From contig CAVRCJ010000003.1 of NCBI GenBank assembly GCA_963719515.1, positions 544,001 through 608,000 on the forward strand: a DNA stretch of 64,000 nucleotides, in the 5' to 3' direction. Made by a program: the position numbers and the translations under genes. Below, piece by piece: positions 1 to 64,000 of the stretch; position 1 is the first letter of the stretch; each line of letters starts with the position of its first letter. The notes under the pieces were generated by a model. It searched no databases and had not been told where the DNA came from. It worked only from the letters and a program-made list of their open reading frames with translations. This DNA is from an uncultured cyanobacterium (GTDB lineage Bacteria > Cyanobacteriota > Cyanobacteriia > CAKZMO01).

Positions 1-581
1 ACGGACCGACTCACCAGCCGGTGGAAACTATCGCCTCGCTGCGGGTTATTCCTAACCTGACGGTAATTCGTCCAGCAGACGGCAATGAGGTGTCAGGGGC
101 CTACAAGATTGCGGTGGAAAACCGCAAGGCTCCTACGCTGATCGCCTTCACCCGCCAGAATCTCCCCAACTACGACGAGACCTCTATCGAGGGCGTCTCC
201 AAGGGGGCCTACGTGATCTCCTGTGACGGCGTCCCCGACATCATTCTCGTTGGCACCGGAAGCGAGCTATCTCTCTGCGTCGAGGCGGCCAAGCAGCTGC
301 GCGAAGGCGGTACTAAAGTGCGGGTGGTGTCGATGCCCTCTTGGGAGCTGTTCGACGCTCAAGACGAAGACTACCGAGAGTCAGTGTTGCCTAAAGCTAT
401 CACTAAGCGCCTTTCCGTTGAGGCGGGCTCTACGTTTGGCTGGTGCCGTTATGTCGGCTCCGAGGGTGCATCCATCGGTATCGATAATTTCGGAGCCTCT
501 GCCCCCGGAAACATCTGCATGGAGCGATTTGGCTTTACCGTAGAGAAGGTGCTGGATAAGGCAAAAGCGCTGCTGGGATAG
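1..581 (+). CDS. tkt: Transketolase, C-terminal part (5' end outside window)
   Basis: Frame reads DGPTHQPVE...RPADGNE...TRQNLP...GTGSE...RVVSMPS...FGASAPG, the transketolase pyrimidine-binding and C-terminal domains. Confidence 0.95.
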   Translation, partial: GPTHQPVETIASLRVIPNLTVIRPADGNEVSGAYKIAVENRKAPTLIAFTRQNLPNYDETSIEGVSKGAYVISCDGVPDIILVGTGSELSLCVEAAKQLREGGTKVRVVSMPSWELFDAQDEDYRESVLPKAITKRLSVEAGSTFGWCRYVGSEGASIGIDNFGASAPGNICMERFGFTVEKVLDKAKALLG

Positions 582-606
582 GGACACCTGCGATCGCTCT
601 AGGCAA

Positions 607-646
607 GGGTCTATAGGGGTGTGGCATGCTGTGTCCTTATAGACCC
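607..646. terminator. Hairpin between convergent tkt and ctpA (probable terminator)
   Basis: GGGTCTATAGGG...CCTTATAGACCC inverted repeat. Confidence 0.55.
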
Positions 647-659
647 AGCCGCCGTGCCC

Positions 660-1919
660 CTACGCGGCGTCAGCCAGTATCTCATCTTGCCCATTTTGAA
701 CACCGCTCTGAGCAATCTCGCCCTTCAGAAACTCGACGGCCGCCTGGTACTGTGGGTCTGTCGCTGTTGCGAGGTCAGCGCGGGTCAGGGGTGGCGTAGA
801 GACAATGCGGTCGGGGAGTATACCCTGTTTATTGATGTCGGTGTGGTTAGGGGTTTCGTAGCGGGCTACCGTGACGGCCAGCCCTGACCCATCTGACAGC
901 CGGAACAGCGATTGAATCAGTCCCTTGCCAAACGTGCGCTCGCCTACGAGCTGCGCCCGGCCGTTATCCTGCAGGGCCCCAGACAGGATTTCGCTAGCGC
1001 TCGCGGTGCCGCCATTGACTAAAATTGCTAACGGATTTGACGTTCGGGCCGCCCCCACTGCGTCAATGCGGTCCTGGATGCCGTAGCGGTTGACGGTGTA
1101 CACTACCGTTCCCTTGTCTAACCAAAGCCGGGCAATTTCAATCCCTGCCTGCAGCAGCCCGCCGGGATTGTTGCGCAGGTCTAGGACATAGCCCTCAGCC
1201 CCAGAGGCTTCTAGAGAATCGATCGCCTGTCCGAGCTCGTTGGTGGCGTTGGCGTTAAACTGGTTCAGGCGGATGTAGCCCACGGGAAACGGCCCGTCGG
1301 TGCGTAGATCGGCGTAGACCGGATTGAGGGCGATGCGATCGCGCACGATGGGAAAATCGGTGGGAACTGAGTCACGGTCTATTGTGAGGGTTACCGTCGT
1401 TCCCGGCAGGCCCCGCATCAGCTTGGCGGCCTCGTCTAGGGCAATGCCCTTTGTGGAAACGCCGTCGATGCCGAGGATATGGTCCTGCGCCTGAATGCCT
1501 GCTTCATCTGCGGGTGAGCCCTCCACTGGGGAGATTACTTTGAGGTAGCCTGCCTCATCCTGGCTAATTTGCAGCCCCACACCGGTCAATTCTCCCGACG
1601 TGCTGGTCTGCAGACTTTGATACTGATCGGGATCCAAAAATCGCGTGAACGGATCCCCTAATCCTGACAGCATCTCCCTCACAGCGGCGTAAGAGGCCTC
1701 CTGGTCCGGCACGTCCTGACGGAGCGCCCGCTGCCGCACAAGCCACCAGTTCTGACCATTGAAGCTGTCGTCTACGTAAGACCTGTCGACGATACGCCAC
1801 ACCTCATTCAGCAACCGGTGCCCCTCGGAATAGGCGATCGCGGGCTCTATCCAAAAGCTACCTACGGCAGTCGCCAGGAGTAAGCACGCAAGTAACGTGG
1901 AGATAAGCGAGTTTTTCAT
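660..1919 (-). CDS. ctpA: Carboxyl-terminal processing protease (S41A), D1-processing type
   Basis: Signal peptide, PDZ domain, DLRNNPGG, TASASEI and TFGKG motifs; divergent from petB as is common in cyanobacteria. Confidence 0.88.
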   Translation of the reverse strand: MKNSLISTLLACLLLATAVGSFWIEPAIAYSEGHRLLNEVWRIVDRSYVDDSFNGQNWWLVRQRALRQDVPDQEASYAAVREMLSGLGDPFTRFLDPDQYQSLQTSTSGELTGVGLQISQDEAGYLKVISPVEGSPADEAGIQAQDHILGIDGVSTKGIALDEAAKLMRGLPGTTVTLTIDRDSVPTDFPIVRDRIALNPVYADLRTDGPFPVGYIRLNQFNANATNELGQAIDSLEASGAEGYVLDLRNNPGGLLQAGIEIARLWLDKGTVVYTVNRYGIQDRIDAVGAARTSNPLAILVNGGTASASEILSGALQDNGRAQLVGERTFGKGLIQSLFRLSDGSGLAVTVARYETPNHTDINKQGILPDRIVSTPPLTRADLATATDPQYQAAVEFLKGEIAQSGVQNGQDEILADAA

Positions 1920-2265
1920 AAGTTAAATAGGTGAGGTTGCGCCAAAGGTGAGTCAGCGAGGCACATCTCTCAGCTTAAAGCGAAGATGGACAAAAGCTTA
2001 AGCTTTGTTAAAGGCTTTGTTAGCGTCGTCAGGCTTTGATACAGGGCGCTGCGGGGACTGCTTCAGGCAAATAAGCACTATGCTAGAGCCATTATACAGT
2101 CGGCGTTTGACCCGCCGCGAAGTCCGACGAACTGCCCCACAGAAAGCTGAGATGGTTTGTAACATTGCGTTAGCTGAGGCTCGATTTATCTGAGCAACGT
2201 GTTACATTTTTTAGTATGAGGTCGTGACAATCGCCCTTCACTCTACTTAAAAATTATTTTGCTCA

Positions 2266-2934
2266 ATGTTTACTAAGCAAGTCACCGATTCAAAACCCTT
2301 CCAGTGGTTCGAGGAGCGGCTAGAGATCCAGGCGATCGCTGATGATATTTCATCTAAGTACGTCCCTCCCCACGTCAACATCTTCTACTGCTTAGGTGGC
2401 ATTACGCTAGTTTGCTTCCTAATTCAGTTTGCTACTGGCTTTCTGATGACGTTTTATTATAGGCCGACGGTTGCTGAAGCCTTTACGTCTGTTCAGTATC
2501 TGATGACCGACGTCAACTTTGGTTGGCTGATTCGCTCGATTCATCGCTGGTCTGCCAGTATGATGGTGTTGGTAATGCTTTTGCACACGTTCCGTGTCTA
2601 CCTGACGGGAGGCTTCAAAAAGCCCCGTGAGCTGACCTGGATTACCGGCGTCGTCTTAGCCGTGATTACCGTCACCTTTGGCGTTACCGGTTATTCTTTG
2701 CCTTGGGACCAGGTAGGTTACTGGGCCGTGAAGATTGTCTCCGGCGTTCCCGATGCAATTCCCGTTGTTGGGGGATTCATCGTCGAGCTGATGCGGGGTG
2801 GTGAGAGCGTGGGTCAAGCGACGCTGACGCGCTTCTATACGCTGCACACCTTCGTACTGCCCTGGGCGATCGCAGTCTTTATGCTGCTTCACTTCCTGAT
2901 GATCCGGAAGCAGGGTATTTCCGGTCCCTTGTAA
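2266..2934 (+). CDS. petB: Cytochrome b6
   Basis: [37 protein letters not shown]; 222 aa. Confidence 0.99.
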
Positions 2935-2964
2935 ACCCTTACCTTTGGAGAATTGCACCACGCT

Positions 2965-3447
2965 ATGGCAACTTTGAAAAAGCCGGATCTAAGCGATCCA
3001 CAACTGAGAGAGAAGCTCAAGCAGGGCATGGGCCACAACTACTATGGCGAGCCCGCCTGGCCCAATGACTTGCTCTACACGTTCCCTATCGTCATCTTTG
3101 GAACCATTGCCTGCTGCACCGCGCTTGCGGTTTTGGATCCGGCAATGGTGGGCGAGCCCGCTAACCCGTTTGCCACTCCTCTAGAGATTCTGCCTGAGTG
3201 GTATCTGTATCCCACCTTCCAGATTCTGCGCATCGTCCCCAACAAGCTGCTGGGGATTGGGGCAATGGCTGCTATTCCTTTGGGCATGATGCTGGTGCCT
3301 TTCATTGAAAGCGTCAACAAGTTTCAGAACCCGTTCCGCCGTCCGCTAGCAACTACGGTATTCATGTTTGGAACCATAGTCACGCTATGGCTCGGTATCG
3401 GCGCAACGTTCCCCATCGACGAATCTTTGACTCTCGGCTTGTTCTAG
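2965..3447 (+). CDS. petD: Cytochrome b6/f subunit IV
   Basis: ATG at 2965 gives MATLKKPDL..., [18 protein letters not shown] motif. Confidence 0.99.
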
Positions 3448-3504
3448 TACTGCTGGGCGACAGCTCTACTAGGTCGGCATAGCTTAGACCACTGAGAACG
3501 TAAG

Positions 3505-3547
3505 AAGAATCCCTTTCGAGCATTTTGCCTGAGAGGGATTCTTTTTG
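3505..3547 (+). terminator. Rho-independent terminator after petD
   Basis: AAGAATCCCTTTC...GAGAGGGATTCTT stem followed by a T run. Confidence 0.7.
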
Positions 3548-3673
3548 CGTTTTCGCTGTATTTATGGCTTTAGGCCATACCGATATCCGGACGTCACGCT
3601 CATAATGGGCAGAGAACCCACCTTGATGAAGCCCAAGCAAAAGCGCTACTGTGAAAATACCGGCACGTAGGGA

Positions 3674-4063
3674 GTGACGCTCGTGAACCAAGATTTTAGA
3701 GGTCTGAGGATCAATGGGCTGCCAAAGATCAGCAATTTATTGGTCTTAATAGGCGTAATTTGGCTGTTGGGCTTGGTGGGTTTGGGATGGCTCGTCAAGT
3801 CGGTGGTTATCTTAGTTGGGCTGTTGCTGATTACGCCGGTCATCGGGTTCTGGGGACTGCGCTGGTGGCTGAAGCGCAGCTTAGTTGAGTCTCCCTGTCC
3901 GGTGTGCGGTAACGCCTTAGTGGGTCTTAAGAGTCAGGAAGTTCGCTGCCCGAATTGTCAAGAGCTGGTAATGGCAGAAGACAAGCTCTTCCAGCGGTTG
4001 ACGCCGCCCGGCACGGTGGACATCGACGCTGTAGAAGTCAGCGCTCAAGAGATTCGAGACTAG
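3674..4063 (+). CDS. Membrane protein with zinc-ribbon (CxxC...CxxC), cyanobacterial hypothetical; exact start uncertain
   Basis: Two hydrophobic segments, CPVC and CPNC, TPPGTVDIDAVEV tail; hairpin CGCTGACAA-G-TTGTCAGCG right after the stop. Confidence 0.8.
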   Translation: MTLVNQDFRGLRINGLPKISNLLVLIGVIWLLGLVGLGWLVKSVVILVGLLLITPVIGFWGLRWWLKRSLVESPCPVCGNALVGLKSQEVRCPNCQELVMAEDKLFQRLTPPGTVDIDAVEVSAQEIRD

Positions 4064-4250
4064 CGCTGACAAGTTGTCAGCGCGAAAATACTTTTTTTCA
4101 AGATTTTTCTTCACCGCCGTTCGGAATTGCTAACGCTCCGCTTGTGGTTGAGATAGGGGGGAACACCCCTCCCTCGAATTACGTCGCCTATTAGATCGGT
4201 TGTTTTAAGCAACCTCTAGCGTCGTGCATTTACCTACCGGAGCGTGAGTG

Positions 4251-4379
4251 ATGGCTGATAAGTACAAAGTCTGCTTTGTCTGTGAACAGGAAGAGGAAAA
4301 GAAGCCGCCAGAGCCAGAGAAACCACCCGCTTTTCTGGCCTTTGTGTTTGCCGCGCTGGTGATTTTGCTCGTTCTGTAG
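4251..4379 (+). CDS. Putative 42-aa small membrane protein (not in ORF track)
   Basis: GGAG at 4239-4242, ATG 4251; MADKYKVCFVCEQEEEKKPPEPEKPPAFLAFVFAALVILLVL*. Confidence 0.5.
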   Translation: MADKYKVCFVCEQEEEKKPPEPEKPPAFLAFVFAALVILLVL

Positions 4380-4483
4380 ATGATTTAACCTTCTCTTAGC
4401 CTCCAACACCGCTTGATTTGTGGCAATCTGAGGGTAGCGATTTCCAGCGCTTACCCTCACATCGTCATACCTGCGTTTTTGTT

Positions 4484-5704
4484 ATGCAAACGTTGCCTAC
4501 GCCGACCGCATCCACCGAGCCAGCCCTGCGCACTGATACGGTAATCCATCGCCGGCAAACTCGCCCCGTGCGGGTTGGGGATATTACCATCGGCGGTAAT
4601 AACCCGGTGGTTGTCCAATCGATGATCAACGAGGATACCCTCAACATCTCCGGCTCCGTTGCGGCTATTCGGGCGCTGCACGAGGCAGGCTGTGAAATTG
4701 TTCGAGTGACGGTCCCCAGTATGGCCCATGCTAGGGCGGTGGCTGACATCAAGGCAACGCTGCGCTCGACTTATCAAGACGTACCTTTAGTGGCCGACGT
4801 GCACCACAACGGCATGAAGATTGCGCTAGAGGTGGCCAAGCACGTAGACAAGGTGCGCATCAATCCCGGTCTCTATGTCTTTGAGAAGCCTAAGAGCGAT
4901 CGCGATGAGTTCACTCAAAGCGAGTTCGACGATATTGGCGATCGCATCCGTGACACCCTAGAGCCTCTGGTGCGCTCCCTGAAAGCGCAGGACAAAGCCA
5001 TGCGCATCGGCGTCAACCATGGCTCCCTATCCGAGCGGATGCTGTTTACCTACGGCGACACGCCAGAGGGCATGGTGCAGTCGGCTGTTGAGTTTATCCA
5101 GATTTGCGAGTCTTTGGACTATCAAAATCTCGTTATTTCCCTCAAAGCCTCCCGAGTACCGGTAATGCTGGCGGCCTACCGCCTCATGGTGCAGCGGATG
5201 AATGGGCTAGGAATGGCCTATCCGCTCCACCTCGGCGTCACGGAGGCGGGAGACGGGGAGTACGGACGCATCAAGTCTACCGCCGGGATTGGCACCCTGC
5301 TAGCCCAGGGTATCGGCGATACGATTCGCGTTTCCCTCACGGAAAATCCCATCAAAGAAATTCCGGTCTGCTACAGCATTTTGCAGGCCTTAGGGCTGCG
5401 CAAGACTATGGTAGAGTACGTCGCCTGCCCCTCTTGCGGGCGGACGCTCTTTAACCTGGAAGAGGTGCTCCACAAAGTTCGCTCCGCCACCGACCACCTG
5501 ACGGGACTTGACATCGCCGTGATGGGCTGCATCGTCAACGGACCTGGGGAGATGGCTGACGCGGACTACGGCTACGTGGGGAAACAGCCCGGCTTCATCT
5601 CTCTATATCGGGGGCGAGACGAAATCAAGAAGGTGCCCGAGAGCGATGGCGTTGCTGAACTCATCAATCTAATTAAGGCGGACGGACGCTGGGTTGACCC
5701 GTAG
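4484..5704 (+). CDS. ispG: (E)-4-hydroxy-3-methylbut-2-enyl-diphosphate synthase
   Basis: [44 protein letters not shown]; start taken at ATG 4484. Confidence 0.97.
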
Positions 5705-5818
5705 GGTGTTGAAGTGCTGCGCCGTTACCCGCTTCTAGGGGTGACTTTGCTTCTTCGCTCCAACTCCCATGTGCTAGTGTGGGAGTACTCTCACACCCTC
5801 CAGCCTCATACTCATCCT

Positions 5819-7102
5819 ATGACTTTGATCAAGCGTGGACTTGTCTTGGGTTCAACTGTTCTTGCTGTAGCAGCAGTAGCGACAGTGTCGGTTAATCTTT
5901 ATCCCAAAACACAGGCTTTTCTTCAAGACAGTCCAAAGGACGTCGTAGATGAAGTTTGGCAGCTGGTCGATCGCACCTACGTAGATGCGACGTTTAACCA
6001 AACGGACTGGCAAGCGATTCGGTCAGATTACCTCGACCGCAGCTATACGGACAGCGAATCTGCCTACATCGCGATTCGCGAGATGCTCGATACTCTGGGC
6101 GATCCCTATACGCGCTTCATGGATCCTCAAGAGTTTCGCAATATGCAGATCGACACCTCTGGTGAGCTGACCGGCATCGGCATCCAGATTACCCAGGATG
6201 AAGAGACCAACAAGCTGACGGTGGTCGCTCCCATAGAAGATACCCCGGCGTTCGAGGCCGGCATCGTTTCTGGAGACATTATCACTCGCATTGATGACAC
6301 CGACACCACGGGAATGGATATCAGCGACGCCGTCAACCTGATTCGTGGTCCCGTCAACTCTGAGGTCAAGCTCACTATCCTTCGAGAGGAGCAAGAGCTT
6401 GTCGTTCCTATCACTCGCGCCCGAATCGAGATTCACCCCGTGCGCTACGAATCTCGAGTCGAAGAGGGCGTAGGCAAGATCGGCTACATCAGGCTGACGC
6501 AGTTTAGCGCTAACGCCGCCGATGAGATGCGCGACGCAATTCGGGCCTTGGAGCAAGAGAGCGTAGGCTCCTATATTCTAGACTTACGCTCCAATCCTGG
6601 CGGTTTGCTGTACTCCAGCATCGATATTGCCCGCATGTGGCTAGAAGAGGGCGTGATTGTCTCAACGGTCAATCGGCAGGGCCTAACAGACCGCCAAGAG
6701 GCTATTGGAGATGCGCTGACCGACAAGCCTCTGGTTATCTTGGTAGATGGCGGCTCGGCAAGCGCCAGCGAGATTCTCTCGGGAGCGCTCCAGGATAACG
6801 ATCGGGCTGATTTGGTGGGAACTCAGACGTTTGGTAAAGGACTGGTCCAGTCGGTGCGCCCCCTAGGAGATGGGTCTGGTCTAGCGATTACTGTCGCCAA
6901 ATATCTGACGCCTAGCGGAGTTGACATTAACGAGGCCGGTATTGCCCCCGACATCGTCGTCGAGCTCACCGAAGACGAGCGCGAGCAGCTTCGCGGCGAT
7001 CGCACGCTCATCGGCACCTCAGGTGACCCCCAGTACGTACAGGCTATCGACCTGCTCACCCAGCCCAGCCCTAACACTGCCGCAGTCCCAGTTCCGCAAT
7101 AG
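5819..7102 (+). CDS. Second S41A carboxyl-terminal protease (CtpB/CtpC type)
   Basis: ATG 5819, N-terminal hydrophobic anchor, PDZ, DLRSNPGG, SASASEI, TFGKG. Confidence 0.9.
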   Translation: MTLIKRGLVLGSTVLAVAAVATVSVNLYPKTQAFLQDSPKDVVDEVWQLVDRTYVDATFNQTDWQAIRSDYLDRSYTDSESAYIAIREMLDTLGDPYTRFMDPQEFRNMQIDTSGELTGIGIQITQDEETNKLTVVAPIEDTPAFEAGIVSGDIITRIDDTDTTGMDISDAVNLIRGPVNSEVKLTILREEQELVVPITRARIEIHPVRYESRVEEGVGKIGYIRLTQFSANAADEMRDAIRALEQESVGSYILDLRSNPGGLLYSSIDIARMWLEEGVIVSTVNRQGLTDRQEAIGDALTDKPLVILVDGGSASASEILSGALQDNDRADLVGTQTFGKGLVQSVRPLGDGSGLAITVAKYLTPSGVDINEAGIAPDIVVELTEDEREQLRGDRTLIGTSGDPQYVQAIDLLTQPSPNTAAVPVPQ

Positions 7103-7106
7103 CCGC

Positions 7107-7544
7107 ATGTCCTCACTACGTCGCTCTCTTCCAGTTTTTTGCACAGGGTTGTGTCTGGCGGGTCTAGTCAGCTGCAGTAGCGGAAAAGTAGACCAGTGTA
7201 ATCAGCTTATCGGGGTTGCTAACCAAGCGGTAACCGATGTTGAGTCCGTGACCAACGACTCAGCCCCCAGAGACACCAACACGTTTTCGGCTATCACAGA
7301 CGCGGCTCAGCAGGCAGCCGCTCAGCTAGAGGCTATCGATCTCACCGACGAGCAGCTCCAAAGCTACCGGCAGCGGTTCATCAAGCTCTACAGCGAAACA
7401 GGAAAAGCAACCGAGCAGCTTGTTGCTGCAGTCGAGGAGCAGAATCTACCGGCAGCAGAGGAAGCCTACAACGACTTAGAATCTGCAACTAACCAAGAAC
7501 AGCCTCTGGTCGAAGAGATCAATCAGTACTGTCAGTCGTCCTGA
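7107..7544 (+). CDS. Putative lipoprotein, helical bundle
   Basis: ATG 7107; MSSLRRSLPVFCTGLCLAGLVSC ends in a lipobox-like LVSC. Confidence 0.7.
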   Translation: MSSLRRSLPVFCTGLCLAGLVSCSSGKVDQCNQLIGVANQAVTDVESVTNDSAPRDTNTFSAITDAAQQAAAQLEAIDLTDEQLQSYRQRFIKLYSETGKATEQLVAAVEEQNLPAAEEAYNDLESATNQEQPLVEEINQYCQSS

Positions 7545-7620
7545 CGCTAGCCCAAGTTTGACTACTTGACCTTAACGCCTTGGCAGTCTGGCCCCAGCAG
7601 CCTATAGCGATTCGCAATCA

Positions 7621-8706
<1,086 letters not shown>

Positions 8707-9036
8707 TTAGACCAGCTTGGATTATCTGAGGTAACTTTCTGAAGAAAATCACTACATTTCGGCGGTATCTTGAGCGTTATTCGAAGATTAACTTTCAGAT
8801 GTACGCCAATTATAGTTTTAATTTTGACGAATTATAATTACGGGTCAGAATTGACGTTGCGGCTCGGGTCTTTTTTTTGACAGACTTATCCTAGCTGTAG
8901 GATATGACCTGACTTTTTGACTATAGAGACCGAGACCAATTTCTGGGTCTAGCCATTGAGCCCAGATATTGAGCCCAGACTTCAGGATCTAACGCAGCAT
9001 ATTCGATGCAATGACCCTCACCAACCAAAACTAGAG

Positions 9037-9339
9037 ATGCTTTCTGAAACCTACTATATGCTGCGCGCCCGTCAAACTGGCCACTACCTCTCGGCTCGTC
9101 CGAGCTTCTCCGCAGCGGGAGCTGACGAGCCTGGCTACGTGCTGCTGTTTGAAGAGCACGCCGATGCCCTGAGCTATCTCAACGCTCATGCTGCGGATGC
9201 AGCGCCGCGTCTTGCTGTCGAATCTATCGGGTCGCCCCAGCTCAAAGATATTATGGCGCGATGGAACTTTGGAGGTGTTGCACGGGTTAAGGACCCCTTA
9301 GTACCGGAGATTGACTTTATGACGTCGGTCGACGCATAG
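9037..9339 (+). CDS. Conserved cyanobacterial hypothetical protein
   Basis: MLSETYYMLRAR...YVLLFEEHADALSYLNAHA...VKDPLVPEIDF, upstream of leuB. Confidence 0.7.
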   Translation: MLSETYYMLRARQTGHYLSARPSFSAAGADEPGYVLLFEEHADALSYLNAHAADAAPRLAVESIGSPQLKDIMARWNFGGVARVKDPLVPEIDFMTSVDA

Positions 9340-9416
9340 CGATTGCCCTAGCCATCGCTTTAGGGTACGGGTCTTGAGATAAAATACTGGCGCTCTTGTA
9401 TAGTCTCTGGTGATCT

Positions 9417-10490
9417 ATGACCCGCTATCGAATTACACTGCTGCCCGGCGACGGCATTGGTCCCGAAATAATGGCTGTCGCCGTCGATATTTTGAAAGCT
9501 ATCGGCGGGCAGCACGCGCTGGAATTTGAGTTCAAGTCAGTCCCTATTGGGGGCGTTGCCCTTGACGAGACAGGGCATCCCCTGCCTGACGAGACGCTCG
9601 AAGCCTGTCGCCAAAGCGACGCGGTGTTGCTAGCGGCAATTGGAGGCCCGAAGTGGGACGTTTTGCCCAACGATCGCCGCCCTGAGCGAGGGCTTCTGGG
9701 TTTGCGGGCTGGGCTCAGCCTGTTTGCCAACCTGCGCCCGGCTCAAATTCTGCCCCAGCTTATCGATGCTTCTACCTTAAAGCGAGAGGTGGTTGAAGGC
9801 GTGGATATCATGGTGGTGCGTGAGCTGACGGGAGGAATTTACTTCGGCCAACCTAAGGGGATCTTTGAGTCAGAAGGCGGGCAGCGGGGCGTAAATACTA
9901 TGGCCTACAGTACAGCTGAAATTGACCGCATTGGTCGCGTTGCCTTTGAGACCGCCCAAAAGCGCCAGGGGCGACTGTGCTCAGTGGATAAGGCCAACGT
10001 GCTCGAGGTGTCGCAGCTGTGGCGCGATCGCATCACGGCAATGGCCGCAGACTACTCCGACGTCGAGCTAAGCCATCTGTACGTTGATAACGCCGCCATG
10101 CAGCTGGTGCGCGCGCCCAAGCAGTTCGACACCATCGTTACGGGCAACCTATTTGGCGATATCCTCTCCGACGCCGCCGCTATGCTCACGGGCAGCATCG
10201 GCATGCTGCCGTCAGCCAGCCTAGGCTCAAATGGCCCCGGCGTTTTCGAGCCTGTCCACGGGTCTGCTCCAGACATTGCCGGACAAGATAAAGCTAATCC
10301 CATGGCCCAGGTGCTGAGCGCGGCTATGATGCTGCGCTACGGCCTCAATGAGCCCCAGGCGGCGGACCAAATTGAGGCAGCGGTGCAAAAAGTGCTGGAC
10401 CAGGGCGATCGCACAGGAGACATCATGTCGCCGGGGATGAATCTGTTGGGGTGCAAGGCGATGGGAGAGGCGCTGTTGGCGGCGCTATAG
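9417..10490 (+). CDS. leuB: 3-isopropylmalate dehydrogenase
   Basis: [50 protein letters not shown]. Confidence 0.98.
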
Positions 10491-10560
10491 CCCCACCAAT
10501 ATGAGTGTGGAAGCAAATTCAGTACACTGGACGTAGATGACCATTGCCCAGTGACACAGT

Positions 10561-11250
10561 ATGCTGTCAGCCACAAATCAGCCGCTCCCTAGCTCTGCTG
10601 AGCTGCCCTGCTCGGACGATATTCCTGTGGATAATGAGGATCAGAATTTACTGCCCAATTTGCTGCTGCTGCTGCTGACCCACCTGTGGTCAGACCGAAT
10701 GGATTGGTACTTTGGCGTCGATATGGGGGTGTATCACACCACTGGGGTCAATCCTCGGGTGCCGGTGGTGCCAGATGCATTTTTGAGCTTGGGGGTGGAG
10801 CGTCAGAAGGGCGGTAAGTCTCGGCGCAGCTATGTGACCTGGGAAGAAAGGGGCATTCCGCCAATTTTTGTGTTGGAGATGGTCTCCCACCAGCCGGGGA
10901 ATGAGTATACAGAGAAGATGGCGCTCTATGCTCGACTAGGAGTGCTGTATTACTTGGTGTACAACTCTGAGTTCTGGAAACGGGACCGACATCAGCCGTT
11001 TGAGGTCTATAAGCTGATGAATGGGGTCTACCAGCTGCAAATTGGGGAGCCGTTTTGGATGCCGGAGGTGGGGCTAGGGGTTGGGCGCTACCAGGGGCAG
11101 GTGGGCGGCCTATCGCGAGAGATGTTGACCTGGTTTGATGCGCAGGGACAGCGGCATTTGGGTGCGGCGGAGCAGGAGCGGCGGCGGGTGGAGCGGCTGG
11201 AGGCGTATTTGAGGGCGCAGGGGGTGGACCCAGATGCGCTGCCAGAGTAA
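10561..11250 (+). CDS. Uma2-family (DUF820) PD-(D/E)XK nuclease-like protein
   Basis: LPCSDDIPVDNEDQN, VPDAFLSLGV, FVLEMVS, YARLGVLYY, LRAQGVDPD tail. Confidence 0.9.
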   Translation: MLSATNQPLPSSAELPCSDDIPVDNEDQNLLPNLLLLLLTHLWSDRMDWYFGVDMGVYHTTGVNPRVPVVPDAFLSLGVERQKGGKSRRSYVTWEERGIPPIFVLEMVSHQPGNEYTEKMALYARLGVLYYLVYNSEFWKRDRHQPFEVYKLMNGVYQLQIGEPFWMPEVGLGVGRYQGQVGGLSREMLTWFDAQGQRHLGAAEQERRRVERLEAYLRAQGVDPDALPE

Positions 11251-11356
11251 GCGATCGCCGTAACCCTAATTATTCCCTGGCAATTGGAGAGCGGAAGGTT
11301 GCCGATTTGATGAGACTGGACGTACCGTATAGCTATGCCAGAGAAAATTAGGGCTG

Positions 11357-11482
11357 ATGGCGAATCCCCAAGCACGTTCCGGCTCCTGTCCATTTATTGC
11401 CGGTCCCCGAATTGAAGAGCCAGCCCGGTTTGTGGGCCGCAAGGATGAATTGCGGCTTTTAGTCAGCAGCCGACAGCGCTGA
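11357..11482 (+). pseudogene. N-terminal remnant of a STAND/AAA-type ATPase gene
   Basis: MANPQARSGSCPFIAGPRIEEPARFVGRKDELRLL then stop; PF...FVGR..EL is the usual pre-Walker-A segment, but no Walker A follows. Confidence 0.55.
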
Positions 11483-11682
11483 TAGGCGATCGCTCAAACG
11501 ACTGGTACAGGAGCGAGAGATTTTGCAGCGGACGGAGACCGGGTTTGGTTTCCAGGTGCCGCTGTTTGAACTGTATGTGCGATCGTGCTATGACTTTGAC
11601 GATATCCCACCGACATAGAGAACACTGTGGCAACAAGGCTAGTGCTATAGCGACCACCGCCGCCCGACATCACACAGACCCA

Positions 11683-13878
11683 CTACCCCAGCAGCGCGAT
11701 CGCCCGCTTCTTCAGCGCCTCCGCCGTAATCCCGTTGAGGTCCATCAGCAGCGCCGCGCTATTGGTGGTCTCGCCCCGCTTCCAGGCAAAGGTGTCCCGA
11801 GGGGCATTCGATCGCAGCATCACGGGCTCCAGCATCGTGCTGGCGCCGCCCGTCACCGCAACTACGGCATCGCCACCGAACAGCCGCTCGAATCCGGCGT
11901 CATCTAAAAAGCCGTCATCGGGCTCCGAACAGGTTTCCCAGGCCACGTCGGAGGGGCGATACAGCCGCCGAGGGCTGACCACTGAAACAATTCGGGTGCC
12001 AATGCCCTCCTGCTCCAGGATGGCGGCGGCGTCAAACACCGGCAGCAGCACCATGTCCCCCAGCACCGCAAACACCACCGTTTTGCTGCCCTCAGATTCG
12101 TACAGCGTCACCCCGCCGTCCTGCAGCGCTTGCTGGGTCTGCTCGAAGGTGGTGCGTACCGGTAGGGGAGACTTGCTGGCGGTGATGGTGACGCCCTTAT
12201 TCCGAGCCTCCAGCGCCCAGGCGTAGCAGGCCTGGATACTGTTGGCGTCGGTGGGGAAAAGCGGGAATATATTGCCGTTGCGCATCATCGCCGCCAGGTA
12301 GGCCTCGATCTCCGGGCGCTGATGGGTCCAGCCGTTGCGGCCCTGCTCTAGCGCCCCAGCCGTAAATAGGGTCACCGTGGCAGGGGTAGTGCGCCGCAGC
12401 TCGGCCATGGCCTGGGTTACCGTCTGCCAAATGGGCAAGCCATTGATGGCGAAAGACTCGTAGGAGCACCACAGGGTCCGTCCCCCCATCAGGCATAGCC
12501 CCGCTGCCATCCCGGAGCAGGCGTCTTCGCTCAAGGGCTCGTAGACCTGGCCCTGAGGTCCCTGGTTATAGAGCTCATCTGCTGTAGGATGCAGCACCTT
12601 CAGCGCCTGGTTGATATTTTTGATGCCTGAGGCCTCATTGCCGTCGGCGTTGGTTACCAAAAAGCTGCTGTCCTGCTGCCCTACGTAGGCGACAAGCTGA
12701 CCCATGGCCGTAGTGGCCACTTTGCGATCGCCTTCTACCGGATACTCCTCAAGAGGAAGCTTCCCTAAATCGGGCAGCGATCGCGCTGTCTCGGTGACGG
12801 CGACCTTAGCGGCAGGTCCGCCTCCGGCACGGACGCAGTTAGTGCGCACCAAATCCCAAGCCTCTGGGGACAGCGCGCGCGTTTTGAGGGCGTTGACGAG
12901 GTCTATGTTCTCAAGGGTATGAAAAGCATAGAGATTGTGGGATTTTGACCCCTGGGCGTGGGTGCCTGCCCCCTTGAGCTGCTTGATAATGAGTACGGTG
13001 AGGGTGCCGCCTAGGGCAGCCTGCGCGGCCTCCTGAGCCGCCATCAACATGGCTTTGGTAAAGGCGATGCGGCGATCGATAGAAAAGAGAGTGCTGTCAA
13101 CGTAGTCCCCCGGCTGATCTTGGTCATCAAAGCTCTTGGCGTCGACCAAAATCACTTTGTCAAACCCGTTGCCCAGCCAGTATTCCTCCATGGCGGCGCT
13201 GCTCATCGTGGAGACCATGCTGTGGTGCTCCTGGGAGTAACCGTTCCATACGAGCACCGGCAAAAAGTTGGTTACTTTAGGGAAAGCCGTGTGGAAGTGG
13301 GCCATGGCGCTCATGACGTAGGGCTCACCCAACCCCCCGTCGCCCACGGTGAAGGGAAATAGGGTGCCCTGGTTGAGCAGGGCCGCCGACATGGCAAAGT
13401 GCTGTCCTTGCCCTAAAGGACCGGCGGGGGAAAGGATGCCGGGGACGTAGCCCGATAGGTGTCCCAGCAGGCCGTGCAGCTCGCGGAAGCGATCGCGCAC
13501 TTCCTGCACGGTGTAGATTCCCATGTCCTCTAGAGAACGATCGAGGAACATGGCGCTGTAAAAGCCGGGCGCGTGGTGCCCCACCTCAGTCAAAATATTT
13601 TTATGGCCCAGCATTACCAGCGCGGCGTAGGCCTCGGCCTGGCTAGCAAAGCCGCCGGGATGCCCCGAAGCTTTACTGCCCGTAACCTGGAGCGTCAAGT
13701 AGCGCAGGGCGTCGGCATACAGCAGGGTTTGGTAGGCCGCCGTGTCATCCTCGGGGTTGGCGATCGCCGTCGCCCCCTCCGAGATCACCGGCGATTGTCC
13801 ATGTCGCTCGTAGCCAGCGGGGGGATCGCCGAAATACTGAATGCCTTCCCAAAAGGCGGGCCGGGTGACAGCCGTCAT
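11683..13878 (-). CDS. Phosphoketolase-like thiamine-diphosphate enzyme (cyanobacterial family)
   Basis: SGHPGG, EVGHH, GPLGQG, GDGGLGE TPP motif, NADGNEAS, EPLSEDAC, GRNGWTHQRP. Confidence 0.85.
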   Translation of the reverse strand: MTAVTRPAFWEGIQYFGDPPAGYERHGQSPVISEGATAIANPEDDTAAYQTLLYADALRYLTLQVTGSKASGHPGGFASQAEAYAALVMLGHKNILTEVGHHAPGFYSAMFLDRSLEDMGIYTVQEVRDRFRELHGLLGHLSGYVPGILSPAGPLGQGQHFAMSAALLNQGTLFPFTVGDGGLGEPYVMSAMAHFHTAFPKVTNFLPVLVWNGYSQEHHSMVSTMSSAAMEEYWLGNGFDKVILVDAKSFDDQDQPGDYVDSTLFSIDRRIAFTKAMLMAAQEAAQAALGGTLTVLIIKQLKGAGTHAQGSKSHNLYAFHTLENIDLVNALKTRALSPEAWDLVRTNCVRAGGGPAAKVAVTETARSLPDLGKLPLEEYPVEGDRKVATTAMGQLVAYVGQQDSSFLVTNADGNEASGIKNINQALKVLHPTADELYNQGPQGQVYEPLSEDACSGMAAGLCLMGGRTLWCSYESFAINGLPIWQTVTQAMAELRRTTPATVTLFTAGALEQGRNGWTHQRPEIEAYLAAMMRNGNIFPLFPTDANSIQACYAWALEARNKGVTITASKSPLPVRTTFEQTQQALQDGGVTLYESEGSKTVVFAVLGDMVLLPVFDAAAILEQEGIGTRIVSVVSPRRLYRPSDVAWETCSEPDDGFLDDAGFERLFGGDAVVAVTGGASTMLEPVMLRSNAPRDTFAWKRGETTNSAALLMDLNGITAEALKKRAIALLG

Positions 13879-13961
13879 GAATCAAATCCTCGCTTGTAGC
13901 CTGGGTGACGTAGCTCGTGTAGGGAAGCGTTGCAGCTGATATCCCTTAAGCGATCCTACCG

Positions 13962-15044
13962 CTAAACCGTCATCGCAGATGAGGGCGGCTGAACTAATTC
14001 CAGGTCTAAATTGGGCTTGCTCCACATCTGACCGTCCTGAGCCATATGGTCGATGAGGCTGGCCAACCGCAGGGCCTTGAGCGCCTGCTCACCGCCGACT
14101 GAAGGCTGAAACCCGCCCCGGACGCAGTGAACAAAATGCTCTAGCTCCGCGTGCAAAGGCTCGATATTGCTGGTGTACACCTTCTCAATCAGGCCGTCCT
14201 GCCGGTAAAGGACCTGACCGTGATCTGTAGAGCAGTTGGCGGTAGTCTGCCGGTGAATCAAGATTTCGCTGTTGAGAAAATCGGCTTCGGTGAGGGACTG
14301 CTTGCAGTGGGCCACAATCCTGCGAATCTTACGGTGGGTCACCTTGCTAGCGGTAAGCGTGGCCACAATGCCGTTAGCGAATCCTAGAGTGGCGGTAACG
14401 TAGTCGAGCTGGCCCGAATCGGAGGCGCGGCTACCGCTAGCGGTCAAATGCACTGCGGGGGAGCCCACTAGCTCAAGCAGCAGGTCGATGTCGTGAATCA
14501 TCAAATCCAGCACCACCGAGACATCGTTAGCCCGATCGGAATAGGGGCTCATGCGGTGAGCCTCAATCGCCAAGAGCTCTTCTGCCTTAAGGACCTGGCT
14601 GAGCTCTTGAAACGCCGGGTTAAAGCGCTCGATATGTCCCACCTGGAGAATACATTTGAATTGAGCGGCCGCATTGACGAGGGACTCTGCCTCACTGATG
14701 CTGGCGGCAATAGGCTTTTCGATCAGCACGTGAACCCCAGACTTGAGGCAGGCCATGCCCACTTCGTAGTGCAGCCGCGTCGGCACCGCAATGCATACCG
14801 CATCGACCTGAGGCAGCAGGTCGCGGTAGTTCTCAAAAAATCGCGCCTGGTATTTGCTGGCGGTGTCAAGGCCGCGCTCAACATTGACGTCAGCGACGCC
14901 GATAAAAGAGACATCTTTCAGCAAACTCAAAACTCGTGCGTGGTGCTGGCCCATACTGCCGACGCCGATAATCCCCACTCGCAGAAGCTCTTTCTCTGCC
15001 TTGTGGCGATGGGTAGAGTAGTCGGCTGTTTGATTCGCTTGCAC
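13962..15044 (-). CDS. Gfo/Idh/MocA-family oxidoreductase
   Basis: GVGSMG, HVLIEKPIA, GHIERFNPA, DLMIHDID; GGAGG before the GTG start. Confidence 0.93.
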   Translation of the reverse strand: MQANQTADYSTHRHKAEKELLRVGIIGVGSMGQHHARVLSLLKDVSFIGVADVNVERGLDTASKYQARFFENYRDLLPQVDAVCIAVPTRLHYEVGMACLKSGVHVLIEKPIAASISEAESLVNAAAQFKCILQVGHIERFNPAFQELSQVLKAEELLAIEAHRMSPYSDRANDVSVVLDLMIHDIDLLLELVGSPAVHLTASGSRASDSGQLDYVTATLGFANGIVATLTASKVTHRKIRRIVAHCKQSLTEADFLNSEILIHRQTTANCSTDHGQVLYRQDGLIEKVYTSNIEPLHAELEHFVHCVRGGFQPSVGGEQALKALRLASLIDHMAQDGQMWSKPNLDLELVQPPSSAMTV

Positions 15045-15429
15045 GCCTTTTATGACCTCCTAAAATAAGTCTGCAGAATGCATATAGCCCTCGTCGTGCC
15101 GGTCACTCCGCTGATACAGCCCATGGGCAAATCGTACCACGACTATCTTTACCCAAATCACACGGTCAACGGGAGCAACCTGTGCCACCTCCGCAAGCTG
15201 AACGCTAACAGCAGCGGAACTTATGTAGTTGAGTCCGCCCCCCCTCTTATTCTTCTAGAGTTAAGGAAGACTAAACTCAAGGTCCCCCAAACACAGCTCT
15301 GTGGATAGATGAGAAAGGGGAATTGAGGGAGCCAGTAGGGAAGTCCTGAGGCATTAGAATTACGGTAGGTCAGCATTAATTTTGCTGACCCAGATGATTG
15401 CCTTAGCAGCAAGGTTAAAGACGTCGGCC

Positions 15430-16116
15430 ATGGCCTTAACGATTTTAGTTGTTGATGACGATGTTGGCATTCGGGTGGCCGTTTCGGATTACCTGCAGCT
15501 TTCGGGCTACCTCACCGTTGAGGCACAAGATGGCAAAGAAGCCTTAGAAAAAGTCGGACAGTATCATCCCCACCTCGTCATTGCTGACATTGGCATGCCG
15601 AGGATGTCAGGGTACGAACTCATTCAGCAGGTTCGTCGTCAGCCTGCATTTCGCCTACTGCCCATTATTTTCTTGACGGAGCGGACGACCACTGAAGAGC
15701 GCGTTCGAGGCTATGAAACCGGCTGCGATGTCTACTTGCCCAAGCCCTTTGAGCTCAAGGAGCTTAACGCCGTAGTGCGAAATTTGCTAGAGCGATCGCA
15801 GCTGATACAGACCGCATGGCATCTCCAGATGCATCGCCTCCCCTCCGAGTCTCCTCCAGAGCATTCAGGCGCTTCCCCGACGGCAGTCGACGTCGCACCT
15901 TCCTCCCCCCTGTCCGACTTTTCCATCGATCTCACCTCCCGAGAGCAAGAGGTTCTCGACCTCCTAACAAAAGGACTCTCCAATGCCCAAATTGGAGACG
16001 CCCTTCACCTAAGCGCCCGCACCATCGAAAAGTACGTCAGCAGCCTGCTGCGCAAAGCAGAGGTCAGCAATCGAGCAGAGCTTGTTCGCTTTGCCGTCGA
16101 TCACCATCTAATTTAG
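15430..16116 (+). CDS. NarL/LuxR-family response regulator
   Basis: Receiver (VVDDD, ADIGMP, YLPKPF) plus LuxR HTH (LTSREQEVL...GLSNAQIG...RTIEKYVSSLLRK). Confidence 0.93.
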   Translation: MALTILVVDDDVGIRVAVSDYLQLSGYLTVEAQDGKEALEKVGQYHPHLVIADIGMPRMSGYELIQQVRRQPAFRLLPIIFLTERTTTEERVRGYETGCDVYLPKPFELKELNAVVRNLLERSQLIQTAWHLQMHRLPSESPPEHSGASPTAVDVAPSSPLSDFSIDLTSREQEVLDLLTKGLSNAQIGDALHLSARTIEKYVSSLLRKAEVSNRAELVRFAVDHHLI

Positions 16117-16180
16117 CCTTTCACGATTTGGCCCTTTAGGCTTGACCCCTGACGAATTGCTTCCCCAGTTCGCCTTTGCG

Positions 16181-16663
16181 CTAAGCCTGCAGCTCGGTTT
16201 GAAGCACGTAGGTTAGCAGCCCCCGACAGGCGTCCAGCAGCAGGTCTATAACATGGTTGAAGCCGTCGGTGCCGCCGTAGTAGGGATCTGGAACCTCCTG
16301 ATCACTATGCTGGGAGGCAAACTCGCACATCTGTCGCACTTTGTGGCGGTAGTTCCCCTGGGGGTCGAGCTGAAGGATGTCGCGGTAGTTGGCCCGATCC
16401 ATCGCCACGACCAGGTCAAACGCTTCGAAATCTTCGGCGATAAACTGACGAGCCTGGCCCGCGAGCGCAATGCCCTGCTGCTTAGCCGCCATCGTCATCC
16501 GACCGTCGGGGGCGCTGCCGATGTGGTAGCTTGACGTGCCTGCAGAATCGCAGCTAATTTCGTCCTCAAGCTGCTGCTGGTGGATCAGATGGGTCATGAT
16601 TCCTTCGGCAGAAGGCGATCGGCAAATATTTCCGAGGCAGACGAACAGGATTTTGTAGGGCAT
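16181..16663 (-). CDS. Low-molecular-weight protein-tyrosine phosphatase
   Basis: FVCLGNICRSPSAE P-loop and VPDPYYG; start at MPYKIL. Confidence 0.95.
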   Translation of the reverse strand: MPYKILFVCLGNICRSPSAEGIMTHLIHQQQLEDEISCDSAGTSSYHIGSAPDGRMTMAAKQQGIALAGQARQFIAEDFEAFDLVVAMDRANYRDILQLDPQGNYRHKVRQMCEFASQHSDQEVPDPYYGGTDGFNHVIDLLLDACRGLLTYVLQTELQA

Positions 16664-16797
16664 GTTGGGACGGGCAGTAACGGCTTGAGTTTGGAGAGCG
16701 CTGAGAATGGAGTTACAGCGTGTAAGCAACAAGGACCACAACAGAGATAGAGATGCTATACTCGCAGGACAGTCAGCTCAGTTGGGTTGGCAAGTTA

Positions 16798-16870
16798 GGG
16801 CATGTAGCTCAGTGGATAGAGCATCAGATTCCGGTTCTGAGGGTCGGGGGTTCGAATCCCTCCATGCTCG
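16798..16870 (+). tRNA. tRNA-Arg(CCG)
   Basis: GGGCATG acceptor stem, D arm GCTC/GAGC, TCAGA-TTCCGGT-TCTGA anticodon arm, GTTCGAATCC; CCA not encoded. Confidence 0.97.
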
Positions 16871-17063
16871 TTTGATTTAACCTAAATGGCAAGCGTGCTA
16901 GATAGCGTTTAAGGTGTGCATCACGAGCTAGTTTATTGAACTACGCTCGAATCAGCGTAGATTGCCCTGAAGTAGACTAGCTCAAATTTGGCCTGCGCTG
17001 GCAACCCGCTTCACGCTTACTGGTTTCGGCTACTCTGGAGAGTGCCGACGTTGTGCTGTCGCC

Positions 17064-17648
17064 GTGTTCTCCCCCATCGACCTGCTCTGGGCCTTGATCG
17101 GCCTGATATTAACCATAGGCGGGACATTCTTAGAAGCCTCCATGGCTGGGATTCCGCTCAATTGGTTCGACCCTACAATTCCAGTGCTGTCGCTGCGGGT
17201 GACTTGGCAGGTTGGGGCCGTGCTGCTCATTGGCTGCCTTGGTGGGCGCAATGCAGCGGCCATTTCTCAAATTGCCTACCTATTGCTTGGCCTGACTTGG
17301 TTCAACGTTTTCACCGCTGGCGGGGGACCGAGCTATATTTTTCAGCCGACGTTTGGCTATCTGTTGGGGTTTGTCCCCGCCGCCTGGCTTTGCGGCTGGC
17401 TGGCGTTTCGGCTTCCGCGTCGTCTAGAATCTATTGCCTTCAGCAATCTGTGCGGGCTGCTGACCATTCACGCTGCTGGATTGAGCTACTTGGCGATCGC
17501 CCAAGCAATTACCTGGGATAATACGAGCCTGGGGTCGTTTGCCCGTATGGCAGTCAATTATTCTCTAATTCCGCTGCCGGGCCAGCTTGTTCTGGTTTGT
17601 GCCGTAGCGGTAATTGCTTTTCTACTGCGATACCTCTTGCTGTACTGA
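17064..17648 (+). CDS. bioY: Biotin transporter BioY
   Basis: VTWQVGAVLL, YLLLGL, VFTAGGG...PTFGYLLGF. Confidence 0.9.
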   Translation: MFSPIDLLWALIGLILTIGGTFLEASMAGIPLNWFDPTIPVLSLRVTWQVGAVLLIGCLGGRNAAAISQIAYLLLGLTWFNVFTAGGGPSYIFQPTFGYLLGFVPAAWLCGWLAFRLPRRLESIAFSNLCGLLTIHAAGLSYLAIAQAITWDNTSLGSFARMAVNYSLIPLPGQLVLVCAVAVIAFLLRYLLLY

Positions 17649-17695
17649 ATTTTGACTAATTCTGCATTTGACCCTGCCTTTTCCCCCATTTAATA

Positions 17696-18181
17696 ATGTC
17701 GACCAAAAATCGTCTCTTCTGGATTGCCGCTGCGATCGCGATCGCCCTAGACCAGCTCACGAAATATTGGGTCGTTCAGGCCATGATGCTGCAGGAATCA
17801 GTGCCGCTGTGGGAAGGAGTATTTCACTTTACCTATGTCCTCAACGAGGGCGCGGCCTTCAGCTTGTTCAGCGATAACGGCGGTTGGCTGCGGTGGCTGT
17901 CTCTGATTGTGAGCATAGGGCTAGCGGCCCTAGCGCTCTTAGGTCCGCCCATGACCCGCTGGGAGCAGTGGGGGTTCGGCTTCATTTTGGGGGGAGCGCT
18001 AGGCAACGGCATTGACCGCTTTGCCAGCGGGGCGGTGGTCGATTTTCTGGACTTTCGGCTGATTCGCTTCCCAATTTTTAACCTGGCCGACGTATTTATT
18101 AACGTCGGCATTGCCTGCCTGATGATAGCGGCGTTTTGGCAGTCAGGGCCGTCCAACCGTAGCGATCGCCCCTCTAAGTGA
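17696..18181 (+). CDS. lspA: Lipoprotein signal peptidase II
   Basis: DQLTKYW, NEGAAFS, GALGNGIDR, VVDFL, FPIFNLADVFI. Confidence 0.96.
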   Translation: MSTKNRLFWIAAAIAIALDQLTKYWVVQAMMLQESVPLWEGVFHFTYVLNEGAAFSLFSDNGGWLRWLSLIVSIGLAALALLGPPMTRWEQWGFGFILGGALGNGIDRFASGAVVDFLDFRLIRFPIFNLADVFINVGIACLMIAAFWQSGPSNRSDRPSK

Positions 18182-18230
18182 GCCAAAATTGGGCTGTTAC
18201 TGCAAATAATCCCAAAACGGTGTAGCAGCA

Positions 18231-19760
18231 ATGTTCGCTGAAATCAATATCACTGACCTCCCTGACGTCATTTTGGAGGCGAGCCCGGGCGTCTCTAGCG
18301 CGATCGCAGACGATGGCCGCGATGATGGAGCCGCAATCCAGGCGACGCTGGACTGGCTAGCCGAGCAGCAGGCCGCAGGCCTCACCGCAGGGCTAACCCT
18401 TTACCTGCCCCAAGGCACTTTCGAGCTGAGAGAAACCCTGCGCGTGGACACCCCTAACGTGACCTTTCGCGGCGCTGGGGGCAGGCTCACCGTTCTGCAG
18501 AATGGTGACGAATTCGAGGTTGGCTTGGCGGGGCTCCCGGACTCAGGCACCAACGCCAGCTCCGTCGACAGCGCGGCCTACCTGTTCGATTTGGGCGAGA
18601 ATGCCGACAACGTCACATTTTCGGATATGACCCTAACCGGACCAGAGATCCACGGCGGTATCTTTGGCTTTAAGGCTGACGGCCTTGAGGTCAGCGATAT
18701 GGTCTTTGACAATTTTTTGTGGAGTGCGGTCCGCCTCTTTAATTTGAGTGATGCCAAGATTCACGACAGCGTCTTCGTCGATGCGGGTGGGCAGGCAGAA
18801 GGCAGCAGCGGCGAAACCGCCGGTTCGATCTATGCAACCTACCTAAAAGACTCCCAAATCTACAACAACGAAATCTCTAAAAGCGGAGAGAGCGCGCGCA
18901 ACGTCTACGGAATTAAAGGGCGGCAGTTTAAGAACGCAGAAATTTATAACAACACGATCAACACCAATTTCGCTATTGAGCTTCCCCACGAGAACGATGA
19001 GTTTGTTGAAATCCACCACAATTTCTTAGACGGGGTCATTTCAATTCCGAAATATGGCGGGGGCAGCGTGCCTGATACGGGGTTTACGTTCCACATTCAC
19101 CATAACTATTTTACGCGCTCTTATTCTCTAGAATGGACCCGCAACGGGGCTAAGGTTGACCACAACGTATTCGTTTTCGACCCTGAGCAAGATGGCGGCA
19201 ATTTAATTTCGAGCTTTGGCTCACAGCCTGCGCCGGGGCCCACTGAATTTAGCAACAATCTTATTTTGAATCCGGGGCGAGGCGTCTTTTGGGGGGAGGG
19301 CGTCTACAACAATTTCTCGTTTCGCAACAATGAAGTGATAGTCAACGAGACGGTAACCCCCCGGACTGACGGTCTTTTTGGCCTCGACAGCGACACAAAC
19401 TTCAGCACCATCGAAATTTCAAACAACGTCATTGAGGTCAGAGGAACCCCGCGCCCGCTGATGCGCAATGACGCGAGCTACGGCGCAACGGTGAAAAACA
19501 ACACCTTGAGGAATGTCTCTGACGCGGATCGGTACGACAATTCCCGCAGCAGTGCCCCTCGTGGTTTGGCGGAGCCCTTAGCGTTTCGGGTCGGGGTGTA
19601 CGGTAAGTTTGGCGTAGATAGCGATCGCCTCCGCGCGGAGGCCCTTAAGGATGAATCTAAGAGTGAATCCAAAAGTTTGTGGATGCGCCAGAGCTACAAT
19701 CTGATTCAGCAGCAGCCTTGGCTCAAGCCGCTTTTTCAGTGGTTTGAGGACCGCCTTTGA
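18231..19760 (+). CDS. Right-handed parallel beta-helix (pectate-lyase-like) protein
   Basis: DDGRDDGAAIQATL...LYLPQGTF N-terminal motif; Asn/Ile-rich repeats (IYNNEI, IYNNTI, IHHNF, FRNNEV). Confidence 0.75.
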   Translation: MFAEINITDLPDVILEASPGVSSAIADDGRDDGAAIQATLDWLAEQQAAGLTAGLTLYLPQGTFELRETLRVDTPNVTFRGAGGRLTVLQNGDEFEVGLAGLPDSGTNASSVDSAAYLFDLGENADNVTFSDMTLTGPEIHGGIFGFKADGLEVSDMVFDNFLWSAVRLFNLSDAKIHDSVFVDAGGQAEGSSGETAGSIYATYLKDSQIYNNEISKSGESARNVYGIKGRQFKNAEIYNNTINTNFAIELPHENDEFVEIHHNFLDGVISIPKYGGGSVPDTGFTFHIHHNYFTRSYSLEWTRNGAKVDHNVFVFDPEQDGGNLISSFGSQPAPGPTEFSNNLILNPGRGVFWGEGVYNNFSFRNNEVIVNETVTPRTDGLFGLDSDTNFSTIEISNNVIEVRGTPRPLMRNDASYGATVKNNTLRNVSDADRYDNSRSSAPRGLAEPLAFRVGVYGKFGVDSDRLRAEALKDESKSESKSLWMRQSYNLIQQQPWLKPLFQWFEDRL

Positions 19761-19848
19761 GCGAATCTCCTCAGCCAAGCGTTTCGTGGCCATGCCTCTC
19801 GGGCTGCTCCCTCGAACCTGACGAAAAGGACCACCTACAGGCATCGCC

Positions 19849-22764
19849 ATGAATCGAGTTGCCCTCGTCGTCGGCATCAACACCTACAGCCACTTCAACC
19901 CGCTCAGCGCTCCTGCTAAAGATGCTGAGGCGATCGCCCAGCGGCTGCAGCAGGATGGGGAGTTTAAGGTGATTCGCTTGCCGGAGGCCATTGGCCGCGA
20001 TGGTGAAGGCGGCTATACCCGCAAGGCGGGCAAGCGAACCGAGGTGACCCAAGCGGAGCTAGAGCAGGCCCTAAAGCAGCTCTTCCGGCCCAATAGCCCC
20101 CAAACTCCGGACGCCGCGCTGTTCTACTTTTCCGGCCACGGCCTCCGCGATGCCGAGGGTGCTGAGGGGCTGGACAAGGGCTACCTGGCCACCAGCGAGA
20201 CCGACCCCAACCAGTCCCGACCGGGCCTATCCCTGGCCTGGCTCCAAAACCTGCTGGCCCGCAGCCCCATCAAAAACCAGATCGTCTGGCTGGACTGCTG
20301 CCACAGCGGCAGCCTGCTGATCGACGTGGGGTCCGCCAACCCTGGCCACAGCAGCGACCATAACCGCTGCTTTGTTGCATCTTCTCGCGACTTTGAGCAG
20401 TCTTGGCAAGACCTCAACAGCCCCTACAGCGTGCTGACCAAAGCGCTGCTGGATGGCCTCGACCCATCGCGGGTAGCGCAGCGGTGGGTTGACTCGTTTT
20501 CTTTGGCGGACTACGTCAACCAAGCCCTTAAAGGAGACCTGCAGTCGCCCATTTGCACCAACTTTGGCGATGCCATTGACCTGACCCATGCCGGGCAACT
20601 GGCGGTAGCAGATGCCAGCGCTACCCAGGGCACAGACATCTGCCCCTACAAAGGGCTCAGCTACTTTGACTGCAACGGCGAAGACCCCAAGTATTTCTTT
20701 GGCCGCGAGGCGCTGACGGACCAACTGCTGGATCATGTGCGGCAGCAAAGCTTTTTAGCGATTGTGGGCGCATCGGGCAGCGGCAAATCCTCGGTGCTGC
20801 GGGCGGGGCTGCTGCACCAGCTACAGCGGGGGCGGCGACTGCTGGGGAGTGACCAGTGGGAGGTGCGCGTGATGCTGCCGGGGGAGCAGCCGCTGCAGAA
20901 TTTGGCGCTGGCCTTTGTGGATGAGGACCTGCCGAAGCTGGACCGGGCGGCGCAGCTGGGAAAGGCGGAGCGGCTGATTAAGGCGGGGGCCGATGGGCTG
21001 CGGCGGCTGGTGAGCACGTCGGACGCGCCGAAGGTGGTGCTGGTGGTGGACCAGTTTGAGGAGGCCTTTACCCTGTGCCAAGATGCGGCGGAGCGGGAGG
21101 CCTTTTTTGGCGTGCTGCTGGGGGCGCTGGAGGCTCTGCCGGAGCGGCTTTGCCTGGTGGTGGCGATGCGATCGGACTTTGTGGGCAAGTGCTTTGAGCA
21201 GGACTACGGCGGGCTGGCGCGGCAGGTCCAGAAAAATTTGGTGGCGGTGACGCCGATGAACCGCGATGAGCTGACGGATGCGATTTTGGAACCGGCGAAG
21301 CGGGTCGAGCTATCGGCGGAGCCGGAGCTGGTGAAGGTCGCTGCTGGATGATGTGGAGAAGTCGCCGGGGAATTTGCCGCTGCTGCAGTACACGCTGCGG
21401 GAGCTGTGGAACCAGCGGCAGGAAAATACGCTACAGCTGAAGACCTACGCCCAGCTGGGCGGGGTGACGGGGACGCTGCAGCAGCGGGCGAATGCGGTGT
21501 ACGAGTCTTTGGATACTGCGCAGCAGGCCACGGCGCGGCATGTGTTTTTGAATTTGACCCAGCTGGGGGAAGGGACGGAGGACACCCGGCGGCGGGTGCT
21601 GAAGCAGAGCTTGGTGACTAGCCAGCATCCTGCGCCAGTGGTGGATGCGGTGGTGCAGCGGCTGGCGGATGAGAACCTGGTGGTGACCAGTGAGCTGGTG
21701 GGCAAGGGGAGTGAGGGGCAGCGGCTGGCGGTGGTGGATGTGGCCCATGAGGCGCTGATTCGCCATTGGCCGCGATTGCGGCGGTGGCTAGACGCGGACC
21801 GGGATTTGCTGCGGCAGCAGCGGAAGATTGAGCAGGCCGCTGACGAGTGGACACAGCAGCAAGTTTGTAAGCAGCTATTTGCTTGAGGGACGACAGCTGA
21901 CCGATGCAAAGCTGTTTGAGAAGAAACATGAGGACAGTCTACCGCTCTCGGAAATAGCCAGCGAGATACTTGAGCAGAGTAGTCGCAAGCGTCGCAACAA
22001 TCGGCTTAGGCTAACTATTCTAGGCGCAATTATTCCACTTGGACTAGCAACTTATGCGGGTATTCAAGTGGCTGAATACATGAGACTGCGTCCTCATTGG
22101 GATACCCTTTACGCCTACGACAGCGAGGCTAATCCTATCTCCAGAAATGCTCTCGTTAGAGCTGCTGAGACTATCAACGGCTCTAGACGTTCCCTCGCTA
22201 GAATCAGCTTGCCAAATGCTGACCTCATCAGCGCCAACCTCATCAGCGCCAACCTCATCGACGCCAACCTCAGCAGCGCCAATCTCCGCAGAGCCGACCT
22301 CAGCAGCGCCGACCTCATCAGCGCCGACCTCATCGACGCCGACCTCAGCGACGCCAACCTCATCGACGCCAACCTCAGCAGAGCTAACCTCCGCAGCGCC
22401 GACCTCAGCAGCACCGACCTCCGCAGCACCGACCTCAGCAGCGCCGACCTCTTCAGAGCCGACCTCTTCAGAGCCAACCTCAGCAGCGCCAACCTCAGCA
22501 GCGCCGACCTCCTCATCGCCAACCTCAGCAGCGCCTTTCTGCTAGCCAGTGACTTTCGAGAATCGAAAAACCTCACTGCTGAAGCAATTCAATGGTGACG
22601 AGCCACCGTTACTCTGCAACATCGCGCTGCCGTCCTATCTCAACGATATCGACCCCGATCGCGATTGCGACCAAATGCCTCAAGCCTTAAGCGATCGCTA
22701 CAACATCCCCCTAGAAGAAGCCCAGCAAATCGTAGACGTAGCCCGCAAAAAGCAATGGGACTAG
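19849..22764 (+). pseudogene. Caspase-like (C14) peptidase + STAND NTPase + TM + pentapeptide repeats, split by three +1 frameshifts (real or sequencing error)
   Basis: YFSGHG and LDCCHSG dyad; CPYKGL..F, FFGRE, GASGSGKSS, VVDQFEE, LPLLQYTL, VAHEALIRHW; ORFs 19849-21351, 21353-21886, 21828-22598 and 22549-22764 join by removing one base at about 21337, 21851-21860 and 22583. Confidence 0.85.
22218..22532 (+). repeat. 21 tandem 15-bp units encoding A(D/N)Lxx pentapeptide repeats
   Basis: Consensus GCC RAC CTC ANC AGC; unit count read directly. Confidence 0.95.
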
Positions 22765-22940
22765 ACCTCTAAAATCTGCTCAGCCGTTACCACAAGTCCC
22801 TCAACTACAGAGGTCACAACGCGATCGCGCATTCCGTGAACCGATAGCGATCGCCTCCAGCGTAAAACCCCCGTTACCGCCTAGGCTGCGGCAAGACCAC
22901 GCCTCGCCCAATCTCGCCCCGCTTCCCAATAAATTTTAAC

Positions 22941-23363
22941 TTTTAGGCGGGAAGTCCCGCGCTTTAATCTTTGATTAAGCGTCGGGATGAGAGCCGCGTG
23001 AGCCGGAGGTGAACAGTACTTGTGCATGCTAGAATGTATACATATCAATTGTTTAGCAAGGTTTTCCACCCCTCCAAGGTGTTCGTCGAGAAAAGTATCA
23101 CCCATAGAAAACGTAACGGTGACGCGACACAGTTTTTGGAAGAAAGGAAGCTCAAAAAAGCAATCTGTCTGGGGTTGGTCATTGCCCGGACGTAAAACAA
23201 ATTTCCTATGGATGGGATCCAATCGGGGCCAGTACAGCTTGCTGTATGGCTAGACAGGACCAGATGAAGTAGGAAACCTTCTTGTGCGGTACCCATTCGT
23301 TTGCGGTGCGTGAGCCAAGAAGCCCGCGCTATATACGCAGCATCAGCGTCGGGAGTATGTCAC
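22941..23363 (+). mobile_element. Non-coding miniature IS200/IS605-family element enclosing a structured RNA; left boundary approximate
   Basis: Related subterminal hairpins CCCGCGCT...AGCGTCGGG at both ends (22956-22986 and about 23323-23353); right end GGGAGTATGTCAC; no credible ORF inside. Confidence 0.7.
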
Positions 23364-23377
23364 TTTCGCTAGTACGG

Positions 23378-23406
23378 TTGTCACGGGCCGCAACATCCGC
23401 TAAAGT
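23378..23406 (+). promoter_or_regulatory. Putative sigma70 promoter
   Basis: TTGTCA-17 bp-TAAAGT, upstream of a structured leader. Confidence 0.55.
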
Positions 23407-23578
23407 TTCTATCCATGGGTGCCAACCGCACCCAACTTACGAGACGCCCAATACTTTAGCGCGCCCCCTGGCAGTGCGACCACACTAGCCAGAGAGCATC
23501 ACCACCGCGTTGACAGTACCAACGCGATGGCTACCGCCGATTTTATCCTGTGGTAGCCATCCCGTTCTTCACCGGTGG

Positions 23579-24001
23579 ATGGCTAGACGATCTGGGCGTC
23601 TTTCCTCCAAACCACAGGAAAAACCTCATGATTTACCTTCTCAGCGACCCCCAGGGCCGCACCGATTCCCCTACCCATCCGATCGCCTTCTCCGCCCCCC
23701 GTACGGGCGACCGGCCGGTCGCCCCCTACATCGGAACGCCCCCCATACCGCGATCGCCCCCCACGCGCCGCATCCCGAAGCCGCCGCACCGGAATTCTAT
23801 TCCCTGCGGCTGATCGCCCTTGGCCACCCCCACGCCGTCGACAACTGTCGCCTGCGGCTGCATAAGCTGGGCTACGCCGACCCCAACGACTGGTCCATCC
23901 CGCTGCCGATCATTCGCTCTACTGAGGTGATCCGCGCCGCCAAACCGGGCGAAATCATGCGCATTCTCACCAAGCGCGTTGCGCCTCCAGCGATCGCGTA
24001 G
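23579..24001 (+). CDS. Cyanobacterial hypothetical protein; start and frame ambiguous (in-frame ATG 23579, or SD-led ATG 23628 needing a frameshift)
   Basis: C-terminal LRLIALGHPHAVDNCRLRLHKLGYADPNDWSIPLP...PGEIMRILTKR looks like a recurrent cyanobacterial small-protein domain (recalled, not searched). Confidence 0.55.
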   Translation: MARRSGRLSSKPQEKPHDLPSQRPPGPHRFPYPSDRLLRPPYGRPAGRPLHRNAPHTAIAPHAPHPEAAAPEFYSLRLIALGHPHAVDNCRLRLHKLGYADPNDWSIPLPIIRSTEVIRAAKPGEIMRILTKRVAPPAIA

Positions 24002-24023
24002 GAGCCGTATCCCCAAGGGTGAT

Positions 24024-24052
24024 ATAGGGGCGCAGCATGACTGTGCCCTTAC
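24024..24052. repeat. Degenerate GTAG-type REP hairpin
   Basis: TAGGGGCGCAG-CATGA-CTGTGCCCTTAC. Confidence 0.45.
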
Positions 24053-24150
24053 GGCCCCTATCGCGCGCGCCGTATCTCCGAGAGCGAGGGCGATCGCCCC
24101 ACCGGCTACAATTCAAGAACTGACACGCTCTGTGTGATAGGAGTCGAAAC

Positions 24151-24756
24151 ATGGCATACGTCCTATCTCAACCCCTGACCTTCGAGGCCTTTTTGGCTCA
24201 ATATGGTGACAGCCCTCGCTATGAGCTAGCCGATGGAGAGCTGATTGATATGGAACCCACCGGCCCCCATGAAGCCGTTGCAGGCAAAGTCACCAGCAAG
24301 CTCAACATCGAGCTGGAGCGCCAAAGCCATCCGTGGTTTATTCCCCGAACCTGCATCATCCGGCCTTTCTCCGACGTAGCCACCGCCCGACGCCCCGACG
24401 TTATCGTTTTGGATGAAACAGCCCTCGTCAATGAGCCGCTATGGGAGCGAGAACCAGTGATTACGCTAGGAACGTCAATTAAGCTAATCGTCGAGGTGGT
24501 CAGCACGAACTGGGAAACTGATTATGCCCGCAAGGTGGACGAATACGCCTTACTGGGTATACCTGAATACTGGATAGTAGACTATCGCGGTCTAGGTGGC
24601 ATAGCATTCATCGGCAGACCAAAACAACCCACTATTACCGTCTGCCAGCTCATGGGGGATGATTACGATCAGGCCCAGTACCGTCTTGGACAGGTTATTA
24701 AATCAGCTCTACTACCAGCGCTGCAGCTTAAGCTTGATGACGTGCTGCCTCGATAG
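24151..24756 (+). CDS. Uma2-family (DUF820) nuclease-like protein
   Basis: YELADGELIDM.PTGPH, RRPDVIVL, IVEVVSTNW, YALLGIPEYWIVD. Confidence 0.92.
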   Translation: MAYVLSQPLTFEAFLAQYGDSPRYELADGELIDMEPTGPHEAVAGKVTSKLNIELERQSHPWFIPRTCIIRPFSDVATARRPDVIVLDETALVNEPLWEREPVITLGTSIKLIVEVVSTNWETDYARKVDEYALLGIPEYWIVDYRGLGGIAFIGRPKQPTITVCQLMGDDYDQAQYRLGQVIKSALLPALQLKLDDVLPR

Positions 24757-24898
24757 ATCTATCGTTCGTCTCGTCGTCGCTACGATGATTGGTTCGATGG
24801 CGGCGGGCGATCGCCGCATAGAACAACTCGCACACCGACCTTCGCGACCGGCGATCGCCCATTAGCCTGAGCAATCCGAGCGTCAACAATAAAAAAAA

Positions 24899-24971
<73 letters not shown>

Positions 24972-25064
24972 GCAGCGCCACGTTTATTCGACGCTTTACT
25001 AAACTAGCAAAGAACCCCGTCCTTTGACAAGGAAATTGTCCTTCGTGACTCTGGTTACGGCTGC

Positions 25065-25955
25065 TCAGCCAGCACTGACGCCAGATAAGGCTGGGGCAGA
25101 GGTCTCAGTCGTGCCTGAGGCACTTGCCTCCTCGGTAGCTGAGGCGGCATAAACCTCACAGGAATTGTTGGGGCTCTCGATTAAAACCACCTTGTGCAGC
25201 GCAGCTCCCGTTTCGCGCATCGGAGCCTCCAGCAGATCGCGAATGCGGACGGCGATATTCTCTGCCGTGGGCACCACCTGCTCGAAGTAGGGAATATCCT
25301 TGTTGAGGAACATGTGGTCAAACGGCTCAATCACCTGGTCGTCGAGGATCTGCTGCAGCTGCCCGAGGTCGGCAATCATGCCCGTACGGGGATCGATTTC
25401 GCCCTTGACGGTGACCTCTAGGTGGTAGTTGTGGCCGTGGCCATTGACACGAGCACACTTGCCGTAGATCTCTAGATTTTCCTCAAGGCTGAGGTGCGGC
25501 AGCGCCAGACGGTGGGCGGCGCTGAAGTGGGTTTTGATGGTGAGATAGGCTTCCATATTTTGTCCTTCGTAGTCTGCCCAAAGCTCAGGATGCTCAAAAA
25601 GTCGAATGCGCGTCAGCGGCAGATGCGGAGCCAGCCGCTGCCAAATGACGCGGGCAATGTTCTCGGTGGTGGGCAGGGTCTCCTCAAACTCGGGCCAGGC
25701 GTCATTTAGATAAGAGAAGTCCAGCTGCCCGGTCACCTCTCGCTTGATTACCTGCTTGACCTCCGAGAGGTTGAGCACCATGCCGTATTGGTCTAGCTCT
25801 CCCTCAATTGACACATACAGCAGGTAGTTATGCCCGTGGCCAGGGAACCGGGCGCATTGGCCAAACTGCGCGGCGTTTGCGCTCGGGCTCAGCTCGGGTA
25901 GCCAGTAGCGGTGGCTTGCGGAGAACTGAGCCCGCCTGTGAATAATGCATTTCAT
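25065..25955 (-). CDS. queD: 6-carboxytetrahydropterin / 6-pyruvoyl-tetrahydropterin synthase, two-domain cyanobacterial form
   Basis: Two repeats of FSAxHR...C...GHGHNY...PTxENIA. Confidence 0.85.
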   Translation of the reverse strand: MKCIIHRRAQFSASHRYWLPELSPSANAAQFGQCARFPGHGHNYLLYVSIEGELDQYGMVLNLSEVKQVIKREVTGQLDFSYLNDAWPEFEETLPTTENIARVIWQRLAPHLPLTRIRLFEHPELWADYEGQNMEAYLTIKTHFSAAHRLALPHLSLEENLEIYGKCARVNGHGHNYHLEVTVKGEIDPRTGMIADLGQLQQILDDQVIEPFDHMFLNKDIPYFEQVVPTAENIAVRIRDLLEAPMRETGAALHKVVLIESPNNSCEVYAASATEEASASGTTETSAPALSGVSAG

Positions 25956-26054
25956 GGCGCTTGGGGGGAATACGCAGTTACCTCCTATACGATAGACGCT
26001 CTTGCCCAGACCAGCCAGGCAAAACCAAACAGCAGCGATCGCAGCGGCTACCCC

Positions 26055-27818
26055 TTACCCCCCAATCCCAGACGACCACTGGCCTCCAGCGCTGCGCATG
26101 CGGTTTAGGGCTGCCGCCAGCTCGAAGCGGCGAAACCCGGCCAGACCGCCGTCAGGGCAGGCTGCGGCGCTGGGGATTATGGCGTCTAGACCCTGCCGGT
26201 TTAACAGGTCCATTAGCTGCGTGAGCTGGGCATCTAGCGATTCGCCCGGTCGCCCCTCGCTCAGCTGCTCAAAGTGCAGAATGGCATAGCCGATGGCCCG
26301 CGTTTGGGCCTCATCTACTAGCTGGGCGGCCCTCAGGTCGATCAGATCGCGGTTTAGGCTCAGCTGATTGAGGTCTCGCACCTTTACTTTCACCCGGCGA
26401 TCGCCCCTCGAAAGCCGCCCGGCGAGCTCAAGGCGACGCGGCCTCACCGGCCCAAAGTCCCCGTCCGCATCCTGGAGCCGCGCGGTGCCGTACTCCTGGG
26501 CGATGGCCTTGGCCCGCTGCGTCAGATCCTCCGGGGCAAAGGCCGTCATACCCACCACCACCGTCGCCGCCTCGAAGTAGTCGCCGCTGCCCCCCATCAC
26601 CATCACCGTCGAGACGCCGTGGACTTTGTACAGGGCCTCCACTCGGTCTACAAACGGCGTAATCGGCTCGTTGTCCTTGGCAATCAGCGCCTGCATGCGG
26701 CGATCGCGAATCATAAAGTTGGTGGCGCAGGTGTCCTCGTCCAGTAGCAGCGCCGTCGCCCCCACCGCCAGCGCCTCGATGATGCTGGCGGCTTGGGAGG
26801 TGCTGCCGCTGGCGTTGTCGGTGCTAAAGGCGGTGGTGGGCTGGTGGTTCTGGTTACCCTGGCTCAGGCCACTCTGGGGCAGGCCGTTAATAAAAGGCGA
26901 AATATCGACCTTGGCCACGGGCCGCCCGTCTTCTGCCCGGACGCTCACCGCCCCCGCATCCGTCACCACCCACTCCCGCCCGTCCCCCGGCACATGGTTA
27001 TAGACGCCCTGGGCGATCGCCTTGAGCAGGGTAGATTTGCCGTGGTAGCCGCCCCCCACAATGAGGCTGATGCCTCGCGGGAGGCCCATGCCGGTGATGG
27101 GGCCGTAGTGGGGGCGCTCAAAGCTTACCCGCAGGGTGGGGGGAGCGCTAAAGGGGAGGCCGCCGGTTAAGGGGCGATCGCTGACGCCGCTTTGTCTGGG
27201 CAGGACTGCACCGTCGGCTACAAACGCCACTAGCCCCCGAGCGGCCAGCTGACGCCGCAGCCAGTCGGCGTCTTCGGCGGTGTTGAGGTGTTGCTCTAGA
27301 GCTTTTGCATCCAGGCTGCCGTATTCCAGCTGCGCCGCCAGCTGCGGCACCACCTCGCACAGCAGCTGGGCCGCCTGCCGCCCTAAAATTCGCCGACCTT
27401 GGGCCGGAAGCCCCACCGTAAAGCGCACCTCAACGCCGCCCCCTGACAGCACCACGGCGCTGCGCTCCAGTATGGCCTGCCCCGCTGAGGCGATCGCCAC
27501 TACCCCACTCTTGCCGCTGCCCCGCTGCCCCAAGGTGTATTGGGCATGTCGGGCGATCGCGCTTTGGAACTGCCGCGTCAGGAAGTCCCGCAGGGCCACC
27601 TCGCGGCTGCGGGTGGCGGAGCAGTCGGCGGGAAGCTGGGCGGTAGCTTGAGGAAGCTTGAGGCGCAGCTGGCTGGGGGCGGCAAAGGGGTCGGCCTGCA
27701 CCCGGTCCACCCACAGCGTGAAGCTGGGGAAGGAATACGGCCCCTTTAGCTGCCTATACGCGCCGTAGCTCTGACCGTCGAGGGCATGGAGGCGATCGCG
27801 TAGGTCGGTAGGTGTCAT
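26055..27818 (-). CDS. ABC-ATPase-domain (predicted P-loop ATPase) protein
   Basis: VQADPFAAPS, GGGYHGKSTLL, ASGSTSQAA, LLDEDTCATNFMIRD. Confidence 0.88.
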   Translation of the reverse strand: MTPTDLRDRLHALDGQSYGAYRQLKGPYSFPSFTLWVDRVQADPFAAPSQLRLKLPQATAQLPADCSATRSREVALRDFLTRQFQSAIARHAQYTLGQRGSGKSGVVAIASAGQAILERSAVVLSGGGVEVRFTVGLPAQGRRILGRQAAQLLCEVVPQLAAQLEYGSLDAKALEQHLNTAEDADWLRRQLAARGLVAFVADGAVLPRQSGVSDRPLTGGLPFSAPPTLRVSFERPHYGPITGMGLPRGISLIVGGGYHGKSTLLKAIAQGVYNHVPGDGREWVVTDAGAVSVRAEDGRPVAKVDISPFINGLPQSGLSQGNQNHQPTTAFSTDNASGSTSQAASIIEALAVGATALLLDEDTCATNFMIRDRRMQALIAKDNEPITPFVDRVEALYKVHGVSTVMVMGGSGDYFEAATVVVGMTAFAPEDLTQRAKAIAQEYGTARLQDADGDFGPVRPRRLELAGRLSRGDRRVKVKVRDLNQLSLNRDLIDLRAAQLVDEAQTRAIGYAILHFEQLSEGRPGESLDAQLTQLMDLLNRQGLDAIIPSAAACPDGGLAGFRRFELAAALNRMRSAGGQWSSGIGG

Positions 27819-27837
27819 GGCGGGAAGTGATCGATCT

Positions 27838-27859
27838 TTTTAGTCAAACTCACTATAAT
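27838..27859 (+). promoter_or_regulatory. NrtR operator overlapping a TATAAT -10 box
   Basis: TTTTAGT-CAAACTC-ACTATAA, a 21-bp palindrome with the GT-N7-AC core, upstream of an nrtR-containing NAD operon. Confidence 0.75.
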
Positions 27860-28007
27860 CGGGTTAAGCTAGAGTTCACCCTACCCACCGGGACATCACG
27901 GGTTATCTAGAACCATTGAGTGCTCTTAGCTGGCCCGCGCTTTAGGGTGCTGTTGGTCACTAGGGTGTTTCACCCCTCACTGTGCCGATTGGCTACGCTT
28001 CGCAATC

Positions 28008-28148
28008 GCCCGCGCGTAAACGGCGGGCTACTGAGGGCCGTCCACTGAAGCGGACTCCGGAGAAGGTCAAGCTGCTGAAACGACTTCTGAGCATGGCTTT
28101 AGCCTACTTTAGTAGGTGACCTCTACTAGCCCGCGATTTATCTGTGGG
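28008..28148. repeat. Inverted pair of REP-like double-hairpin units (REPIN-like)
   Basis: Reverse complement of 28008-28056 (AGTCCGCTTCAGTGGAC...GTAGCCCGCCGTTTACGCGCGGG) resembles 28101-28148 (AGCCTACTTTAGTAGGT...CTAGCCCGCGATTTATCTGTGGG). Confidence 0.6.
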
Positions 28149-28272
28149 TGAGGTCAAAGCGAAGCCAAACCTCATCGGGGGTTGCCCCTCTATTCGCCAG
28201 CAGCAGCATTATGTTCGCGGATGGACTGAACGCTCTCAGACAATTTTTTCGCAGATAGACCCTGCGGCAGCC

Positions 28273-29634
28273 ATGGACTCCTCCTTAAATCTCTCCCCAA
28301 TCGACTATGGCCTGCTCACCGACCTGTACGAGCTGACCATGACGGCCTGCTACGTTGGGGAAGAAATTCACCAGCACCCCGCCAGCTTTGAGGTGTTTTT
28401 GCGCCGCTTGCCAGAGGACTTTGGATACCTGATCGCCGCTGGCCTAGAGCAGGTTCTAGACTACCTCACCCATCTCCACTTCAGCCCAGAGCAGCTGCAG
28501 CAGCTTCGGGACACGGGGCTGTTTGGCCGAGCGCCAGAGCAGTTTTGGTCGCTGCTAGCGGAGGCCAAGTTTACTGGGGAGGTATGGGCGGCTCCGGAGG
28601 GGACGGCCCTGTTTGCCTACGAGCCTCTACTGCGAATTGATGCCCCCCTGTGGCAGGCGCAGCTTGTAGAAACCTATTTGCTCAACACCATTAACTACCA
28701 GACCCTGGTGGCGACGAGGGCCGCGCAGCTGCGGGACGTAGCTGGTGATGACGCCACCCTGCTAGAATTTGGCAGCCGCCGCGCCTTTGGCCCCCAGGCC
28801 TCGCTCTGGGCGGCGCGGGCGGCGATCGCGGGGGGCATGGACGCCACCTCCAACGTGCTGGCGGCGCTCAAGCTAGGGCAAACCCCCAGCGGCACTATGG
28901 CCCATTCCCTGGTGATGGCCCTTTCCGCCCTAGAAGAGAGTGAGGACGCCGCCTTTACCGCCTTCCTCAAGTACTTCCCGGACTCAGCCCTACTGGTGGA
29001 CACCTACGACACCCTAGAGGCGGTGGACCGGCTGGCACAGCGGGCCAAGGCGGGCCTAGAAATTAAAGCGGTGCGGCTAGACTCAGGAGATTTAGTCGAG
29101 CTGTCTCAAGCGGTGCGATCGCGGCTGCCGGGGGTTACCATCTTGGCCAGCGGTGACCTCGACGCCCGGGAAATCGCGCGGCTGCAGGAGGCCGGAGCGG
29201 AGATTGACGGCTACGGCATCGGCACGAAGCTGGTGACGGGGCAGCCCGTCAACGGGGTTTACAAGCTGGTGAACATCAACGGCGTCCCTATCATGAAGGG
29301 GGCCACCGGCAAGACCATGCTGCCGGGACGCAAGCAGATTTTTCGGCAAGTTGACGACGGCGGGCAGCTTCAGCAGGATTGCCTGGGGCTAGCGGACGAC
29401 GATCCCGCTAAGTTCGGAACCCCGCTGCTAGGCTGCGTCATGCGGCAGGGAGAACGTCTAATCTCCCCTGAACCGCTCAGCCAAATTGCGGCCAGAACCC
29501 GGCAGTCAGTGCGATCGCTGCCGGAGCAGGTGCGCTATCCCTCCCGCCCCGGCACCTGCTCCCCCATCATTTCTGAGGCGCTTCAGGATGTGGCGCAGCG
29601 CACCCGCAGCAAAATCCAGTCTCTAGACCGCTGA
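28273..29634 (+). CDS. pncB: Nicotinate phosphoribosyltransferase
   Basis: LLTDLYELTM, EFGSRR, GTMAHS, LVDTYD, VRLDSGD, ASGDLD, GIGTKL. Confidence 0.95.
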   Translation: MDSSLNLSPIDYGLLTDLYELTMTACYVGEEIHQHPASFEVFLRRLPEDFGYLIAAGLEQVLDYLTHLHFSPEQLQQLRDTGLFGRAPEQFWSLLAEAKFTGEVWAAPEGTALFAYEPLLRIDAPLWQAQLVETYLLNTINYQTLVATRAAQLRDVAGDDATLLEFGSRRAFGPQASLWAARAAIAGGMDATSNVLAALKLGQTPSGTMAHSLVMALSALEESEDAAFTAFLKYFPDSALLVDTYDTLEAVDRLAQRAKAGLEIKAVRLDSGDLVELSQAVRSRLPGVTILASGDLDAREIARLQEAGAEIDGYGIGTKLVTGQPVNGVYKLVNINGVPIMKGATGKTMLPGRKQIFRQVDDGGQLQQDCLGLADDDPAKFGTPLLGCVMRQGERLISPEPLSQIAARTRQSVRSLPEQVRYPSRPGTCSPIISEALQDVAQRTRSKIQSLDR

Positions 29635-29741
29635 GTCCAAGCAGCTGCGCCCAAATCGGGCAAGTCCAATCGGCTAAGTTCAATCGGCTAAGTCAGTCTG
29701 CCCATTCTTCCCTTCCCCTTACCCTCTCCTAGCATTGCCCT

Positions 29742-30347
29742 ATGACTTCGATTGCCCTGTTTGGTACTAGCGCTGACCCCCCGACCGCAGGCCATCAGCA
29801 AATTCTTGGCTGGCTGTCGCATCGGTTTGACCGGGTGCTGGTTTGGGCCTCCGACAACCCGTTTAAGCACCACCAAACCCCCATCGAGCACCGGGCCTCC
29901 ATGCTGCGGCTGCTGATTGACGACCTCGACCCCCACCGCTCTAACATTCACTGCGACCAAGGGCTCAGCAACTCCAGAACGCTGGTTACCGTAGCGCGAT
30001 CGCGGCAGCGCTACCCCGAAGCAGACTTGACCCTGGTGGTCGGCTCCGACCTGCTTGACCAGCTGCACAGCTGGTATCGAGTTGACGATCTGCTGAGCCA
30101 GGTGCAGCTGCTGGTTGTGCCTCGTCCGGGCTATCCCGTGCGCTCAGCGCCTCTGGCTCAGCTGCGCCGGATGGGGGCGATCGTTGAGCTGGCGGACCTG
30201 ACGGGGCTGCCGGTGTCCTCCTCGGCCTACCGCGAAGCAGGGGATCTGACGGCCATTACGCCTCCGGTCAAGGCCTATATCCACCGAGAACATTTGTACA
30301 CATGTCAACAGCCCAAGGTCAAGCCAAACCCGCAGACGTTTGCGTGA
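29742..30347 (+). CDS. nadD: Nicotinate-nucleotide adenylyltransferase
   Basis: FGTSADPPTAGH, NPFK, VGSDL, VSSSAYR. Confidence 0.93.
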   Translation: MTSIALFGTSADPPTAGHQQILGWLSHRFDRVLVWASDNPFKHHQTPIEHRASMLRLLIDDLDPHRSNIHCDQGLSNSRTLVTVARSRQRYPEADLTLVVGSDLLDQLHSWYRVDDLLSQVQLLVVPRPGYPVRSAPLAQLRRMGAIVELADLTGLPVSSSAYREAGDLTAITPPVKAYIHREHLYTCQQPKVKPNPQTFA

Positions 30348-31027
30348 GTGTCGAGAGCGTCATCTTCTCTGTGGATATCGCTCAAGGTCGACTGCTGGTG
30401 CTGCTCGTCATGCGACAAGAGCCGCCCTACTGCGGGCGGTGGAGCCTGCCGGGGACGCTGGTTTTGGGGAACGAATCCCTGGAGGCGGCGGCGTACCGGG
30501 TGCTGTCTGAGACAATTCGAGTGGATAACCTATACCTAGAGCAGCTCTACACCTTTGGCGGCCCCGAGCGCGACCCGAGGGAAGCTGCGGGGCGTCGCTA
30601 CCTGTCGGTGAGCTATTTTGCGCTAGTGCGGTTTGCGGAAGCGGAGCTGGTTGTCCCTGACAGCAAGGCCGACAGCAGCGCCATCGCCTGGCACCCACTC
30701 GACCAGGTGCCCAACCTAGCTTTCGACCACAGCGAAATCCTCCGCTACGGCGATCGCCGCCTGCGCAACAAGCTCGAATATAGCCCCATTGCCTTTGACG
30801 TGCTGCCGGAGACGTTTACCCTAGGGGACCTCTATCAGCTCTACTGCACGGTGCTGGGGGACCAGTTTTCTGACTACTCAAACTTCCGCGCCCGCCTGCT
30901 CAAGCTAGGGTTTTTGACCGATACGGGGATCAAGGTCTCTCGGGGGGCGGGCAGGCCCGCGAGCCTGTATCGGTTCGACTCGGAAAAGTTTGCCCCTTTC
31001 AAAGGCAAGCCGCTGGTGTTTGTCTAA
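30302..31027 (+). CDS. nrtR: Nudix-related transcriptional regulator
   Basis: Degenerate Nudix box, YLEQLYTFG..RDPR, LAFDH, C-terminal wHTH (FTLGDL...NFR...GRPASLYRF). Confidence 0.9.
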   Translation: MSTAQGQAKPADVCVSVESVIFSVDIAQGRLLVLLVMRQEPPYCGRWSLPGTLVLGNESLEAAAYRVLSETIRVDNLYLEQLYTFGGPERDPREAAGRRYLSVSYFALVRFAEAELVVPDSKADSSAIAWHPLDQVPNLAFDHSEILRYGDRRLRNKLEYSPIAFDVLPETFTLGDLYQLYCTVLGDQFSDYSNFRARLLKLGFLTDTGIKVSRGAGRPASLYRFDSEKFAPFKGKPLVFV

Positions 31028-31069
31028 TGCAGCATCAACCCCAACAGTGTTTCACGACAGTTTGACCTT

Positions 31070-32770
31070 ATGAAAATTGCAATCGCTCAGCTCAACCCCA
31101 TCATTGGCGACCTGCCGGGTAACGCAGAGAAAATTGTGGCGGCGGCGCGGCAGGCGGCGGCAGCGGGGGCCCAACTCTTGCTCACCCCCGAGATGTCAAT
31201 TTCAGGCTACCCGCCGCGAGACCTGCTGCTGCGTCCGGGCTTTGTGAGCGCCATGGCCCAGCAGGTCGAGGAACTGGCGGCGCGGCTTCCGGCAGACCTG
31301 TTTACGCTGGTGGGCTATGCCCAGCCCAACCCTCTAGCCGACAAGCAGGGAGAAAAGCCGCTGTTCAACAGTCTGGCGCTGCTGCACCACGGCCAAAATC
31401 AAGCCCAATTCCACAAGCGGCTGCTGCCCACCTACGACGTGTTCGACGACAAGCGCTACTTTGCCCCCGGTCCGGGCCACAACCTACTCGAAATTGACGG
31501 CGTCAAAATTGGCATCACCATCTGCGAAGACGTCTGGAACGACGAAGAATTTTGGGGGCGGCGCAGCTACACCCTCAATCCCCTGGCAGATTTGGTCAGC
31601 CAGGGCGCTCAGCTGATCGTCAACGTCTCGGGGTCGCCCTACAGCCTCGGGAAGCAGCGACTGCGGGAGGAGATGCTCACCCACGCCGCCGCGCGGCACG
31701 GCGTCCCGGTGCTCTACGTGAATCAGGTGGGGGGAAATGACGATCTGGTTTTTGACGGCAGCAGCGTGGGCGTCAACCCTAGCGGCGTCGTTTGTCGGGC
31801 CAAGTCGTTCGAGCCAGACTTTTTGGCGGCCGAGTTTGACGCTAAAGCCGGGAGCCTCAAGCCGGGACCGGTCTATCCTCTGGCTGACAGCGACGCGGCT
31901 GAGCTGTGGGAAGCGCTGGTGCTGGGGGTGAAGGACTACGCGGGCAAGTGCGGCTTCTCGAAAGTGCTGCTGGGGCTGAGCGGCGGCGTGGACTCGGCCC
32001 TTGTGGCGGCGATCGCGGCGGCGGCGTTGGGCCCAGAGAACGTGCTGGGGGTGCTGATGCCCTCGCCCTACAGCTCGGGCCATTCGATTAGCGACGCCGA
32101 GCAGCTGGCCCAAACCCTGGGCATCCGCACCGAGACGCTGCCCATTGAGACGCTGATGCAGGGCTACGACAAGACGCTGGATGGACTGTTTGCGGGTAGC
32201 GAGTTTGGCGTGGCGGAGGAGAATTTGCAGTCCCGAATTCGGGGCAATCTGCTGATGGCGCTGTCGAACAAGTTCGGCCATTTGCTGCTGACCACGGGCA
32301 ATAAGTCGGAGATGGCGGTGGGCTACTGCACGCTGTATGGCGATATGAATGGGGGGCTGGCGGTGATTGCGGATGTGCCTAAGACGAAGGTTTACGATAT
32401 TTGCCGCTGGCTGAATGAGCATGAAGGTAAGCCTTTAGGGCAGCTTGTGTCTCAGGGGAAAGAGATTGTGCCCATCGCAATTATTGAGAAAGCGCCGAGC
32501 GCGGAGCTAAAGCCAGGGCAGGTGGACCAGGATTCGCTGCCCAGCTATGAGGTGCTGGACGATATTTTGGATCGCCTTCTGATTCACCATCAGCCTGTGG
32601 AGGCGGTGGAGGCGGCGGGGCATCCCCGTGAGGTGGTGGACCGGGTGATTAAGCTTTTGACGCGGGCGGAGTTTAAGCGGCGGCAGGCGGCACCGGGGCT
32701 GAAGGTGACGGACCGGGCGTTTGGGACGGGGTGGCGGATGCCGATCGCCAGCCGGGTGGTTTATCGGTGA
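31070..32770 (+). CDS. nadE: Glutamine-dependent NAD+ synthetase
   Basis: Nitrilase domain (PE...GYPP, K..LPTYDVFD, ICEDVW) plus GLSGGVDS, ENLQSRIRG, TGNKSE, PSAEL. Confidence 0.97.
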   Translation: MKIAIAQLNPIIGDLPGNAEKIVAAARQAAAAGAQLLLTPEMSISGYPPRDLLLRPGFVSAMAQQVEELAARLPADLFTLVGYAQPNPLADKQGEKPLFNSLALLHHGQNQAQFHKRLLPTYDVFDDKRYFAPGPGHNLLEIDGVKIGITICEDVWNDEEFWGRRSYTLNPLADLVSQGAQLIVNVSGSPYSLGKQRLREEMLTHAAARHGVPVLYVNQVGGNDDLVFDGSSVGVNPSGVVCRAKSFEPDFLAAEFDAKAGSLKPGPVYPLADSDAAELWEALVLGVKDYAGKCGFSKVLLGLSGGVDSALVAAIAAAALGPENVLGVLMPSPYSSGHSISDAEQLAQTLGIRTETLPIETLMQGYDKTLDGLFAGSEFGVAEENLQSRIRGNLLMALSNKFGHLLLTTGNKSEMAVGYCTLYGDMNGGLAVIADVPKTKVYDICRWLNEHEGKPLGQLVSQGKEIVPIAIIEKAPSAELKPGQVDQDSLPSYEVLDDILDRLLIHHQPVEAVEAAGHPREVVDRVIKLLTRAEFKRRQAAPGLKVTDRAFGTGWRMPIASRVVYR

Positions 32771-32856
32771 CGTTGGGTGATTGAGACTCGGCGGCGATGA
32801 TTTTGGTTAACTGTTGTCTTCTTGTCTCCAGACGCAGCCTTGTAGGACATTTGCGC

Positions 32857-32915
32857 GTTCAGTTGCTTACGCAACGTCAGGCTTTAGCCAATTCTGATGT
32901 CCTAAGCAACTGAAC
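32857..32915. repeat. Short inverted-repeat element
   Basis: GTTCAGTTGCTTA...TAAGCAACTGAAC, 13-bp perfect arms. Confidence 0.6.
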
Positions 32916-33212
32916 CAATGCAATAGTGCGATCGCTGTCTATGGCAGTGTGTCCCTGTAAATCTGGTTTATAGTCAACTGCTATGCGATTCAACGCGTTA
33001 CTGCCTCCAGCGTCACCGTTAGCGGTCAAGTTATTGGCTCTATTGGGCGTGGCCTCAACGTGCTAGTGGGCATCGCCAGCACCGACACCGACGCTGAGCT
33101 GCAGTGGATGGCCCGCAAATGTCTAGAGCTGCGGCTGTTTCCTAGTGAAGATAGCGATCGCTTCGACTGCTCTGTACAAGATATCAATGGCGAGCTGCTG
33201 ATAATCAGCCAA

Positions 33213-34578
33213 ATGAACTACACCTAACCGCTACGCTGAGCTAGGTGTTTCGTGCGCTTCATTGCCCCTAGTTGCCTCATGCTTCCGCAGTTGGTAGAGC
33301 TAGGCGGCTCAGCGCTTGCGAGGGAAGATTCCTGCCCCCGTGCCCAGATCAGATTGACCTGAGCAGCATTGGTATCGCGGTCTTCGGTATGGCCGCAGTG
33401 TTGGCATCGGTGGATACGGTCGCTCAACGTCTTGGGCGTCAGCTCCCAGCACTGAGCGCAGCGCTGGGACGGCTTGAGCTGCCGGGTAGGAGACTCCAGA
33501 TAGAATCCGCCCGCCTCAGCTTCCTTGTAGGACAGCAGCGGTCTAACCCTTGCAAACCCCACCGACAGGATTGAGCGATTGAGACCGGCCTTTTGACGTT
33601 TCCGCTTGCCTTTGCGGGCCTTGCGGGTCATGCCCTTGACGTTAAGCTGCTCTCCGGCGACTAGGCTATTACGGCTAACTATGTTGCTGGTGAGCTTGTG
33701 CAACCAATCCGCTCGCTGGTTGGCTACCTTGCGTTGAATCTTGGAAACTTTGCGTCTGGCTTTGCGCCAGCGGTTAGAGGCTTTGACGCCCTGCTTGCGG
33801 TTGGGCCTGCGTTTGCGGCGCAGCACCTTGCAGGCCTGCTTAACCGCGACGTCGCCCGCTTTGATGAACTCAGGCTTTTCCTCTTTGGTGCCGTCTGAGA
33901 ACGACACCGCATTAGTGCAGCCTAAGTCTATCCCGACAGCACCGCCAGCGGTTTGGCGCTCTGGGCTGCACGCCACGGTGATGGAGGCGTACCACTTCCC
34001 TTCACTTGGCCGGTAGACAATCGTGCAGGTTGTCGGTCTCCCCCAGGTACGAGCTTGTCCTCGCATCCGAATCTTGCCCAAGTTTGATAGCTGCAGGCAA
34101 CCATTGATGCCATCGCTTAGCGCCTTCCAGCCAGAACCGCACGGATAGGTCCAGCCAGAGAACAGCCGTATCGACTTGAACTTGGGATACTTCCCTAGCC
34201 CTTTGAAGAACCGCTGAAACGCAAAGTCTACTCCCTTGACCGTAGCCTGCAAAGCATGACTGCCCAAAGCTTTGTACTCTGGCCAGCACTCCTTGAATGC
34301 AGGTAGCAGGTTTTGCTGGTCGATGTAGCCCACAGACTGCCCGTGCTGTTTGTAGCTGGTGCGGCGGTGCTCTATGCAGGCGTTGTACAGGTAGGCATGA
34401 AGACGCCGCCACTCGAACAGCATCGCCCCTTGCTGGGTCGTCGGGTAGAGCCTATACGTTACACGGCGTGTTGCCATAACTCGATGTATGCACTGAGACA
34501 ATCGTACTATGTTCGCTACGCTCACGCGCTATCCTTCCCTAATCCGCTTCGCTGAGATTAGGGACTGCCGCGATTCTG
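33213..34578 (-). mobile_element. IS200/IS605-family element, tnpB only (IS1341-like), 1366 bp, no target duplication
   Basis: Left-end hairpin 34536-34564, right-end hairpin 33221-33247 then GTAGTTCAT; removing the element restores CAA|TTC (Q|F) of dtd. Confidence 0.93.
33224..34477 (-). CDS. tnpB: TnpB RNA-guided endonuclease
   Basis: TYRLYPT N-terminus, RuvC GIDLG / AGEQL / DRDTNAA, zinc finger CAQC...CQHC. Confidence 0.95.
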
Positions 34579-34821
34579 TTCACGCTGTACGGCGACTGCC
34601 GTAAGGGACGCCGCCCGTCGTTCGACCAAGCCGCTGCCCCGGCGATCGCTGAGGTTCAGTACGACAAGTTTGTAGCGCTGCTGCGGGAGAGTGGCCTGCA
34701 GGTGAAGACAGGTAGGTTTGGAGCCAGCATGCAGGTCAGTATTACAAACGATGCTCCAGTGACTATTATTCTGGAGCGCTAGCGCACTGTTGCACTGTAG
34801 AGGCTGAACTCCTGAATCAGT

Positions 34822-34847
34822 AAAACGGGGACCTACGAAGGTCCCCG
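34822..34847 (-). terminator. Terminator of glsF
   Basis: CGGGGACCT-ACGA-AGGTCCCCG with an A run on the + strand side. Confidence 0.7.
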
Positions 34848-34871
34848 GAATCAGCGTCGGCGCAGTAGCCG

Positions 34872-37800
34872 CTAGCTGACCGTCGTCAGCAGCTTGTCAT
34901 CTACAGCGCTTGCCGTCGCTTCTACGCCATCAGCTTCAGACGGCGGCACTACCTGCCAAAAGCGCGGCAGCATCTCCGACCACTGGTCTAGAATTTGCTG
35001 CGCTTTCTGGCTGCCGGTACGCTCTACATGAGCCTCAATCAGAGACTTGAGCTGCTTTTCGCCTGCCGCCGTCTGCACACGCTGAATTGAAACGATCTCC
35101 GGATTCATTTTCTCCGGCAGGCTCCCTTCCTCATCTAAGAAGTAGGCTAGTCCGCCGGTCATGCCGGCGCCGATGTTGCGTCCCGCGCGGCCAAGCACCA
35201 CCACGACACCGCCAGTCATGTACTCGCAGCAGTGGTCGCCTGCGCCCTCAATTACCGCACGTCCCTTGGAGTTGCGCACCGCGAATCGCTCCCCAGCCTG
35301 GCCGTTGGCGTACAGGGTACCCCCTGTCGCACCATAGAGGCAGGTGTTGCCGATGATCACGTTTTGGGACGGGTCATAGGCCGCTTCGGGCAAAGGCTTG
35401 ACGATAATTTCGCCGCCGTGCATACCCTTACCCACGTAGTCATTGGACTCCCCTTCCAGGTGCAGCGTCATGCCTGGGAGGCAGAAGGCCCCAAAGCTCT
35501 GACCAGCGCTGCCCTTAAAGTTCAGGGTGATTTGACCCGTAAAGCCCCGGTTGCCGTGCGCCTTCGCGATCGCCCCCGACAGCCGCCCGCCAACAGAGCG
35601 GTCAGTGCTGACGATATCCACCGCTTTAGTGACATCGCCATGAGTCTTAATCGCGGCGGTAATCTCAGGGTCGCCAAGGATGTCGTCATCCAGCACCGGG
35701 CCGTTGCTGTGCACGCTTTCGTGCTTTAGCCAGCTCCGGTTCTCCCGCACATCGGGCAGCGCCAGCAGGCAGTCTAAGTTGAGCACAGCGGTCTTGGTGA
35801 GCTTGGCATCGTCGCGCACTTTCAGCAGGTCCGTTCGGCCCACAATATCGTTCAGCGAGCGATAGCCCAGCCGCGCCAGCAGCGATCGCGTCTCTTCAGC
35901 AATGAAGTAGAAGAAATTGACCACATGCTCGGGAACGCCCGTGAAGCGCTTACGCAGCTTCTCCTGCTGGGTCGCAACGCCCACAGGGCAATTGTTGGTG
36001 TGACAGATGCGGGCCATAATACAGCCCTCGGCAATCATAGCGATAGACCCAAAGCCGTACTCTTCAGCGCCCATCAGCGCTGCCATAATCACGTCCCAGC
36101 CCGCTTTGAGGCCGCCGTCAGCCCGCAGCAAGACGCGATCGCGCAGGCCGTTGTTCAGCAGAACGCGGTGCACTTCCGTGACCCCCAGCTCCCAGGGCAC
36201 CCCGGCATGCTTAATAGAGCTGAGAGGAGACGCCCCCGTACCGCCGTCATGGCCAGAGATTTGAATCACGTCGGCGTTGGCTTTCGCCACTCCCGCCGCG
36301 ATGGTGCCGATGCCAATTTCTGCTACCAGCTTCACCGAGACCTTGGCGTTGGGGTTAATCTGGTGCAGATCAAAGATGAGCTGAGCTAGATCCTCAATGG
36401 AATAGATGTCATGGTGGGGGGGCGGTGAAATCAGGGTGACCCCAGGCTTAGAGAGCCGCAGTTGGGCGATGTAGGGGCTCACCTTACGTCCAGGGAGCTG
36501 CCCCCCTTCACCGGGCTTCGCGCCCTGAGCCATTTTGATTTCAATCTGTCTGGCGCTCATCAGGTACTCCGGCGTGACGCCGAAGCGGCCCGAGGCTACC
36601 TGCTTGATGGCCGAACTGGCGGTATCGCCGTTGCGCAGTCCCTTCAGGTGAGGCATGCTTTGGGACTGACCCTGGTCATCCACGTCGTTCATCACCTTAA
36701 AGCGGATGTCGTCTTCTCCCCCCTCACCGGAGTTAGACTTGCCGCCGATGCGGTTCATGGCCACAGCCAAGGTCTCGTGGGCCTCGCGAGACAGGGACCC
36801 CAGAGACATGCCGCCTGTGCAGAAGCGCTTGACGATGTCTTCCACTGATTCCACCTCGTCTACCGAGATGGGCTCGCGATCGCTCTGGAAGTCCAGCAGA
36901 TCCCGCAGCGCGGTTAGGGGGCGGCTGCCAATCTGCTGCTTGTAGACCTCGTAGTGGTCATGGTCTTTGTCGGCCACCGCCTTATGCAGCGCCTTCACCA
37001 GCTCAGGGCTGTTCATGTGGTATTCGCCGCCGGGCTTGTACTGCACAAAGCCGAAATTCTGCAGCTTCTTGGCGATTTCGGGGTAGGCCCGCTCGTGGAT
37101 GGCGATTACCTCCTGGGCTAAATCCCAGGTGCTGAGCCCCCCGACGCGCGAGACCGTGCCCTTGAATGCCGTCTGCAGCAGATCTGGCCCGATGCCGATG
37201 GCCTCAAAAATTTGAGCGCCGTGGTAGCTGGACAGTAGCGATATGCCCATCTTGGACAAGATTTTCAACAGGCCTGCCTCAACCCCTTTGCGGTAGTTGG
37301 CTTGGGCCTGAATGATGGAAATCTTCTCTAAGCGGCCTTTCTCCATTTGGTTTTGGATTTTAGTGCTGCTCCACCAGTGGCGTACCGTCTCTAGAGCGAG
37401 ATAGGGGCAAACCGCGCTAGCGCCGTAGCCCATTAGGCAGGCAAAATGATGCGTGCTCCAGCACTGGGCGGTATCGATGACCAGCGATGCCTTCATCCGC
37501 AGATTGGCAGTGATTAGGTGGTGGTGCACCGCACCGGTTACCAGCAGAGGCGGCAGCAGGCTGTAGCCCTTATCGGTGCCGCCCACCTCGCCGTCGGGGT
37601 GGAGGCGATCGCTCAGCACTAGGATCTGAGCGCCGTTCTGCACCGCTTCAGCGGCGGACTGACACAGATTGGCGATCGCCCGCTTAAATCCCTCAGGGCC
37701 GTCGTCAATTTTAAACAGCGTAGACAGCTCGGCAACGCCAAAGCCAGAGTCTCTGATTGCCGTCAGCTCCCCATCGTTGAGCACGGGTGAGCCAAGCTTG

Positions 37801-39524
37801 ATTTGGCGGGCGTACTCGGGCTTCTCCTCCAGCAGGTTGCCCCGCGCGCCGAGCCGCATTGCCAGAGACATCACCAGGCTCTCCCGCAGGGGGTCGATGG
37901 GGGGATTGGTCACCTGGGCAAAGCGCTGCTTGAAGTAGTCGTACAGCAGGCGCGGCTTATCGGAGAGCACCGCCAGCGGAATGTCGTCGCCCATGCAAAA
38001 CGTGGGCTCTTTCCCCTGGGAGGCCATCGCTTCGATGATCATCTCCACATCTTCAGTGGTATAGCCGAAGGAGGCCTGCTGGCGCAGTAGCGTGTCAGCG
38101 TCAAGCTGAGCTTCACCTTGAAAGTCCTGGGGCTGAATTTCATGGCGGTGGGCCTTGAGCCATTCGCCATAGGGCTGCTGGCTGGCCACCCGCTGCTTGA
38201 TGTCCCAGTTGCGCAGCACCTCGTGGCGCTCTAGGTCCACCGCAATCATCTCGCCAGGGGCCAGGCGACCTTTTTCCACGACCTCCGCCTCAGACACGGG
38301 GACTACGCCCGCTTCTGACGCCACAATGATGCAGCCGTCCTGAGTGATGCAGTAGCGGGCCGGACGCAGCCCGTTGCGGTCTAGCGCTGCCCCCACGGTT
38401 TTGCCGTCGCTGAACACCAGCAGGGCAGGGCCGTCCCAGGGCTCCTGAATACCGCCATAGTACTCGTAGAAGTCCACGATTTCAGGATGGTCCTTCAGAG
38501 CGGGCTGGCTCTTGTACGCTTCTGGTACCATCACCGTCACCGCCCCCATAGGGCTGCGGCCCGAGTGCACCAGCAGCTCCAGCACGTTGTCCAAGCTGGC
38601 AGAGTCGCTGTTTTCTGGCCGGACAATGGGCTTAATGGTATCAAAGCGATCGCCCCAAACCTCATGGGAGAGATCGGCTTCCCGCGCCATCATCCAGTTG
38701 ACGTTGCCCAGCAGCGTGTTGATTTCGCCGTTGTGGCCCAGCATCCGCATCGGCTGAGCCAAAGGCCAGCGGGGCAGGGTGTTGGTGCTGAAGCGACGGT
38801 GGTAGAAGGCGAAAGGACTCTCGTAGTCTTCATCTTTGAAGTCGAGGTAAAATTCCCCCAGCACCGCTGAGCGCACCATCCCCTTGTACGTTATGGTGCG
38901 GCCCGATAGAGAGCAGATGTAAAAGTCTTCTAGGGCAGCCGTCTCTGCGTCAGAGAGCTGACCGGACGCCAGCACTTCGACCACTCGGTTATCCAGCTGG
39001 CGGCGTAGCAAATACAGCTCCCGCTCTAGCTCATCCCCCTCAAGAGCGGACTGGAGAACAATCTGCTCAATCTGGGGTTGATTCTCTCGGGCCTGTGGTC
39101 CCAGCACGGACGGATCAACCGGCACTTCACGCCAGCCTAATCCGGTAAAAACCGACTTGGCCACCTCTTGCTCGATCAGCTGTTTTGCTACGTTTGCAGT
39201 ATTCCCCTGGGGCAAGAACACCATTCCCACGGCCAGCGACTGGTCTGTCGTGACGCCAGCCGCAGCCATCCAAGCTTGAATAATCTTCCAGGGAATTGCG
39301 GTCATGATACCCGCGCCGTCTCCAGAGTCTTGGTCGGCGCTACAGCCGCCTCGGTGCTCCATGCAGGTTAGGGCACCTAGCGACTTCTGAACTAGCGATC
39401 GCGACGCTCGGCCATACTGGTCGGCGATAAATCCAACACCGCACGCATCACGCTCTTCTACGAGCCATCGTTGTCCCGGATGCAATGAATCTTGCCCTCG
39501 GTGCGACTGCGTCTTGATATCCAT
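34872..39524 (-). CDS. glsF: Ferredoxin-dependent glutamate synthase
   Basis: ERDACGVGF Ntn cysteine, [38 protein letters not shown]; no adjacent gltD. Confidence 0.95.
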
Positions 39525-40690
39525 AACCGGTTGTTTCCTCGTAACTGCTTGATGGTGTAAGTTGACCTGGGCAACTAAGCGAAAGGTGGGAGCCGTAAGG
39601 GGGTGACGGGCTGGCTCGGCAGTGACCTGTCAACGTCTTACAAGTTTCTTCAAACTTGTAAAGCTAGCGTGAATGCGTGATGTGATCAGCAATCTAGCAG
39701 GAGATGGAGTTGAGTACAAAGACCCTCATCCGTTTCGGGCGGTTTGCCTGCGCCGCGGCGTCCATACTGTGGTCTTTTTGTCGCATTCGCGCCAATGCGG
39801 TACTCCTTATCTGTGTCCCTTCTGTGTCCTTATAGTGACCATTGACTACTTCCGAGGCGCAGGTTCTTCGGCAGTGAGCCCGTACCCTAGAAGTAGACTT
39901 TGGAAAAAGCACCCTCCAACTGTCCGCCAGATTTGGCTCAACAGTTGGATTAAGCGCCGGTGAGGCGGCAGCTATAGGGGATCTCAGCAAGGGTTAGAGC
40001 ATTCTACAACAGAGCAATTGAAATCCGGTAATCCCGTCATCTGCAAAGATGAGCGAGGTAAGGGCAGACTTGACAGTTGGGTTAGAGCCTTATCCTCTAA
40101 TTATGAAATGCTCCGTAAAATCTTCAACCTAGCGTCACTGATCCTTGATAATTGCCTGCAGCGATCGCGAGTGTGCTCGATGCCGCAGACGTGAGGATGC
40201 GAGTGTGAGGTAGCCAGTATAGTGGAATCCAGGACAGCGTTATGTATTGATGGCGACCTGACCGGCAAGCGGGATGGATGTAATTAGACAACCAGCGAAA
40301 TGTGAGGCCAACGGTCCTAAATAAAGAAGAGGCAAAGTTTTTGTGATTTTGGCCGAGGTCTACTCCCCCCACAGATGGCCTCCTGTTATCGTGAGTTCAG
40401 ATTGCTGTGCAGGGGTATTTCGACTAGTCCTGTGACGGTTTTGCGCAGTGTTTAGCCCGATAGAGTTTGGCGACGGCAATTTTTGGAAATACTGCTCATG
40501 AGGCCAGCAATGCATTACTTCAGGCTTCATGGCCCTAATGCCCTAATGCTCACGGCCCAATCAAAGCTGCCGGTTTGCAGTAGCTCTCGATAACCTGTGC
40601 TCGAGGATGCGTTGCTGAGACCTACTACGGCCTCTGTTCGTTCCAACCCTAGAGTCCATCTCTCATTCTATCTAACTAGGAGAAGCTATC

Positions 40691-41119
40691 GTGGTTCAAG
40701 CTAAAGAAGCTAAAGAAGTTACCTCATCCTCAATTTCTGCTCTGGCTCAAATGTCCCCAGAGTCACTCAGTGTTGCTAATGGTGAGTCCCGCCCGTGGGG
40801 GGCGTTCACGGTTCTAGAAGAAGGCAACGGCTACAAAATTAAGCGGATTGAAGTCAAGCCGGGTCACCGTCTGAGTCTGCAGATGCACCACCACCGCAGC
40901 GAGCATTGGATCGTCGTCTCTGGGACAGCGCTCGTGACCTGCGGTGAGGCCGAGACGCTACTGTCGAGCAATCAGTCTACCTACGTGCCTCCCTGCACGA
41001 GTCACCGGCTGGAAAACCCCGGCGTAATTCCTCTAATTCTTATTGAGGTCCAAAACGGCCAGTATCTCGGCGAAGACGATATTATCCGTTTCCAAGACGA
41101 CTACTCCCGTAATAAATAG
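40691..41119 (+). CDS. Cupin-domain protein (mannose-6-phosphate isomerase type II C-terminal-like)
   Basis: RPWG, LSLQMHHHRSEHWIVV, HRLENPG, EVQNGQYLGEDDIIRF. Confidence 0.9.
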   Translation: MVQAKEAKEVTSSSISALAQMSPESLSVANGESRPWGAFTVLEEGNGYKIKRIEVKPGHRLSLQMHHHRSEHWIVVSGTALVTCGEAETLLSSNQSTYVPPCTSHRLENPGVIPLILIEVQNGQYLGEDDIIRFQDDYSRNK

Positions 41120-41343
41120 GCCAAGCATTAAGCTGCGCCTGTAGCTTTAAAGGCCATGAAGAAGTAGAACAAAAGTCCGTTACATAATTTATTGTTTCGG
41201 GCGGCTTCACGCAGCTTCAGCGATGCAGACTAGAAGGTAAGCCTTTAATCTGCATCGCTTTTGAGGGTTGATCTACCAGCATTGGTCTCATGGAGCGGGC
41301 TCGAAATTTAGGCAGCGCATCACTCTATTCTCGACAACTCGCC

Positions 41344-41730
41344 ATGATTCACGTTACCGATGCTGCTAGCAGAGAGCTGCGACGCTTAGAGCGGCAGCAG
41401 GGGCTACAGCACTCTACTTTAATTGTTGATGTCTGCTCTGAAGGCTGTCTGGACCTGTCGTATCAGCTGAGCTTTCAAGAGGTGGTACCCGACGACTACG
41501 TTGTCCTATCTCCTAGCGGCACAACCTCAGCGGCGCACTCGTCCACTGACATTATCATTGCGATCGCCTCAGCGGCCCAGCCCTATGTCTCTGGCCTCAA
41601 GATTGACTACTCTGAGGATCTATTGGGAGGGGGATTCAGGTTCCATAACCCCAACGCCGCCAGCGCCTGTGGCTGCAGCCATTCCTTTGCGATCGCCGAA
41701 TCGGATGCTGCGCTCAGCTCAACGCTCTAA
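41344..41730 (+). CDS. HesB/IscA-family Fe-S assembly protein
   Basis: EGCLDLSY, IDYSEDLLGGGFRFHNPNA..CGCSHSF. Confidence 0.88.
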   Translation: MIHVTDAASRELRRLERQQGLQHSTLIVDVCSEGCLDLSYQLSFQEVVPDDYVVLSPSGTTSAAHSSTDIIIAIASAAQPYVSGLKIDYSEDLLGGGFRFHNPNAASACGCSHSFAIAESDAALSSTL

Positions 41731-41843
41731 AGCGCATTGTCGCCGCGGACGGTAGGGTATCCTGTTGACCGTTTTTGACGGGAACTGCTAACATGGGAGA
41801 CCGTTGCAAATATTTTCCTCAAGCCGGTCAAACACAAACCATA

Positions 41844-42218
41844 ATGCCGACGATTCAGCAGCTTGTCCGTAGCGAGCGTCAAAAAGCAAAGCAAAAAACG
41901 AAGTCTCCCGCGCTAAAAAGCTGTCCGCAGCGGCGGGGAGTTTGCACTCGCGTATATACGACGACCCCTAAGAAGCCTAACTCGGCGTTGCGTAAGGTCG
42001 CTCGCGTCCGCCTTACGTCGGGATTCGAGGTGACCGCCTACATTCCTGGCATTGGCCATAATCTTCAAGAGCACTCGGTGGTGATGATTCGCGGAGGGCG
42101 AGTCAAAGATTTGCCCGGTGTCAGATACCATATCGTACGAGGTACTCTAGATACGGCCGGCGTCAAAGACAGGCGACAGAGTCGCTCGAAATACGGCGCG
42201 AAGAAACCCAAGGCATAG
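41844..42218 (+). CDS. rpsL: 30S ribosomal protein S12
   Basis: [29 protein letters not shown]. Confidence 0.99.
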
Positions 42219-42364
42219 CCTTGTAGGGTTTAGCCTTATCGAAAGTTAGGCCGGGCAACGAAAAGCGGATCTTGACAGATCCAATTGAGCTTCGTCCGGT
42301 CTGCTCAGTTTGCTGAGCATTCTCTAGCTAGTTATTGCCATATACCAATGCACATAGGTTAAGT

Positions 42365-42835
42365 ATGTCCCGCCGTACATCAGCACAAAAGCGCACCATC
42401 GCCCCCGATCCCAAATACAACAGCCGCCTCGTCAGCATGATGGTCAGCCGAATCATGGAAAGCGGCAAAAAGTCGCTGGCCTATCGTATTGTCTACGATG
42501 CGTTTGGGATTATTGAAGAGCGCACTGGAACAGAGCCATTAGAGGTCTTTGAGCAGGCTGTTCGCAACACCACGCCGTTGGTGGAGGTCAAAGCGCGGCG
42601 GGTAGGGGGAGCAACGTATCAGGTTCCTATGGAAGTTCGCTCTGAGCGGGGCGTGGCCCTTTCGCTTCGCTGGCTGATCCAGTTTTCTCGGCAGCGGGCG
42701 GGTCGCACCATGGCGATGCGGCTGGCTAACGAGCTGATGGATGCGGCCAACGAGACGGGTAGCGCTATCCGTCGGCGTGAGGAAACCCACCGTATGGCTG
42801 AAGCAAATAAAGCGTTTGCTCATTATCGTTATTAG
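42365..42835 (+). CDS. rpsG: 30S ribosomal protein S7
   Basis: [28 protein letters not shown]. Confidence 0.99.
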
Positions 42836-42875
42836 GGTCCGATAGCGATCGCGATTAAGACAACCGGAGGCAGCT

Positions 42876-44951
42876 GTGGCACGTAGCGTTTCCCTAGAAA
42901 AAGTACGCAATATTGGGATTGCTGCACATATCGATGCGGGCAAGACCACAACGACGGAGCGGATTTTGTTCTACTCTGGCGTTGTCCATAAAATTGGAGA
43001 AGTCCACGAAGGTACAGCTGTAACCGACTGGATGGACCAGGAGCGCGAGCGAGGCATCACGATCACCGCAGCCGCCATCAGTACGACTTGGCGTGATCAC
43101 CGCATCAACATCATCGATACTCCGGGGCACGTTGACTTCACGATTGAGGTCGAGCGCTCCATGCGGGTTTTAGACGGCGTTATTGCGGTGTTTTGCTCGG
43201 TGGGCGGCGTACAGCCGCAGTCTGAAACAGTTTGGCGGCAGGCGGACCGGTACACGGTACCCCGCATCGCGTTCATCAATAAAATGGACCGCACGGGGGC
43301 GGACTTCTACAAGGTCCACAAGCAAATTCGCGATCGCCTGCGGGCCAATGCGGTTCCCATTCAGCTTCCCATCGGCGCTGAGGACGAGTTCAACGGGGTC
43401 ATTGACCTTGTGAAGATGCGGGCTCGCCTTTACAACGACGACCTGGGCGTAGACATGGAGGACGTCGAGATTCCGGCGGACATGAAGCCCAAAGCCGAGG
43501 AGTATCGCACCATGCTGCTGGAGGCGATCGCCGATAGCAGTGATGAGCTGATGGAGAAATACCTCGAGGGCGAAGAGCTGAGCGAAGATGAGATTCGCCA
43601 AGCGCTTCGGAGCGGAGTGCTTGCAGGAACCGTTGTGCCGCTGCTGTGCGGTTCAGCCTTTAAGAATAAGGGAGTACAGCTGCTGCTAGATGCGGTAGTC
43701 GACTATCTACCTGCTCCCATTGACGTACCGCCAATCGAGGGGCTTTTGCCCAGCGGCGAGCAGGCCATTCGCCACTCAAGCGATGATGAGCCATTCTCGG
43801 CGTTAGCCTTCAAGATCATGGCTGATCCCTATGGGCGTCTTACCTTCGTACGCGTCTATTCAGGCGTGCTGGCAAAGGGAAGCTACGTTCTCAACTCCAC
43901 GAAAGACGATAAGGAGAGGGTTGCCCGGCTGATCATTCTTAAAGCGGACGATCGTCAAGAAGTCGATGAGCTTCGCGCGGGCGATCTAGGTGCGATTTTG
44001 GGGCTCAAGAATACGTTTACCGGCGATACGTTGTGCGACGTCAGCTCTCCCATTGTCCTAGAATCACTCTACGTGCCGGAGCCGGTAATCTCGGTGGCCG
44101 TCGAGCCTAAAACAAAGCAGGACATGGAAAAACTTTCCAAGGCCCTGCAGTCTCTTTCAGAGGAAGATCCAACGTTCCGCGTCAGCATTGATCCTGAGAC
44201 CAACCAGACCGTGATTGCCGGTATGGGCGAGCTGCACCTGGAAATCTTGGTAGACCGAATGCTGCGAGAGTTTCGGGTCGAGGCCAACATTGGTGTTCCC
44301 CAGGTTGCCTACCGCGAGACTATCCGCAAGCCAGTCAGCACCGAAGGCAAGTTTATTCGCCAGAGCGGCGGCAAAGGTCAGTATGGCCATGTCGTGATTG
44401 ACGTTGAGCCAAGCGAGCCAGGCAGCGGGTTTGAATTCGTCTCCAAGATTGTGGGAGGTTCTATCCCTAGGGAATTCGTCAATCCAGCTGAACAGGGCAT
44501 GAAAGAAGCCTGTGAGTCTGGTATATTGGCTGGATATCCGGTTATTGATCTCAAGGTGACTCTGGTTGATGGGTCGTACCATGATGTAGATTCGTCGGAG
44601 ATGGCCTTCAAGATCGCAGGATCGATGGCAATTAAGGATGCTGTTTTAAAGGCGGCACCCGCATTGCTTGAGCCTATGATGAAGGTAGAAGTCGAGGTCC
44701 CTGAAGAATTTTTGGGCGACGTGATGGGAGATCTAAACTCTCGCCGTGGCCAGATTGAGGGGATGGGATCGGACGATGGACTCGCTAAAGTGACCTCTAA
44801 GGTTCCACTGGCGGAAATGTTTGGCTATGCCACCGATATTCGGTCTAAGACTCAAGGTCGAGGCATTTTCTCCATGGAATTTAGCGAGTATGATGAAGTG
44901 CCTCGCAACGTTGCGGAGACTATCATTGCTAAAAGTAAAGGGAACGCGTAA
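42876..44951 (+). CDS. fusA: Elongation factor G
   Basis: [28 protein letters not shown]. Confidence 0.99.
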
Positions 44952-44982
44952 TTCAGAGGATTCGGAAAAGGATACATAACTC

Positions 44983-46197
44983 ATGGCACGAGCAAAGTTC
45001 GAACGAAACAAACCCCACGTCAATATTGGCACCATCGGCCACGTTGACCACGGCAAAACAACGCTGACGGCAGCCATCACCATGGCGCTAGCAGCTAAGG
45101 GCGGTGCAGAAGCTCGTAAATACGAGGATATCGACGCGGCTCCCGAAGAAAAGGCTCGTGGTATCACCATCAATACTGCCCACGTTGAGTATGAGACCGA
45201 AACTCGGCACTATGCCCATGTGGACTGTCCCGGCCACGCTGACTATGTGAAGAACATGATTACGGGTGCGGCTCAGATGGATGGCGCTATCCTCGTTGTG
45301 TCGGCTGCTGATGGTCCCATGCCTCAGACTCGCGAGCACATTTTGCTAGCGCGCCAGGTCAACGTTCCTAACCTGGTGGTGTTCATGAATAAGCAGGACC
45401 AGGTCGATGACGAAGAGCTGCTTGAGCTAGTTGAGCTAGAAGTGCGCGAGCTGCTAAGCGACTACGACTTTCCCGGCGACGATATCCCCATTACCGTTGG
45501 CTCTGCTCTAAAAGCAGTTGAGGCGCTAACGGGTGGCGGTTCAGACGAGTGGGTAGAGAAAATCTACGCGCTGATGGATACCGTAGACGAGTACATTCCG
45601 ACGCCCGAGCGAGACATCGATAAGCCTTTCCTGATGGCGGTTGAGGACGTCTTCTCCATCACAGGTCGGGGTACGGTGGCCACTGGCCGGATTGAGCGTG
45701 GCAAGGTCAAAGTCGGCGAAGAGGTCGAGGTTGTGGGCATTCGCGACACCCGCAAGACCACCGTCACCGGAATTGAGATGTTCCGTAAGAGCCTAGATGA
45801 GGGCATGGCCGGAGACAACGCCGGTATCCTGCTGCGGGGCTTTAAAAAGGAAGATATTGACCGAGGAATGGTCATTTCCAAGCCTGGCTCTATCACGCCC
45901 CACACTCAGTTTGAGTCTGAGGTCTACGTGCTCAAGAAGGAAGAGGGTGGCCGTCACACGCCTTTCTTCGGCGGCTATCGCCCCCAGTTCTACATTCGGA
46001 CAACCGATGTAACCGGCGAAATCAAGGAGTACACCGCTGACGACGGCAGCACCGTGGAAATGGTAATGCCCGGCGATCGCATCAAGATGACCGTTGAGCT
46101 GATTAGCCCGATTGCAATTGAGCAGGGCATGCGCTTCGCGATTCGTGAGGGCGGCCGCACCATTGGAGCAGGCGTGGTCTCTAAGATCCTTAAGTAG
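44983..46197 (+). CDS. tuf: Elongation factor Tu
   Basis: [27 protein letters not shown]. Confidence 0.99.
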
Positions 46198-46291
46198 CCC
46201 TTTTGTATAGGTTCTAGAAATATCAGCAGTTTGACGTCTCGTCGGCTGCTGATATTTTTTCTCGATATATCCCCAGAACGTTTGATAAACC

Positions 46292-46609
46292 ATGGCAACT
46301 ATTCAACAGCAAAAGATTCGCATTCGCCTCAAGGCGTTTGACCGCAGCCTGCTCGATACCAGCTGCGAGAAGATCGTAGACACCGCCAACCGCACGAACG
46401 CCACTGCAATTGGTCCTATCCCGTTGCCCACTAAGCGCCGTATCTACTGCGTCCTGCGCTCTCCCCACGTCAACAAGGACTCGCGGGAGCACTTTGAAAC
46501 CCGGACCCACCGCCGTATCATCGATATCTACCAGCCGTCCTCCAAAACTATCGACGCATTGATGAAGCTCGACTTGCCTTCTGGCGTTGATATCGAAGTC
46601 AAGCTCTAG
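46292..46609 (+). CDS. rpsJ: 30S ribosomal protein S10
   Basis: [31 protein letters not shown]. Confidence 0.99.
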
Positions 46610-46633
46610 CAGCCGGGCAGATTAGGGCTGAGG

Positions 46634-47311
46634 ATGATGACGCGGTTAACCGACAATACCCTTGACCCCCAAGCCTTAGACGCAATCATTTTTGACCTGG
46701 GCGGCGTTATCCTCAACATCGCCTATCAAAATACGCTGGATGCGTTTGGCCAGCTGGCGGGCCGAGACATAACTCACCTCTATACCCAGCATCAGCAAAC
46801 TGAGCTGTTCGACGCTTACGAAACCGGCAAGCTGACCTCGAATCAGTTTCGTCAGGGGCTGCGATCGCTCTTGAACCTTGAGACTCAAGGGGTCGAAGAC
46901 CAGGCTATGGACGCTGCCTGGAACGCGATGCTTCTCGACCTTCCCCCGAACCGGCTGCAGGTGCTCAACCAGCTTGCTCGGAGGTTTCGGCTATTCTTAC
47001 TTTCTAACACTAACGAAATTCACAAAGCTGCCTTTGAGCGGCATCTCAGCGAGACTGTAGGAGAGCCCTCCGCCTTGGCCAGTCGTTTTGAAGCGGTTTA
47101 CTACTCCCATCTGCTGGGCGATCGCAAACCAAACCCCAGCGTATTTGAGCGCGTGGTTACTGAGCAGGGATTGACGCCGTCGCGTACGCTGTTTGTGGAC
47201 GACACCATTGGGCACCTAGGCGGCGCTAGCGCTATTGGCCTTAGAACGGTTCATCTGGCAGATGGATTAACGTTTGAGCAATTGTCCGGCAGGCTGTTAG
47301 CGTCGGCGTAA
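46634..47311 (+). CDS. HAD-family phosphatase
   Basis: FDLGGV, LSNTN, RKP, FVDD motifs I-IV. Confidence 0.9.
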   Translation: MMTRLTDNTLDPQALDAIIFDLGGVILNIAYQNTLDAFGQLAGRDITHLYTQHQQTELFDAYETGKLTSNQFRQGLRSLLNLETQGVEDQAMDAAWNAMLLDLPPNRLQVLNQLARRFRLFLLSNTNEIHKAAFERHLSETVGEPSALASRFEAVYYSHLLGDRKPNPSVFERVVTEQGLTPSRTLFVDDTIGHLGGASAIGLRTVHLADGLTFEQLSGRLLASA

Positions 47312-47402
47312 GGGCATAGACTCTATATTGCATAAACCGAGTCGATGAGGCGACGGTAGTCTTCGGGCGGAACGCCTTGGGAAGAATGGGCAGGGTACTC
47401 AA

Positions 47403-48599
47403 ATGGCTTCAACTTCGAGTGGGTATGACTGGATTGTGGTTGGCGGCGGTCTAGCAGGATCGAGCGTGGCCTATGAGCTTGCCCATCAGGGGCTGTCCGT
47501 GCTGCTGCTGGACGCTCAGTCTCCTCTGAGGGCCACCCGCTACAGCTACGGCGGCATTCCCTACTGGTCAGGGACGACGCCGCTTATGCAGCAGCTTTGC
47601 CAAGAGGGAATTGAGCGTCATCGGGCTTTGCCCGATGAGCTTGAGGCAGACACACAGCTCAGGGAACTTGACCTACTGCTGACGGTCGCTGAGGGGCAAG
47701 ATCCTCAGCAAGCGCTGCAGACCTACGCAAGCTGTCAAATTCCTCCCACCTTACTGAGTACTTCAGAAGCTCGTCAGCGCGAACCCCAGCTCAGCCCGGC
47801 GATCGCGGGGGCCTTGACCGTTCGTCACGGGCATGTCGACCCCATCCGGCTGGTTGGTGCCTACCAGCAGGCCTTTACTCGGTTGGGGGGAACGGCCCAC
47901 TTCGCTGAGGCTATTCAGGTCGAACAGAAAAACGGCTACGCGGAGGTGCTCACCCCGGCACAGACATTCTCCAGCGCCGCCGTCCTCGTCTGTGCGGGCG
48001 GGCTGAGCCGGAACCTGCTGGCAAAATCGGGGTATTCCGTACGGCAGTACTTCACTCACGCAGAGCTTCTTGAGACCACTGCGCTGCCGCCGTCTCTACG
48101 CACTTTAGTGATGCCCGCCCACACGCAGCGGTTCGACCTGGAGGCGGAGGCCGCTCAGCCCCAGTACGAGCCTCTCTGGCAGCAGGCAAAGCCTGTTACT
48201 GACCCTATTTTGGATCCAGGAGCGATTCAGTTCTTAGACGGGCGCATTTGTATGGGGCAGATCAGCCGTACTCTAGGGGATCCGTTTGCAGCGGCGAATC
48301 TGACCGAGAGCGAAGTCAGCATACGGCAGGCGATGAGCCAGGTTTTGCCGGACCTAGCCGACCTGCCAGGTCGCTGTTACCACTGTCTCGTCGCCTTTAG
48401 CGGCGATCGCCTTCCCCTGATTGGTCTTATTCCTGACGCTGACAACCTGCATCTTTTTTCAGGGTTCGGAAGCCCCTTTGCCATCTTGCCGCCTTTGGCT
48501 CAGCGGTTTGCCGCCCACATTGCCGTCGCCCCAGATGATATTATTACCGCTTTATCACCTAGACGGCCGGGTCTGCTGCTCGATCACAGCGGCCGGTAG
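47403..48599 (+). CDS. FAD-dependent oxidoreductase (DAO/glycine-oxidase family)
   Basis: VVGGGLAG dinucleotide-binding motif, GHVDP, D.LPLIG. Confidence 0.85.
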   Translation: MASTSSGYDWIVVGGGLAGSSVAYELAHQGLSVLLLDAQSPLRATRYSYGGIPYWSGTTPLMQQLCQEGIERHRALPDELEADTQLRELDLLLTVAEGQDPQQALQTYASCQIPPTLLSTSEARQREPQLSPAIAGALTVRHGHVDPIRLVGAYQQAFTRLGGTAHFAEAIQVEQKNGYAEVLTPAQTFSSAAVLVCAGGLSRNLLAKSGYSVRQYFTHAELLETTALPPSLRTLVMPAHTQRFDLEAEAAQPQYEPLWQQAKPVTDPILDPGAIQFLDGRICMGQISRTLGDPFAAANLTESEVSIRQAMSQVLPDLADLPGRCYHCLVAFSGDRLPLIGLIPDADNLHLFSGFGSPFAILPPLAQRFAAHIAVAPDDIITALSPRRPGLLLDHSGR

Positions 48600-49115
48600 T
48601 GACGCCTTATGCCGGCGCTGAACTAAAAGGCGCTGCAGTTGCCAGGCTGCCGCCGCCCCCAAAGCGATGCAGAGGCCAATCCCGCAAATATATTGAAACC
48701 CCGCTAAGCCAAAGGACAGACTTAGCATCAGCATCAGCCCTGCTGCACCCCTGGCGGTCGCCAACATTTCCTGAACGGTGTCTGTGTCCCCTTCCGCTTG
48801 GGCCGCAGACTGCTTTTTGAGCGCTGCTTTCCGCTCAATTTCTGCTTCCCACAGGGCAATATCGCCAACGGCGCGCTTACGCTGTCGATATATTTCAGGG
48901 TCAAGTTCGTAATAGGTGCCGAGGGTTTCATCCCGGAGACTGGCTACGGAGTAGAGGCCCAGGGTTTTAGCGTAGGCGATCGCCCGCCGAACATCTTTTT
49001 TGGTCGCCAGGGAGTGGAACACCTCGAAGATAGACTCGCGGTAGATCCCCGTTTCCGACATCTCCAAAATGCGCTGTGTCAGATCAGTAAGCGATAGGTG
49101 ATGGCGTTGCCCCAT
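48555..49115 (-). CDS. Hypothetical membrane protein
   Basis: ILEMSETGIYRESIFE N-terminal domain and two C-terminal hydrophobic segments. Confidence 0.7.
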   Translation of the reverse strand: MGQRHHLSLTDLTQRILEMSETGIYRESIFEVFHSLATKKDVRRAIAYAKTLGLYSVASLRDETLGTYYELDPEIYRQRKRAVGDIALWEAEIERKAALKKQSAAQAEGDTDTVQEMLATARGAAGLMLMLSLSFGLAGFQYICGIGLCIALGAAAAWQLQRLLVQRRHKASLPAAVIEQQTRPSR

Positions 49116-49177
49116 AGAAGGCCATAAAGTTGACGTCGTGACCCTGGCGTGAGAAGTAGTTCAATTGTACCGAAAAT

Positions 49178-50191
49178 CTAGGCGGACTGCTGCGGCCCAT
49201 TGACAATTTGCCGCACCCGATAGATTGGGCGGCCCTGAGATTCGTGATAAGTCCGCATCATCATTTCAGCAAGGAGTCCAAAGCTCAAAAGCTGCAGTCC
49301 TGCTAGGATGAGCACCACCGCCAAAATCAGCAGCGGCCGGTTGCCAATATCCTGACCGAACCCAAACTTGATCACCGTTAGGTAAAGGCTGATCAAAATG
49401 CCAATTCCAGCAGAGCTTAGCCCAAAGGCCCCGAAGACGTGCATAGGCCGAGTCAAGAACGTCTTCATGAACGAAATCGTAAATAGGTCTAGCATGACGC
49501 GAATCGTCCGACCTAAACCGTACTTACTTTGGCCAAACTGGCGGGCGTGATGGCCTACAGGAATTTCGGCAATGCGAGCCCCTTCAATAAAGGCCAAGGC
49601 CGGCAAGAACCGGTGCAGCTCGCCGTAGAGATTCATGTCGGCTACAAGTTCGGCGCGGTAGGCCTTCAGGGAGCACCCGTAGTCATGGAGCTGCACGCCG
49701 GTCACCCGGCTAATGAGCCAGTTGGCAATTTTTGAGGGCAGCAGCCGAGTAAGGGCGTCATCTTGTCGGTGGCGTCGCCAGCCGCTCACCAAGTCGTATC
49801 CCTCATCGAGTTTGGCAACAATGCGGGGGATGTCGGCGGGGTCGTTTTGCAGGTCGCCATCTAAGGTGACGATGGCCTGCCCCCGGGCGTGCTTAAACCC
49901 AGCCGCCATCGCCGCCGTTTGGCCGTAGTTTCGGCGCAGAATAATGCCCCGTAGATGGGGCCGCTCCTGGGCCAGTTTCTGAAGCAGGTCGGTAGAACCG
50001 TCGGTAGAGCCGTCGTCAACGCAGATCAGCTCGTAGGCCGGCCCCAAACTCGAAACGGTGTTTGTGATGGCGTCGACTAGGGGAACGAGGCTTTCAACTT
50101 CGTTGTAGATGGGCACAACGATTGAGATTGCGACGTCGGCGATCGCGTCGTCTTCTAGCTGATGCAACGGCGTCCTTAACCCTGTACCCAT
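49178..50191 (-). CDS. Glycosyltransferase family 2 (polyprenol-phosphate glycosyltransferase type)
   Basis: VVPIYNE, VDDGSTD, RNYGQ, DGDLQNDP, two C-terminal TM helices. Confidence 0.93.
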   Translation of the reverse strand: MGTGLRTPLHQLEDDAIADVAISIVVPIYNEVESLVPLVDAITNTVSSLGPAYELICVDDGSTDGSTDLLQKLAQERPHLRGIILRRNYGQTAAMAAGFKHARGQAIVTLDGDLQNDPADIPRIVAKLDEGYDLVSGWRRHRQDDALTRLLPSKIANWLISRVTGVQLHDYGCSLKAYRAELVADMNLYGELHRFLPALAFIEGARIAEIPVGHHARQFGQSKYGLGRTIRVMLDLFTISFMKTFLTRPMHVFGAFGLSSAGIGILISLYLTVIKFGFGQDIGNRPLLILAVVLILAGLQLLSFGLLAEMMMRTYHESQGRPIYRVRQIVNGPQQSA

Positions 50192-50316
50192 AGCCTTTGG
50201 AGAAACCTAAAGAAATAGTCTACGTTCAAGTAGCATAGACTAAATTCTGACTCCGTCAACCAAAGTGAAACCAGGCCTAGACTAGCCGATATATTCGAGG
50301 TGGAGAACTATCTAGG

Positions 50317-50724
50317 CTAGCGGGTCTCGCGCCGGTAGCGGTCCGCTGCTGACTGCTTGATGGGAAAGCCGACCGGCTTGACAATCTGGGTGCGGCGCTT
50401 TCGCTCTAGCTGCTTGAGCTCGGTGTAATCAATCCAGTGAATACAGTCAACGGGGCAAGTGTCGATCGCCTCTTGGATCAGCTCCTCGGAGTCACCGTCT
50501 TGTCGAACTACTCGCGATCGCCCGTAGTCGGGTTCGATGTAGAACGTGTTGCGCGCGACATGGGCACAGTGCTTACAGCCGATGCAGGTGGGCTCATCAA
50601 CGTAAACGCCGGATTGGCGATCGCTCCCCCCTAGCTCGGGCTCTAAGCCGGTCTGCTCTAACTTGTTGCGTAGCACCCCCCCTAGCTCTGGTTCTAGCCC
50701 AGACCCACCATGAGTCATACCCAT
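50317..50724 (-). CDS. Ferredoxin of the DnaJ-Fer domain type
   Basis: GLEPELGG, VYVDEPTCIGCKHC, AIDTCPVDCIHW. Confidence 0.88.
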   Translation of the reverse strand: MGMTHGGSGLEPELGGVLRNKLEQTGLEPELGGSDRQSGVYVDEPTCIGCKHCAHVARNTFYIEPDYGRSRVVRQDGDSEELIQEAIDTCPVDCIHWIDYTELKQLERKRRTQIVKPVGFPIKQSAADRYRRETR

Positions 50725-50749
50725 CTCCAAAAATTTGTCTTGAGGGCTG

Positions 50750-51136
50750 CTATGCGCTCCAGCGCTGCAGCACGAGGCGAACCGAGCCATCTTGCTGCGT
50801 CTGTTGCTCAGTCACCTGAAATCCTTTCTGCGCCGTTTCAGCAACGATCGTGCGGTAAGCATAGCGCTGCGTCACCTGATTTAGAAAGCCCTGCACCGAT
50901 AAGGGCTGCTGCCAGTACTGCAAATCTGCCACCAGTTCGTACTCCTGGCCATTCCAGCAAAACCCCAGGTCGTAGCCGTTGTTCTGGGCGATCGCGATGT
51001 CCGCAGCCTGAGTCTGACCTCGGTAGCCCTGAATGTCAACGGGGCCTTCCTGCCAATCAATACCGCTGTCGGTGAGAGCAGCCTTCAAAAACGATAGGTT
51101 GCGAATCTGGGTTTTAATTTGGCTGAAGTGTGACAT
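50750..51136 (-). CDS. ycf35: Ycf35 / DUF1257 protein
   Basis: MSHFSQIKTQIR, YELVADLQYW, QRYAY, DGSVRLVLQRW. Confidence 0.9.
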   Translation of the reverse strand: MSHFSQIKTQIRNLSFLKAALTDSGIDWQEGPVDIQGYRGQTQAADIAIAQNNGYDLGFCWNGQEYELVADLQYWQQPLSVQGFLNQVTQRYAYRTIVAETAQKGFQVTEQQTQQDGSVRLVLQRWSA

Positions 51137-51219
51137 GTAACTCAGTTTGGATAAACGATAGCAGGGTTAAATTCAGAAGGTTGGGAAAACTTTTCGAGGG
51201 CAAGCCCAAAACGAAGGGG

Positions 51220-51423
51220 CTACCAGGCGCTGGCGGCTTGAGTCACGGTTGAGTCTTGGTAGGTCATGGCATTGAAGTAGTCAGAGGTCTGCTCTTGGCG
51301 AAGAACAGTCCCGAGCTGCGACTCGAGCGCTTCGGTGACCGCCGTGCAGGATTGCCCCTTGACGCCGCTAACTTTTTCCTCTACACGACCATCGGGATAA
51401 ATGATGAACTCGAGAGTTTCCAT
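51220..51423 (-). CDS. DUF2997 protein
   Basis: METLEFIIYPDGRVEEKVSGVKGQSC; usual neighbour of ycf35. Confidence 0.85.
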   Translation of the reverse strand: METLEFIIYPDGRVEEKVSGVKGQSCTAVTEALESQLGTVLRQEQTSDYFNAMTYQDSTVTQAASAW

Positions 51424-51728
51424 ACCACGCTTACTCGCTAATGACGGCGAACCAAATTCCATAAACCTGAGTCGAGCGCTCCAGACCCCATCGCTGAGCG
51501 ATAAAGCCGATACAAATGTTCATTTACCTTAGTATCGAGCGGAGTTCACACTCACGGTTTAATTCAGTTTCTCGTAACTTGTTGTCATAGTCAACCCTAA
51601 TGCCGCTGTCAAGTGGGGTAGTCCGCCCTTTGGCATATGGGCTTGAAGCCAGAACCCTGATGCGATCGCAGTCGGTTACCCCGTCCGCACGAGGTTAACT
51701 TTTTTGAAGCGATCGTCGAATTGCTCGG

Positions 51729-52448
51729 CTACGTGCCTAGGTCCAGCGAAGAGTCAGACCCTGGCGCACTGCTCTCGCCGCTAGCAGAAGGCCCAGCATC
51801 AGGTGGCCCAGCATCAGGTGGCTCAGCATCAAGTGGCCTAGAACCCGTTGACCCAGAGTCGACTGGCTCAGAACCAATCGCCTCAGAAGACTCCTCAACC
51901 TGGTGAGACGCTGGATCTGCAAGCTCTGCCGACAGGTCAACAAACGGGAGCGCTGCCCCGCTAAGGCCTTGAGAAATATACTCAGAGGTGTCTTCCGTCA
52001 GCACAAACAAAGGATAGGCCTGCTCGGTCCCTTCACTGAAGATGTGCTGGTAGCGCGCCGGCATGACCCAGTCGTAGCCCTGGTTGGTCCAAATCTGGGT
52101 TTGTCGCCAGCGCCTCAGCAGCGCTGCAAAGTCTTCTTGAGGCCTATGGATAAAGATAAAAATCTCTGCCCCCGTTTTGATCTGCCACTCGGGGTCACAC
52201 ATCACGACGCCAATGTCACAGGGCAGGTGAACCAAATCTCCCGCCGAAAATCGCCCTGAGCTCTGGGAGGATACCAGGACAGTTTCTCTGAGGCGAACTA
52301 GCGGTAGGGGAATTGAAATGACGCTTTTGTCGGGGCGACGCAAACTGGGAAGTAGTTCCAAGTAAGGGCGGAACTCTTGCAGCAGGGCAATCAATCTTTT
52401 GCGATCGCTATAGCCCGCCAGCAGGCGGTCGTATGGGGCAGTTACCAT
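51729..52448 (-). CDS. Cyanobacterial hypothetical protein with low-complexity tail
   Basis: RPYLELLPSLRRP...MCDPEWQIKTG.EIFIFIHRP; the tail has three 15-bp repeats (DAEPP/DAGPP/DAGPS). Confidence 0.75.
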   Translation of the reverse strand: MVTAPYDRLLAGYSDRKRLIALLQEFRPYLELLPSLRRPDKSVISIPLPLVRLRETVLVSSQSSGRFSAGDLVHLPCDIGVVMCDPEWQIKTGAEIFIFIHRPQEDFAALLRRWRQTQIWTNQGYDWVMPARYQHIFSEGTEQAYPLFVLTEDTSEYISQGLSGAALPFVDLSAELADPASHQVEESSEAIGSEPVDSGSTGSRPLDAEPPDAGPPDAGPSASGESSAPGSDSSLDLGT

Positions 52449-52927
52449 ATCGTTTGTGCCGATATCCACGCTAAATTTACTGAATAACCGACTATCAGAA
52501 TGGCAAACCGTCAGGAACTCGCCACACAAGGTCTGTAGATAGAACTATACGGTCTGAACGATCTGAGCTTGAGTCTTTTGAGCTAGCACGCCTTAACTGA
52601 TTCGCCGAGGGGTCGTTGTTGGGGGAGGAAATGCGCTTAGCGCAGGAGTCAACGTAAGTTCTGCATAACGCTGTCGAGGTCAGAGTTATGCCCTTTATAT
52701 AGAGGCCTTAATCTTTGGCACGACTTCATAAAATGTCCTTAAGAAGTAAATTACACTTCTGAAGAGTCCCCACAGAGTCTTGCCCAATCAGTGACCGACT
52801 ATTGCCCTAGTTTGGAACTAGATGGGGCGTTAGTCGGTCACTGATTTGGGAAACATAAGGCCTGTAAAGAACACCCTTAGACCTGAAAGGATTGCCCCCA
52901 CTATCTGGAGCAACTGAGACGATCACT

Positions 52928-54241
52928 ATGTCATCACAGTCTAAACCGTCTAATTATCACCAGTCAAAACCCAACGCTGCCCTTTTAGACACCGTTGATA
53001 GCGATGTTAGCCGCGCTGATATTCGCTTCGACGACAACGGCAGTTCACCAACTCGCGGAGACGCTACTCAAGAAAAGCCATCGGACCAGCCCGAAGAAGA
53101 CTTAGGTAGTCTCGAAGTAGACTACGACGACTCCGTCGATTTTGGTAAGTCGCCCAGTCGTCGAACGACTGACCTTGTGAGGATCTACCTTCAGGAGATT
53201 GGACGAGTTCGTCTGCTAGGTCGAGACGAAGAGGTTGCAGAAGCGCAAAAGGTTCAGCGCTACATGCAGCTTTTAGACCTATGCCGAGAGGCGGCTAAGA
53301 CCGATGACGCCATTCAGCGCTACGTCGACTTTGTTGAAGTTCACGATCGGCTCCACTCCAGCCTCGGGCACCGTCCCTCTTGGCAGCGCTGGGCATCTAC
53401 AGCAGGCGTTTCGGTAGAGGAACTCAAGGCTGTTCTCTCCACCGGCAAGCAGCTCTGGGCCAGTGTCGCAGAGATTTCTACTGTCGAACTTGGTGAAGCC
53501 CAAACCCAAGGACTCGCCGCAAAGGATCACATGATCAAGGCGAATCTCCGCCTCGTGGTTTCGGTGGCGAAGAAGTATCAAAACCGCGGCCTAGAGCTGC
53601 TCGACCTCATTCAAGAAGGCACGCTGGGGCTAGAGCGAGCCGTCGACAAATTCGACCCCACAAAGGGTTACCGGTTTAGCACCTACGCCTACTGGTGGAT
53701 TCGCCAGGGAATCACGCGGGCGATCGCTACCCAGAGCCGCACCATCCGCCTGCCGGTTCATATCACCGAAAAGCTCAACAAGATCAAGAAGGCCCAGCGT
53801 AAGCTAGCCCAGAAGGAAGGCCGCACCCCAACCATTGAAGATATCGCCAACGAGCTGGAGATGACGCCACCCCAGGTGCGCGAAGTTCTGCTGCGGGTGC
53901 CGCGCTCGGTTTCTTTGGAAACCAAGGTGGGTAAAGAGCGAGACACGGAGCTGGGCGATCTGCTGGAAACCGACACCGTCTCCCCAGAGGAGACCCTGAT
54001 GCGGGAATCGCTGCACCGCGACCTCCAGCAGCTGCTCACGGACCTCACCTCACGGGAGCGGGACGTGATTCGGATGCGGTTCGGCCTCGACGACGGCAAT
54101 CCCTACTCCCTGGCAGAAATCGGCCGGGCGCTGGATCTCTCGCGGGAGCGGGTGCGCCAGATAGAGGCTAAGGCGCTGCAAAAGCTGCGACAGCCCAAGC
54201 GCCGCAACCGCGTGCGGGACTACCTAGAGGCCCTGACCTAA
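52928..54241 (+). CDS. sigC: Group 2 RNA polymerase sigma factor, SigC type
   Basis: RRTTDLVRIYLQEIGRVRLLGRDEEV, ANLRLVVSVAKKY, FSTYAYWWIRQ, RERVRQIE. Confidence 0.88.
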   Translation: MSSQSKPSNYHQSKPNAALLDTVDSDVSRADIRFDDNGSSPTRGDATQEKPSDQPEEDLGSLEVDYDDSVDFGKSPSRRTTDLVRIYLQEIGRVRLLGRDEEVAEAQKVQRYMQLLDLCREAAKTDDAIQRYVDFVEVHDRLHSSLGHRPSWQRWASTAGVSVEELKAVLSTGKQLWASVAEISTVELGEAQTQGLAAKDHMIKANLRLVVSVAKKYQNRGLELLDLIQEGTLGLERAVDKFDPTKGYRFSTYAYWWIRQGITRAIATQSRTIRLPVHITEKLNKIKKAQRKLAQKEGRTPTIEDIANELEMTPPQVREVLLRVPRSVSLETKVGKERDTELGDLLETDTVSPEETLMRESLHRDLQQLLTDLTSRERDVIRMRFGLDDGNPYSLAEIGRALDLSRERVRQIEAKALQKLRQPKRRNRVRDYLEALT

Positions 54242-54279
54242 CGGCAGTGGGGATAAGTGCAAACGTGATTTGACTAACG

Positions 54280-54307
54280 AAGGGGTTGAGCCTAGCTCAG
54301 CCCCTTT
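54280..54307 (+). terminator. Terminator after sigC
   Basis: AAGGGGTTGAGC-CTA-GCTCAGCCCCTTT. Confidence 0.65.
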
Positions 54308-54578
54308 CTAGCCTTTAAAGCTTTCTCCAAGCGACCGCACACTGTCTCCTGTCTCAGTCTTCCTGTCTCGAGCCATCGCGGGGACTTCTGAAATCTGAAT
54401 TTCTGAAATCTAGGGGCGACCACAAGATTTCGCTTTATTGCAGACTATTACGGGATGTACAACTCTTAACTTAATATAGGTCGCTAGGCCAATTTCCCTT
54501 GATAGACTGAATGGCGTAAGCGCTGTAGCCCGGACCCGTACGGCCACGGCAGCAGTCCCGTTTTAATACGACATACCG

Positions 54579-55655
54579 ATGGTAGATTCCCTAAAGAAAC
54601 CCGAATTTCAAGAGCTGCGGCCTGGGGTCAAAGTCCCGGCTAAAGAAACTATTCTGACGCCGCGCTTCTATACCACCGATTTTGACGCCATGGCCGAGAT
54701 GGATATCTCGGTTAACGAGGATGAGCTGCAGGCCATCCTAGAAGAGTTTCGCGTCGACTACAACCGCCATCACTTCGTGCGGGACGGCGAGTTCGAGCAG
54801 TCTTGGGACCACATCGACGGTGAGACCCGTCAGCTGTTTGTCGAGTTCCTAGAGCGCTCCTGCACCGCTGAGTTTTCCGGCTTCCTACTTTACAAAGAGC
54901 TATCCCGCCGCCTCAAGGGCAAAAGCCCCGTACTGGCAGAGTGCTTCCAGCTGATGTCCAGGGACGAGGCCCGTCACGCTGGCTTCCTCAACAAGGCCTT
55001 GTCGGACTTCAACCTGTCCCTTGACCTCGGCTTCCTGACCAAAAGCCGTAAGTACACCTTCTTCGCGCCCAAGTTCATTTTCTACGCCACCTACCTCTCG
55101 GAGAAAATTGGCTACTGGCGCTACATCACCATCTTCCGCCACCTCGATGCCAACCCCGAAGACCGCATCTACCCGATTTTCCGGTTCTTCAAGGAGTGGT
55201 GTCAGGACGAAAACCGCCACGGTGACTTTTTCGACGCCATCATGCGAGCCCAGCCCTTCATTCTGACGGGGTGGAAGGCTAGACTCTGGTCGCGGTTCTT
55301 CTTGCTGTCGGTGTTCGCCACGATGTATCTCAACGACATCCAGCGCTCTGGGTTCTACCGGGCCTTGGGGCTAGACGCTCGCGAGTACGACATCCACGTC
55401 ATCCGCAAGACTAACGAGACGGCGGGCCGGGTGTTCCCAATCGTCCTTGATGTTGAGAACCCTGAGTTTTATGAGCGCCTTGACGTTTGCGTCGAGAACA
55501 ACCGTAAGCTGACGGCGATCGTCCAATCATCGGCGGCGGCCCCCGTTAAGCTGCTGAAGAAGGTTCCCTATTACCTCTCTAACGCGAAGCATCTGCTGAG
55601 GCTCTACTTTATGAAGCCTATTGATACAGAAGCGCTGGCTGGAACTGTACGCTAG
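54579..55655 (+). CDS. acsF: Mg-protoporphyrin IX monomethyl ester oxidative cyclase
   Basis: [44 protein letters not shown] diiron motifs. Confidence 0.97.
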
Positions 55656-55738
55656 GTCCAGAATTTATAGCGAACTGAAGAGCGGTTCTGGCTTTGTCAG
55701 AGCCGCTTTTTGGTGTCACCACCATAGGTCTACAGAAG

Positions 55739-56482
55739 ATGAATAACCAACTGTTCTGCCGTCGACCGTGGCGTACAGGTCGAGGTTTTGCTGCATTGGC
55801 GATCTGCCAGATGGTTGCCCTGATCTGGAGTACAGTCGTCTCGGCGCAGCCCGCTGGCGGACAGGACGGGAACGCTACGTCACGGGGAGAGACCCTGGAC
55901 CTTGACGAGTCGATTGTCGAGTCGAGTCCTGCGCTGCAGCGGTGGCTAGAAGAAACTCCCGATCTGCGTGAGGACATCCGCCGCGATCCGGCCTTCCGCA
56001 CCCGGCTGCGGCTAGGGTACCTGGGGGTGGACGGTGGGGATGGTGATAGCGACGGCATTCTAGTTGGCGTAGAGGACATTATGCTGACCCGCAGCGGCCT
56101 CACCCTAAGCGCTGACTATCGGGGCACTTTGAGCGGCGATCGCTATAGCACCGGGGGAGAGCTGCGCTATTATTTGCTTCCCTTGGGCAGGCGAGTGAAT
56201 CTAGCTCCTGTGTTGGGCTATCGAGGTATTCGCGCTCGCGAGGCATTGGATGGGGTTGCAGTAGGGGCGCGGCTGCTGCTGATTCCCTCCCGCACGGGGG
56301 CCGCCGACCTCTCTTTGGCGCAGACGCTGGTCAACCCCGGAGGCCGCGAAGAGGCGAGCCTGTTTACGGTGTCTGCCGGGTATGCCCTGACTCAGCAGCT
56401 CCGCGTGGCGGGAGACATTCGGGTTGAGACCGTCAGCGAGAGCGACACCCAAATGGCGGTGGTTCTGGAGTGGCTTCTGTAA
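55739..56482 (+). CDS. Hypothetical exported / outer-membrane beta-strand protein
   Basis: Signal-like N-terminus, SPALQRWL...DPAFRTRLRLGY, alternating beta pattern ending LEWLL. Confidence 0.7.
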   Translation: MNNQLFCRRPWRTGRGFAALAICQMVALIWSTVVSAQPAGGQDGNATSRGETLDLDESIVESSPALQRWLEETPDLREDIRRDPAFRTRLRLGYLGVDGGDGDSDGILVGVEDIMLTRSGLTLSADYRGTLSGDRYSTGGELRYYLLPLGRRVNLAPVLGYRGIRAREALDGVAVGARLLLIPSRTGAADLSLAQTLVNPGGREEASLFTVSAGYALTQQLRVAGDIRVETVSESDTQMAVVLEWLL

Positions 56483-56604
56483 GCCGAAGGACTCATCGCA
56501 TTGCCGCAGGACAGTGCGCGAAGTGCGCTATCACAAAGCCCACCGGAGTAGGGTGTTGTGATAGAGTCTTGCCCATACGGTTTAGGTAGGTCATTGAGGT
56601 CATA

Positions 56605-57759
56605 ATGGGGCGCTTTTATCAACGTAATCGCACAATGGCCACCGCGCTGCTGCTAGTGCTGTTGATGGCTCCTGTGGCGGCGTCTTGCCGCGATCGCAGC
56701 CCCGATAACAGCGAGATTCCCAGCAATAGCGCTGACGAGGACCCTGAGCAGAATTTAACGTTCCGAAATATTACTCTAGAGCAGGCCGATGATGCCGGCA
56801 CGATTCAGTGGCGGGTAATTGCTGACCAGGCGATTTACAGCCAGGATCGCCAAGATGCTGAGATCGAGAATCCCATTGGGGAATTTTTCAGTGGCGGCAA
56901 GCCCGTGTACGATGTCTCGGCCAACGAGGGCAACGTGCTGCAAAACGGCGAACAGCTTGTGCTGCGCGACCAGGTGGTGATCACAGATATTGAAAGCGGC
57001 GCGGTGCTCAAGGGAGATGAGCTCACCTGGAACCCGGAGAAAAATACAATCATCATTACGGGCAAGGTTACGGGAACCCACCCTGATTTTGTACTGTCTG
57101 CCGGCAGCGCCGAAGCTTATGTCGACGAACAGCGTATTGTGCTGGAAGAGAGCGTCAAGATTGTCAGCACGGACGGGACCGTGCAGCTCAATGGCGATCG
57201 CCTCCTGTGGCGGATTGAGGATGAGCTGCTGATCGCGGACCGCCCGCTGCAGATCCAGCAGCGTCAAGGTAACCAGGTTACCCATAGAGCCAGCGCCAAC
57301 CGCGCCACGTTCAACATTGGGAATGAGGTCGCAGTGCTACAGCAAAATGCGGTAGTTACTCTGCAAGAGCCGCCGATTCGGCTGACGGGAGACGCGCTGC
57401 AGTGGAATATGGGCGGGCAGACCATTGCGGCAAGCCAACCCTTCACCGTGGTTCATCAGGCCGAGCAAACGACGCTTAAGGCAGACCGAGGACAGGGCAA
57501 CATAGAGTCTCAAGTCTTCAAGATGCAGGGGAATGTGTCGGTACTGGCGCAGAGTACGGGAGGGCAGTTGACCTCCAACCGCTTGACCTGGACGATTCCC
57601 ACTCAAAACTTATTGGCAGAGGAAAACGTAAAGTATCGTCAGCCCGACCCTCCGCTTGATCTCAAAGGCGACCGAGCGGTTGGGCGTATGGAAAACCAGA
57701 CCTTGGTGGTGACAGGAAATCAGGTGGTGACGGAAATCTTGCCCAACGTCGTCAACTAA
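56605..57759 (+). CDS. lptC: LPS export periplasmic protein LptC (tandem domains)
   Basis: Lipoprotein-like signal (VAASC), LEQAD.AG.IQWRV, repeated beta-jellyroll segments (GDELTWNP, GDRLLWR, GDALQWN, SNRLTW). Confidence 0.78.
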   Translation: MGRFYQRNRTMATALLLVLLMAPVAASCRDRSPDNSEIPSNSADEDPEQNLTFRNITLEQADDAGTIQWRVIADQAIYSQDRQDAEIENPIGEFFSGGKPVYDVSANEGNVLQNGEQLVLRDQVVITDIESGAVLKGDELTWNPEKNTIIITGKVTGTHPDFVLSAGSAEAYVDEQRIVLEESVKIVSTDGTVQLNGDRLLWRIEDELLIADRPLQIQQRQGNQVTHRASANRATFNIGNEVAVLQQNAVVTLQEPPIRLTGDALQWNMGGQTIAASQPFTVVHQAEQTTLKADRGQGNIESQVFKMQGNVSVLAQSTGGQLTSNRLTWTIPTQNLLAEENVKYRQPDPPLDLKGDRAVGRMENQTLVVTGNQVVTEILPNVVN

Positions 57760-57828
57760 TCTCACCTTTGAAAGTAGGCATGTCCGAATTCGGCGTATAG
57801 ACCTGCAGCAAAGGGGCATGAACTACGT

Positions 57829-59073
57829 CTAGCCGCAAGGGTGAGCTAGACGTTTCGCACGTTTCAACGCACCGACTTGCTTCATGCTTCCGCAATCAGT
57901 AGAGGTTGATACTCGACGGCTTGAGGACAGTTCCTGCCCCTTGGCCCAGATCAAGTTGACCTGGGCAGCATTGGTATCGCGGTCCTCAACATGGCCGCAG
58001 TGCTGGCATACGTGAGTGCGCTCAGCCATTGTCTTGGGCGTCGTCTCCCAGCACACAGCACATCGCTGAGTAGGCTTAAGCTGCCGGGTAGGGGACTCGA
58101 CATAGAAGCCACCGGCCTCAGCCGACTTGTAGGATAGCAGCTTGCCAATCTCGGCAAACCCTACCGACAAGATAGAGCGATTGAGACCGGCCTTTTGCTT
58201 TTTCCGCTTACCCTTCTGGGCCTTGCGAGTCATGCCCTTGACGTTGAGTTGTTCGCCAGCAACTAGGCTGTTATCGCGTACTATGCTGCTGGTTACCTGG
58301 TGAAGCCAATCCTCGCGCTGGCGCTTCACTGTTCGCTTGCGACTAGAAATCTTTTGTTGCGCTGCTTTCCATCTGCGAGAGCCACGCACCCCACCACGCC
58401 GGTCAGGGCGGCGCTTCCTTTGCAGGGACTTGCTCAGTCGCTTAACGGCCCGGTCGCCCTCGGCGATAAATTGAGGCTTGCGCTCTTTGGTGCGGTCCGA
58501 GAACGATATGGCATCTTTGCAGCCCAGGTCCACACCGATAGCGCCTGTCCCTGTCTCCCGCACCGGGCTGCATTTGACCGTGATGCTGGTATACCACCTG
58601 CCATTCCGACAGAAGATAGTGCAAGTGGTAGGGGTGCCCCATGTGCGGGCGTTGCCGCGCATCTTGATAACGCCTAGGTTAGACAGTTTCAAGCTACCAT
58701 GCTTGCCCTCGGTGAGCGCTTTCCAGCCCGCCTTACACGGATATGTCCAGCCAGCATAAAAGCGGTTTCCCTTAAACTTTGGATATCCTCCAAGTCCCTT
58801 GAAAAACCGCTCAAATGCGAAGTCAACCCGCTTTAACGTCGCTTGCAGCGCATGACTGCCAAGCTCAGCAAATTCAGGCCATTCTGCCTTGAACGCTGGC
58901 AAACAATTCTGCTGAGCATAATAGTCAACACTGATGCCCCAGCGTTTATACATGTCGCGCCTGTCAGCTAACGCTGCATTGTATAGATAGCAATGCAAAC
59001 GTTTCCACTCAAACAGCTTACTACCCTGCTGTTTGGTCGGATATAGCCGGTAGGTGATACGTCGCGTTAGCAT
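57829..59073 (-). CDS. tnpB: TnpB RNA-guided endonuclease
   Basis: MLTRRITYRLYP, RuvC GVDLG / AGEQL / DRDTNAA, CAVC...CQHC. Confidence 0.95.
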   Translation of the reverse strand: MLTRRITYRLYPTKQQGSKLFEWKRLHCYLYNAALADRRDMYKRWGISVDYYAQQNCLPAFKAEWPEFAELGSHALQATLKRVDFAFERFFKGLGGYPKFKGNRFYAGWTYPCKAGWKALTEGKHGSLKLSNLGVIKMRGNARTWGTPTTCTIFCRNGRWYTSITVKCSPVRETGTGAIGVDLGCKDAISFSDRTKERKPQFIAEGDRAVKRLSKSLQRKRRPDRRGGVRGSRRWKAAQQKISSRKRTVKRQREDWLHQVTSSIVRDNSLVAGEQLNVKGMTRKAQKGKRKKQKAGLNRSILSVGFAEIGKLLSYKSAEAGGFYVESPTRQLKPTQRCAVCWETTPKTMAERTHVCQHCGHVEDRDTNAAQVNLIWAKGQELSSSRRVSTSTDCGSMKQVGALKRAKRLAHPCG

Positions 59074-59101
59074 GCAATTATTGTAGCACGGTTGTAGCAG
59101 T

Positions 59102-59242
59102 ATGCCGCTAGACAAGATGTTGAGAGTACGAATGACCAATGAAGAATTTGAAAAGTTGAAAGCTTACGCAGATAACAAGGGCTGGAGTATCGCTTTAGTA
59201 ATTCGCGAGTACGTGAGGCGACTGCCTAAGATTGCTCCCTAG
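59102..59242 (+). CDS. 46-aa ribbon-helix-helix (CopG-like) protein inside the IS (not in ORF track)
   Basis: MPLDKMLRVRMTNEEFEKLKAYADNKGWSIALVIREYVRRLPKIAP*: beta strand, helix, G-x-S turn, helix. Confidence 0.8.
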   Translation: MPLDKMLRVRMTNEEFEKLKAYADNKGWSIALVIREYVRRLPKIAP

Positions 59243-59358
59243 CGGTCGCCGCTATCCTTCCCTAATCCGCTACGCTGAGATTAGGGACTGCCGCGTCACT
59301 GTTCAACAAAAATAGGGCGCGCCGAGACGCACCCTACGAAATCTGAACTTGCTTCTGT

Positions 59359-59730
59359 CTAGCGGTCCGGCGTGCCCTGGTTAGGGGAACCTTCAGGAGT
59401 GCTGTCTGCGCCAGGAGCCTCGGCGTCTGCCGACTTCGTGTCTTGGTTGCTCGATTGCCCAGTACGGCGAGTTGCCGGCTCTAAAGTTGTCTGCTGACCC
59501 CCTGATGCGGTTGGCGTTGACTTCTTCGCCTTACCTTTGGGAGCGCCAATCTCAATAACTTCGTCTTCGCCGAAGTTATTGGTGTTGATGCCAGCGTAAT
59601 TGACCTTGTTGAATCGAACAATAACCGGGTATCGAATACCGCTTTGATCGACCGATGCTACCGTGCCGACGTCCTTGTACCAGTAGGATTCTGGACGAAG
59701 AATTCTAACTTTAGAGCCGCGCTGAACCAT
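59359..59730 (-). CDS. psaE: Photosystem I subunit IV with C-terminal extension
   Basis: [18 protein letters not shown]...[21 protein letters not shown]. Confidence 0.96.
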
Positions 59731-60034
59731 ATCTAATTTCCTTCCACTCTCAAATCACATATAGGCTCACCTAGTTAAGCAGGCGGCCTGGTTAAACTTA
59801 CTCTGGACTTACTCTGGACTTACATTTGACCGTATCGCTTGGAAACAAGCTAAACCTATTCTACTGGCTGGATGTTTCGGCTTAAAAAAACGATACAGTC
59901 GCGCAACGGATATATACATTTTTTGAATCATGGCTGTAGCTATGACGATTGGAGTCCCTCGCAGCCCTTTTGCCTCTGGACCTAACCCTGCAAAACCGGA
60001 CGCTTCAAAGCTTGCTAGACTAGCTAAACGAGAT

Positions 60035-60293
60035 GGTTCTAGCGGGGATCAGCCGCTAGAGGCGCTGTACAGCCTGTTTCCCTCGGTTGAGTCCCAGTCA
60101 AGCTGTGGATCACAACCAGCAGAGATTGAGCGATCGCGTCAGGGAAAGCACGGTGATTCGCGTACTGGCCTTGGGGTCAGCTGCGTTTGCGTACATCGTC
60201 ACTTGGATGATGCTAAAGAGCGTGAATTTGCGAAGAGTCCGTCACTGTCCCGCAGCTGTAATCTGGGTAACCCCAGTGAGTCAGAACGCCTGC
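60035..60293 (+). ncRNA. Cobalamin riboswitch with two large insertions
   Basis: GGTTCTAGCGG...CCGCTAGAGG; GGGAAAGCACGGTGA; AGTCCGTCACTGTCCCGCAGCTGTAA; GAGTCAGAACGCCTGC; located upstream of cobW. Confidence 0.85.
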
Positions 60294-60368
60294 TGTCTGT
60301 TGTTAACGGTTCTAAAGATCCAAACTCTATCTGCGAGGTACAGATGATGAACTTGATTGGGAAAGGTA

Positions 60369-61466
60369 ATGGGTAAACTACCGGTTACCGTAATTACAGG
60401 CTTTTTGGGGGCTGGGAAAACTACCCTCATTCGGCACCTGCTCACCCACAGCGGCGGACGCAGAATTGCCGTGTTGGTGAACGAATTTGGTGAGATTGGC
60501 ATTGATGGGGACGTGCTGCGCTCTTGTCAGGTGTGTGATGAAGAGCCTGCCTCTGCCGGAACAGATGCCAGCGCTTCGGCGGCAGCGCCGAACATTGTTG
60601 AGCTGACGAATGGCTGCCTGTGCTGCACCGTCCAAGAGGAATTTCTGCCCACTATGCAGGCGCTGCTGCGCCGCCGCGAGCAAATTGACTGCGTCGTTAT
60701 TGAAACGTCAGGCTTGGCCCTGCCCCAGCCGCTAGTGCGGGCGTTTCGCTGGCCGGAGATCCGCACCCAGGCCACGGTGGATAGCGTGGTGACGGTGGTG
60801 GATTCAGAGGCGATCGCTTTGGGGCATGTCGCTAGCGATGCCGTAGCGCTGGAGCGCCAGCGCCAGGATGATCCCAACCTAGACCACGAGACGCCGATTG
60901 ACGAGCTGTTTGCCGATCAGCTAGCCTGCGCTGATTTGGTACTGCTGACGAAGCTGGACCAGCTCAGCGTAGCCGATCAGGCAAGGGTGCAGCAGCAGAT
61001 CTCACAGCGCCTTCCCGCAGGGGTCAGCGCCGTCGCCTGCGACCAGGGCCGCATCAGCACCGATCTGCTGCTGGGCATCGACGCCGAAGTCGAGGCTCAC
61101 CTGGACGCGCGGTCAGATCATGATCACGACCCCGCTGATCACGACCATGACCATGGCCACGACCACGACGACCGCATCAACGCCGTGCACATTACCCTAG
61201 ACACCCCGATGGCACCAGAGCAGCTGATGTCGCGTCTGAAGGCGTTGAGCGAGACCCATACCCTCTACCGGGTGAAAGGGTTTGTCGACGTGCCGCAGAA
61301 GCCTATGCGCATGGTGCTGCAAGGCGTTGGGCAGCGATTCGACTCCTTTTATGACCGCCTCTGGAAAGCAGACGAGCAGCGGCAAACCCAGCTTGTATTC
61401 ATTGGAGACCGGCTCGACCCCGAGTCGATTCGGCGATCGCTACTGCAGCAGGTCAATCTGGTTTAG
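60369..61466 (+). CDS. cobW: Cobalamin biosynthesis GTPase CobW (COG0523)
   Basis: GFLGAGKTT, NEFGE, GCLCCTV, ETSGLA.P, His-rich loop, YRVKG. Confidence 0.93.
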   Translation: MGKLPVTVITGFLGAGKTTLIRHLLTHSGGRRIAVLVNEFGEIGIDGDVLRSCQVCDEEPASAGTDASASAAAPNIVELTNGCLCCTVQEEFLPTMQALLRRREQIDCVVIETSGLALPQPLVRAFRWPEIRTQATVDSVVTVVDSEAIALGHVASDAVALERQRQDDPNLDHETPIDELFADQLACADLVLLTKLDQLSVADQARVQQQISQRLPAGVSAVACDQGRISTDLLLGIDAEVEAHLDARSDHDHDPADHDHDHGHDHDDRINAVHITLDTPMAPEQLMSRLKALSETHTLYRVKGFVDVPQKPMRMVLQGVGQRFDSFYDRLWKADEQRQTQLVFIGDRLDPESIRRSLLQQVNLV

Positions 61467-61531
61467 CCGAGTTCGCGTTATTTAAGTCAAGCCTTTAATC
61501 GAGTTATTGAGTCCGCGTTGAGTTAAAGTTT

Positions 61532-61963
61532 ATGGCTATGTCACAGATCACGATCCGCCCTGCTGCACCTGCCACTGATGGCCTTATTTCCCATGCAGCA
61601 GCCCTCTTGAATTTAGACGACGCGCTTTCTAAGCGCGATATCGCCCTCGACCCAGTGGGCTACTTCATCATCACCCTCGACCGCGATCGCCAGCTCATTT
61701 GCGCGGCGCACTACACGAACATCATCAGCGAGGCCGGGGTAGCCCTTGATCCAGAGACTGGTCAGCCCCTGCCCTGCAACAAACCGCTCAAGCGAGAGCC
61801 TACGCAGGTTTACCAGGGCAGAAGCGCCAAGGAGCTGGGCATTCTGATTACCGAAGTGCCCAACCCGCCGTTGACCAAACTCGACCATGCGCTTTACCTA
61901 GGGCGAGAGTTTGTCCGGGCTGAGCAAGCGCTAGTGACTGGTCAGGACTACGTCCAGGACTAG
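61532..61963 (+). CDS. DUF4346-type protein
   Basis: LDPVGYFII, GRSAKEL, LDHALYLGREF.RAE, YVQD. Confidence 0.82.
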   Translation: MAMSQITIRPAAPATDGLISHAAALLNLDDALSKRDIALDPVGYFIITLDRDRQLICAAHYTNIISEAGVALDPETGQPLPCNKPLKREPTQVYQGRSAKELGILITEVPNPPLTKLDHALYLGREFVRAEQALVTGQDYVQD

Positions 61964-62038
61964 GTTTCGACGCTAGCAAACCTTTACGTTTAGAATGGTG
62001 TTGCCGGATTTCGGGCGTGACCAATCGGATAGAGCAGC

Positions 62039-63898
62039 ATGGCGAATTCACGAGCTACTTCCAATAACGGTCGCGACACCGTCTACGGGCAGGTAGTGTC
62101 AGAGGGTGCTCCTCCCCCGCAACGAGCCTCGTTTCCCGGCCTCGGCGTTCTCCGCAGCCGCATGCTGTGGATGGCCGTCGGCACGACCCTGTTTGTGGGT
62201 ACGGCAACGATGGCGACGACCAGCCTGCTGCGGATTCCCGGACTGCCCAACTGCCCGTCTATCTTCTGGCCCACCGCCTCTGCAACCCTGCGCGTTTACT
62301 GCGCAGAACTCGCCGCCGAGCGCAACACCGAACGCGATTTTCGGCGGGCGATCGCCTTAGTCGATAGCCTCCCCGCAGACCATCCCATGCGTGCAGAACT
62401 CGATCGCATGGTGAAGACTTGGTCTTTTCAGCTGCTTGATTTGGCAGAAGAGGCTTTTCATCAAGGGGATCTAGAGCGATCGCTATCGATTGCCCGCCGA
62501 ATTTCGCGCCAGTGGCCTGCCTACGAGGAAGTGAGCGCGAAAACCGAGGTTTGGCGAGAGGTGTGGACGACGGCGGAAAAGCTGTTCCAAGAAGCGGAAT
62601 CGGCGCTGCGCCAGGAGGAGTTCAAGCTGGCCTTTGCCATTGGGCTAGACTTATCGACCGTCGGCAATCGCTACTGGGAAACCACAAAATACCCACAGCT
62701 GAGTCGGTTAATCGACACGACTCGTAAAGAAGGAGAAAAGCTCTCTGAGGCCCGCTACCTGGCCCGTCAAGATAATCTCACCGATCTACTCAAGGCTATC
62801 GATTTGGTGCAGGAAATTGGCGAAAAAAGCTACCTACACGCAGCGGCCCGCCGGACGGCTGACCAGTTTTGGGAGACGGCGCTCAATCTAGGGCTCGACG
62901 CGCTCGATCGCGGCGATAGCCAAAAGGCCCTGGCGGTGGCGCGGCGGCTGCCTGACAGCACCGAATTCAAGGCTAGGTCTGAAGACCTGCGCGAGCTGGC
63001 GCTGGCGGTGATGCAGGCCACCAAAGACACCGTTCCTGATATAGAGAACGCTATCATTCAGGCCAAAAAAATTCGCCCCGGCAGGCCGCTATACTACCGG
63101 GCCGATGAGTTTATTCGCTACTGGCAAGTCGATATTCAAAACCTGCAGCAGCTGGCCGAAGCTGAGTCGCTGGCGTCTCGCGGAGGCGCTAACAATCTGC
63201 GGGCGGCGATCGCCCAGGCCGAGCTGGTGGGCAACAGCCAGCCTCGCGCCAGTCAGGCCCGCAACGCGATCGCCGAGTGGCGCAGCGAAGTCCAGCGTAT
63301 TGAGGACCGGCCGCTACTCAATCAGGCCGAAGCGAAGGCCAATCAGGGCGATGCCAGATCCCTAGAAGCGGCCATTTCCCAAGCCGGGAGAATTTCCTCC
63401 GACAGCGTTCTTTATAACGAAGCTTCTGGCGCGATAAACCGCTGGACCCGTCAGCTGGAGCGGATCAGGGACGCCCCGCTGCTGGAGCGCTCCCGTCAGC
63501 TAGCCCGTGAGGGCAATTACGACGAGGCGATCGCCCTTCTAGAGGGCCTGGGCTCCGAGCACGCTCTCTACGATCAGGCTCAAGGTCAGCTCGAACAGTG
63601 GCAGCAGCAAACCGAGGGTGAAACCCTGCTAGAGCAAGCCCTAGAGCTGCGAGAAGCCGACACCCCCGCCAGCTTAGCCGATGCCATTCAGCTCACGCGC
63701 CGCGTACCCCGCAGCAGCTCTAGCTGGTTTGAAGCTAACCAGTTAGGTAACGAGTGGAGCCAAGACCTGCTGCGAACTGCCCGCCAGACGGTTTCTCAAG
63801 ATTTAGACCGGGCGATCGCTATTGCCCAGCTGATTCCAGCTGACACCGACGCCTACGAGACGGCCCAAGAGTCAATTGCATCATGGCAGGGTCAGTAG
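62039..63898 (+). CDS. Membrane-anchored helical-repeat protein, cyanobacterial hypothetical
   Basis: TM segment, LPNCPSIFWPTASATLRVYCA, repeated AIxxAxxI...W helical units. Confidence 0.8.
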   Translation: MANSRATSNNGRDTVYGQVVSEGAPPPQRASFPGLGVLRSRMLWMAVGTTLFVGTATMATTSLLRIPGLPNCPSIFWPTASATLRVYCAELAAERNTERDFRRAIALVDSLPADHPMRAELDRMVKTWSFQLLDLAEEAFHQGDLERSLSIARRISRQWPAYEEVSAKTEVWREVWTTAEKLFQEAESALRQEEFKLAFAIGLDLSTVGNRYWETTKYPQLSRLIDTTRKEGEKLSEARYLARQDNLTDLLKAIDLVQEIGEKSYLHAAARRTADQFWETALNLGLDALDRGDSQKALAVARRLPDSTEFKARSEDLRELALAVMQATKDTVPDIENAIIQAKKIRPGRPLYYRADEFIRYWQVDIQNLQQLAEAESLASRGGANNLRAAIAQAELVGNSQPRASQARNAIAEWRSEVQRIEDRPLLNQAEAKANQGDARSLEAAISQAGRISSDSVLYNEASGAINRWTRQLERIRDAPLLERSRQLAREGNYDEAIALLEGLGSEHALYDQAQGQLEQWQQQTEGETLLEQALELREADTPASLADAIQLTRRVPRSSSSWFEANQLGNEWSQDLLRTARQTVSQDLDRAIAIAQLIPADTDAYETAQESIASWQGQ

Positions 63899-64000
63899 GC
63901 TGTGGCAGGGTCATGCCTCTGTGATACAAAATTCGGGCTCACAGCGCCTCATACGTTCGCGCAGGCCCACAGCGCCTTACAATAGGCCTCGCAATAGCGC

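Follow-up and report, generated by a model that had tools for sequence, protein, structure and literature searches.

The window, a stretch of 64,000 nucleotides from the genome of an uncultured cyanobacterium, carries on its forward strand a gene-less element of 424 bases at 22940-23363. The insertion site is intergenic, with a short ORF behind a pentapeptide-repeat gene on one side and an unassigned ORF on the other. Within 21828-22764 the pentapeptide-repeat gene reaches a stop just before the short ORF, which has 71 codons, and together with 19849-21886 this stretch resembles a caspase/NTPase gene region in pieces. To the right of the element, a host unit (23364-23980) begins at once; it is repeated several times in this genome and in its congeners (69-85% alike). 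The window also holds two tnpB genes of a distant clade (33335-34477 and 57937-59073), the second with a small ORF reading divergently beside it. As a preliminary description of the locus had noticed, these two have ends different from those of the element; their products are about 25% identical to the TnpB that we regard below as its likely partner.

A gene-less IS605-family element at six sites

A BLAST search of the genome returned six full copies of the element, 88-99% alike, which fall into two variants: a pair of 424 bases (99.1% alike), one of which lies in the window, and four copies of 422 bases that are about 99% alike among themselves and 88-89% identical to the 424-base pair. Locations outside the window include contigs C7, C10 (two copies, one of them at C10:332117) and C13. 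TTTAA precedes all six copies and TCAC ends them; their flanks are unrelated, and matching among the six stops after TCAC. Within the preceding motif (22935-22939, + strand, outside the element), TTAA is the TnpA target and the predicted TnpB TAM, and is found before 6/6 copies, as is the T at position -5, against a genome background of 28%. In the relative G004 we found a scarless empty site of the C10:332117 copy, in which TTAA is joined directly to the right flank. Since six copies have unrelated flanks and this empty site is available, the ends of the element can be fixed at 22940 and 23363, which places the left boundary one base before the 22941 given previously, with TTAA at 22936-22939. 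The copies and empty sites that the preliminary description had proposed to look for therefore exist, the latter for the one C10 copy, and together they show that the element inserts just downstream of a short motif and duplicates no target sequence. An empty site for the window's own copy was not found in four congeneric genomes, and the region of the C7 copy is without the element in two relatives that are too diverged there for the junction to be read. Beside the empty site, G004 (C382, locus L142) has an additional 800 bases, absent from this genome, in which a Uma2-like ORF can be made out by eye.

Both ends have the layout of IS605-type ends. The left end (22940-23000, + strand), recognised from its sequence, consists of a putative DNA guide, AAGT (22952-22955), and a subterminal hairpin (22956-22986), while the right end (23319-23363, + strand), for which the copies and the empty site also speak, comprises a DNA guide GAAG (23319-23322), a hairpin (23323-23353) that doubles as the last stem of the omega-RNA described below, and the cleavage motif TCAC (23360-23363). 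The two hairpins, the terminal TCAC and all of the motifs quoted in the preliminary description were found where it had put them. In IS608 the four-base DNA guide next to the left hairpin changes with the target, and the same pattern is seen in this genome: AAGT accompanies TTAA in 6/6 copies here and in 8/8 cases in a tnpB-only family, and AAGC goes with TTAG in 19/20 and 49/49 cases in other families. No TnpA or TnpB protein match was obtained from the element in any frame. Subterminal palindromes at both ends, relatedness to IS605 and the absence of genes for a transposase or a nuclease mark it as a PATE, a gene-less member of the IS605 family, now spread over six sites.

Potential helpers are present in the genome, which contains tnpB-only as well as tnpA-tnpB elements. 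Three open TnpA frames have the HUH motif and, like the six sites, are consistent with mobilisation in trans. Against it, the elements with an intact TnpA have TTAG as their target instead of TTAA, so that mobilisation by these enzymes would rely on the DNA-guide rule for the change of target. The preliminary description had called for an autonomous partner; a likely source of the nuclease, with the same left end and target, is found in the genome as an IS1341-type tnpB-only family (seven paired copies, about 1.4 kb), one member of which encodes its TnpB at G000:C10:347861-349117. This family has in common with the element the left end, TTAA, the promoter position, a homologous tail and TCAC; unlike the element, its members carry tnpB (NF040570) and no leader. 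Four of the seven retain a full open frame with three catalytic motifs. Over the first 75 bases of the left end, the four-copy variant is 91-95% identical to this family and the window variant 76-79%, the latter value counting against the partnership. Because the element is without the gene and has nevertheless kept a promoter-like site and a guide-RNA end, its nuclease is likely borrowed from other elements, and the shared target and the close match of the four-copy left end make the TnpB of the tnpB-only family the likeliest candidate for a nuclease acting in trans.

A tnpB-type tail, a promoter-like site and a predicted guide

The back half of the element has the features of a TnpB guide RNA. 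Its omega-RNA scaffold (23165-23322, + strand), which derives from the 3' end of tnpB, is predicted to form a hairpin at 23167-23191, a RAGATH-18-like core at 23205-23273 and an added hairpin at 23278-23319. An nhmmer DNA profile built on tnpB 3' ends, from the 28 of 32 loci in which an anchor could be placed, matches the window at 23188-23362 with an E value of 4.9e-10 and also matches 12 of the 13 elements tested. This profile does not reach the front 110 bases of the element, and a TnpB protein profile finds nothing in the window element (E >4). In the reverse direction, a model made solely from 14 gene-less tails matches the intact tnpB tail of another genome at 63.6 bits. In this genome it reaches 28-34 bits on the tails of the tnpB-only family and does not match the tail of the tnpA-tnpB (IS605) family (6.6 bits). 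An old reading frame in the tail reads TnpB-like, yet carries stops. Across the 14 sequences both partners have changed in 24 of the 44 predicted pairs, a kind of count that is inflated by related sequences. The tail model has matches in 27/151 genomes of the class, and 23 of the 28 loci inspected, some of them on short contigs, are without a tnpB match. By homology, then, the 3' 200 bases are a tnpB-derived omega-RNA tail.

The preliminary description had proposed a mobile guide-RNA element whose interior does not read like decayed tnpB. Six different flanks and the presence of helpers support its picture of a protein-free mobile element with an RNA that would run to the right end, gain a guide at each new site and depend on proteins made in trans; the statement about the interior does not hold for the 3' half, in the light of the 28-tail profile and the tail model. 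Nor is a gene-less guide-RNA element new as such, as that description had implied, since elements of this type have been reported (PMC10691335; 10.1101/2023.03.14.532601). Among its base pairings, the local hairpins 23167-23191 and 23228-23250 recur in our predicted fold, the first with covariation, and we abandon both long-range helices (23058-23067 with 23272-23280, and 23102-23107 with 23206-23211), in which 0/15 pairs change on both sides and whose score is reached by 451 of 500 shuffles.

We also considered RAGATH-18 (RF03064) itself as an identity for the tail; the score of 21.5 bits (23 bits for one homologue) lies below the gathering threshold of 44.9. The central stem of this IS607 reRNA, with the same end motifs, aligns weakly with ours, but the window element has IS605 hairpin ends, not those of IS607. 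Moreover, the reRNA is described as separate from the coding sequence (PMC11061315), whereas the tail of the window element derives from it.

Upstream, the extended -10 noted in the preliminary description, TG-c-TAGAAT, is present at 23027-23035 (+ strand), where related elements have their tnpB promoter. A TAnnnT hexamer is found 65-80 bases before the leader core in 14/14 leaders examined, and the tnpB-only family has a -10, GCTATAAT, at a like place (by eye); a strict -35/-10 scan did not list a promoter at 23027-23035. Having a promoter-like site where tnpB has its -10 and a tail of tnpB type, the element reads as a tnpB-only element in which the coding region has been replaced. The promoter is predicted to drive a single RNA of about 320 bases plus guide, extending through the right end. 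In metatranscriptomes, two runs with small shares gave low-depth contigs, without strand or ends, over the leader (139 bases, depth 3.6, one difference from the second variant) and the tail (196 bases, depth 2.9); as a flank contig has the same depth, these are no evidence of transcription.

By analogy with TnpB systems, the flank at 23364-23383 (+ strand) would act as the guide, which matches the element's own empty site and differs in all six copies. The last hairpin ends at 23353 and the guide begins at 23364; TnpB omega-RNAs are described as carrying a hairpin close to the guide, about 10 bases away at most (PMC10278001). Every other TTAA-flanked site in this genome differs from the guide by 3 or more mismatches over 16 bases, and a TAM-flanked near match that could lead to self-targeting is absent for all six guides. 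A promoter-like site at 23378-23406 shares bases with the guide, and one paralogue of the host unit matches the guide with 1 mismatch in 16 but has no TTAA.

A conserved leader RNA in front of the tail

The predicted RNA is composed of two modules, the tnpB-type omega-RNA and, in front of it, a conserved leader, which is the undescribed part. This new leader RNA (23055-23155, + strand) is modelled as a hairpin (23060-23070) followed by a long stem (23073-23140) that encloses a near-invariant core (23079-23130). Its loops lie at 23063-23067, predicted to pair with 23146-23150, at 23089-23097 (internal, A-rich) and at 23103-23117 (apical). Rfam (E up to 10) and tnpB profiles, both DNA and protein, gave no match over the leader, and a literature search of limited reach turned up no description of such a leader.

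When 185,579 genomes were scanned for an exact pattern, 34 loci were obtained. Fifteen of these, in 8 cyanobacterial genomes, match the leader model with E <1e-22, and in 15/15 the leader comes with a gene-less tail; many of the fifteen are training rows of the model. The genomes include Altericista, Phormidesmis, Pleurocapsa, Pseudanabaenaceae and Xenococcaceae records. The 19 non-cyanobacterial loci were dropped as chance (best E 0.15). A wider leader model gave 27 matches, in 14/151 genomes of one order and in 1/57 of another. The leader is present in many families of cyanobacteria. New leader loci with room downstream are followed by the tail in 21/22 cases (18 by profile, 3 by eye), once two duplicates of training rows and three truncated loci are set aside; one new locus has a tnpB element upstream, outside. 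Those of the fifteen loci whose contig is long enough show a left end followed by the -10, the leader, the tail and a right end, with no tnpB between. A search around tnpB genes or other tails found the leader at 0/58 loci, and it is present at none of the tnpB genes of this genome. Matches in 6/8 other candidate genomes were due to chance, two weak model matches were dropped as lying in coding-like sequence, and one misaligned alignment row was left out. Viral contigs gave 0 matches to one pattern and 47 to another, none of them matched by the model, and a metagenome pattern scan gave 2 true relatives among the 13 loci of the matches listed. Longer relatives open with a conserved 12-base motif (17/18), which the window copy is without.

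Some loci depart from this arrangement. At L294 (G248:C67:51198-51349) the leader has a long apical-loop insertion and no omega tail, and a same-strand host ORF comes after it. At three further loci leader and tail are present and no left end can be seen. One of them, L114 (G075:C45:40467-40570), occurs as a single copy immediately behind a host gene. The others, L288 and L291, come from two genomes; as they share the same site and the same guide, they may be immobilised and possibly domesticated guide genes.

For the fold of the leader, the comparative evidence favours a local structure over the long-range helices discussed above: 6 of its 28 pairs changed on both sides, 95.7% of cells are paired and 0/500 shuffles score as high. 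In the core 180/180 cells are paired, in an alignment fitted to the model; 2/13 pairs change on both sides and 9/13 never vary. A small GG..CC hairpin stands 23-26 bases before the core in 14/14 leaders, and its loop pairs better with the cognate partner than with permuted ones (88 vs 69, p 0.0007), by rules that were set after seeing the data. Held-out loci have the hairpin in 18/20 cases, and their loop pairing scores 209 for cognate partners vs 168 for permuted ones (sd 8.7), a value reached in 1 of 100,000 permutations (p=1e-5), though by loci found with a model that has its outer helix near the loop pairing. With one locus per lineage the scores are 79 vs 66 (p 0.006), and 6/18 held-out loci, all of one lineage, have no consistent loop partner. 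Folded as a single sequence, the window element does no better than shuffles (z -0.82), nor do single leaders (z -1.1 to +1.2), and in a duplex test of the outer stem, cognate pairs had no advantage over those with swapped flanks. Taken together, these data suggest that the leader is probably pseudoknotted, with the hairpin loop pairing behind the long stem.

The leader and tail combination is one of several in this genome, in which other gene-less families comprise 53 copies (399 bases), 18 copies (about 455 bases) and 2 copies (450 bases). The tail of the 53-copy family matches a resident tnpB, and the 18-copy family has the same tail as the window element (83% alike) behind another leader; our leader models match the leaders of none of the three. 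As the leader of the window element also sits on other tails, leaders and tails appear swappable, which points to a general job rather than to one partner. In all, at least four gene-less families combine other leaders with tnpB-type tails: the 53-copy family (for example G000:C1:23682-24080), whose leader shares the hairpin-and-partner base (by eye), the 18-copy family (C3:610786-611250), a pair at C1:7104-7553 and C4:101932-102377, and a pair at C4:98089 and C7:179801 that carries the 5' motif of the long leaders. One TnpB clade is found behind both TTAG- and TTAA-type left ends (G000:C10:892744-893991, C3:360840-362060 and C11:131240-132712), so that one nuclease may serve both kinds of gene-less family.

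How the element may work, and what else it could be

In the explanation that we propose, the element inserts after TTAA without duplication and ends at TCAC, as the copies and the empty site show. Judged by homology, it has kept the ends, the promoter position and the 3' tail of a tnpB-only element, with about 1.1 kb of coding sequence replaced by a leader of about 100 bases. Transcription from the promoter would then give an RNA through the right end, in which the flank becomes the guide. The TnpB of the tnpB-only family, which shares the left end, would load this RNA and cut empty sites, to be repaired from the occupied chromosome copy, as in a published retention model (10.1101/2023.03.14.532601), while TnpA made elsewhere would excise and reinsert the element. 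We consider it quite probable that these steps jointly hold, in other words that this is a PATE making omega-RNA for a TnpB in trans.

The last and weakest step concerns the leader, which may be a compact 5' cap, preserving an untranslated RNA until a TnpB made elsewhere reaches it and trims it. Such protection would be needed because, unlike a translated tnpB mRNA, this RNA is untranslated and its nuclease is made in trans. Cyanobacteria have the 5' exonuclease RNase J. TnpB is reported to trim the 5' end of its own RNA (PMC10278001), so the leader need not be part of the mature guide. Counting against a cap, the invariant paired bases of the core exceed what steric protection would need, and we put the odds of a protective role for the leader a little short of even. 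The reading as a whole, a PATE with a leader cap and an omega-RNA, we rate at a probability of about 0.45. If the leader does stabilise omega-RNAs, it would be a ready part for TnpB editing tools, and the system offers a direct test of guide RNA survival and loading when the nuclease is made elsewhere.

The near-invariant core leaves room for a specific binding or catalytic role. The leader might be an active module that binds TnpB, RNA polymerase, a host factor or a ligand, or that cleaves itself, and thereby controls maturation or loading of the guide. Such a role would account for core bases that are almost invariant across families, the paired ones included, for the added 5' motif of the longer relatives, and for the finding that the leader occurs once without a tail and that no left end is visible at some loci. 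By eye, both loops also hold N-G-N-A/R-A pentamers, which we take to resemble T-loops. We nevertheless think an active module unlikely, given that no Rfam ribozyme or riboswitch matches the leader at E up to 10, that a match to the host boxA is not above chance, and that unrelated leaders replace that of the window element on the same tail. In a bolder version, to which we give distinctly lower odds, the leader would be a new functional RNA domain, able to cleave itself or to bind a protein or a ligand, and bolted onto TnpB guide RNAs of several clades, in places outliving the transposon as domesticated RNA-only genes that steer a host TnpB or regulate a host gene. A leader that proved to be a ribozyme or binding module would represent a new RNA class.

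Candidate identities for the leader were rejected one by one. No small ribozyme family (twister, hatchet, pistol, HDV-like or glmS) matches the leaders in Rfam at E up to 5-10, a twister-P1 match (E 5.8) lies 800 bases from the leader, and no riboswitch matches over it. As a boxA antitermination leader, the best agreement with the host rRNA boxA is 9/13, a value reached by 98/300 shuffles. A group I intron or IStron was set aside because no intron family matches in Rfam and the window site is intergenic.

It is also conceivable, if rather improbable, that TnpA alone moves the element and that the tail is a leftover of a lost TnpB, so that the RNA guides nothing and the leader is a passenger small RNA. 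The closest TnpB tail seen is in another genome (64 bits vs about 30 for the in-genome partner), as are the best-matching TnpB tails in general, and the cognate nuclease may therefore be missing here. The element is also less numerous, at six copies, than the gene-less family with a tail matching a resident tnpB, at 53. Against such an orphan RNA, compensatory changes preserve the pairing of a tail that has no reading frame, nearly all of the new loci have leader and tail together, and the tail model does match resident tnpB tails. Finally, a plain internal deletion of a tnpB element, with the whole interior as decayed coding sequence, is very improbable, for although an RD dipeptide in the 3' strand of the leader is in frame with the tail in this genome's copies, at nearly the spacing of the RuvC-III aspartate of TnpB, that frame holds in only 5/10 homologues, neither the DNA nor the protein tnpB profile reaches the leader, and conservation of the leader across families goes far beyond decay.

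Returning to the proposed PATE with a leader and an omega-RNA, the type of element is known, and what sets it apart is a conserved, undescribed and probably pseudoknotted leader. In Geobacillus stearothermophilus, PATE-like elements often encode omega-RNAs that TnpB acts on in trans (10.1101/2023.03.14.532601). The elements of Meers et al. are, like ours, gene-less, with IS200/IS605 ends and a target motif outside the left end; an arrangement of promoter and conserved leader is not described in the passages on them, figures aside. The PATEs of Haloquadratum walsbyi likewise have near-terminal palindromes, no inverted terminal repeats and no target duplication, are too short for a transposase, form homogeneous multi-copy types and in some cases keep a C-terminal stretch of tnpB (PMC3119063). 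They differ in that the account of their origin in that paper treats them as deletion remnants and proposes no RNA module. Standalone omega-RNAs are a further parallel, being mobile, effector-less guide loci that work in trans, for which the sections of PMC10691335 devoted to them describe no leader and state that the biological role is unknown. The leader family argues that standalone omega-RNAs are not mere remnants, since it would represent a purpose-built 5' domain kept across cyanobacterial families. The cases tested in the study of standalone omega-RNAs were reportedly IscB RNAs.
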